Virus record (IMG/VR): IMGVR_UViG_3300037851_000436
Location: 1-42,151 of that record
Origin: a virus
Lineage: Duplodnaviria > Caudoviricetes
Reading direction: 5' to 3' (one strand)
Length of the DNA stretch: 42,151 nt
Shown here: positions 1 to 42,151 of the stretch, one piece after another
Numbering within the stretch: position 1 is the stretch's first letter
How the letters are laid out: the number at the start of each line of letters is the position of its first letter
The notes under the pieces: model-generated
What the model was told of the DNA's origin: nothing
What the model saw: the letters and a program-made list of their open reading frames with translations, nothing else
Databases searched by the model: none
Translations under genes and position numbers: made by a program

Positions 1-122
1 ATAGTGTGAACTTCTCCCGCACACATTATCTTCTTCAAGAAATCTCCAAAACTGAACCTGACCCGTGACGATGTCATTGCATCGAACTCTGCTCTTGACA
101 TTTTTGTGCGTCTGTTTCTTTC
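1..122. repeat. Terminal overlap, left copy (circular/permuted genome)
   Basis: 1-122 is identical to 42011-42132; the copies then differ by 12 nt. Confidence 0.95.
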
Positions 123-254
123 GTCTTCTTTCATTTTTTGACACATTTTTTGAAATCTTGAAAGTCCTATATTGCCCTTGACGCTCATATTTGAGAATTC
201 TTCTTTTTTTTTCTCGTTTGCTGAGAATTCTTGTGTGAGTTCTGTGGGGTTCAT
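1..254 (-). CDS. 5' part of a 161-aa hypothetical protein crossing the circular junction (continues 42010..41779)
   Basis: ATG at 254 preceded by AGGGGTG and a TATATATA box; reads MNPTELTQEFSANEKKKEEFSNMSVKGNIGLSRFQKMCQKMKEDERNRRTKMSRAEF... in frame with the 41779 ORF. Confidence 0.75.
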   Translation of the reverse strand, partial: MNPTELTQEFSANEKKKEEFSNMSVKGNIGLSRFQKMCQKMKEDERNRRTKMSRAEFDAMTSSRVRFSFGDFLKKIMCAGEVHT

Positions 255-634
255 ATTCGCACCCCTAGCGTAGTATATATATACTCGCTCATTCTTCTTG
301 GAGAAGTTGAGAAAAAACTTGTCCCTACTGAATGGTACCAGTAGCCCACTCTATTCCGTGTTATATTTATATTATTTTTTGTTATCATTTTTATTTTTTA
401 TGGGGTTGCTCCCTTGCAACTCCTACATATACATATTCACACTTATATTTATGCATTAGTAGTATCTTATTAGTAGTGATATTTTTTAGTTGTTTTGTTG
501 TCACTCGTTGTTTATCTTGTTGTTACTACTCAAAATATATCATTTTTGTGTATATTGCAGTGAAAACAAATTGTGAGCCAATTCCTCACTACTTTTATGA
601 TGTGAATATACATTATATCATAGAACTATATCTA

Positions 635-715
635 TTACTTTTAAATGCTCTCATTTGACAACGCATAACTACTACTTTTATTTGTGCGAAACGAAAATTA
701 ATATATATTTAAAGG
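635..715. promoter_or_regulatory. Bipartite repeated element, copy 1 (TATA-like box plus TCATTTGAC motif)
   Basis: atatatatttaaagg at 701-715 and tttaaatgctctcatttgac ending at 659; similar pair at 5508-5586 with near-identical spacing. Confidence 0.5.
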
Positions 716-722
716 GGCTAAG

Positions 723-1145
723 TTACTCTATAGTATCTTGAATAACTAACTCCTCTATTAATTTATTTACATCTATAGTTTTAATATTCGTTTTAATCCA
801 TTCTACTAAATTATTATTATCTAATATGTCATCAATACAATTTATATCTTCTCTAAAAAAATCTAGGTATTTATCTGTGTCAAAATATTCGTCTAATTCT
901 GAGATTATTTTATCATTTGCATCACCACTACCAACATCGATATTAAAATAATAACATAATAACGCATTATCTATATCTATATTAAGAATATCGCTCCAAT
1001 ACTGCTCACTTAAAGCCGCTGGTCTAAAACCATCTCTATATATCTCTTCAATATATTGAATGAAATTTCTTTCTAAATACTCAATATATTCTTTCATATA
1101 CAATCCTAATTCTTCTTCTATAAATTTTAAAATTCTACTATACAT
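723..1145 (-). CDS. Hypothetical acidic protein with shared C-terminal tail motif
   Basis: 140-aa ORF, GGTGA SD upstream; ends KLIEELVIQDTIE. Confidence 0.8.
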   Translation of the reverse strand: MYSRILKFIEEELGLYMKEYIEYLERNFIQYIEEIYRDGFRPAALSEQYWSDILNIDIDNALLCYYFNIDVGSGDANDKIISELDEYFDTDKYLDFFREDINCIDDILDNNNLVEWIKTNIKTIDVNKLIEELVIQDTIE

Positions 1146-1470
1146 TATTCTTCACCTTTTTAAGTAGTTCTAATGCCTCTCGTAATATCTCGTATTTTTC
1201 TTCTTGTATATCAAGTATACGCTGTAAGATTATACTTGTAATATAATTATTATCTTTACCAAGAGTAAACTCATTCTTTTTATTTTCCTTTATAACGCCC
1301 TTATTTAAAAGGTGTTTAAGATACCAAAATAAAGCGTCCTCACTAACCCCTAATTCTCTACATATATTATTAGATATACTTACTCCGTGTAAATTATATC
1401 TAATAATATTATTAGTTAAAAGGTATTTAACAACTTTAAACAACTCATAATTCCTATTTTTATCGTTCAT
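1138..1470 (-). CDS. Winged helix-turn-helix DNA-binding protein
   Basis: Start moved to ATG 1470 (GAGGTTGA SD, adjacent to upstream stop); ICRELGVSEDALFWYLKHLLNKGVIKE is wHTH-like. Confidence 0.6.
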   Translation of the reverse strand: MNDKNRNYELFKVVKYLLTNNIIRYNLHGVSISNNICRELGVSEDALFWYLKHLLNKGVIKENKKNEFTLGKDNNYITSIILQRILDIQEEKYEILREALELLKKVKNNV

Positions 1471-1471
1471 T

Positions 1472-2644
1472 TTAATCAACCTCAATAAATGTGTCTCTAT
1501 CTTTAAACTCGTGTTTACCTTTTTTATGGAATAGCCATAAAACCTCGCCCATAAACTTATCTCTATTTGGTGGATATGCACACTCACCATCACTAAAAAT
1601 AATTAATAGGTCGTAAACCTCTATATCTTCACACTCAAAACAACAACTAAAATCAGTTCCACCCCTACCTTTAATATTAAATGATGAAATTTCATCATCT
1701 AAATTATAAGTACTTTGTATTTTTGTGTCAAATAAAGATATTTTTATCTTACAATGCTTGAACTCGTTAAATATTCCTCTAATCTCTGTAAGAAATATAT
1801 TTAACATCTCATTTGTAACGCTTCCGCTACAATCTATAAATATTCTTACTTTAACACTCTCTTTAATTGTTATTGGTAAGTAAATATTTGTAGCAGTACT
1901 ATTTTTATGTTTTCTATTATAACTATAATCACTTATATTATATCCTTGTATCTTATTATTTAATACTTCTCTCCAGTCTAACTTACTTATAGTTAGTGTA
2001 TTTATTATCTCTTCTAAAAATCCAGGTATATCTCCCTTAGATTTTTGGTATTCCGTAGCTTGTATTATCTTTTCTTTCCAAACTTTACTAATATCTTTAG
2101 TATCTCCTTGTATCTTCTCGTTCTTTTCTGTATCCATAAATTTATTATGGTCATCAAGATTATTATATTTATTTAGTTCTCTTTTTGTTTTTTGTGTTAA
2201 ATTAATAATCTCGTTATATATTTGTAACCAATTTTTAATATTTAAATCATTAATAGTTATACTATTATTTAAGTGTATATAATTAGAGTATGGAATGACT
2301 CCTCCTTTTGGTAACTCATAATTATCATCTTTAAGCGTTACTATTGCTTGATTTACTTTTATGTCCATAGCAATATTACATATAGTTTTATCATAAGTAT
2401 TAATATCTACAAATGTATGCATATATATAATATGTAATAACTCGTGTAATATTACCCCTCTAAGTTCTTTATTTGATAAACTTTCTAAAAATTCTTTATT
2501 ATAGGAACATACTCCGTTTCTATTAATTCCAATCGTTGGACAAGTATTATCTTCTTTAAATTTAACATATAAACTAATATATGAAAAGAAAGGATAATTA
2601 TATCCTATCTTCAATATATTTTGTTTAATTTTATCAAGTACCAT
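1472..2644 (-). CDS. HExxH metallopeptidase-like plus vWA domain protein (DUF2201-type MoxR partner)
   Basis: LHELLH, CNIAMDIKVN, MIDAS-like IDCSGS, FDT, GRGGTDF, FSDG. Confidence 0.9.
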   Translation of the reverse strand: MVLDKIKQNILKIGYNYPFFSYISLYVKFKEDNTCPTIGINRNGVCSYNKEFLESLSNKELRGVILHELLHIIYMHTFVDINTYDKTICNIAMDIKVNQAIVTLKDDNYELPKGGVIPYSNYIHLNNSITINDLNIKNWLQIYNEIINLTQKTKRELNKYNNLDDHNKFMDTEKNEKIQGDTKDISKVWKEKIIQATEYQKSKGDIPGFLEEIINTLTISKLDWREVLNNKIQGYNISDYSYNRKHKNSTATNIYLPITIKESVKVRIFIDCSGSVTNEMLNIFLTEIRGIFNEFKHCKIKISLFDTKIQSTYNLDDEISSFNIKGRGGTDFSCCFECEDIEVYDLLIIFSDGECAYPPNRDKFMGEVLWLFHKKGKHEFKDRDTFIEVD

Positions 2645-2646
2645 AT

Positions 2647-3738
2647 TTAATCACACATCCTTATTTTAATGGCTTCTTCTAGGTAACCACCTACTTTATC
2701 TCTTAATGCTTGTTCAATATTCTTTTGGTCGCCTATCTGTTTACTTACTCCATTTAAACCTTGAAATAACATAAGTCTAAATTCTGCTTCTAAACCTTCA
2801 AGTTTAAGAATAGTTCTAAGACTATCTTTATTATTCTTATAATGATTTATTAACGCACTTATAAAACTAAACTTCTCATCAATACTTAAACCTTCTATTG
2901 ATTGTTTACCTTCAAGTACTTTTTTAATATCCCATTTATTAGACATATTAATAAATGCAAATAATTCCATCATAACTCCCTCATTCAAAAATGATGCTAT
3001 AATACCTTTCTTAATATCTTCGTTAATTTCAGTATTAAGAACCTTATTAACTTTCTCCCATAATCTCGGACATAAAGCAGTTCTTCCATCCATTTTCTCG
3101 TCGTACATCCAAATACGTCCAGTATTATTTTTAAGATAATAAATAATTGCTGTATCAAACCCATTCTCAAAACACCATTCTAACCACCCATCAAAGTTCA
3201 TACATATTTGTAGATGTGCCATTCGTGTAAGTAATGGTACTTGCATTTTTGTAACTCTTGCTCCATCTTCTCTTCCTCTGTTACCTGCTAATACTACGCT
3301 ATATCCCTCAGGTAATCTATTACCACATAACTCTCTATCATTAACTATCTGATAGCAACTATTTTGTACGCTATCACTTGCTAGATTTATTTCATCAAAA
3401 AATAGCAACCCATAGCCACTTCTTGGAAACCATTGTGGAATAAACCAAATAGTCTCTTTATTTATTCTGTCTAAATCAGGAATACCTTTAATGTCGCTTG
3501 GGTCTAGTTGTGACAACCTCATATCAATTAATACATAATGTTTATCACTATCAATATCTTTCCAGTCCTCACTATAGATTAGCCCTAACTCTTGTGCCCT
3601 CTTTCTTGCTACTTGTCTTACTATTTGGGATTTACCAACACCAAACGCCCCAGTTATCATTACTGGCTCTTTAATCTTAATATATACCTCTAAATATTTA
3701 TTTAGTTCCTTTGTTGTAACTTCTCTAATATTGTTCAT
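2647..3738 (-). CDS. MoxR-like AAA+ ATPase
   Basis: Walker A GAFGVGKS, DMRLSQLDPSDIKGIP, Walker B LLFFDEIN, LAGN, PLLTRM, CPRLWE. Confidence 0.92.
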   Translation of the reverse strand: MNNIREVTTKELNKYLEVYIKIKEPVMITGAFGVGKSQIVRQVARKRAQELGLIYSEDWKDIDSDKHYVLIDMRLSQLDPSDIKGIPDLDRINKETIWFIPQWFPRSGYGLLFFDEINLASDSVQNSCYQIVNDRELCGNRLPEGYSVVLAGNRGREDGARVTKMQVPLLTRMAHLQICMNFDGWLEWCFENGFDTAIIYYLKNNTGRIWMYDEKMDGRTALCPRLWEKVNKVLNTEINEDIKKGIIASFLNEGVMMELFAFINMSNKWDIKKVLEGKQSIEGLSIDEKFSFISALINHYKNNKDSLRTILKLEGLEAEFRLMLFQGLNGVSKQIGDQKNIEQALRDKVGGYLEEAIKIRMCD

Positions 3739-4559
3739 TCTAATAAACCTCTTATTGTTGTATCTTCAATTACTTCTTTTAGTAATTGCCCATCTTTATT
3801 TAAATTAGTTACTTTGTCTAATTTATTCGTATCAAAATAATTAATATTACATTTAATGAATACTAAATTTGTTTTTAATTCTCCTCTATAACTACTTCTA
3901 TGATATAATCCTTTTCCTATTTTATATCTATATAAATTACACATATCCGGCTTTAATTCAGCAAAATAAATACTATTTTTAATCTTAATAGGTTTATTTT
4001 TCTCTAATACTATTTTTAAAAGAGTATTATTTTTTTGTTGTCTACATATAATATTTTCTTCTTTTTTTGTTATTGTACCAATTTCTTTTTTAAACAATAA
4101 ATTCCTATTACATCTATCCCCAAAAAATAATTTATTTGTTAAATTATATCTTTTTTGTAAATTTAATTTTTCTAATTCTAATAGTATATATCCAAAGTAA
4201 AAACCTTTAATAGTACTGTAAGTTATACATTGATTATTATTTTGTAAAAACTCGTAATTTATTCCATATACTGGGTCTATTATATAATATCTATTTCCAT
4301 CTCGGATATAATCAAATTTTCTTCCTTCTTTAAGAAAGATAATATTTAGTACGCTACATATGTCACGAAATACTGAATAATTACACTTTGATAAATCACA
4401 ATTAAATCTAATATTACTCAATTCCGCACTAATTCTTATGTCACCAATATCTTCAATTTTTATGATAAATATGTTTTTGTCATAAGTAACATATTTATCA
4501 TCATAATTATTATAATTATGCCACCTACTTAAAATCTTATTTTTATTTATTTTAATCAT
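3735..4559 (-). CDS. Hypothetical protein with shared C-terminal tail motif
   Basis: 274-aa ORF, ATGA overlaps on both sides; ends EVIEDTTIRGLLE. Confidence 0.8.
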   Translation of the reverse strand: MIKINKNKILSRWHNYNNYDDKYVTYDKNIFIIKIEDIGDIRISAELSNIRFNCDLSKCNYSVFRDICSVLNIIFLKEGRKFDYIRDGNRYYIIDPVYGINYEFLQNNNQCITYSTIKGFYFGYILLELEKLNLQKRYNLTNKLFFGDRCNRNLLFKKEIGTITKKEENIICRQQKNNTLLKIVLEKNKPIKIKNSIYFAELKPDMCNLYRYKIGKGLYHRSSYRGELKTNLVFIKCNINYFDTNKLDKVTNLNKDGQLLKEVIEDTTIRGLLE

Positions 4560-4870
4560 TTTTTTATAATCTCTCTTATAACAATATCTTCTATAATCAT
4601 ATTTTTTAATTTATCAGTTATATTAAAATCTTTTAAATTTTTAATAATATCATTAGATATATAGAACGATTTTAAAAAAACTAATTTATTTTCTACATTT
4701 ATACAATTATATATATTTCCTCTAAAATATAACTTATCCGGATATACATAAAAATCATAATCATTAATTGTAAAAAATACTAATAATTCTTTATTCTTAC
4801 TAAATAAATTTATGATATTCTTATCATGTATAATAACCTCATCATTAATAAAATCAATAGGCTCAACCAT
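4556..4870 (-). CDS. Hypothetical protein with shared C-terminal tail motif
   Basis: 104-aa ORF in operon; ends MIIEDIVIREIIKK. Confidence 0.8.
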   Translation of the reverse strand: MVEPIDFINDEVIIHDKNIINLFSKNKELLVFFTINDYDFYVYPDKLYFRGNIYNCINVENKLVFLKSFYISNDIIKNLKDFNITDKLKNMIIEDIVIREIIKK

Positions 4871-4871
4871 C

Positions 4872-5228
4872 TTAATAAGTTGTTAAATGTATATATGCCC
4901 TGTCAACATAACTATAATCAAATACATTAACTTTAATTTTTCTTTTAATTAATTCTTTTATGACTAAATGTTGAACTCTACTTAATCCAGTTAATAACAA
5001 ATTTATTTGTTTTGTATTCTCATATTTATTTAAATAAATATCAATACAATTATTGATATACTCATATAATTTGTTCATATTCACAAAATTAAGTAAATCC
5101 TCTTTAATTTCATCCTCTAAGATATACTTCTTAATATTGAGTTTGTGCCTCCCTCTAATTAAGATTGTATAATCTTCATTAATTTCTTCTACTTTTACTA
5201 TTTTATTTTTTAGCATTTTTTGTATCAA
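4872..5228 (-). CDS. Small protein, possibly stand-alone CARF/SAVED-like Rossmannoid domain
   Basis: LIRGRH ... INLLLTGL-helix-VNVFDY..Y pattern; likely ATG start at 5216; fold call is tentative. Confidence 0.4.
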   Translation of the reverse strand: MIQKMLKNKIVKVEEINEDYTILIRGRHKLNIKKYILEDEIKEDLLNFVNMNKLYEYINNCIDIYLNKYENTKQINLLLTGLSRVQHLVIKELIKRKIKVNVFDYSYVDRAYIHLTTY

Positions 5229-5507
5229 ATTTTTTGTTTATTTGATAAATAATATTAAGAAACAAAATATTATAAATTTGTGTTATCACTTTTGAGTAGA
5301 GAACTGAAAACCCAAAAGTTTTTAAATTAGAAAAGTTTATAAAAAATAGAAAAAAAAATTTTAAAAAAATAAAAAAACAAAACATCATTAAATAGGCGTA
5401 TAATGGGCTTATTTGGGGGTTTTGGGCAAAAACACGCCTGAAACACCATAAAAAAATACATTTCTAAGAGACATAAAACACAACAAAAAAATAAAGTCTC
5501 TTGTAAT

Positions 5508-5586
5508 TTAGTTTAAATTGCTTCATTTGACTTTAAGATTTTTTTAAAAATATACTCAAAAAAATAATTTTATATATATTTAAAGG
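5508..5586. promoter_or_regulatory. Bipartite repeated element, copy 2
   Basis: atatatatttaaagg at 5572-5586 and tttaaattgcttcatttgac ending at 5531. Confidence 0.5.
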
Positions 5587-5591
5587 CGATT

Positions 5592-5819
5592 TTATTTTTG
5601 TTCTTTTTTAATTTGAAAATATAACTCTCTAAAACCTTTTAAAACTATTGCTGGAAAATTATATTCATAAGCCATCTTAGTAAAAGGCATATTTATTTTT
5701 GGATATTCTTTGTATCTTATAATTATATTATTCTCATTAATAATCTTAACTTCAGGAATAAGGTTATATTCTCTTTTTAATCTTTCTATACTTTCTCTAC
5801 TTAATTGTTTTAATACCAT
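5592..5819 (-). CDS. Hypothetical protein
   Basis: 75-aa ORF with AAGTTTATAATA TATA-like box about 22 nt upstream. Confidence 0.75.
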   Translation of the reverse strand: MVLKQLSRESIERLKREYNLIPEVKIINENNIIIRYKEYPKINMPFTKMAYEYNFPAIVLKGFRELYFQIKKEQK

Positions 5820-5987
5820 ACTAATAATATAGATTTGTTTTATTATAAACTTATCTACTTAGTACAATCTCCATTGTTATAATTGTTAGTATTATTATAA
5901 CTGCAATTTCAAACCCAAAAAGATATCTAAGTAAATAATAGAATAAATACAACAAAACATACATAAAATATTTGTAAATTATATTAA

Positions 5988-6137
5988 TTATTTTTTGTAT
6001 CTAAATATATTATAATCTTCTATATTATATTTCCTAATACACAAACTACAAACATATATCTCTTCAAAAATATTTTTATGTCGTAAACAATAATTATATT
6101 TTCTATTACAACAATCCTCACATTTATTATCAATCAT
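5988..6137 (-). CDS. Small CxxC..CxxC zinc-finger protein (49 aa, not in ORF track)
   Basis: MIDNKCEDCCNRKYNYCLRHKNIFEEIYVCSLCIRK...; GGAGGAG SD. Confidence 0.7.
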   Translation of the reverse strand: MIDNKCEDCCNRKYNYCLRHKNIFEEIYVCSLCIRKYNIEDYNIFRYKK

Positions 6138-6156
6138 ATAGTTCTCCTCCATATGT

Positions 6157-6285
6157 TCACGGAAAAATCTCTCCTACAAATAAAATACTGTCACATTTCT
6201 CACAAGTCTTTCCTTCATATAATGTAGTAGGAAATTGTGCTTTATACTCTTCATATGTCTTCGAACAATCTAAACATTTTGTCAT
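6157..6285 (-). CDS. Small zinc-ribbon protein (42 aa, not in ORF track)
   Basis: MTKCLDCSKTYEEYKAQFPTTLYEGKTCEKCDSILFVGEIFP; GAGG SD. Confidence 0.7.
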   Translation of the reverse strand: MTKCLDCSKTYEEYKAQFPTTLYEGKTCEKCDSILFVGEIFP

Positions 6286-6288
6286 TTC

Positions 6289-6384
6289 TTAGTCCTCTCT
6301 GTGTTCTAATTCAATCCTAATTCTATGTAATTCGTCCCTAATTTCTCGTAATACTATGATTATTTTATCTTCAAATTCCGACAT
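6289..6384 (-). CDS. 31-aa amphipathic helical peptide
   Basis: MSEFEDKIIIVLREIRDELHRIRIELEHRED; AAGGT SD; tight packing. Confidence 0.55.
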   Translation of the reverse strand: MSEFEDKIIIVLREIRDELHRIRIELEHRED

Positions 6385-6391
6385 TTTACCT

Positions 6392-6562
6392 TTAACACCG
6401 TTTTTTGATTAATTTTAATCTATTTTCGTTAATCCCATATTTCTTAATATACTTCTCAACTAATTCAGGAGTTGTAAGTAACTTAATTTCTGCACTAGCA
6501 GAGGATAATTTTTCTCCGTTCCAAACTTCTTGTGTTTGCTTCTCTTCTTTGTATTTTTTCAT
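6392..6562 (-). CDS. Hypothetical 56-aa protein
   Basis: MKKYKEEKQTQEVWNGEKL...KKRC; ATGA overlap with upstream ORF. Confidence 0.65.
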   Translation of the reverse strand: MKKYKEEKQTQEVWNGEKLSSASAEIKLLTTPELVEKYIKKYGINENRLKLIKKRC

Positions 6563-6569
6563 TTATTTT
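6541..6569. repeat. 29-bp direct repeat, copy 1
   Basis: tctcttctttgtattttttcatttatttt identical to 6809-6837. Confidence 0.9.
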
Positions 6570-6792
6570 TCCTATAGTAAAATTTACATTCTTCTTTCAA
6601 TTCGTTATTTAGAATCAAATTTTTAATCTTCTCAAGTTCTTGAATTTTTACTTCATTCTTGATTTTAATTGTATTTCTATCTGCTTCAGGAAATTTTTTA
6701 ATCTCTTTTAAAATTTTAAGTAATATCTTTTTCCTTAGATCAATATATACGATCAAATCTTTCTTTTCCATTAATTTATCTAGTATTGTCAT
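6559..6792 (-). CDS. Hypothetical basic protein lying between 29-bp direct repeats
   Basis: 77-aa ORF; its last codons and stop lie inside repeat copy 1. Confidence 0.7.
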   Translation of the reverse strand: MTILDKLMEKKDLIVYIDLRKKILLKILKEIKKFPEADRNTIKIKNEVKIQELEKIKNLILNNELKEECKFYYRKNK

Positions 6793-6808
6793 TTTTCCCT
6801 TAACCTCG

Positions 6809-6837
6809 TCTCTTCTTTGTATTTTTTCATTTATTTT
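6809..6837. repeat. 29-bp direct repeat, copy 2
   Basis: Identical to 6541-6569; encodes abortive MKKYKEETRLREK*. Confidence 0.9.
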
Positions 6838-6843
6838 CCCTCC

Positions 6844-7059
6844 TCAAAACAAATCTCCGACTACTTCATCATTTACTATCTCCCAAAATTTATCTTTTAT
6901 CTTATTATATATCTCCGACTCCGTATCTGTCAAATTCTCGTATTTTGTTTTTTTCCTAAGATATTCTCCAAAGTCCTTAATTACATTATATAAGTTATTT
7001 GAATTGACAAAAATATCATATTCCTCTTGTGATTCAGGTTCAATTGTAATTTTTTTCAT
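6844..7059 (-). CDS. Hypothetical protein
   Basis: Likely ATG 7059 (MKKITIEPES...), ATGA overlap with upstream micro-ORF. Confidence 0.75.
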   Translation of the reverse strand: MKKITIEPESQEEYDIFVNSNNLYNVIKDFGEYLRKKTKYENLTDTESEIYNKIKDKFWEIVNDEVVGDLF

Positions 7060-7214
7060 CTTTCGATCCACTCCTTAAAAAAATCTGATTTTAATTCAAT
7101 TCCTTCTTCATTTAATAATTTCATATCTTCTAGTATTTCTAAGAAATTATATACCGTATTTATATCTCCAATCCTCTTGATTAATTGTATTCCCAACCCA
7201 TAATTATCATTCAT
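7056..7214 (-). CDS. Hypothetical 52-aa protein
   Basis: MNDNYGLGIQLIKRIGD...FFKEWIER; ATGA overlaps at both ends. Confidence 0.65.
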   Translation of the reverse strand: MNDNYGLGIQLIKRIGDINTVYNFLEILEDMKLLNEEGIELKSDFFKEWIER

Positions 7215-7312
7215 TTACAAATAACACCCCAAATTAAAAATCCTGTTACTACAATAGCAACAATACCAACCAACCATAATGGTTCTCCACTTATACTTAG
7301 TATCTCAATCAT
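7211..7312 (-). CDS. 33-aa single-pass membrane peptide
   Basis: MIEILSISGEPLWLVGIVAIVVTGFLIWGVICK. Confidence 0.6.
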   Translation of the reverse strand: MIEILSISGEPLWLVGIVAIVVTGFLIWGVICK

Positions 7313-7607
7313 TTTTATTTATTTTATCTGTCTTGATATATCTTTGTGCATCTCTTGAATTATATTCAACACCAGTTAAACTTTTGAATCTGTTCTTGTA
7401 TCTTTCTAAGTTAACCGCCCATTCTAATGTAACTGTAGGAATTATAGCGTCTTTGAAGTCATTACTAAACTCGTCCAATAAATATTTGAAATGTTCTATT
7501 TTTTCCACACAATCATCTATATACTCTTGTTTATGTAACAATAAATCCAAGCTTCTTCTTACAAATCCTTTCTGCTCAAAGTTATCTATCTTCTCCATTT
7601 TTATCAC
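7305..7607 (-). CDS. Hypothetical protein
   Basis: 100-aa ORF in operon; probable start ATG 7598 (MEKIDN). Confidence 0.75.
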   Translation of the reverse strand: MIKMEKIDNFEQKGFVRRSLDLLLHKQEYIDDCVEKIEHFKYLLDEFSNDFKDAIIPTVTLEWAVNLERYKNRFKSLTGVEYNSRDAQRYIKTDKINKND

Positions 7608-7668
7608 ATCTCAAACACATAATATTATCTATCTCCCATTTATTTTGTAATTCACAACCACAAATCAT
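7582..7668 (-). CDS. 28-aa Cys-rich peptide
   Basis: MICGCELQNKWEIDNIMCLRCDKNGEDR; ATGA overlap. Confidence 0.5.
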   Translation of the reverse strand: MICGCELQNKWEIDNIMCLRCDKNGEDR

Positions 7669-7925
7669 ACATCTGTCCATTTGATATTTTTTAACGCCTC
7701 CAAATCTTTTTTTGCTGTATCAATTAATTCTTTGAGAAACTCTTTGTATAATCTCACATCATTAACTGAACGCATAGGACTAATAATCTCTTTTGATTTA
7801 TATTTAGTAGTAATACAAATCCTCCCCCTACTTCTAACAATATTAATAAGATTTAGAGAAGGATTAATTTTATTTATCTTCTCTTTCAACTTATTTACTG
7901 ATTTAATATATCTTTTATCTCCCAT
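7665..7925 (-). CDS. Hypothetical basic protein
   Basis: 86-aa ORF in operon. Confidence 0.7.
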   Translation of the reverse strand: MGDKRYIKSVNKLKEKINKINPSLNLINIVRSRGRICITTKYKSKEIISPMRSVNDVRLYKEFLKELIDTAKKDLEALKNIKWTDV

Positions 7926-7926
7926 T

Positions 7927-8061
7927 TTACATAAAAAATAGTATCTTAATACTTGCGATACTTACAAGAAACATCCATAACAATAAGATACACTCACTTA
8001 TTATTTTTAGTACTTTTTCTTGACTTTGTTTTTTCACTTTTTTTATTGTTACTCTCTCCAT
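7927..8061 (-). CDS. 44-aa membrane peptide
   Basis: MERVTIKKVKKQSQEKVLKIISECILLLWMFLVSIASIKILFFM; GAGGAG SD. Confidence 0.55.
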   Translation of the reverse strand: MERVTIKKVKKQSQEKVLKIISECILLLWMFLVSIASIKILFFM

Positions 8062-8359
8062 TTTCAATCTCCTCAACCAATGATTTTATAATTGGGTTAT
8101 CTTTGTGTTTATTGAAAACTTTTGTATAATTATCAATCTCACTAACTAATAGCTTAGTAAATAAAACTTGTAATATAATCATATTGATAGTTCTACCTGC
8201 AGTATTTATAAGTTGTTCAGTATACTCTTTTCTATACATTCCTAAAATATTCCTTTTCTTCATAGTATTACATTTATCAATCTCATTATTGCAATTTTCA
8301 ATAAGTCCATATAAACCATCAGCCATAATTTTATACTCTTTTATATTAACCATTTTCAA
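7994..8359 (-). CDS. Hypothetical protein
   Basis: 121-aa ORF in operon. Confidence 0.7.
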   Translation of the reverse strand: MKMVNIKEYKIMADGLYGLIENCNNEIDKCNTMKKRNILGMYRKEYTEQLINTAGRTINMIILQVLFTKLLVSEIDNYTKVFNKHKDNPIIKSLVEEIENGESNNKKSEKTKSRKSTKNNK

Positions 8360-8621
8360 TTATCTCTATAATAGTATCTTTTACTTTATTCTCATCTTTC
8401 CATAATTTATTAGCTACCACATAACAATTCTCATCATTCAATACTAATGCTCTAGCCACTTTCAAAGTATCTTTTTGTAATCTCTCTCTGTCTATGATTA
8501 TATTTGCTTTTTCATCAATAGACAAATAACGAGCATAGAAAGTATTAACCAAAAGATTAACTGCTTGACCTTGCTTTACTGCAAAATCTCGCTTACTAAT
8601 TATTATTTTATCAGTTACCAT
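8346..8621 (-). CDS. Hypothetical protein
   Basis: 91-aa ORF; its first five codons (MVTDK) lie in the 98-bp repeat. Confidence 0.8.
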   Translation of the reverse strand: MVTDKIIISKRDFAVKQGQAVNLLVNTFYARYLSIDEKANIIIDRERLQKDTLKVARALVLNDENCYVVANKLWKDENKVKDTIIEIIENG

Positions 8622-8704
8622 TTTGGATAAATATGGTAATATCGCTTAGTATTTAATCTTTTGTTACTACTCCACAATCAACTAAATTTTGTTGCTCCAA
8701 ACCA
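8607..8704. repeat. 98-bp perfect direct repeat, copy 1
   Basis: Identical to 10149-10246. Confidence 0.97.
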
Positions 8705-8862
8705 ACCTTCTCTAAAGTTCTATTTAAATCATTATTTTTTAATTTTGGCTTTAAAGCATATCTCTTAACATTGAAATTTCTACGCAACATATCAAAATAA
8801 TTACGCTCTGACTCCCCCTCACAATAAATATTAAGACAAATCTTAACTTCCCTTGTACACAT
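8653..8862 (-). pseudogene. rloB: Truncated RloB-like protein fused in frame to the last 16 aa of the Cas4-like nuclease
   Basis: LNIYCEGESERNYF is the RloB N-terminal motif; follows an RloA-type ATPase; about 53 aa then GLEQQNLVDCGVVTKD identical to the Cas4 C-terminus. Confidence 0.8.
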
Positions 8863-10039
8863 TTGGAAAACCCCCCAATACTCCCTCCTTGTAGTATTCC
8901 CCATAATTTTTATTTATTTTTGAATTAGACTTAACAATATCATGTAAATTAACAATATTACTTACGGCATCTTCCTTTTCAATAATATTTATTTGGTCAC
9001 TCCTCAAACAATTCAAAATCTCGGGTTGGTGAGTCGTAAACAATAATTGAGAATTTACCTCTTCACCACTAAAATAATCAAGAACAAACTTTACAATCTC
9101 TATATTAAAAGAATTTTCAATTTCATCAAACAAAATAACTGAATCTTGATTCATCTTTAATAAATTATAAAACATTGCAATAAATTTTCTAGTTCCACTG
9201 GACTCCGCAAGAATAGAGACTTTAAATAACTCATTATTATGCTTATGAACTAATACTAAATCCTGTATTTCCTTTTCTAAAATTTTTTGTTCAATAGTCC
9301 CAGAATTTTCTCCATTCGGGATTAATGAAATATGTTTTACTTGAGTTTTCACAAGTTCCAAATCAACAATAGAAAAATCAGCAAAACATAGTTTTTCTAA
9401 TAATTTTTCTTTCAAAAACTCATCCTTCAAATAAGAAAAATCAATAGGCAAAGTAAAAACCGCATTTAGAGAATACAATTTAGTAAAAAACTCAAATACT
9501 GGTTTCAAAACTTGAGAATTCAATTGAACTGCCCTTGACAAAAATAAAGTTTGTGGAATTACACTATCCTCAACAGATTTTAACTCTTTTTCATATTTTT
9601 CATTTTTAAAAGAAAAGGTTTGTTTTTTTCTAAAAAATAGTTCTTTAGGTTTCTGAGTTTCATAAACAAAGGCATACTCCTCTACAACTTCAATCTCAGT
9701 ATAAGAAAAACCATAAATATATTTCTTTCCTTCCGAAATAAAAGTTATTTCAAATTTAATAGGACCAGGGTTTTTTGCAAAGTTATTATATCTAATTTTT
9801 GTGTTAATTATATGATTCGTAGAATTTAGAACCATCGCCTTCATAAAATCAAGACCTTCAAGCAAAGAAGTTTTACCTGAACCATTAACTCCAACCAATC
9901 CAACAACTTTTAATAATTCAAAAGTCTTTTTTTTATTAACAAATTTCATACCTAAATGCTCCTTTGATTTCTTTTCAAAATCCAAGCTTTGTTCTTCTTT
10001 GTAGGAATTATAATTTTTTAGTTTAAAATTCAAAATCAT
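8843..10039 (-). CDS. RloA-type ABC/AAA_21 ATPase (defence-associated)
   Basis: N-terminal FKLKNYNSYKEEQSLDF, Walker A GVNGSGKTS, TLFLS, signature ESSGT, Walker B ILFDEIE, QLLFTTHQ, C-terminal YKEGVLGGFP. Confidence 0.9.
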   Translation of the reverse strand: MILNFKLKNYNSYKEEQSLDFEKKSKEHLGMKFVNKKKTFELLKVVGLVGVNGSGKTSLLEGLDFMKAMVLNSTNHIINTKIRYNNFAKNPGPIKFEITFISEGKKYIYGFSYTEIEVVEEYAFVYETQKPKELFFRKKQTFSFKNEKYEKELKSVEDSVIPQTLFLSRAVQLNSQVLKPVFEFFTKLYSLNAVFTLPIDFSYLKDEFLKEKLLEKLCFADFSIVDLELVKTQVKHISLIPNGENSGTIEQKILEKEIQDLVLVHKHNNELFKVSILAESSGTRKFIAMFYNLLKMNQDSVILFDEIENSFNIEIVKFVLDYFSGEEVNSQLLFTTHQPEILNCLRSDQINIIEKEDAVSNIVNLHDIVKSNSKINKNYGEYYKEGVLGGFPNVYKGS

Positions 10040-10059
10040 AATACTTAGTATCTTTGTTT

Positions 10060-10075
10060 ATTTATAAACTTTCCG
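10060..10075 (-). promoter_or_regulatory. Archaeal-type BRE/TATA promoter of the captured ATPase
   Basis: CGGAAAG-TTTATAAA about 20 nt upstream of ATG 10039. Confidence 0.7.
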
Positions 10076-10148
10076 ATATTTTCAACTTTCCTCAAGAAAA
10101 ATCATAGAAAACTTAAAAATAAACGTAAAAATCTAGATTATTTTTGAA

Positions 10149-10246
10149 TTTATCAGTTACCATTTTGGATAAATATGGTAATATCGCTTAGTATTTAATC
10201 TTTTGTTACTACTCCACAATCAACTAAATTTTGTTGCTCCAAACCA
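10149..10246. repeat. 98-bp perfect direct repeat, copy 2
   Basis: Identical to 8607-8704; here the duplicated start gives only MVTDKFKK*. Confidence 0.97.
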
Positions 10247-10920
10247 GTAGTATCAAAACAATGTTTCCTGAACTCACAGAATGAACAAGGATAATATTCA
10301 ATGTTTGCACCTTTGATTTTGTCAGGCAAGTCACTTAACTGGATTTGAGCGTACAATTTCTCAAAATCTTTCAAAATTTCTTTAACGAAGGACTCATCAT
10401 ACTCAACCTCAAACTCCTTCAACTCCGAGGTGTTTTTATTCTCATACAATAATATTCCTTTCTTTATGCCTGTAAAGTGCAGATATAATTGTAATTGTCC
10501 CTCGTGTTCTAATTTTGGTCTCTTCAAGTAATCTGTACCGTGTATTCCATTCCAATCTTTTTGTGATTTTATCTCTATAATATATGGTTCATTATCAATT
10601 ATACAAATACTATCTACATAACCGTGAATAGGGATTCCTTTGTACTCAGTCTCAATTCTAAACTCGTTCTTTATTTGAATTTTCATCTCATCAAATATCT
10701 TCTGCCATCTCTGATGTATAGCATCACCTAAATCAAATATCCTAAGTGTTGTCTCGGGAGTGTTTATACTTTCTACTTTCTTCCAACTATAATATACTTT
10801 TCTAGGACATTTGAAAGCATCAGTAGGACTTAGTGCAGTCTTTTTGTATTCTTCATTCTCTTTCTTACTTTTCTCTCTCATATAAGAGTTTAGTTTTAAT
10901 ATCAATCTATCTTTTACCAT
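10195..10920 (-). CDS. cas4: Solo Cas4-like PD-(D/E)xK exonuclease with Fe-S cysteines
   Basis: SPT...CPRK, G..IH, GYVD, IIEIKS, QLQLY, C-terminal CSFCEFRKHC. Confidence 0.9.
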   Translation of the reverse strand: MVKDRLILKLNSYMREKSKKENEEYKKTALSPTDAFKCPRKVYYSWKKVESINTPETTLRIFDLGDAIHQRWQKIFDEMKIQIKNEFRIETEYKGIPIHGYVDSICIIDNEPYIIEIKSQKDWNGIHGTDYLKRPKLEHEGQLQLYLHFTGIKKGILLYENKNTSELKEFEVEYDESFVKEILKDFEKLYAQIQLSDLPDKIKGANIEYYPCSFCEFRKHCFDTTGLEQQNLVDCGVVTKD

Positions 10921-10922
10921 TT

Positions 10923-12161
10923 TTAATTTATATTATATTGAGGTATAGTTCTAGTTATATGTATTCCTAACATAGACATATATTCAAAATATCTTTCTAT
11001 GACAATATCACATAACTCATTATACTCTTCTTGATCTTTTGCATATGCTTTCAAAATAAGTCTAAAATTACTCAAGTGATGATTCATACGATTATTTTTA
11101 TCTCCTCCAAGTATCTCTTGACTATTCCAAATCCAATCCTCTTTCCCTTTAAGTTCCTCATAAAATCTTTCTTTATAATACATTAAACTCATTACCCAGT
11201 CACGCAAGTCATCTTTGTGTCTAAGATATACTTCTCTATCATTCTCTATATCAAACTGTTCCAAGTTAATCCTACCACTGAAATATAACGGAAGAAATCT
11301 CTCTTTTGTTGCTAGTGTATATAAATTATCAAAATATTCTCCTCGTTTATCTTTGGATATATTAGGAGGCATATAATAACTTAACTCGTTATATATGAAG
11401 CCTATACTTAGTTTACTCAAATCATAATTATCTTTTGTTTTATATGTAGTACTTGTAAGTGCATTATTAAGTAAATCAGTTCTACCATCACTTGCTCCTC
11501 TAAATACATACTCTAATGTCTGTTTCTTTGCTATATCTAAATCCATCCACTCATCAATCACTAACAAGTCTTGTCCATCAAACATAGTCATTAGTTTTGG
11601 GTCACTCTTTGGACAATATACCTTTGCTGTTCTTGTTAAGTTACTTAGTACTTCTATAACCCCGTTCTTACCAAATCCAGCACCAGTACACACTCTCCAA
11701 TTATATTTTCCAACAAAACTCCCTATAATCAATAACTTATACACTAAGAATTGCTTTGGTTCTGTATGTTCAACATTGAAATAATTATCAACCAACTCCC
11801 TAAAGGTAAGTTTTTTCTCTGCGGGTATCTTGAAAGACTTCAAACCAGTGTTGGTTGGTATCATATATATCGCATTTTGGTACGGAAATTGTTCCATAGT
11901 TGCTATTTTTAATGGTAACATATCTCTAATATCTGTATTTCCAAGTAATTCAGGTAATATTACTTTCTCTTTTCCAACATTAACTAACCAGCCCTTTAAC
12001 TCGTCGTAAACTGACTTACCTCTACTATCCTGCCCTACCTTTTTCTTGAAATATTTTCTTTCCTGTAAATCATCAATGTCAATTATATTCTTATATTTCT
12101 CATTTTTGAAGTGGGATATAACTGAATAAGACCACATTTTAGGGCTAAAATTCATCATCAC
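10923..12161 (-). CDS. AAA+ P-loop ATPase, probable replicative helicase (divergent MCM-like)
   Basis: GAGFGKN, LLVIDEW, IGFIYN, ATKERF arginine-finger-like motif; replication context. Confidence 0.6.
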   Translation of the reverse strand: MMMNFSPKMWSYSVISHFKNEKYKNIIDIDDLQERKYFKKKVGQDSRGKSVYDELKGWLVNVGKEKVILPELLGNTDIRDMLPLKIATMEQFPYQNAIYMIPTNTGLKSFKIPAEKKLTFRELVDNYFNVEHTEPKQFLVYKLLIIGSFVGKYNWRVCTGAGFGKNGVIEVLSNLTRTAKVYCPKSDPKLMTMFDGQDLLVIDEWMDLDIAKKQTLEYVFRGASDGRTDLLNNALTSTTYKTKDNYDLSKLSIGFIYNELSYYMPPNISKDKRGEYFDNLYTLATKERFLPLYFSGRINLEQFDIENDREVYLRHKDDLRDWVMSLMYYKERFYEELKGKEDWIWNSQEILGGDKNNRMNHHLSNFRLILKAYAKDQEEYNELCDIVIERYFEYMSMLGIHITRTIPQYNIN

Positions 12162-12369
12162 CCACCTCCAATGTATCTAGACTAGAAAAAGTCTTGTTTA
12201 AAGCAGTTTCCTTTCGTCTAAATGGCATATTCTTTACTGGCTCACTCGCCTTAATCTTACAAAATTGCTTAGATACTACGAATTTTCCCTCTTTTTTCTT
12301 CAAAGTTATACCTACAAACAACTCTTGACCATCAGGAAATATTGATTCAATATCAACAAATCCTGTCAT
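12145..12369 (-). CDS. Hypothetical protein
   Basis: 74-aa ORF in operon, GAGGAG SD. Confidence 0.7.
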   Translation of the reverse strand: MTGFVDIESIFPDGQELFVGITLKKKEGKFVVSKQFCKIKASEPVKNMPFRRKETALNKTFSSLDTLEVGDDEF

Positions 12370-12370
12370 C

Positions 12371-12844
12371 TTACAGCAACTCCTCTAAATCTACATCAAT
12401 CATCTCCGGGTCTTCATACTTCTTCTTAGTACTTTTACTAGTGTCAATGTTACTATCCAAGTAATTACCCTTATTTCGTTCTAAATAAAACTTCACTCCA
12501 TTAATCTGATGCTTAATTCCTTTGTTATCTACATATGAATACATACTAGACTTTGCTCTAACAAGTTCTCCATTTAGTACTTTACCTGCTACCAAGAAAT
12601 CATACATAGTCTTTGTAAGCGTCAAGAAACATTCCTCCCCATCAACCTTAATCAAACAACTATATGCCTGAAATGACCTCCTTTGTCCATTCTTTATATG
12701 GTCTACAGTTTTAGGTGTGAACAACTTACAAAACTCAAAATCTAATGACTTGTCTCCAAGTTTACTATTTCTATTGTCCAATAGCCTAATTATTCTCTTA
12801 CCCTTACTCCTACTCACAGTTATATCGTCTAAGTTAATCTTCAT
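12371..12844 (-). CDS. Putative single-stranded DNA-binding protein
   Basis: Beta-rich basic core with acidic C-terminal tail (EDPEMIDVDLEELL), next to helicase and nuclease. Confidence 0.45.
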   Translation of the reverse strand: MKINLDDITVSRSKGKRIIRLLDNRNSKLGDKSLDFEFCKLFTPKTVDHIKNGQRRSFQAYSCLIKVDGEECFLTLTKTMYDFLVAGKVLNGELVRAKSSMYSYVDNKGIKHQINGVKFYLERNKGNYLDSNIDTSKSTKKKYEDPEMIDVDLEELL

Positions 12845-13091
12845 TTTTTATGTCTTTAACCTCACATACTAACCCCAAATCTAAGTCTAGTTGATACCAG
12901 GTATTACTATTCTCCTCGTGAACCTCTATAAACTTCTCTGCTAATTTCACTTTTGGGTTCTTCTTGATTTGTTCGTGTATTTGTCTACATCGTTGCTTAT
13001 TTTCTATGTACCAAGAGTTATATTCCTCTTTAGTCCTGAAAAAGTCTCTTGCTTGTATTATTTCCATTTGGGTAAATATAGGTAATAGCAA
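12834..13091 (-). CDS. Hypothetical protein
   Basis: 85-aa ORF; start TTG 13091 or ATG 13067. Confidence 0.65.
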   Translation of the reverse strand: MLLPIFTQMEIIQARDFFRTKEEYNSWYIENKQRCRQIHEQIKKNPKVKLAEKFIEVHEENSNTWYQLDLDLGLVCEVKDIKNED

Positions 13092-13201
13092 TTAATATTA
13101 AATAATTATTGTTAACTTAATAGTAGTGAAAATTTGGGAATATAATACTACTAAATTTAGTAATATATTACTAGTAAATATAGAAGTAATATTTTATCTT
13201 T

Positions 13202-13508
13202 GTTTGGAAGCTCGCTTACGCTGTAAGCTCACTACCAAACCTATGGGGGAGTTTGGAGGGCTTAAGCCCCCCTATAGTCCCCCCGTAAATAGGGTCAATA
13301 GGAAATTTCTGCCTCTGTTATCATTTTGTATGTATTCCAACACACAATCAAACAGACATATGACCCCATTCCAAAACTCTAGTGAGTTTGTATGGGAATC
13401 ACCCCCGCCGTTCTTTCCGAGAATACCGCCGTCCTAAGAATACCTCAGTTGTAACGCCCGTAGAGTTCTTCATTGTTGATGCAATCTCCTCGAAACTCAG
13501 TCGTCTAT
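13202..13508 (-). ncRNA. Putative structured RNA (about 300 nt) with a K-turn
   Basis: TTTATAAA at 13532-13539 with GAAAG upstream on minus strand; at least six hairpins; K-turn at 13314-13356. Confidence 0.6.
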
Positions 13509-13622
13509 AACCAACTACAAGTATTCGCTTATTTATAAATCTTTCTAAAAATACAAGAAAAATTGGTGTTGTATCTGTTGGTAGTTATAAATTGTTAAAT
13601 ACTAATTGCTCTTATCTAATGT

Positions 13623-13889
13623 ATGTTTGAACAAAAAGACAAATGCATACAAATGGCGTTGTTATATCACAATATGTTACACGCAATGCCTAGTAAAGCC
13701 GAGAGACAAAAAATAAGAATGCTCAAACAACTCGCAAAAAATAAAAATTCTAGTTTGTGGGAAAAGACATATGCTTGTTCCAAAGAAGATTATGACAAGT
13801 ATATGAGTGACTGGATACATAGGAGCGTTATAGAGTTAATGCAATACATAAATAATTGGGAGACTGAAAATGGAAAGATTAGATATTGA
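13623..13889 (+). CDS. Hypothetical protein
   Basis: 88-aa ORF heading the plus-strand block. Confidence 0.75.
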   Translation: MFEQKDKCIQMALLYHNMLHAMPSKAERQKIRMLKQLAKNKNSSLWEKTYACSKEDYDKYMSDWIHRSVIELMQYINNWETENGKIRY

Positions 13890-14403
13890 AAATAAAGTTA
13901 ATGATGTTCTATTGAATATAATCGGATTTAATGATGACCAAATGGCTAAACTCAGGAATATGAAATATTATTCTTGTCCTGCTAGTACCAAATATCACGG
14001 TAACTTTGAAGGAGGACTTATAGCACACAGTTACAGAGTATATACTACTGCTCTAAAGATTAATGAAGCTCTAAAATTAGATTTGCCAATTAGAAGTATC
14101 GCAATAGCATCTTTATTTCATGACATAAATAAATTGTATGCATACAAGTATGATGGTAAGAAATATATCAAAGATGAAGAGATGCTTGGTGATGGTGACC
14201 TTAGTGTTAATATGCTAATTGCAAACTTCAAATTAGATTTGAATACTGGAGAATATTATGCAATAAGATACCATAATGTTTTTGAGGAAGTTTACAAGAC
14301 AGAAATATTCTCAAAATTATACAAGAATTTCAAGAAAGAATATTTATTATGTTGGCTCATACAAACAAGTGATATGTACAGTGCTACTGTATTGGAGATA
14401 TAA
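13870..14403 (+). CDS. HD-domain phosphohydrolase (YhaM-like HD subfamily)
   Basis: PASTKYHGNFEGGLIAHS, LFHDINK, AIRYH, QTSD. Confidence 0.9.
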   Translation: MERLDIENKVNDVLLNIIGFNDDQMAKLRNMKYYSCPASTKYHGNFEGGLIAHSYRVYTTALKINEALKLDLPIRSIAIASLFHDINKLYAYKYDGKKYIKDEEMLGDGDLSVNMLIANFKLDLNTGEYYAIRYHNVFEEVYKTEIFSKLYKNFKKEYLLCWLIQTSDMYSATVLEI

Positions 14404-14405
14404 AA

Positions 14406-14786
14406 ATGGAAGATAAAGATTATTTTATATTTACTGACATTGAACGAAAATTATTTTTATCTAATTTTGTAAAAGAAATGTATAATGAAGAAAAAGATAA
14501 ATATTTAAATATTATTTCAAAAAAATATATTAATAACTTTAGACATTTTGATTCATTCGTTAATTTAAAAGAAGATAAATGGTATTGTAGATTAATATTT
14601 TTGAAATTTCTTAAACATGATTTTGATACGTTATTAGTTAACTATAACTCATTTGAGAATTTTGTGAATACACAATATATATTAGATACACAAGAGATTA
14701 AGAATAAAAAAATTGAAATATTAAAAATTGTATATAATAGAGTTATTGAACATTTTGTAATAATAGATTTACTTGGAGAAGGGTGA
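14406..14786 (+). CDS. Hypothetical protein with shared C-terminal tail motif
   Basis: 126-aa ORF; ends RVIEHFVIIDLLGEG. Confidence 0.8.
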   Translation: MEDKDYFIFTDIERKLFLSNFVKEMYNEEKDKYLNIISKKYINNFRHFDSFVNLKEDKWYCRLIFLKFLKHDFDTLLVNYNSFENFVNTQYILDTQEIKNKKIEILKIVYNRVIEHFVIIDLLGEG

Positions 14787-14792
14787 TTAAAT

Positions 14793-15824
14793 ATGAACAT
14801 AGAACTAAAAAACTTTTATGACTTTCTTACACAAGGAAATACTGCTATTTATGGTACTGGATTACAAATTGGTAAAAGCACTCCACGAGTCTCCTTTGTC
14901 AATTCTTTTGAGGAATTAGAAAAATTAGTTCAGGGGGGTAAAATTACCCATATATCTTATAATCCTTACAAATCTTGTGATAATTTTAAGACAGAAAATT
15001 GTAAAGAAATAAATATGATTGGATTAGATATTGAGAGAACTGATAAAATAAAACCAGAAACAGTTGATAGATTAGTAGAATTAAATTGCTACATATTAGT
15101 ATTGACAGAGTTACTACATTTGAATGAATATATGTTACTTAGAAGTGGCAATGGATTTCACATGTATATTCCAATAACTCCAATAGAATTAAATGATACA
15201 AATAGAAATTTTTTAAGAGAAGGTTATAGAAATTTTATTAAAGGTATACATAATATCATAGCAAGTGACAAAAGAATAAAAGACAAATTTAAGTGTGATG
15301 ACAGATGTGATTTAGTTGGTATGCTTAGACTCCCGGGAGTAGTGAATCCAAGTGCTAATAGATTAGTAATTGTTGAAGATATAATTAGAACTAACACAGA
15401 AAAAAACACAGAAATACGAAAATGTCTACTAATTTCAGTAGAAAATGCTATAAAAGATATGAATTTCACTATCGGAAAGGTGCGACAACCAACATCGTTA
15501 CTACTTCCGAGTAATCCTGTGGAATTAAATTCACACCCTTTAGTGTTACTACTCATGGATGATACACTACCAAGAGTTAGTGGCTGGTATAGAACTGTTG
15601 TTTTTGCTCTCCAAACTATTGTTAGAGAATGTGGCTTTACTGATAAAGATGTTAGACAATTACAATATAGAATAAATAATAAATGGGATATGTGTGTTAA
15701 TTTAACAAAATGTTCCAAAGGAGATTTACATAGTGCATATTATGGTGCTATAAACTTTTGCAGGAAAAATGGATTTAACGAATATGAAAAACAATTATGT
15801 GGGTTGCTCACTAGTAAGATATAA
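14793..15824 (+). CDS. AEP-superfamily primase/primase-polymerase
   Basis: GLDIE (motif I), SGNGFHMY (motif II), D..GMLRLPG (motif III). Confidence 0.8.
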   Translation: MNIELKNFYDFLTQGNTAIYGTGLQIGKSTPRVSFVNSFEELEKLVQGGKITHISYNPYKSCDNFKTENCKEINMIGLDIERTDKIKPETVDRLVELNCYILVLTELLHLNEYMLLRSGNGFHMYIPITPIELNDTNRNFLREGYRNFIKGIHNIIASDKRIKDKFKCDDRCDLVGMLRLPGVVNPSANRLVIVEDIIRTNTEKNTEIRKCLLISVENAIKDMNFTIGKVRQPTSLLLPSNPVELNSHPLVLLLMDDTLPRVSGWYRTVVFALQTIVRECGFTDKDVRQLQYRINNKWDMCVNLTKCSKGDLHSAYYGAINFCRKNGFNEYEKQLCGLLTSKI

Positions 15825-16065
15825 CTATTACAAGATTAATAAGTTGAAGAAACTAGAACAACCGTATATAAAAGAATATAATGGTACTAAAGATAAAGTA
15901 AAGAAGAAAGAAATCTTTAAGATTATTGTTGAGTTTGAGAATAAGATATTAAATATACAGAATGAGAAGTATGAGAAATCTCATAGAAAGATTGAAAATG
16001 CGAATAGGAAAAAAGTATTTGAACGGAGGAAATTACACCGTGAACTCAAGAAACAAGGGAAGTAG
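15769..16065 (+). CDS. Hypothetical basic coiled-coil protein
   Basis: 98-aa ORF filling the gap between primase and resolvase. Confidence 0.6.
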   Translation: MDLTNMKNNYVGCSLVRYNYYKINKLKKLEQPYIKEYNGTKDKVKKKEIFKIIVEFENKILNIQNEKYEKSHRKIENANRKKVFERRKLHRELKKQGK

Positions 16066-16384
16066 AATTAGAAGATTATGTATTAATCTTTTAGAAGAAC
16101 AAGGATTTAGTGTTGCTGTTGTTGAGAGAACAGGAAGATTTATTCAGCAGAAAGATGCGTTTGGTGTTGGAGATTTACTTGCAATTAATAAGTATAGGGA
16201 TAAACCAGTACTAATACAAGTAACAACAAATAAACCACATACGCATTTATTATATAGTGAGTTCTCAAAGAATTATGCACACATTATAGATTTGTATCAA
16301 TATGTTTGGATTGATAGAAAAGGTTTTAAGATTTATCACTACTTGAAGTCTGGAAAATATGTTGTTACTCAAATAGAAAAATAA
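16040..16384 (+). CDS. hjc: Hjc-like Holliday junction resolvase
   Basis: GTG start with GGAGG SD; NSRNKG...L...GF.V, FGVGDLLAI, LIQV. Confidence 0.75.
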   Translation: MNSRNKGSRIRRLCINLLEEQGFSVAVVERTGRFIQQKDAFGVGDLLAINKYRDKPVLIQVTTNKPHTHLLYSEFSKNYAHIIDLYQYVWIDRKGFKIYHYLKSGKYVVTQIEK

Positions 16385-16419
16385 ATTTTATATACTTTCA
16401 AGAATTACAATATTTACCC

Positions 16420-16546
16420 GTGAGGGAGATGATTAAGCACCACAAGTGTTTATGATTAGATATTGATAGTTAATTGAGGATGTACTGGCGAGATATATTC
16501 TATTTATTGGTTAAATGGATGATGAATCCAGTACGCACTCCCGCAT
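16420..16546 (+). ncRNA. Putative multi-branch structured RNA (about 127 nt)
   Basis: TTTATATA at 16387-16394; closing stem GGGAG/CTCCC; inner stems TAAGCAC/GTGTTTA, GTACTGG/CCAGTAC, TCTATTTA/TAAATGGA. Confidence 0.55.
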
Positions 16547-16550
16547 AAAA

Positions 16551-16694
16551 ATGATATGGTCTAAATATTGTATTGATGAAACAAAAGGATTTGATTTGGT
16601 TGAACAAACTAAAACACTAAAGCCAAGAAAAATAGGCAGATATGTACTAACTCTAGAAGAATGTAATGAAATATTAAAAAAAAGGATGTACTAA
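16551..16694 (+). CDS. 47-aa hypothetical protein
   Basis: MIWSKYCIDETKGFDLVEQTKTLKPRKIGRYVLTLEECNEILKKRMY. Confidence 0.5.
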   Translation: MIWSKYCIDETKGFDLVEQTKTLKPRKIGRYVLTLEECNEILKKRMY

Positions 16695-16772
16695 ATGAAC
16701 AAAGGATTATTTTTGTTGTATGTATTTATTTCATTTCTTGTGATTAGTTTTATTACAATTCAAAGTCACTAA
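16695..16772 (+). CDS. 25-aa membrane peptide
   Basis: MNKGLFLLYVFISFLVISFITIQSH; starts directly after the upstream stop. Confidence 0.35.
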   Translation: MNKGLFLLYVFISFLVISFITIQSH

Positions 16773-16798
16773 ATAATTATTTTATTTATCTTTGTATC

Positions 16799-17452
16799 TT
16801 ACCAATAAATAAATCTTATGTCACTTGTATCAACATATTTACTTGAACCAGTATTATTCTCTATCTTATATCTAAGTTCACTATCATATTCTCCATTAGA
16901 ATTATCCCCAATATACACTTTACCAAAACTATCAACACTTCTCCAAACATTGTTACCACTATCTATATACAAATCAAAACCGTCACCATTATTCTGATTA
17001 ACAAAGAATGTAACCTCTCGTATATTTTTTCCTGGTTCTTTCTGGATAATTGTACTAATAATTATTTCTCCATCATCAATGCTATATCTATTATTAACAT
17101 TATCAAATGTTGCAGTAGTATTATCTGTATCTATAAATTCCTCATTATAATAATTCTCTTTGAAATGCTGATTAGGATTAAGTACTGCCTCAAATACTGG
17201 GTCTTGTCTTGGTGCATCAAGTTGTAAATTATCATTGTCAAGTACACTTGGAGAATATACTCTGTCTAATGAAATCCCTATAGGATTAAAGGCGACTTGG
17301 CTCTTAATAACTATTGCTTTCTGTCTTAATCTTAGTTTCTCTCTTGGAAACAAATAAGACTCATTCAAATCTGCATCACCATCAAGATTATGTTTTGTAT
17401 TCACTACACTATCTAAATCTACTTCAGCCATATTATTCCTCGTTAATATCAA
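16799..17452 (-). CDS. Putative virion tail/baseplate protein
   Basis: 217-aa beta-rich acidic ORF at distal end of structural block. Confidence 0.5.
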   Translation of the reverse strand: MILTRNNMAEVDLDSVVNTKHNLDGDADLNESYLFPREKLRLRQKAIVIKSQVAFNPIGISLDRVYSPSVLDNDNLQLDAPRQDPVFEAVLNPNQHFKENYYNEEFIDTDNTTATFDNVNNRYSIDDGEIIISTIIQKEPGKNIREVTFFVNQNNGDGFDLYIDSGNNVWRSVDSFGKVYIGDNSNGEYDSELRYKIENNTGSSKYVDTSDIRFIYW

Positions 17453-17786
17453 ACTCTACATAAGTATCAATATATAATACTTGATCATTTGTCTTATCAA
17501 ACTGAGGAAATACATTCCTTGTCCAGTAAGTAGTATTATCTAAACTTATTAAACCAAATTCTTGGAATCCATTTCCATTACCTATTCCTTCTGGTAAATA
17601 ATAACTTACCTTGAAACCATTAGTCAAATCTGATTTAGTAATTGTTAGTTCAGTAGCAGAGACTCCTGCAATTAATTCTGTCTGTGAGATATTCCAAACA
17701 GTTCCATCTGTTCCTAACTTACCCTCGTTAATATCATTCTTAATCAAAGATAAAGCCTTTGTTCTTGCACTATTTAAAAATGCCAT
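17433..17786 (-). CDS. Putative baseplate/tail-fibre attachment protein
   Basis: LGTDGT...TEL...GNGFQEFGL...TRNVF...KT pattern seen in tail-fibre base domains. Confidence 0.55.
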   Translation of the reverse strand: MAFLNSARTKALSLIKNDINEGKLGTDGTVWNISQTELIAGVSATELTITKSDLTNGFKVSYYLPEGIGNGNGFQEFGLISLDNTTYWTRNVFPQFDKTNDQVLYIDTYVEFDINEE

Positions 17787-17810
17787 TTTAATTTATTATA
17801 GATAAGTAAG

Positions 17811-17818
17811 TTTATAAA
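17811..17818. promoter_or_regulatory. Palindromic TATA box positioned for both divergent genes
   Basis: TTTATAAA is 24 nt from ATG 17786 (-) and 22 nt from ATG 17841 (+). Confidence 0.65.
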
Positions 17819-17840
17819 TATGTTTATTCAATAGATGTGT

Positions 17841-18038
17841 ATGGTATTAAACGATTTATTAAGACATCCAGATATTATTGCTAAATTAGATACTTATTGT
17901 AGAATTAAAGATAGTTCTGATTACTATATACAAAGAATATTACGAGACGAAACAAAAGCACAATATAGGATTAGTGACGCAGAATTTAATGAACTTGTTA
18001 AAAGATATTCTCTTTATGAAAATTATAGACGAACCTAA
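17841..18038 (+). CDS. Hypothetical small helical protein
   Basis: ORF with TATA box at leaderless distance and T-run after the stop. Confidence 0.7.
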   Translation: MVLNDLLRHPDIIAKLDTYCRIKDSSDYYIQRILRDETKAQYRISDAEFNELVKRYSLYENYRRT

Positions 18039-18044
18039 GTTTTT

Positions 18045-18143
18045 TACCGTTATCAAGACGGATGCTACCACAAGGTAACTAATTACTGGTTCTTAGTCTT
18101 ACTCGCCAATTTATCTACCATATCTAATAATTAATATTAGATA
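18045..18143 (-). ncRNA. Putative small structured RNA downstream of the tRNAs
   Basis: AAAAG-TTATAAAT at 18163-18170; four consecutive hairpins. Confidence 0.4.
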
Positions 18144-18202
18144 TATAGAAATATATTTACTTATTTATAACTTTTATTATTAACTGGTTAGTAATAATTG
18201 AA

Positions 18203-18273
18203 TAGTCCTATGTGGAGTCGAACCACATTCTTTTGGGTCAAAGCCAGAAATCCTCCCATTAAACGATAGTACT
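18203..18273 (-). tRNA. trnQ: tRNA-Gln(UUG)
   Basis: AGTACTA/TAGGACT acceptor, anticodon loop CTTTGAC, T arm TGTGG-TTCGACT-CCACA; A1-U72; no CCA. Confidence 0.88.
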
Positions 18274-18277
18274 AAAG

Positions 18278-18351
18278 AATTGAAATCGGGATTTGAACCC
18301 AAACTAATAGCTCCACAGACTATTGTGCTACCTAATTACACTATATCAATC
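18278..18351 (-). tRNA. trnH: tRNA-His(GUG)
   Basis: Encoded G-1, D arm GTGT/GCAC, anticodon loop CTGTGGA, T arm TTGGG-TTCAAAT-CCCGA; no CCA. Confidence 0.88.
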
Positions 18352-18374
18352 ATATATTACTAATTATCTAATAA

Positions 18375-18382
18375 TATATAAA
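18375..18382 (-). promoter_or_regulatory. TATA box of the tRNA operon
   Basis: TTTATATA 23 nt upstream of tRNA-His. Confidence 0.65.
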
Positions 18383-18393
18383 TATTTATATTA

Positions 18394-18888
18394 TTATATT
18401 TTATTAGCTATTATAAATTTATAACACCAGATTAGTGAATTATTTGCAGAATTAGAAGCACCATTATGAGTGAATGTACAAGTCAGAGTTATTCCAGATT
18501 CTTTATCTGTAGATGTTAATGTGTATTCGACATATGTATCAACTTGATTTCTTCTGTCATCTGAGCTCTCTAAGGAAGTCCCCGTGCTTGAGCTTGCAAG
18601 TGTAGTTGTACTAATAAGTGTGCTTGAACCTGAACCGCCACTTTTTGCTATAGCATATGTACAATTTCCTGAATTAGTCGCAGAATAATTCCAAGATAAT
18701 CCTGCAAAACCATAATAAATTTTAATTTTAGAACCACATTTCAATAACTGGTCTATTGTTAAAGTTACTTCTCTTGTTTCACTATATGAACCAGTACCTG
18801 AATCAGAAAACATAGTAAAATTGCCTGATGTCACAACCTCTTCATCATTATATACTACAATATTATTAAAATCTGGAGTTATTGGCAT
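18394..18888 (-). CDS. Putative tail-tip/receptor-binding beta-sandwich protein
   Basis: Ser/Thr/Gly-rich beta protein in tail module. Confidence 0.5.
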   Translation of the reverse strand: MPITPDFNNIVVYNDEEVVTSGNFTMFSDSGTGSYSETREVTLTIDQLLKCGSKIKIYYGFAGLSWNYSATNSGNCTYAIAKSGGSGSSTLISTTTLASSSTGTSLESSDDRRNQVDTYVEYTLTSTDKESGITLTCTFTHNGASNSANNSLIWCYKFIIANKI

Positions 18889-19557
18889 TTAATTATGCAC
18901 CTCTATTATATATATTGTAGTAGTATCACTACCATTACAAATTGAACTTATTGTATCTATTTCAATATCATTCAACTGTAAATAATCTCCTCCTTTTAAT
19001 TGATAACCTGTACTAACTGTTGCAGTACCATCAAATTCTATATATGCATAAGAACCACCACCATTATATATAAGTACATCTTTATAAGAAGTAGTATTTG
19101 TAAAAGTAACTGAACTACTAGTACTAGAACTTGAAATAGTTTTTATCTCATAATTATATTTTGAACCTTGAACTCCACCAAAACCTAAAATCTTTAATGT
19201 TGTAGTATCACTACCTCCACATATAGCAGAAAAAGTACTAAAAGAACAATTACTTAGTGTTATTGTTTTATATCTTGGAATAGCAAATCCACTAGTTGTT
19301 GCAGTTCCATCTAAATCGAAATAACAAGTTTTATCTCCTGCATTCTGTATAACTAAAGTATTAATATTTGTCAAACTAGAAAATGTAGCACTTGAACTAG
19401 TACTTGTGACTGATAATGTCAATACTTCAAAATTATTTTTTCTAATACTTACTCGCCTAGCAATTTCATCAAATGTATCGTTTAAGTCTGCACTAGCCAA
19501 ATTTGTCTCTTCATAAGCCCAATCAGTACCACCAAGATTATCATTTCTTATTCCCAT
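18889..19557 (-). CDS. Putative minor tail protein with two tandem beta domains
   Basis: LVIQNAGDKTCYFDLDGTAT vs VLIYNGGGSYAYIEFDGTAT, and both end C.GSDTTT; TATA at 19579-19586. Confidence 0.6.
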   Translation of the reverse strand: MGIRNDNLGGTDWAYEETNLASADLNDTFDEIARRVSIRKNNFEVLTLSVTSTSSSATFSSLTNINTLVIQNAGDKTCYFDLDGTATTSGFAIPRYKTITLSNCSFSTFSAICGGSDTTTLKILGFGGVQGSKYNYEIKTISSSSTSSSVTFTNTTSYKDVLIYNGGGSYAYIEFDGTATVSTGYQLKGGDYLQLNDIEIDTISSICNGSDTTTIYIIEVHN

Positions 19558-19579
19558 AGTTTTTATATGTCTTTAATCT

Positions 19580-21469
19580 TTATAAATCTAATTGATTTGA
19601 TTCTTCTAATTCTGAATATACATCATATTCTACTTCTAAATTTGTTGACCAAGTACCATCCTTAATCTGATGTTTAATTGTTTTAACTCTTAAAAAGTAA
19701 TAACCTTGTGGCTGATTAGGATTAACAACTCCTTGTGCTAAGTTCTTATATAATATTCTTGAACCAGTACTATACCATTTACTTGTTGTATCACTTTCTC
19801 CACTCTGAATAAATCTGTTACCCCTAATAACAAATGTACCTTTCAAATATCCTTCTTTGACTTTAGCAAAAATATCCTCACATTTCAAGTATGCTTTTCT
19901 TCTACAAACATCTTTTAATGCGTCATCATAATCACTATCACTCTCAACAATTGCTCCCCATGCAGTAGTATATGGATATGAACTTGGATAATCATACTTA
20001 GAATTAACAGTATCAAATCTATTATCAATCTTTAAAAATTCTCTTACAATACCTTTCATTGGGATAAATGTTTCTTTTAATTCTAAACTATCACTTGTCT
20101 CATTCAATTTATGACCAATAATATCTCTATTCTTCATCGGATTAGTCCCACAAGTAAAATAAATATGATTAAAGGCGTCTTCTGTTTCTGTACCCATTGT
20201 AGCATCATATATTTGCTTGAAATCTTTTTCATTATCCCAAATAAATTCACAATCTCCAACAACAGAATATGAATTAGAAATAGCAATATCAGAACTAGAC
20301 ACATAATTGCCAAGAGTAAAAGTTGTTGCATTATTACTAAGAATCTGATATGTCTTACCATTAACTCTAATAAGTTTATTTGCATATTCATTCGTTGTCA
20401 TACTCTGTGAACTATCAGTAATAGTATTACTAGTAAATCCAGTAACTAATCCACTATCAAGTTTATTTGGTGCAGTAAGAACATACCAGTTAAGTCTATA
20501 TTTCTTTTGCTCAATATCATAACTAACACTAAATTGCATATCTCTTAAAATTGTTTTAGTGTTATTCTCAAGTTCCCAACTAGTATTAACTGCATTAACA
20601 CTACTAAGTTCACTAAGTAATTTATGGTATGGTTCTCTAGCAATAGCAAAATCAATAATAGGAAACGCAGAATTATCTGGTCGTAAAAGTTGTACATCTG
20701 CTTTATATGCTGTACCTATATTTGTAGTTGTATTAACTATCAAATCAAATGAACCAGTATAACTTGATACGGGGACTACAAGTTTAAGGGCGTTCACTAT
20801 TGCACTAGCAGAACTATGTCCAATCTTGTATAAGTTAGTTACTCCTGAATAAATATTCTGATGTACTGTTATAGTTGTTGCAGTATTACTCAAAATTAAA
20901 TAACAATATTCTTTACCAGAACTATCTTCAAATTGTAATGTTCTATTAACCCATTGATTAGTAGTCCAAGATGCAGTAGTATCTGTCATTGTATTAGAAC
21001 TCTTACTTGTTAGCGTACCATTTACATTTGTAGTATATACTCCATTACTCAAACGATTAAATATTTTATAATTAATATCAACTGCTGACAAGGATAATAT
21101 TTTTCCTTGTTCATTAAGAGTCCAAGTCTTTACAATATAATCCTGTAATATATCATCATATTTAGTTATGTCAATAGGTACTCCGTCCCTATACTTACAA
21201 AATATTCTTAGTATATCTTTACTAGAAAAAGCAATTTTACCTGTCGTAGGATTAACAAACTGATGTACTTTTGTTGTTTGTCCAAATAAACTTAGATTAT
21301 AAATATAATTAAGTTTCAGATTAAGATTAACAACATTATTCTCTAACTTAACTCCGTCTTGTGAAGAATGGTCAATACACGCAGTTATCTCTTCAGGAAC
21401 ACTATTAAGATTACCAGCCTTATACCACAATATCCTATACTCTATTGTGTCTATTGTTCCTTTAACCAT
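19580..21469 (-). CDS. Baseplate hub/tail-tip protein
   Basis: Second gene after tape measure; C-terminal LRVKTIKHQI..GTWSTNLEV; two inserted TD..SWTTN..ILSN.ATT repeats. Confidence 0.65.
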   Translation of the reverse strand: MVKGTIDTIEYRILWYKAGNLNSVPEEITACIDHSSQDGVKLENNVVNLNLKLNYIYNLSLFGQTTKVHQFVNPTTGKIAFSSKDILRIFCKYRDGVPIDITKYDDILQDYIVKTWTLNEQGKILSLSAVDINYKIFNRLSNGVYTTNVNGTLTSKSSNTMTDTTASWTTNQWVNRTLQFEDSSGKEYCYLILSNTATTITVHQNIYSGVTNLYKIGHSSASAIVNALKLVVPVSSYTGSFDLIVNTTTNIGTAYKADVQLLRPDNSAFPIIDFAIAREPYHKLLSELSSVNAVNTSWELENNTKTILRDMQFSVSYDIEQKKYRLNWYVLTAPNKLDSGLVTGFTSNTITDSSQSMTTNEYANKLIRVNGKTYQILSNNATTFTLGNYVSSSDIAISNSYSVVGDCEFIWDNEKDFKQIYDATMGTETEDAFNHIYFTCGTNPMKNRDIIGHKLNETSDSLELKETFIPMKGIVREFLKIDNRFDTVNSKYDYPSSYPYTTAWGAIVESDSDYDDALKDVCRRKAYLKCEDIFAKVKEGYLKGTFVIRGNRFIQSGESDTTSKWYSTGSRILYKNLAQGVVNPNQPQGYYFLRVKTIKHQIKDGTWSTNLEVEYDVYSELEESNQLDL

Positions 21470-21473
21470 AACT

Positions 21474-22085
21474 CTATGCCTCCGGACTTACCATATATGC
21501 AGTAATAGAAACCTCAACTTTTTTAGTATCTGCTTGTTCTTTCATTACAAGGTTAGAGATATAAATGGGTAATGCAATAGCATCATAATCACTTGTACCT
21601 GTGTAACCATTAACTGATTTAGGAATTGTAGTATTACTCCAGTGATTAGTTGCTAATATTCTAAACAAACTAGAATAGAAATCAACACAATTATTATCTA
21701 CAATGTCTGTATCATTATTTGGCATAAAATACAATAACTTAATTGTACCACTATCAATCCATTTTTCTAAATATAAACACGCATCAATAATATCTGTTGG
21801 ACTTGCTTCTTCTTCACTATCTAATCCAGATATTTGTCTACTAAAACTAGTAGAAATCTCAATAGGGATTGCTTGTTTATTTCCTACACTTATTCTTGGT
21901 CTATAATTAGTAATATTCTTTTCAACATTAATCTCTACTTCTCTACCAATACTAATACTAAAAGGTTTAAGATTTACATACCCAGCACTTGGATTTTGTG
22001 GTGTTTCAATCTCATCATAACCATACTCAGTATTATCAATAATAATCTCATTCGCACCAATATCTTTAATAACATAATAACCCAT
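21474..22085 (-). CDS. Putative distal tail protein
   Basis: Position right after tape measure; size 203 aa. Confidence 0.5.
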   Translation of the reverse strand: MGYYVIKDIGANEIIIDNTEYGYDEIETPQNPSAGYVNLKPFSISIGREVEINVEKNITNYRPRISVGNKQAIPIEISTSFSRQISGLDSEEEASPTDIIDACLYLEKWIDSGTIKLLYFMPNNDTDIVDNNCVDFYSSLFRILATNHWSNTTIPKSVNGYTGTSDYDAIALPIYISNLVMKEQADTKKVEVSITAYMVSPEA

Positions 22086-22090
22086 TTTGT

Positions 22091-24046
22091 TTACCTCTTT
22101 GTTGGACTAAATACTGAACTAACTGTATTTATTAAACTTTTAACTCCTGAACTTCCTTCACTTACTCTCTTCTCTTTAATTGTATAAGTAAATGTTTTTC
22201 CATTCAATTCAGTTAATTTCTTCATTAATGCAGTCAAATCACTTGTCAATGCTATAACCGCAACACTTGCACTATGTGTTACTGGTATCAAACCTTCTTT
22301 AGGGTCTGTCATAAATAATACCATAGTATAAATCTGAGTACTTACATCAAATAATATTGTTTTAAGTTTTTCATACTCAACACTTAATCCTGCTACTTGT
22401 TCTTGTGATAATGACGCTAATGTAGTTTGTAGTGTTGTTGCTTGAGTATTCTGTTCAGTATAACTTTCAGAAACTCCATCAATAAGTGACTTTTGTTTAT
22501 CTAACTCAATTAATGCATCTTCAACAAGTATATTTAATTCATCCATATTTTCACTACCTTTTTTCACTGCTCCAGCCCATTCTATTTGTTTATCTACCTC
22601 CCAATTATTAATTGCATCTGTAAAACCTACTGAAATATCCCCAGCTTTTTTTAATGTTTCTTCAGATTTTTCAAATGCTTCAACTATTTTCTTTGTAATT
22701 TCTTCAGTATTAAATGACTCTACAACGGCATCACTTATATTTTCTTTAGACCATAATGCGTTCCAACCTGCTTTAATGGAGTTCCACAGTTGATTAAAAG
22801 ATTCTTTCATTGCGGCTACTGCAATATCTGTTATACTTGACAAACCAATAAATAATGAAGCAATTCCAGTTATTGCTAAAACAAATAAATTACCAAGTCC
22901 TGCGAGAAAAGTAACTGTTACACTTTTTATATTATTCCAAGTACCAGTAACTTCTAAACCCAAATCATCAAGATGTTTAGAATTTAATTTATATATCGCA
23001 TAAATTGCAGCAGAAACAATTGCTGCTGCAAGAACCCATACTCCCAAAGTAGCAAGACTTAAACTAGATAATGCAGTAACAAAGGCACTTACACCACTAG
23101 ATAGTTTTGTCCAACCAATTTTTGATAATTTCCCAATATAAATACCAATCTTTTTTAATCCAGTCCATATTTTTGAATACTTAGTTTTTTCTCCGCTACT
23201 AAATATAGTGAATAAAGTTTTTAATTGAATTAAAAAAGATGCTCCTATCAATATTCCTCCATACAATGCCAATGCTTGGGCAATAGCCACTAATGTTATT
23301 GCGAAATTTGGATGTTGTGCAAACCAATCCCCAAGTCTTTCTAACCAGTCACTAAGTTTCTCAATAGCCGAAATAATAACTGGATTATTCAAAGCATTAC
23401 CAATAGCAAACTTAAGATAATTAAATGATGCAGATAATTTCTGTGTAGACTTACCAAACTGAGAATTTAATCCAGTAATATTCCTATAACTATTAACAAT
23501 ACTTTTAAATATTCCTCCAAATGTTCTTTGAATAGCCATACCAACAAATAATAATGTCAAGAAATCAAAATTCATTTTCTTTGTTTCTTTAATTACTTTA
23601 CCTGTCTGTTTCTCTAATTCTTTCTGTGATAATGTTGTACCTTTAGTAGCAATAGCCAACTGATTCATCTTCAGTTTCATTGTATCAAGAACATCACTAG
23701 TATCTAATCCAGCATCTTTCAAAGAATTATAAGTTCTACCTAAACTAAGTACTTGACTTTGTAATTTTGTTCTAACAACTACTGGATTTTGTTCAGTATT
23801 TTTATCTTTTTTTTTTATTAATTTATTAACATCTCCAGAAACTGTAGCCTTGAAATTTAATTTCTCATTTACACTAGTTTGTAAAGCATCAATATCTTTT
23901 TTAAATTTATTTGGATTAAATGCTCTATGTAAAGATTTTTCTACAGTATTACCTAATCCAATAGTAAATTTCTGAAATTGTTTCTGGGCTTCATTAAGAG
24001 CAAGTTTAACTGCAATCTGTAATGTAGCCGTTGAAGTAGTAGTCAT
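22091..24046 (-). CDS. Tail tape measure protein
   Basis: 651 aa, helical Ala/Gly/Leu-rich with hydrophobic segments and Trp-spaced repeats; follows chaperone pair. Confidence 0.85.
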   Translation of the reverse strand: MTTTSTATLQIAVKLALNEAQKQFQKFTIGLGNTVEKSLHRAFNPNKFKKDIDALQTSVNEKLNFKATVSGDVNKLIKKKDKNTEQNPVVVRTKLQSQVLSLGRTYNSLKDAGLDTSDVLDTMKLKMNQLAIATKGTTLSQKELEKQTGKVIKETKKMNFDFLTLLFVGMAIQRTFGGIFKSIVNSYRNITGLNSQFGKSTQKLSASFNYLKFAIGNALNNPVIISAIEKLSDWLERLGDWFAQHPNFAITLVAIAQALALYGGILIGASFLIQLKTLFTIFSSGEKTKYSKIWTGLKKIGIYIGKLSKIGWTKLSSGVSAFVTALSSLSLATLGVWVLAAAIVSAAIYAIYKLNSKHLDDLGLEVTGTWNNIKSVTVTFLAGLGNLFVLAITGIASLFIGLSSITDIAVAAMKESFNQLWNSIKAGWNALWSKENISDAVVESFNTEEITKKIVEAFEKSEETLKKAGDISVGFTDAINNWEVDKQIEWAGAVKKGSENMDELNILVEDALIELDKQKSLIDGVSESYTEQNTQATTLQTTLASLSQEQVAGLSVEYEKLKTILFDVSTQIYTMVLFMTDPKEGLIPVTHSASVAVIALTSDLTALMKKLTELNGKTFTYTIKEKRVSEGSSGVKSLINTVSSVFSPTKR

Positions 24047-24049
24047 GTT

Positions 24050-24310
24050 TTATTTTTCATTAAGTGTCTTATTCTGTTCTTCTGCTTTGTAGTTTATATA
24101 ACTTTCCAAATTATCCAACAAATCAAACACTATAATCATATTAGTATTCTCAGTAACTACTATCCCTGTTTCTTGTGCAAGTAAAAACATCCGAAAACTC
24201 ATATTTGAATAATATTCTAACTCACTATCAGTATTAGTTGAGTTCTCAATCTTTATTCGTCTTGCTAATTGTAAGTCTTCTTCAGTTACTGGGAGATTTC
24301 TTTTTCTCAC
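24050..24310 (-). CDS. Tail assembly chaperone extension (probable frameshift product)
   Basis: Overlaps end of 24282 ORF, weak GTG start, directly upstream of tape measure. Confidence 0.55.
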   Translation of the reverse strand: MRKRNLPVTEEDLQLARRIKIENSTNTDSELEYYSNMSFRMFLLAQETGIVVTENTNMIIVFDLLDNLESYINYKAEEQNKTLNEK

Positions 24311-24662
24311 TAATCTCTGCTCTTAATCTTGCTTCTTCTAGTTTATCCTTGTCAAGCAATTTAAACGAGATACTAAACTGTTCAAACAATTTCATTAAAT
24401 ACATTGTTACAAGCATCTGGATTTCTTCTTGTCCTATACTATTACCATCATTATGCCTAGTAATAAAATCAATAAAATAATTCCTAAACTTATCTAGATT
24501 CTTTGTATCAGTCAAATCTTTTCCATTATTGAAAAACAATTCCTGAAAATCTTTAACCTCTTTAGGACTAACATTTGTCAATTCAAATTGAATCTCGTCT
24601 GATAACTTAATAGTTTCAAACCCCAAAGCCTTTCTGAAATCTCCTTTTAATTTAATTGTCAT
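24282..24662 (-). CDS. Tail assembly chaperone
   Basis: Between tail tube and tape measure; ends at GAG AAA AAG AAA TCT CCC. Confidence 0.6.
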   Translation of the reverse strand: MTIKLKGDFRKALGFETIKLSDEIQFELTNVSPKEVKDFQELFFNNGKDLTDTKNLDKFRNYFIDFITRHNDGNSIGQEEIQMLVTMYLMKLFEQFSISFKLLDKDKLEEARLRAEISEKKKSPSN

Positions 24663-24958
24663 TTTAACAAACCTCTATGTAATTCATCTTCTACTTTATT
24701 CTCTTTTATAGTATTAAACAAATCTCTAAGTCTAGACTGTAATTCTTTTAGTTCACACTCAATATTAATAATGTGATTCTTCAAATCCTTTGTATAAACG
24801 TGGTCATGCCAAATCTTTTTCCAACGATTATCATTATGCATAGATTTACAATCATCATACCATTCGTTTAAATCTGTAAAAAATTGTAGAGGTACACTAC
24901 TTTTTAGAACAAACCCGCTCCCTGTGTTGTTCTCTATTTCTTTCTTAGTATCAGTCAT
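24659..24958 (-). CDS. Hypothetical protein with coiled coil
   Basis: ATG 24958 with GAGGT SD; own TATA box at 24995-25002. Confidence 0.7.
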   Translation of the reverse strand: MTDTKKEIENNTGSGFVLKSSVPLQFFTDLNEWYDDCKSMHNDNRWKKIWHDHVYTKDLKNHIINIECELKELQSRLRDLFNTIKENKVEDELHRGLLK

Positions 24959-25029
24959 TTCTAGCAAACCTCTAAGACTATATAGAATTACTTATTTATA
25001 AATGTTTTTAAAACAGATAGTAATTAATA

Positions 25030-25737
25030 CTAACTGTTTGATGCAGTACTATGCTGTGCCGTATAATATTCTCCAAAGAAGTCACTAGCATCTCCTTCAA
25101 TCTCAAATGAAGCCTCTGCATATCCTTCACTATCAATAGTTGTAATATCACCTACACTGATTACCTTACAATTATTGATGAAGTAACCAAGAGTAACTGC
25201 ATCAGAACTTGCAGGATTACTAATATCAGTAGTAGTTAAGATAGCCAAACCAAAATTGAAAGTTGGTGCACTACCATAATTATATCTCTTCATATTAGTT
25301 GGTGAAGTTGTAGCACTAGCAGACAATTTCATTAGGTTAGTAACCGCTCCCCTAATAGTAAGTTTAACATTTACTTGGTCTGGTTCACTCACTGCCAAAT
25401 AACTATTCTGTGCACCACTTGCATTAGAAACTCCTAGATATTTAATCTTCTCTGTCTCAGATTTAGGGAAAGTAATCTCCAAATCCTTAGCAATATGGTC
25501 AAGTCTATCAATAACATCATTTGTAGCATCAACATTAAATGGCAAATCGCCTGTTGTCAATGTACCTTCAGGGAAACCCAAGTCAATATACTTACTTGCT
25601 CCCCCACCATAGTAAAATCCCCAGAAATTCCAGAAAGGTTTACTTGTAAACTGTGATGCAGTAACATCTGCAACTGCCCCTACTAAATGTGCGAAAACAT
25701 ATTTCGCTTTTATTGGTGTTCTTCTATTTAATACCAT
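25030..25737 (-). CDS. Major tail tube protein
   Basis: Position after neck genes; C-terminal FINNCKV...GYAEASFEIEG. Confidence 0.65.
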   Translation of the reverse strand: MVLNRRTPIKAKYVFAHLVGAVADVTASQFTSKPFWNFWGFYYGGGASKYIDLGFPEGTLTTGDLPFNVDATNDVIDRLDHIAKDLEITFPKSETEKIKYLGVSNASGAQNSYLAVSEPDQVNVKLTIRGAVTNLMKLSASATTSPTNMKRYNYGSAPTFNFGLAILTTTDISNPASSDAVTLGYFINNCKVISVGDITTIDSEGYAEASFEIEGDASDFFGEYYTAQHSTASNS

Positions 25738-25739
25738 CT

Positions 25740-26288
25740 TTAATTAAATTTTATATTCATCAATCTCTCAAGTTCAAGCATTATATGATATTTAGCCCTG
25801 ATAATAGGACTCATTCCAATATCCTGGTTAGTTCTTTTATAGTAAGCCGAGTTTTGTGTCTCTGCTACTTTAATCTGGTCTTGCTCTATCCCCAATTTCT
25901 GTTTAGACCAAGCCTTTATATTTTCTATATCTTTATTCCAGTCATAAGGAAATATTCCAAACTCAAGACCTTCTAACTTCTTAATATCTTCAGCACTTGG
26001 TCTTGCTATGAATAATCTTTGGTCTTCTGGATTTATAAACTTACCTTTTAATGAACCGCCACGAGAACCTGCTTTATAAGTACTAAGTGTTAACTTGGCT
26101 CGTAAAGCCCCAGTATAATTTAGTTCTCTATTCAAAACATTGTCTCCATCAAGAGTATTTTTAGCAACAACATAACCGCTAGTAACAACAGAAGATACTT
26201 TTGGAGAAATATTATTAACTATATTTCTTATTGCTTTTGCAATAAATGCATCCTTATTTAATAGTTTAATATTAACGAGTCCCATCAA
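25740..26288 (-). CDS. Neck/tail-completion protein (HK97 gp10-like)
   Basis: YTGALR..., LEFG..P, IKAW motifs; neck gene context. Confidence 0.55.
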   Translation of the reverse strand: MMGLVNIKLLNKDAFIAKAIRNIVNNISPKVSSVVTSGYVVAKNTLDGDNVLNRELNYTGALRAKLTLSTYKAGSRGGSLKGKFINPEDQRLFIARPSAEDIKKLEGLEFGIFPYDWNKDIENIKAWSKQKLGIEQDQIKVAETQNSAYYKRTNQDIGMSPIIRAKYHIMLELERLMNIKFN

Positions 26289-26664
26289 ATGATACCTTCA
26301 TAGTAAGTTTTACATAATATGTTTTACTTTCCTTAATAAAATCTTGTATTACTTGTATATCATCAATACTAAAATCTCTTGTAACAACTTCTGCATCAGT
26401 ACTAACTTCATCAGCAATATCAACTACTGTTTGTAAAGTATCCGCAACACAAAATATTGTTACAGTACCTTTTGGTAGTGACGCATATTTAAGAGTGTTA
26501 GACTTATTCTCAAAATCTATGTCAAAAGCAATATATGGTTTTGCTATTTCAGTATTCCCTATCTCTTCATAATTCAAAGGAATAACTGTATATCCAAGAC
26601 TAACTAACCAAGTATAAATTGCCTGCTGTGAACTATTATATTTTGTTGCGTTTGGAATTGTCAT
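26272..26664 (-). CDS. Tail terminator protein
   Basis: 130 aa, KPYIAF motif, acidic; neck context. Confidence 0.55.
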   Translation of the reverse strand: MTIPNATKYNSSQQAIYTWLVSLGYTVIPLNYEEIGNTEIAKPYIAFDIDFENKSNTLKYASLPKGTVTIFCVADTLQTVVDIADEVSTDAEVVTRDFSIDDIQVIQDFIKESKTYYVKLTMKVSFDGTR

Positions 26665-26666
26665 AA

Positions 26667-27050
26667 TTACACCTCTTTCAAATAAATAACTTTAACTATT
26701 TGTATATTCTGTAAACTTCCAACAATCTCTGAGCCTCTTCCACTATGTTCATATTCTTTACCAAACCAAGTAAATCTATACTTTGTTGTAGGAGTATCAT
26801 CCAGAATAATATCTGGATCTACAAATAATGAAATCTCTCCTGTCTGTAATGGAACAGGATTATATTTAATCATATTCTTAATTGGCTCAAACTCAACAGC
26901 AATAATTGTAGTCGGAGTTCTTGCAGTTTCTGTACTAACTCCAAAAGCATCTCTAGTTCCTTTTGTGTATGGAGTTATTATCAAATTACTTCCTAATTTA
27001 TTTATTACTTTATTAAATATTTTAGTTTTTAATTTGAGAGCGTTTACCAT
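26667..27050 (-). CDS. Head closure (stopper) protein
   Basis: RDAFG..., RFTWFGKEYE; follows adaptor. Confidence 0.6.
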   Translation of the reverse strand: MVNALKLKTKIFNKVINKLGSNLIITPYTKGTRDAFGVSTETARTPTTIIAVEFEPIKNMIKYNPVPLQTGEISLFVDPDIILDDTPTTKYRFTWFGKEYEHSGRGSEIVGSLQNIQIVKVIYLKEV

Positions 27051-27695
27051 TTAATATACTCCAATAGAAAATATTCTTGAACTTCTATTACTTGATAATT
27101 TTCTTAATTTCTCTTTAATCTCTGTATCCAAACTCTTAATAGCAAATTTTAGTCCATCAGCAGATTTCTCCACAACACGAATGCTTGAAATACTAACTAA
27201 TTCAGTATCTAAAGATGAAATACCAATTATACTCTCAAAATATCTCTTCTTAACCATAGCCAAACAAATCTCTCTAATAAGTAATGGAATTTCTGAAACA
27301 GAATTTCCTCCAGTATAAATTATTTGTAATTGTTTAGTACCAAAAAAATATTCTTTTGTTCTAATCAAACCTGAATTAGCATCCTCAATAACATAATCAC
27401 TAGCACTTAATGCAGTCCAAGTTGGTGCAAAAGTATCTCCATTTGAATTGTATGAGATACTAGTAATTGATACAATCGGAGTTCGTTTTAGAAAGAAAGT
27501 ATTACTTGTTACTTGTGGAGATAATACTTCTGTCTCAGTGCCTAAATCAAAAGTTTTTTGTGTATATGAATCTATATCATCTTCTGAAGCGGTAATCCAG
27601 TCTTCTACAAGACTACGCTTAGGATAATCTGTATCATTTAGAGATAAATCTAAATAATCAGAAACTTCTTGCAAACTACAATATCTATTTACCAT
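27051..27695 (-). CDS. Head-tail adaptor (gp6-like)
   Basis: YCSLQEVSDYL, ASEDDIDSYT, TPIVSITSI, YTGG..IP..IREIC; TATA at 27717-27724. Confidence 0.8.
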   Translation of the reverse strand: MVNRYCSLQEVSDYLDLSLNDTDYPKRSLVEDWITASEDDIDSYTQKTFDLGTETEVLSPQVTSNTFFLKRTPIVSITSISYNSNGDTFAPTWTALSASDYVIEDANSGLIRTKEYFFGTKQLQIIYTGGNSVSEIPLLIREICLAMVKKRYFESIIGISSLDTELVSISSIRVVEKSADGLKFAIKSLDTEIKEKLRKLSSNRSSRIFSIGVY

Positions 27696-27740
27696 ACACT
27701 TTAACAGAATTACAAATTTATAAATATATGTAAAGAAAAA

Positions 27741-28193
27741 TTATTTCTTTGAAACCTTATCTGTAACAACAGCAGGTTTTGGAGTAATAGATTCTTCATA
27801 TGCTTTAATATCAAACAAAACCGGTTTACCAAGATTTGTATCCAAAACAATTTCTCTATTTCCATTCTTAACTTCCCTTACTTCAAGAGGTTGTTTCGTT
27901 GCTAGACCATTAATAGCCATTACATTAAAATAACCGGGGAAATCTCTCAAGATTCTATCTGCAATTTCTCCAGTCATAGTAGTACACTTATATGGCTGAA
28001 ACTCAACATTATAGATAGTTACTTGTTCATTACAAATAAACGGAATAAGTGTCACCATCTGTGATACTGCACCATCAAATGTAGGAAATAAATATCTCAA
28101 GTCTTGGATTGTTCTAAATCCACCCATTTTTTCTGCCTCTCTCAACGAAGCAAGTTTTGTTTTCAAATTCAAATTATTATCTTCCATTTTCAA
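27741..28193 (-). CDS. Hypothetical protein downstream of capsid gene
   Basis: 150-aa ORF; probable ATG 28187. Confidence 0.7.
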   Translation of the reverse strand: MKMEDNNLNLKTKLASLREAEKMGGFRTIQDLRYLFPTFDGAVSQMVTLIPFICNEQVTIYNVEFQPYKCTTMTGEIADRILRDFPGYFNVMAINGLATKQPLEVREVKNGNREIVLDTNLGKPVLFDIKAYEESITPKPAVVTDKVSKK

Positions 28194-28226
28194 TCAAAAG
28201 CATAATTATAAAAAAAGGTGTTAACC

Positions 28227-29135
28227 TTATGCCGAGTTAACAACTTGTACAGAAGCATCAACAAGAACTTCTGTTCCAAACATCTCCCAATAGTGGAATG
28301 TAACAGCCCTTTCTCTGATGTTCTCTTCTCCCCATCTAAATTCTGGAGTTCTCTTTTGCATATAAACAAAAGGCTGATTCTTACCAAGAGCAATATTCTT
28401 GTATACATTAATACCTCCAGATCCTGTAGCAGTGTACTGAATCCTATTACTTACAAATACCTTAATTCCCTGATAACCATAAGAACCAACTTCTCCTGTC
28501 CTCAAAATAGAACCGGCAGTAACTGGGTTTTTAGAGTAATCAATGAAGTTTGTATCCTTCCTCAAATCACCAAATGCCTTAGGGTGAATCACAACAGAAG
28601 AACAACCTCTAGCCTGAGTCTGCATCATAGCAACATCAACTTCTACAAGTGTTGCACCATTCAAAACATCAGTAGAAATAATTGCAGCATCATTTGCCCT
28701 ATTATTAACATACTTAGCAGTAGTACTTGTAGTCATAAGTTCTGTAACAATAACATTCTCCCTATTAACAGATAAAGCACCAAGTGCATTATACTTTGCG
28801 TTGTTAACAATGAAATCAAATCCATAGTTCAACTCTTCCAAAGAAAACTGCTTACTGTCACCATAACCTGCGAAAGTAACTGTTTTCTGAGATACTACAT
28901 AAGCACTAACTGGAGTGATTGTACCTTCTGTAAGTGCAGATGCTGTCCAACCTCCCTCAATTACCTTATTAAACTGTTTACCTGGTTTCTCAAGCATTCT
29001 TGTATCCTGAATACCAAGCGGTCTAACAACTTCCATGTCATACATGTATTTGATAGCCTCTTCGTCATAAACTACTGGGTTTACATAACCCGCAGTAGCA
29101 TTATTTGTCTTGTAAATATTTGCATCGTATGCCAT
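28227..29135 (-). CDS. Major capsid protein (HK97 fold)
   Basis: NPVVYD, LTEGT..P, VIHPKAFGDLRKD..F, GEVG..QGIKVFVSN, MFGT. Confidence 0.88.
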   Translation of the reverse strand: MAYDANIYKTNNATAGYVNPVVYDEEAIKYMYDMEVVRPLGIQDTRMLEKPGKQFNKVIEGGWTASALTEGTITPVSAYVVSQKTVTFAGYGDSKQFSLEELNYGFDFIVNNAKYNALGALSVNRENVIVTELMTTSTTAKYVNNRANDAAIISTDVLNGATLVEVDVAMMQTQARGCSSVVIHPKAFGDLRKDTNFIDYSKNPVTAGSILRTGEVGSYGYQGIKVFVSNRIQYTATGSGGINVYKNIALGKNQPFVYMQKRTPEFRWGEENIRERAVTFHYWEMFGTEVLVDASVQVVNSA

Positions 29136-29137
29136 CT

Positions 29138-29569
29138 TTATTCGTATTTACCTTGTCTTATATTTCTAATCAAAGCCTGAACTTTTTCTGTATCCGGAAC
29201 CTGTGGATCTTTCCAGAAATTATAGTTTGCCTGATTAACTGTAGAGTAAGGATTTCCTCCAGTTGTTTGTGCTACACCCTTTTGAGTAATAACACTTTCT
29301 TTCAATTCGGACACTTGCTTATTTAGAGTTTCTATACTCTTACTATGTGCTTCATTAACCTTAGTTAATAACTGTTTAACAGTATCAGCACTAACCATAC
29401 CTTCCTTTGCAGTATTTATGGCTTCTTTCTTAACTTCATCAAGTTTCTTCTTATTCTCAGTCTCAATCTCTAGCAATAATTTATCCAAATCAATCTCATT
29501 CACTTGCTTAACTTCAACTGGTTTCACTGGTTCAGCAGGTTTATTCTCCTGTTGATTTACTTCCGTCAT
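29138..29569 (-). CDS. Scaffolding protein
   Basis: Coiled-coil, E/K-rich, directly upstream of capsid gene. Confidence 0.6.
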   Translation of the reverse strand: MTEVNQQENKPAEPVKPVEVKQVNEIDLDKLLLEIETENKKKLDEVKKEAINTAKEGMVSADTVKQLLTKVNEAHSKSIETLNKQVSELKESVITQKGVAQTTGGNPYSTVNQANYNFWKDPQVPDTEKVQALIRNIRQGKYE

Positions 29570-29876
29570 CTAGTTCAACCTCCTTGATTTTATTGTCTAA
29601 AGCCTTAAGCAACATCTTCTCCTTTTCAATGGTAACCTCTTTTTCTACTCGTTGCATTTCACCAATCAAAACTTCATACTCCACAGATAACTTACTATAC
29701 TCATCCATCAATAAGTATCTTGGTTTATCCCCAACAATCTGATAATTATCAAGTTTCAACTTTATAATTCTCTTATACATCTCTTCTGCCTTATTTAATA
29801 AATCAAGTTTCAACTGAACACTTGCTCTCTGGGTCTTTAGCGTTTCAATAACTTTAGTATTATCAACCATTTTCAT
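29541..29876 (-). CDS. Coiled-coil protein in head module
   Basis: 111-aa helical ORF between protease and scaffold. Confidence 0.65.
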   Translation of the reverse strand: MKMVDNTKVIETLKTQRASVQLKLDLLNKAEEMYKRIIKLKLDNYQIVGDKPRYLLMDEYSKLSVEYEVLIGEMQRVEKEVTIEKEKMLLKALDNKIKEVELDDGSKSTGE

Positions 29877-30520
29877 TCAATCTTTTTTTCTATATTATAG
29901 ATTTTAGCATTCTTGTTTGCTGGACTACTAGTCAAAGTCCAACCAAGTTTACTAGCATCTATAATAGTATTATTATAAGTTAAAGCATCTTTAAATTCTG
30001 CACTTAACTTAAGATAATGACCCTGTTTCTGCAATTCTAGCAACTTTTTATAATCAGGATATTTAGGATTTAACTTAAATCTAATATGTAACTGATTCTT
30101 ATCAAGTTTTATACTGTCAAGCAGTGCAGGTTCTTTACCCTTAACTATATCAGTGGAGAGTGGACTTTTTAAATCTTTGTCAAATTCGCAATGATCAATA
30201 GTACCATACTCCTCAATAAAGTTATGTTGTGTAAACTTACTTAAAAGATTCTCGGAGACATTATTATAAATATTACTGCAATCAGTACCAGCAAGAGTAA
30301 CAATACCATCCATATAGTAGTGCACATTAGTTCCACTACTAGATTTCGTAATAGTCTTTTTAACAGACAAGTCATTTATTTGCCATTCTTTAGTATTTGA
30401 ATATAACTTTTTAAAAGCCAATGCTGCATTTTTAGTTGCAATAGTAGCATCTTGTCCTTTTTCTATTAATTTACTGTACAGATGAGTATATAATTCTTTT
30501 GCTTTTGTCTCCATAATCAT
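29873..30520 (-). CDS. Prohead maturation protease with ChaB-like N-terminus
   Basis: TIDH, KLSAEF, WTLTSSPANKNA; N-terminal AKELY...A...A..AFKKLY. Confidence 0.65.
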   Translation of the reverse strand: MIMETKAKELYTHLYSKLIEKGQDATIATKNAALAFKKLYSNTKEWQINDLSVKKTITKSSSGTNVHYYMDGIVTLAGTDCSNIYNNVSENLLSKFTQHNFIEEYGTIDHCEFDKDLKSPLSTDIVKGKEPALLDSIKLDKNQLHIRFKLNPKYPDYKKLLELQKQGHYLKLSAEFKDALTYNNTIIDASKLGWTLTSSPANKNAKIYNIEKKIE

Positions 30521-30550
30521 TTTTATATAGTTACTAGTATATATATGTTA

Positions 30551-31072
30551 CTATTCAAATATAGTTTCAATGTCTGCTGGACTCACTAAATGTGGCTCAG
30601 AATATAAATCGTGTAAATGTGCAGTCAATTCACTACAAAACATTCCTTTAGAATCACTTGTTTTAGTACCAAATATATTAAAGAAACCAATCCTATAAAT
30701 ACCAAGCAATGAATATTTCAAACCTAAACACACTTTCAATCTCGTATCAAACCTCTGTTTATTAAATCTCTCTTGTCTACATATAATTATTTCTTTTGTT
30801 TTAATCTTAGATAATATCCAATTTGGATCTACTTCTTTCTTACATACTCCTTCGTGAAATAAAGACTGAACAATAAAATGTTTATTCCCTTCTTTGATAT
30901 ATGTGGCAGTGTGTACTGCTCTTGATAATGTGAATAACTGTATAAATATTCTTGAAAAATACCAATTACGAGTTTCTTTATTAAATAAACCTTTTAGTAG
31001 TTTATTCCATTTACCTCCTTTAAACAATAATATATCTCCAGATTTTAATAATTCTTTCATTTTAAAAACCAC
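30551..31072 (-). CDS. Permuted papain-like NlpC/P60 amidase (YiiX/YaeF type)
   Basis: LKSGDILLF, HTATY, GLKYS, MFCSEL, VSPADI (His before Cys). Confidence 0.82.
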   Translation of the reverse strand: MVFKMKELLKSGDILLFKGGKWNKLLKGLFNKETRNWYFSRIFIQLFTLSRAVHTATYIKEGNKHFIVQSLFHEGVCKKEVDPNWILSKIKTKEIIICRQERFNKQRFDTRLKVCLGLKYSLLGIYRIGFFNIFGTKTSDSKGMFCSELTAHLHDLYSEPHLVSPADIETIFE

Positions 31073-31368
31073 CCTATAACAACTCCAACTCCTGAAATAA
31101 TTCCAGATATTGAATATACTTTAACTGCTAATGTATCAAGTCTGTTTTCCATAACAGATTTTTCTTGTTCTAATGTTTCTACTTTATTTTTCAAAACAGC
31201 AACCTCAGTATTTTGTGTTGATAACAAATTCTTAATAATTTCTAGTTTATCATCAATTTTATCCATATACACTTCCAATTTATAGAGATTAGATTTGATA
31301 TTGTTTATCTCAATCCCTATCTTTCTAACAGGTTCACAATCATTTAAATCTTTGTCACAACTTTCCAT
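31057..31368 (-). CDS. Coiled-coil protein with C-terminal transmembrane helix (holin-like)
   Basis: Heptad repeats then VYSISGIISGVGVVIGWFLK. Confidence 0.55.
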   Translation of the reverse strand: MESCDKDLNDCEPVRKIGIEINNIKSNLYKLEVYMDKIDDKLEIIKNLLSTQNTEVAVLKNKVETLEQEKSVMENRLDTLAVKVYSISGIISGVGVVIGWFLK

Positions 31369-31370
31369 AG

Positions 31371-31994
31371 TTACACTCCAGGTTGAACATAGTAGTTCAT
31401 CTTAACTGTTACATAATTATTTGTTGTAGTAGAATTAATAACTCTAATCAAATATTTAGAATTATTCTTTAAAATCCATTCATTTGTACTTCTTTGTTCT
31501 CCTCCAGAACCTCTATCAATAGCAAAATGTAAATGTTCTAATTCTGTACCAACATTAGTAACTATTGGTGTATGAAAAAAACTAACTTCTGTTTCAGATA
31601 CTTGTGGGTCTGCCCTATTTCTATTTCTTGAATCTATAGTAGTACCATTATTTGTTACTACACAATCTTCATAAAGATAATAATCTATTTCTGATTCAAA
31701 AAATATTTTTGGAAGAAAATGATATCGTTTTATTGTAGAATTAGGAGTGATAATTAATATATCAATAGACCCTGAATTTGGTATATCAATAGAAATATTA
31801 CTAGTCAAAGAATCTCCACAGTGTATTTCGTGATGTTCAACATCTATAACTATTGGACTACCTCTAAAATAAGTATCTGATGCCATATTAGATATTTCTC
31901 CAAATTCATCAATCAATTTCAAAATAACCTTTTTTGCACTAATATCAATATCGTGCTCCAAATTATTTAATGTATGTTCACTCTGAAAAACCAT
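31371..31994 (-). CDS. Putative virion structural beta-sandwich protein
   Basis: HHEIHCG..., EWILKNNSKYLIRVIN; fibre block context. Confidence 0.55.
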   Translation of the reverse strand: MVFQSEHTLNNLEHDIDISAKKVILKLIDEFGEISNMASDTYFRGSPIVIDVEHHEIHCGDSLTSNISIDIPNSGSIDILIITPNSTIKRYHFLPKIFFESEIDYYLYEDCVVTNNGTTIDSRNRNRADPQVSETEVSFFHTPIVTNVGTELEHLHFAIDRGSGGEQRSTNEWILKNNSKYLIRVINSTTTNNYVTVKMNYYVQPGV

Positions 31995-32178
31995 TTTTAG
32001 TAAAAAAATATAATATCAAGTATACGCCTTCTGAAATCTCTTGAACAGAATGTATAGGATATTCTTGTTCTTGTATTTTTAGTAAAGCATCATTAAGTTG
32101 ATTTAATCTATTCTCAGGACTACCTATTGTTTGTATCCTTATTGCTTGAATATATCTACTTAATTTGTCACTTATCAT
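31978..32178 (-). CDS. Hypothetical protein
   Basis: 66-aa ORF with TATA at 32205-32212. Confidence 0.65.
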   Translation of the reverse strand: MISDKLSRYIQAIRIQTIGSPENRLNQLNDALLKIQEQEYPIHSVQEISEGVYLILYFFTKNGFSE

Positions 32179-32217
32179 TTTCTAACTTATATAAATAATT
32201 ATAGTATATAAATGTTA

Positions 32218-35200
32218 CTATAACATACTTGCTGCAAATACTTGTTCCTTACTTGATGGATTATCAGGTAAATTGTCTGTTCTTTCTTTTACAGCAGTTA
32301 AGTCGCTTTGACTTCCTCTTGTTGAAACTGCAACATCAAGGTTTGAAGTATTTAATCCAAATAATTGTGCACTTTCACTAGCAGTTAATCCACTTGTTCC
32401 TGTTTCTGCGATATATACTTTATCAGAAAACGCAGTAATCCCTGCACCCCACAAAATTCTTGTACCACCAATCTTTTGTAACCATACATCATTATCGGTA
32501 AAAGTAAGATTATCTGTTGTTGCATTTACATTAATTAATTGTAAATCAAGTAAGTCTCCGTCCTGTTTCAAGTTACCAACATCTTGTGCATATAACCCAC
32601 CAAAGAAATATCTAATCCCTTCTTCAGTTGTTTCATTATCCTTAAACCAAGCATAGAATCTTTTCTTTGTAGTTTCACCGTCTGGGTCATCAATCTCAGT
32701 ATATATATTCAGAACATCGGCAGTAAATTCCGTAACTGTTGAACCATCAATTCCATAACTTGTATATACAGAATCATTTGTTTGCGTGTCAATAAATTCT
32801 AATCCTGCAGCACTAGAAAATACTCCTTGTGTCTCTATTGTTTCCTTTGCAGTAGTACCATTAACATATGCTGCTCTCATTCGGATAATATCTCCGTCTT
32901 CTGCCTCACTTGAACTTGTAATCTCATACGAGTATCCTAACCCACCACTAACAACTGAGTTATCAATCTCCAAATCTTTTGTAATGTTATAAATTTGTAC
33001 TCGTGTACCATCAATCAAATTTGCATTAGATACTGCAACAATCGGAGCAAGAATGTTCACGGTTGCACCAGCAGTAGTATAAGTTGGTACATCTCCAGTT
33101 GAATCAACAGTAATATTAACTGTTCCAGTTGTTGCTGTAACATTAATATCTGTTGTAAAACCAGTATATGTTACTCCAGTCAAGGTATAGTTTCCTGCAC
33201 TTCCAATCTCTATCGCATAATTACTTGAAGTTGCAGTATTAAACGCAATATTGGTCATACTTGATGTTGTGCTAATACTACAACCTGTTCCGTCGCCAGG
33301 ATTTGTGAAATTACAACCAGTTAAAGTCAATCCACTCAAATCAATTTTATTACATCCAGAAAAAGACATTCCTGAATAGGTCATAATATTTCTAAGAGTA
33401 ACATTTGCGTTTACAATAGTTAGCCCAGTGAAATCATATGTTGCACTTGCACTTGCTGAGGTGTGCATTTCAAATTTAATCCTACTTCCTCCAGCAATAG
33501 TTGCAGACCTTAATTTAATTGTGTCTCCTGATTTACCATAAATTGTCACACCACAATATCCATCATCAACGTGGAATTTCCCATACTTGTTTGACAAGTT
33601 ATACTTTACAGGGTATGTCAAGTTGAACAAACTTGCATCAATGTACACCGCATCATTACCTCCAATTCTAATAGGGACATAACACTCAGAGTTATTCTGA
33701 ATCAATGGACACGGATAAGCATTAGCACACGCAACAATCTGCTCCCAAGTTCCAGGATATACACTTGTTCCACCATTAATTACTAGTTCTGTAACATTCA
33801 TCAACTGCGAATAATATACAGTTGATGTACCATTTATGTTGTTTGGTGCAATCAACATTTTTATAATTGAATTACTTGCAGGAGGCGTACTACTTACCCA
33901 AGTACTCGTGTCTGTACTTTGTCCTACTTGAACAGCATACACATTTCTTGCGTCTGCTTTCGTGTCTTTTGCATCATAGCCTCCAACAATCCAAGTCTTG
34001 AACTGATTACTTGAGTTTCCTATACAGAACGGGATTCCACCATATTCTAAATTACCAATATCTGTCTGGTCTCGTGGTGTTCCAAAGATATATGTTCCTA
34101 CCGTTACCCCGCTTGACAAATCAAACCCGCTCGCACCAAATATTCGTGTGGCACCAGCATAAATATTACCCGTTGAACCAGGACTTGATGCAATACTTGC
34201 CTCTGATGTGTTTACCCCAGTATCTCCAACTGAAGCAAGAGCATCATACTGCAATCCCTTCATTCCAACCCAAGCTTGTGAAATTGTTGGATTCGTTGTG
34301 TACACTGTTGTAAGTCTCCATCTAATCCAATATGCACTCTGTCCGTTCACTGTTGTTGTTGTCCAGTTTGATAATACATTACTAAACGCAAATGTCTGGT
34401 TATCATTAACTGTTGCGGTCAAAGACGATGTCTGGTCATATTGATTAGGCAATGTCACCCAAGCACTATTATTCCAGTATTCTTTAACCAATACACCACC
34501 AACACCGGCAGTACAACCCGCCCTATCAATTCTCATTGCAGAGAATTTTGAGGAACTTCCAATATAGAACGCATCTCCAACCTGTTGAACCCCAACGTCC
34601 GCAAACGGCAAAACATCTGCATCTGTTGACGAATTTATTTGCGAGGTATAATCTGTGAATGTTCCTCCTCTATCTTGTAACGCATACTCTACTGCTCTTC
34701 CTGTACCAAGTAACCAAGAATCTGATATACTACCACTATCAGCATTTGATGTTCTAATACCTCCTGCTTTCAACGGGTCAATAATTGTCATACCACTAGC
34801 ACTCGGATATAACGGAACAACACCCGTTCCAACATCTTCAATCGCAACAGCAATTAATACCGACTCATCAGCAGTTCCATTGATAATCCATTCTTGTGCC
34901 CCTGTGCTTCCAGCAGTTTTCTGGAATCTCCAACTAACCCCAAGCCCAACAGTTGCACCGTCATCTTTCGCAGATAACAAGAAAGTACCGGGTTTCGACA
35001 CAGGCTGAACTGCACCATCACTTGAACAAGAAAACAACAGCAAACAATTATCAACTGTTGTAGTAATTGCATTACAAGTATATGGTTCACCCGCAGAATC
35101 CGTGTTTATTCCAGAAACATTAATTGGGTTACTTGGATTAAAATCAACAACAGCAACTGAACATCCACACCACGCATCTGCATCTGTTGAAGTAACAACA

Positions 35201-35457
35201 GGAGTAGTTTCAGAACTGGATGCTGCAATCTTATACCACGCACCACCACGACAAGTATTATTTCCTGATGTACCAACAACACCCTCACGAATTAATGTCC
35301 AGCCAGACGGGGTACTAATTGTTCCACCGGCACCATCATCTTTTGCTACAAAAATCACGAGTAGGTCCCCTATAGTATAATCTGATGGCAATGATACAGA
35401 AAACGACGTTGTATCTGTTCCTGTCTGATTATCATTTTTTGATTTTACTCGTGCCAT
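32218..35457 (-). CDS. Large virion fibre/adhesin-like protein
   Basis: 1079 aa, Thr/Ser/Gly-rich; GDLLVIFVA..TPSGWT domain, EYWNNSAWV..YWIRW domain, beta-helix-like segment. Confidence 0.65.
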   Translation of the reverse strand: MARVKSKNDNQTGTDTTSFSVSLPSDYTIGDLLVIFVAKDDGAGGTISTPSGWTLIREGVVGTSGNNTCRGGAWYKIAASSSETTPVVTSTDADAWCGCSVAVVDFNPSNPINVSGINTDSAGEPYTCNAITTTVDNCLLLFSCSSDGAVQPVSKPGTFLLSAKDDGATVGLGVSWRFQKTAGSTGAQEWIINGTADESVLIAVAIEDVGTGVVPLYPSASGMTIIDPLKAGGIRTSNADSGSISDSWLLGTGRAVEYALQDRGGTFTDYTSQINSSTDADVLPFADVGVQQVGDAFYIGSSSKFSAMRIDRAGCTAGVGGVLVKEYWNNSAWVTLPNQYDQTSSLTATVNDNQTFAFSNVLSNWTTTTVNGQSAYWIRWRLTTVYTTNPTISQAWVGMKGLQYDALASVGDTGVNTSEASIASSPGSTGNIYAGATRIFGASGFDLSSGVTVGTYIFGTPRDQTDIGNLEYGGIPFCIGNSSNQFKTWIVGGYDAKDTKADARNVYAVQVGQSTDTSTWVSSTPPASNSIIKMLIAPNNINGTSTVYYSQLMNVTELVINGGTSVYPGTWEQIVACANAYPCPLIQNNSECYVPIRIGGNDAVYIDASLFNLTYPVKYNLSNKYGKFHVDDGYCGVTIYGKSGDTIKLRSATIAGGSRIKFEMHTSASASATYDFTGLTIVNANVTLRNIMTYSGMSFSGCNKIDLSGLTLTGCNFTNPGDGTGCSISTTSSMTNIAFNTATSSNYAIEIGSAGNYTLTGVTYTGFTTDINVTATTGTVNITVDSTGDVPTYTTAGATVNILAPIVAVSNANLIDGTRVQIYNITKDLEIDNSVVSGGLGYSYEITSSSEAEDGDIIRMRAAYVNGTTAKETIETQGVFSSAAGLEFIDTQTNDSVYTSYGIDGSTVTEFTADVLNIYTEIDDPDGETTKKRFYAWFKDNETTEEGIRYFFGGLYAQDVGNLKQDGDLLDLQLINVNATTDNLTFTDNDVWLQKIGGTRILWGAGITAFSDKVYIAETGTSGLTASESAQLFGLNTSNLDVAVSTRGSQSDLTAVKERTDNLPDNPSSKEQVFAASML

Positions 35458-35465
35458 TTTTTAGT

Positions 35466-35702
35466 CTATACCTCCCTCAAAATAACTATTTTTCCTTCTT
35501 CAGTCTTTGCTCTTAAATTTCTAACATTCAAAATCAAATCTTTATTCTTAATTTTAATCTTTGAATCTTTATCAAGTTTATTGACATCAATCTCAACTTG
35601 TTCTCTTAACAGACTCTTGTCTTCTGAATTAACTACAAAATATATTTTCTTAACCATTTTAACTGTAACTCCATTGAATAGGTTTTGGTAAGCCACTCGC
35701 AT
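35466..35702 (-). CDS. Hypothetical protein
   Basis: ORF in operon; probable start MVKKIY right after upstream stop. Confidence 0.65.
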   Translation of the reverse strand: MRVAYQNLFNGVTVKMVKKIYFVVNSEDKSLLREQVEIDVNKLDKDSKIKIKNKDLILNVRNLRAKTEEGKIVILREV

Positions 35703-37680
35703 AACTAATTGTTTTAGTTAGTGTCTTGCTCAATATTTCATCAACTATTGAAATAGTTGTTGGAAGACCATCAGTATAAGTAATAGTTTGCGTAAATAAT
35801 TTAGTAACCTTTGCGTAAGTATCCCAAACATCAATCGTTGTAGGTAATCCATCAGTATATGTTGGGTCTAGGTATGCCGAGCTATATGTATTCTTGAATT
35901 TTAAAATTGCTTCAACAATACCTAAATCACTACCGCCGCCACCACTAGAAACTTTCCATATAGCGTTACCAGTACTGGTATCTTTTGTCAATACATACTC
36001 ATTTGTTGCACCACTTACAGCAGTCAAATTATTCAACGAAGTTTGTCTGTTATTAACATCAGATAAATTTTGTGATTTAACCATTAAACCACTCAAATCT
36101 TGGTCACCAGTATTAACTCCACTAGTATTACCTATGACTGTCTGTTGTGCATCAGTCACAAATCTTTTGTCTAAAGAATCAGTTATATTTGCAGTAGTTG
36201 TTGTATCAGCATTTGCTACATTCCCAAGTCCAACATCAGATTTTGTAAGAGACAAATCAAGTTCTATAGTCTTGTTTGTTTCATTGTTAGTGACTATTAG
36301 TCCTGCGTCCTTTGACACAATATTTTTGAATTGCAAATCAACACCTGACTTCAAAGCGAATACTCCAATCCCTTCAGTACCAATATTACTTGCGGTGTTT
36401 GCTTCTCCTCCACCACCAGCACTTCCTCCTGCCGAAGTAGTTCCAAATTTGCCAATATTAATGAATTTTGCTTTATCTGTATCACTCAAATCTGTACATC
36501 CTTCTTGAACAACCAAATAACATCTAATTACGTCTCCTGCATTATATGGATTAATTTCAATCTCCGAAATTCCTAGTGCTTCTGCTTCTTGTAAAGTATC
36601 AAATACTTCTTGACCGTACTGAATACTCGTCCAATCACCAATCGGATAAAACGAAATCTGTTGAACTGTGAATTTACCTGTAGGAACAGGACTTAATCCG
36701 TCACCATCGTCATACTGGTTAGGGTCAATAGTTGTTTGGTCTGTTGGGTCGTTATACCAACCACTTAATTCTGCTGTGTCACGATACGAATAATAAAAAA
36801 CAAGTCCTTCATCCAAAGAATGAATTGTAATGTTTGGACTTTTTACATCATTAACATAATTAGCCCCCATCGCAAATACTTCTCCTGCACTTCTGTTTAT
36901 CATTAAATTTGAGTCGTTTGCATAGTATTCATTACCAAATCTATTAAGTTTCCCGAGTGTGTTTGCCGTATCAGATAACTGACAATATGTTTCTGCGGCA
37001 TATTCTGGCTCTGTTCCAACATCAGTAATCTCGGCATTATCTGGGTGGTCTAACCAACCAATAAAAATCTCTTCTCTTTTCTGATGTTTAGTTGGTTCCA
37101 TATCTCTAAATACAAAATTCCCATTAACATCTATTGAAACATATGTAGTCTGCCAAGAAGCAATATTTGGTATAGAAATACCTAATTGCTCAACCCAAGT
37201 AATTTTTGTTCTAACCGAAGGATTCACACTGTTATCAATTATACAACCACAACCTTCTGTAATATCAAATTTTGTTGGGTCGCTTCCATTAATTGACAAA
37301 TATCCTCCGAAAAATAATCCTGTACTGAGTGCTTTACTTAGTGCGTTATCTGTTTCTGTTATGTGAGTATCAATCTGTGCGTGAGTATTCACACCTATAT
37401 CACTTAAACCTGTGTGCGAAGTAATCACATCTACATCAAAAGTTATTTCATTACCTGTGCTTGTAATATTCACACGATTACCTTCAACCAAAGATTTGAA
37501 TTGTAATTTATTAGTATCTTTACCTGCATAGATAACTACTCCAGTTCCAAGATTCTCTCCTACATTCGCTTCTCCTTCACTTATTCCTCCTTCAATAGTA
37601 ACATTAATTGGCTGGGCATCTGCTATAGTTACATTGATCGGTTGTGCATCAGTAATTGTTACATGTATTTCATCAGCCAT
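35659..37680 (-). CDS. Fibre protein
   Basis: TI(T/A)DAQPINV repeat, two GEAN..N.G...K...LQFK repeats, LTKSDVGLGNV fibre motif. Confidence 0.7.
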   Translation of the reverse strand: MADEIHVTITDAQPINVTIADAQPINVTIEGGISEGEANVGENLGTGVVIYAGKDTNKLQFKSLVEGNRVNITSTGNEITFDVDVITSHTGLSDIGVNTHAQIDTHITETDNALSKALSTGLFFGGYLSINGSDPTKFDITEGCGCIIDNSVNPSVRTKITWVEQLGISIPNIASWQTTYVSIDVNGNFVFRDMEPTKHQKREEIFIGWLDHPDNAEITDVGTEPEYAAETYCQLSDTANTLGKLNRFGNEYYANDSNLMINRSAGEVFAMGANYVNDVKSPNITIHSLDEGLVFYYSYRDTAELSGWYNDPTDQTTIDPNQYDDGDGLSPVPTGKFTVQQISFYPIGDWTSIQYGQEVFDTLQEAEALGISEIEINPYNAGDVIRCYLVVQEGCTDLSDTDKAKFINIGKFGTTSAGGSAGGGGEANTASNIGTEGIGVFALKSGVDLQFKNIVSKDAGLIVTNNETNKTIELDLSLTKSDVGLGNVANADTTTTANITDSLDKRFVTDAQQTVIGNTSGVNTGDQDLSGLMVKSQNLSDVNNRQTSLNNLTAVSGATNEYVLTKDTSTGNAIWKVSSGGGGSDLGIVEAILKFKNTYSSAYLDPTYTDGLPTTIDVWDTYAKVTKLFTQTITYTDGLPTTISIVDEILSKTLTKTISYASGLPKPIQWSYS

Positions 37681-37693
37681 TTTGTTATCACTC

Positions 37694-38047
37694 CTAAGTA
37701 GTTCTTCTTGTTACGTCGTTTGTCACAATAAAGAATCCTTGTAAAACTGTTTTAATTGCACCAGCACTTGATTTGTATTGAACATCATAAACATATTTTG
37801 TTATGTCTAGTGTTCCGGTCTCTGCTGAACTAAGAACAAACTGGGTTATACCACCAACAGGATTTGTATGTGTAGTTATTGTTTTCTTTAGAACAGTATT
37901 TGTTACATCAGTATTGTCGGTATCAAATCTTGTTTTAACAGTAAAGAATACTGTTGAATCTGTGATATTTATTGCCACACCATCGTCATCTTTAAAGTTT
38001 ATATCATAAACATATGAATCTCCTCTTATTATTGTTATGTCAGTCAT
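37694..38047 (-). CDS. BppU-N-like fibre anchoring domain protein
   Basis: IIRGDS...F.D..G.AINIT..VFFTVK...LS.AET..L...YVYDVQ...QG.F. Confidence 0.7.
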   Translation of the reverse strand: MTDITIIRGDSYVYDINFKDDDGVAINITDSTVFFTVKTRFDTDNTDVTNTVLKKTITTHTNPVGGITQFVLSSAETGTLDITKYVYDVQYKSSAGAIKTVLQGFFIVTNDVTRRTT

Positions 38048-39324
38048 TTGTTACCCAACTCCTTTTGTGTTTTCTTTCCCTTTGTAACTTCAGCACCACT
38101 AGCAAAGTCCTGTGATGTTTTTTGTCTTGAAGGATGTATGTCGCTATTCTTATCAAGTTTAGATTCTACTTGCATTTCCAGTTTCTGTTCTTGAGTAAAC
38201 AAAATATCTTTTGGTAAATCTGGGATTCTTTCAACTAACCATTTATTCACAATCTCTGGCTTACCTCCCATATTAACAAGTTTCTGAGCCATATCCAAGT
38301 AATCATTCGCACTCTTATCATCTAATGGATTAAACTTTAATTTTGCATCTTTGAAACCAAGCATTGGGAATAATTCTTGTTCAACCTCATCCTTGATAAC
38401 TCCTCGTACATATTCAATCATTGTGTAAAAAGAATACCTAACTTGATACTCCGCATTACTTCTGTTACTAGTTCCAAGAATACCAACATTCAAAGGAGGT
38501 AACTGCAACAACGCAAGAATCTGTGCCCTACAATAATCCAAAATATTTAACAATTCAGTAAACCCAGTAATAGCCCGTAATGGCTCGTGTGTAGCGTGTT
38601 CACCTGCAAGTACTAAAAACTTCTTTGGGTCATTCATTGTATCAATCATCAACTGCATATATTTCTTTAAATTATCCTCATTGAAATCTTCTGGAACCTT
38701 AATCACTGTTCTAAACTGATTACTAGCAAACAACCAATTAATGAATCCCTCAATCAAATGTTTCAAATCAATCGTCTCTTTCAAAGTAAGCAAAGTATTG
38801 TGTCCCCACGCAGTACTGTCCATCTCGTTATAGTTACTGTAAAAAATTTCGTTAAGTTCAAATTTAATTACTTTTGGCTGTTCAGGATTTTGAGTGATAT
38901 CAGTTTGAGCATATCCTTCTGGTTCTCCGTGTTCATTAACAAGTATCTCAAATGTCGGAGTATCATACACACAAAGTTTTGTAACTTCATTATTAGCATT
39001 CTTAACAATTTCTGTGAATGATGCTTTGTACATCAAAAGTTGCCAGGCATACTTCCGCATAAATCTATCAAATCTCAATTTATTCAGTTTCTCTTTGTCT
39101 GCTCCAAGAACCTCATAACCATTCTTAAACAAGTATGCAACAGTAATCTCATAACACGCTCTAACTAGTGGGTCTTCTTGTATAGTTTTCAAAACATTAA
39201 CTCCTTTCTTGTCTTGTACGGTACCTGTAGGCTCTGTTCCACTAAGTCCTTCCTTCAAGTAACCCTTCATAGCTTTTAGAAGAACATCGTGTTTTTTTAG
39301 TCTGGACTCAATAACTTTTTCCAT
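38044..39324 (-). CDS. Portal protein
   Basis: DPLVRAC, GYAQ..FELNEI, WG, ILALLQLPPLNVG..SNRSNAE.Q..FY. Confidence 0.85.
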   Translation of the reverse strand: MEKVIESRLKKHDVLLKAMKGYLKEGLSGTEPTGTVQDKKGVNVLKTIQEDPLVRACYEITVAYLFKNGYEVLGADKEKLNKLRFDRFMRKYAWQLLMYKASFTEIVKNANNEVTKLCVYDTPTFEILVNEHGEPEGYAQTDITQNPEQPKVIKFELNEIFYSNYNEMDSTAWGHNTLLTLKETIDLKHLIEGFINWLFASNQFRTVIKVPEDFNEDNLKKYMQLMIDTMNDPKKFLVLAGEHATHEPLRAITGFTELLNILDYCRAQILALLQLPPLNVGILGTSNRSNAEYQVRYSFYTMIEYVRGVIKDEVEQELFPMLGFKDAKLKFNPLDDKSANDYLDMAQKLVNMGGKPEIVNKWLVERIPDLPKDILFTQEQKLEMQVESKLDKNSDIHPSRQKTSQDFASGAEVTKGKKTQKELGNK

Positions 39325-39350
39325 TTATGAAAGATATATAAAGTCTGGAG

Positions 39351-39358
39351 TTTATATA
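39351..39358. promoter_or_regulatory. TATA box between divergent portal and terminase genes
   Basis: TTTATATA 21 nt from ATG 39380 (+) and 26 nt from ATG 39324 (-). Confidence 0.6.
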
Positions 39359-39379
39359 CTTATCTATAAGTGATAGAAA

Positions 39380-40954
39380 ATGACTGAAAATATGACCCTG
39401 CAAAACGGGTATACTAAAATTGAGCCAAAGTATTACGCACTTGAAAAGGTGTTCAAAGACCAAAAACTGAAATATGAGTTCTTAACAAAGAAACTTAGGT
39501 TGGTAATTGACTTCAATATTGAGAGACATTATGATGAGTTGTATGTGTTATGCTATAATGACCCACTCTATTTCTCAGTGTTTATGCTAGACATCATTCC
39601 TAGACCACACCAAATGTATATGCTAGAACGAATGACCAAAACAAAAAGATTAGCAATGTGTCTAGGAAGAAGAATGGGTAAAACATTAGCAGTTAAGATA
39701 TTTGTGTTATGGGCTACATACTTCAATAAATTCCCAAGCGAACTTAGTGGAACAACATTTAACATTATTTGTCAAGATGGAGATACAGGTAAAGACTCGT
39801 ATATGGAAGAATTCTACATGATTATTGAAGAAGGTGATGACAAAATCAAGAATATCTGGAAAGGTAAACTTGGAGATAACTGGTTCACTAGCAAACTCCT
39901 AACAAAAAGAGAAAAGTCAGGTAAAGTAACGGCTTCTCAACTCTCTATCAAAATCCTTGATGAACCATCACAACAAGAAAAAATCTGTAAAATTAGAGTA
40001 TTGCCACCAACAAACAAAGCAAGAAGTAAAGAAGGTAACTTTATTGGAGATGAGGTCAGTTCTTGGAAATACAATAACTCGTGTCCAAATGATATTGATT
40101 TCTATGATACGGTTGTTCACCCAATTCTTAGTGATAATCCTAACTATGTCTCAATACTACTATCTACTCCAAATGGATATGGAGATGTCTGGGAACGGAA
40201 CTTTGATCCTGAAAAGAAGTTTAATTCTGAGTATGAACAAATTTGGCTCCCTTGCTGGGCTTACACTAAACCAGAATATCTGGCTATGATGGAAGAACTC
40301 AAAAGCAAATATGCGTCAAGAGGAGAAATGTGGAAATTCCAACAAGAATATGAAGCAAGGTTCGTTCAAATGAGAGACCAATACTTTGATGAAAATAACC
40401 ATATTCAACAATTCCTCTCAGAAAAATCTGTGTTCAGAGAACCTATCAATGGCTCTAATCTATTCCTGGGACTAGATTTTGGTGGTACTATGACAAGCCA
40501 CACCGCTATTGCTATTGCTGAGGAAACACAAAAAGAACAAGAAGCAAATCTCATCTACTACAAAGAATACCCAGTTAACCAAGATAACACGCTTCTTACA
40601 GACATTAACAACATACTTAGAAAATATCCTAACATCAGAAAACTTGTCTATGATAACAAAGGAGGTAGATTCATTGAACAAAAACTGAAAGAACTATATG
40701 GGGACTATAGAATTCAACCGTTTAACTTCTCAACTGATAAACTTAAAGGATACTCATTACTTAAATCAGCTATGCATAATAACAAAATCAAAGCACCTAA
40801 AGATAAACTCATTCAAGCACAACTTAGAAACTTCACCGATAAACTTAAACCACAATCAAAAGAAATATCAGATGATGTTCTCGATGCTATTATGATGGCG
40901 TTCTTCCCTATACTTGATAAAAATATCACTCAATTCAAAGTCGTAACGTATTAA
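39380..40954 (+). CDS. terL: Terminase large subunit
   Basis: PRPHQ, Walker A GRRMGKT, Walker B FIGDE, LLSTPNG, FQQEYEARF, GLDFG, DDVLDA. Confidence 0.93.
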   Translation: MTENMTLQNGYTKIEPKYYALEKVFKDQKLKYEFLTKKLRLVIDFNIERHYDELYVLCYNDPLYFSVFMLDIIPRPHQMYMLERMTKTKRLAMCLGRRMGKTLAVKIFVLWATYFNKFPSELSGTTFNIICQDGDTGKDSYMEEFYMIIEEGDDKIKNIWKGKLGDNWFTSKLLTKREKSGKVTASQLSIKILDEPSQQEKICKIRVLPPTNKARSKEGNFIGDEVSSWKYNNSCPNDIDFYDTVVHPILSDNPNYVSILLSTPNGYGDVWERNFDPEKKFNSEYEQIWLPCWAYTKPEYLAMMEELKSKYASRGEMWKFQQEYEARFVQMRDQYFDENNHIQQFLSEKSVFREPINGSNLFLGLDFGGTMTSHTAIAIAEETQKEQEANLIYYKEYPVNQDNTLLTDINNILRKYPNIRKLVYDNKGGRFIEQKLKELYGDYRIQPFNFSTDKLKGYSLLKSAMHNNKIKAPKDKLIQAQLRNFTDKLKPQSKEISDDVLDAIMMAFFPILDKNITQFKVVTY

Positions 40955-41087
40955 ACAGGATATCTATATGAGTTATATCTATCTCACAGAGGTAACTCCT
41001 CTATATCCTCAATCCGTAATTTTGAGCTATTTTGTAATAACTTATAAGTAACTACATGTTCCTACATATAAGTAGTGAAGAAGTGAG

Positions 41088-41224
41088 ATATATATATTAT
41101 ATATATATATATATATATATTATATATTATATATATTATATAAGATATATATTATATATATTATATATATGTTATATATGTGTTATATATATATATAATA
41201 TGGGATAGATATATATATATATAT
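41088..41224. repeat. (TA)n-rich low-complexity tract
   Basis: About 137 nt of interrupted TA dinucleotide repeats between convergent gene blocks. Confidence 0.9.
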
Positions 41225-41290
41225 GTTATGTAGGTTTTTGTACAGAATTCAGAACAGAGTGTATGTACTATGAGTGACAACAATAAAGAA

Positions 41291-41582
41291 TTAGTAAAAT
41301 AAATCAGAAAATTTGAGAGATTTGTAGATAAAAACTCTGTGGAACCCTACTATTGGTTCTATGTATGTAGAAGAGAAGAATATCTCATTCTGTCCTATAT
41401 ACAGCCACGTCCCCCCGTTCTCGTGTATACTTCGATTGATGGCTAGAATCAATCTCCTCCCGTCTATGTGCGGGTACTTCTCTTTTCGAATTGGCATATT
41501 TTTTTGTTGTTGCGTCATTTTTCACACTTTTTGAGTACGGGAGGAACCCTCCCCTCAGGAGTTTGTCCTCTATACTCATCAT
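41291..41582 (-). CDS. Hypothetical protein, possibly one gene split by a 1-nt frameshift
   Basis: ORF 41385..41582 has the ATGA-coupled start, ORF 41291..41518 looks protein-like; they join if one A is removed at GTGAAAAATGACG. Confidence 0.4.
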
Positions 41583-41782
41583 TTTTCCTCCGCCACAATA
41601 ATGTACTCGAAAAATCCGTTGTAGTGTCTGGCTTCTTCTACCACGTATCTTCTATTATTTTTTTCAAAAACAAATCTTCCGTCGAAATTTTGACCTCGTT
41701 CTTCGAACCCTTCGGATAGCAGCGCAGAGATTGCTGAGCAAAAACGTTTGTTTTGTTTGGGGCGCACGACGATTCGCGTCAT
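41579..41782 (-). CDS. Hypothetical protein
   Basis: 67 aa, GGAGG SD, ATGA overlaps at both ends. Confidence 0.7.
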   Translation of the reverse strand: MTRIVVRPKQNKRFCSAISALLSEGFEERGQNFDGRFVFEKNNRRYVVEEARHYNGFFEYIIVAEEK

Positions 41783-42010
41783 TGTGCCGCCTCCCAGAAG
41801 AAGTATAGAGTATCCCCCTGCATCTTGTATTGTATTTTTTCTTCGGTTTTTTTCCCCACATTGTACCTCGTAAAATACCCTCTCAATGCCCGAGACATCG
41901 CACTCTCGCAGAAGTCGCCCTTCATATTCTCAACCATCCCAGCAATATATCTCTCCGCGAGTACTCGGTTGTTCTCGTCTGCTGTCGCCATTTTCTCGCT
42001 GATATCTTGA
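41779..42010 (-). CDS. 3' part of the junction-spanning 161-aa protein
   Basis: In frame with 254..1 after circularisation. Confidence 0.75.
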
Positions 42011-42151
42011 ATAGTGTGAACTTCTCCCGCACACATTATCTTCTTCAAGAAATCTCCAAAACTGAACCTGACCCGTGACGATGTCATTGCATCGAACTCT
42101 GCTCTTGACATTTTTGTGCGTCTGTTTCTTTCATTTTGACACATTTTTTGA
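42011..42151. repeat. Terminal overlap, right copy
   Basis: Matches 1-153 apart from 12 missing nt near the end. Confidence 0.95.

Follow-up and report, generated by a model that had tools for sequence, protein, structure and literature searches.

The closest described relatives of the locus reported here are AbiL/RloAB defence operons, in which an AbiLi/RloA ABC-type ATPase is encoded next to an RloB/AbiLii partner. The RloB-type toxin of C. algidicarnis is reported to be neutralised by its own AAA ATPase (PMC10440598), and the AbiLi of F. nucleatum is described as showing no antitoxicity towards its toxic AbiLii (PMC3985639). In the PARIS system, the ABC ATPase AriA is described as holding the TOPRIM nuclease AriB until a viral protein frees it, and AriB toxicity as requiring prior loading onto AriA (PMC11464382). 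A 2026 review does not settle whether AbiL acts like PARIS, as a toxin-antitoxin pair (PMC13064643). Viruses are also reported to bear the antidote half of host toxin-antitoxin defences, as orphan or hijacked antitoxins: PhiTE-F acquired ToxI from a host locus by recombination (PMC3475682), and the NADAR protein AdfN reverses DarT1 (PMC11825919). In T4-type phages, direct repeats flanking accessory genes are described as allowing loss, circles and amplification, by repeat-mediated shuffling via PeSL cassettes (PMC2839356) and by amplification of dmd-tifA (PMC9391042).

We analyzed a virus contig from IMG/VR with a length of 42151 bp, the whole of which is referred to here as the window; the analysis as a whole rests on this one virus genome from one sample. 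The contig contains matches to portal, terminase, major head, tape-measure and tail-fibre proteins in Pfam and PHROGs, and no lysogeny gene was seen in the ORFs scanned with these collections. The contig ends (1-153 and 42011-42151) repeat each other over about 150 bp, save for a 12-nt difference inside ORF 41779-42144. Because the ends overlap, the genome is probably circular and near complete, and the 12-nt difference probably represents two alleles of the circular genome. The CheckV completeness estimate was 58% despite the overlapping ends. No close viral relative was found in IMG/VR using as queries Cas4, the ATPase, a Cas4 alignment, one Cas4 homologue, a 412-aa protein, an RloB alignment and a 77-aa ORF; the alignment scan covered 27 of 64 parts and returned relatives at 27-35% only, and the scanned collection may exclude records nearly identical to this one. 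The terminase had no match among named phages. Judging from its genes, this is likely a tailed virus infecting DPANN archaea, a host suggested by the DPANN type of the donor DNA described below together with promoter and ribosome-binding motifs of archaeal type in the viral genome.

We found that an exact 98-bp repeat occurs at 8607-8704 (copy A) and at 10149-10246 (copy B, upstream in the reading direction), with 1444 bp (8705-10148) in between. The longest exact repeats expected by chance were 15-20 bp in 20 shuffles. A 16-bp match at 6080/9033 is no longer than shuffling gives. Each copy comprises one base plus the last 16 codons and the stop of cas4, a 31-nt spacer, and the first five codons of the ORF at 8346-8621, here called gene X. 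All genes of the locus lie on the minus strand, and in the reading direction the order is cas4, spacer, five gene X codons, insert, cas4 tail, spacer and whole gene X. The gene encoding the Cas4-like nuclease (10195-10920; 241 aa; PADLOC Cas4 1e-16, PHROG 1706, TIGR00372) is intact, with its last 16 codons inside copy B. Gene X (8346-8621; 91 aa) is whole despite the duplication, its true start being in copy A; it had no match in Pfam, PHROG or PADLOC and no usable Atlas match. The second gene X start, in copy B, reads on into the insert as a 16-codon mini-ORF (10113-10163).

The insert carries a whole gene for a 398-aa AbiLi/RloA ABC-type ATPase (8843-10039; PADLOC AbiLi 2e-61). The protein passes the Pfam AAA_21 cut-off and its ABC motifs are intact, with Walker A at residue 50, the signature at 279, Walker B at 302 and the H-loop at 335. 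Among 168 homologues, the top 26 were 60-66% identical, and the three of these with a taxon name belong to Aenigmarchaeota, Nanoarchaeota and Woesearchaeota. In a tree of 41 rows, the viral ATPase fell in a 34-row clade with DPANN-named proteins (support 95/90) on a branch of ordinary length (0.27). It departs from the family at 9 of 152 conserved columns, mostly by conservative changes, and its codon usage is barely foreign to the virus (rank 4 of 28). An alignment search of metagenomes with the ATPase gave no match, and a scan of genomes returned a single CPR locus, described below.

We found five metagenome loci with such operons, of which three (L087, L088 and L089), with the operon intact in cellular contigs, are close to the viral genes. 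In these three, the ATPase is followed by a whole RloB of 161-162 aa that overlaps the last codons of the ATPase, as in the virus; in the two more distant loci, too, translation shows a full-length partner. A BRE/TATA-like promoter, CGGAAAGTTTATAAA, lies at 10061-10075 on the minus strand of the viral insert and was brought with it. Its TATA element starts 29 nt before the ATPase ATG, and the two close loci with upstream DNA (L087 and L089) have the same motif at the matching distance of 30 nt. The original prediction of an exact duplication around a foreign insert with its own promoter was borne out: what was inserted is part of an AbiL/RloAB operon of DPANN type. We also accept its reading of the event as recent. 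The duplication and insert are real, and the capture is recent. As separate observations on the cellular loci, the intact operon of L089 is adjoined (2534-4123) by a protein that by eye resembles DUF262/HNH restriction-type defence proteins, as in a defence island. In a CPR bacterium MAG (L002, 8001-9610), an ATPase of 45% identity is followed by a broken gene that by eye is PIN-like, not RloB. Partner swap and toxin decay are thus not confined to viruses but take place in cells as well.

The second gene of the insert is broken. The viral RloB/AbiLii (8653-8862) starts at 8862, matches 52 of about 161 residues, and then continues through one junction codon into the duplicated cas4 tail, where copy A supplies 16 cas4 codons and the cas4 stop. 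In RloB proteins, both the TOPRIM glutamate and a DxD motif have functional roles. The viral RloB retains the glutamate and has lost the DxD, since D69-x-D71 of the L087 RloB lies beyond the break. It scored 16.9 bits against the Pfam RloB cut-off of 31.5, which the intact homologues (161-162 aa) pass. A HMMER search for a longer RloB gave four matches, and no full-length RloB/AbiLii lies directly downstream of the viral ATPase. Because RloB is cut at residue 52, without the DxD, the locus is half a system and does not belong to AbiL. It shares with AbiL/RloAB the ATPase family, the gene order, the overlapping start and the RloB N-terminus. The antitoxin homologue is whole and the cognate toxin is dead in the virus genome, as would be expected of an orphan antitoxin.

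Whole AbiL/RloAB operons are carried by other phages. Seven phage matches were found; in all four records examined the partner gene was full-length, while two of the others are same-size sister records and one is a partial match. The broken state in this virus is unusual, because the four examined phage copies are whole. These copies raise an alternative, in which the virus first took the whole AbiL operon as defence cargo inside a longer duplication, as happens in temperate phages, and then lost most of RloB, along with part of the duplicate, by deletion. This history requires one extra event within a span too brief for the 98 bp to have changed, the longer duplicate left no trace, and no integrase or lysogeny gene was seen with Pfam and PHROGs. 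We regard it as improbable. Separately, we observed two other DPANN-type RloB forms, P0135 and P0136, that end or switch near residue 58-62: one, on a contig of 742 bp, continues as a fusion with a NIF-phosphatase-like C-terminus, and the other is 62 aa long on a 1867-bp contig. These forms may be chimeras, contig ends or further truncations.

We then asked whether the insert belongs to the virus assembly. One public run (run X1, possibly the source sample) holds the stretch, and we used independently assembled Logan contigs from 75% of that run. Two insert contigs, 8675-9376 (depth 10.1) and 9353-10178 (depth 8.5), each extend 30 bases into the repeat. The flanks have depths of 8.58 on the left and 9.64 on the right, where the contig begins at 10217. 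The 98-bp repeat appears as a single record with a depth of 21.2, compared with 8.5-10.1 elsewhere. Contig depth is a rough measure, and by it the insert/flank ratio is 1.015 and the repeat/flank ratio 2.33, with a rough error on insert depth of 10-18% for assumed read lengths. The contig breaks match the prediction for a two-copy repeat, and insert coverage follows the virus (ratio ~1.0), not a host contig. Among eight run X1 records at 80% likeness, none was a continuation of the donor or a related copy; short loose-end matches in the run (21-38 bases) were treated as chance.

The same data bear on an assembly artefact, either an empty-site virus coexisting with a 1542-bp circle or a chimera formed in the library. 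Logan contigs are built with k=31, which cannot span the 98-bp repeat or separate an integrated copy from an empty site plus a circle, and 8345-8606 is uncovered in the 75% of the run, so that the left virus-to-repeat junction is unseen there. Against an artefact, both insert junctions lie inside unbranched contigs at depths of 8.5-10.1, the insert is as deep as its flanks, it has no replication gene, and the two assemblies are identical base for base wherever covered. We consider an artefact quite unlikely. The insert had further been predicted to be an excisable or amplifiable cassette. The 98-bp homology would permit its loss or tandem amplification by homologous recombination, and this part is plausible; no such event was seen, however, and the insert depth is ~1.0x that of the flanks.

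The insert probably entered through two virus-donor joins, which would yield the present locus in one step. At the first, viral sequence would break off five codons inside gene X and be followed by donor sequence from about 110 bp above the ATPase; at the second, donor sequence at RloB codon 53 would connect back to the virus, 16 codons ahead of the cas4 stop. The 98-bp duplication would arise because the re-entry falls 98 bp upstream of the exit point. The opposite offset would delete parts of both flanking genes, and therefore viability favours the duplication geometry. No target-site-duplicating enzyme is needed for the 98-bp duplication. We take two offset non-homologous joins as the most likely source of the duplication, which left both flanking genes whole.

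We detected a second duplication-flanked unit at 6541-6837 (minus strand), bounded by exact 29-bp repeats at 6541-6569 and 6809-6837. The repeats consist of the leader and first seven codons of the gene at 6392-6562 and enclose a 77-aa ORF (6559-6792), which terminates inside the downstream copy. The best score in 30 local shuffles was 19, compared with 29 bp here, and the unit sits inside one Logan contig, 1.8 kb from the 98-bp-flanked insert. No relative of the 77-aa ORF was found in Pfam, NCBIfam or IMG/VR. The 98-bp and 29-bp repeats share their geometry, but neither length nor sequence.

Two duplication-flanked units of the same layout within 4 kb, an adjacent Cas4-like gene and an SSB-like lead (ORF 12371-12844; Atlas 0.90, TM up to 0.52) could point to a dedicated capture system, in which the Cas4-like nuclease, SSB and resolvase, or an inverted-repeat site, insert host DNA at gene junctions and produce excisable cassettes. 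Cas4 is described as common in archaeal viruses, with its function unknown (PMC5704561). The original prediction had proposed a possible involvement of Cas4, SSB and resolvase in the capture. This was not supported: direct repeats of at least 30 bp at a spacing of 200-6000 bp were found in 0 of 83 fetched loci with Cas4 relatives, which are distant and partly redundant (27-37% identity for the 80 that match). The 'resolvase' ORF (15962-16384) is Holliday-junction-resolvase-like by eye only, with no Pfam, PHROG or NCBIfam match. The inverted repeat of the original prediction, TTACCAT..ATGGTAA, does exist as a 7-bp inverted repeat across the gene X start codon (8615-8639, and also at 10157-10181), but a role in the capture was not supported. 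There are 18 such repeats in the 42 kb, its folding was unremarkable (z = -0.6 as RNA and -1.0 as DNA), and we rejected it as a recombination site because it is not significant and the crossovers fall outside it. A capture system of this kind would also have severed its second cargo gene mid-frame. A dedicated site or enzyme was rejected as the leading reading because the repeats differ, the inverted repeat is not significant and none of the 83 Cas4 loci has such repeats; we give it very little credence.

As predicted, no integrase or transposase was matched in the scanned ORFs (71 of 130 by Pfam and 50 by PHROGs), the remaining ORFs being mostly small or antisense. An insertion sequence or transposon was rejected as a candidate on the lack of a transposase match, the 98-bp length of the duplication, and the finding that none of the listed inverted repeats pairs the insert ends. 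An integrase-driven element (attL/attR or an integron cassette) was also rejected: no integrase was matched, the crossovers lie outside the 7-bp inverted repeat and the second cargo gene is broken.

To consider what the captured gene might do, we modelled a complex of two viral ATPase chains with the L087 RloB. The model scored 0.61, compared with 0.00 for the best of three controls. Of 157 solved pairs, 116 reach this mark, compared with 2 of 215 mismatched ones, though these counts apply only approximately to the present job. Contacts agreed to at least 92% between runs and the partner pLDDT was at least 77. The modelled contact is mostly via the conserved C-terminal tail of the ATPase (374-393). 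Of the 31 interface residues in the model, 18 fall within the first 53 positions of the 69-aa viral toxin stub. The model shows a retained surface, not function, because natural family partners were paired. A sequence search of the PDB gave no RloB and no like complex, only a weak AriA match (E 1e-4, short stretch); intact RloB on its own was modelled by AlphaFold with a pLDDT of 49.6, too low for comparison by fold.

We tentatively favour, at somewhat short of even odds, the reading that the viral ATPase binds RloB and acts as an orphan antitoxin against host AbiL, after a recent capture from the host by two offset non-homologous joins. The captured promoter would allow the ATPase to be expressed during infection, and any excess of the protein would then either sequester host RloB or titrate out the trigger made by the virus. 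A surplus of ATPase need not protect, however, because AriB toxicity depends on AriA loading.

The same accidental capture could instead have left a neutral passenger, tolerated because the flanking genes are intact and the toxin is dead, sampled as one recent clone, and due to be deleted via the repeats. The perfect repeats leave little time for selection, no second virus carrying the same ATPase clade was found in the IMG/VR scans, the same geometry around the unrelated 77-aa ORF suggests a general accident route, and the F. nucleatum case indicates, as reported, that antitoxicity of AbiLi is not universal (PMC3985639). On the other side, the captured content is exactly one promoter with one complete gene, its depth is ~1.0x that of the flanks though it is deletable (within the rough error above), and the RloB-binding surface is predicted to be intact. 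The form of the piece was also compared with chance: when a 1444-bp piece was placed at random, 208 of 2548 placements contained the promoter and ATPase only. A piece of this size is too small for the whole operon, and if toxic or useless pieces are weeded out, this form could remain without conferring any benefit. We regard a neutral passenger as a serious possibility, if below an even chance, and nearly as likely as an orphan antitoxin. A bolder version of the orphan-antitoxin reading holds that the virus was caught just after stealing the AbiL ATPase antitoxin of its host and discarding the toxin, that an orphan ABC-ATPase sponge directed at ATPase-TOPRIM systems forms a new class of counter-defence, and that offset joins duplicating a gene junction are a recurring route yielding a tunable, excisable cassette. 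We find this version a real possibility, though less likely than not.

In an orphan-antitoxin role, the ATPase would resemble ToxI and AdfN in that a virus bears the antidote half of a host defence. As described, ToxI is an RNA antitoxin and AdfN an enzyme, both from bacterial phages and with demonstrated function, whereas here a sensor-type ABC ATPase of a likely archaeal virus has a predicted one; unlike in those reported cases, the toxin stub and the junctions are still visible. PARIS, as described, is the only solved relative found, with an ABC ATPase that retains its TOPRIM nuclease until the virus triggers release, but AriA belongs to a distant family and AriB needs loading onto it. The repeats resemble those reported from T4-type phages in flanking accessory genes. 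They differ in that each is a unique duplicate of a gene junction, apparently made by the capture, rather than a shared cassette or a microhomology of 6-10 bp, and no amplification was seen. We found no report of a virus-borne orphan AbiLi in the open-access literature.

The origins of viral counter-defence genes are usually inferred long afterwards, and here the promoter, breakpoints and toxin stub are still present. If the ATPase neutralises RloB, the known range of orphan antitoxins would widen to include ATPase-TOPRIM defences as well as DPANN archaea, and the locus would offer a direct test of AbiL as a PARIS-like toxin-antitoxin pair. If it is neutral, the locus is a clean record of how an extra gene enters a virus without an integrase. 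Its value lies in a counter-defence idea that can be put to the test and in a capture geometry that is repeated in the genome.

Other regions of the window were also noted. A replication block at 10923-16384 contains a P-loop helicase-like protein of 412 aa, an SSB-like protein of 157 aa, an HD protein, a primase-like protein of 343 aa and a Holliday-junction-resolvase-like protein of 140 aa, the helicase, primase and resolvase labels being assigned by eye without an HMM match. A MoxR-like AAA ATPase adjoins a DUF2201 vWA/metallopeptidase protein at 1472-3738. A long TA-rich low-complexity tract with inverted repeats follows the terminase gene at 41060-41240 and is a possible origin or packaging region.
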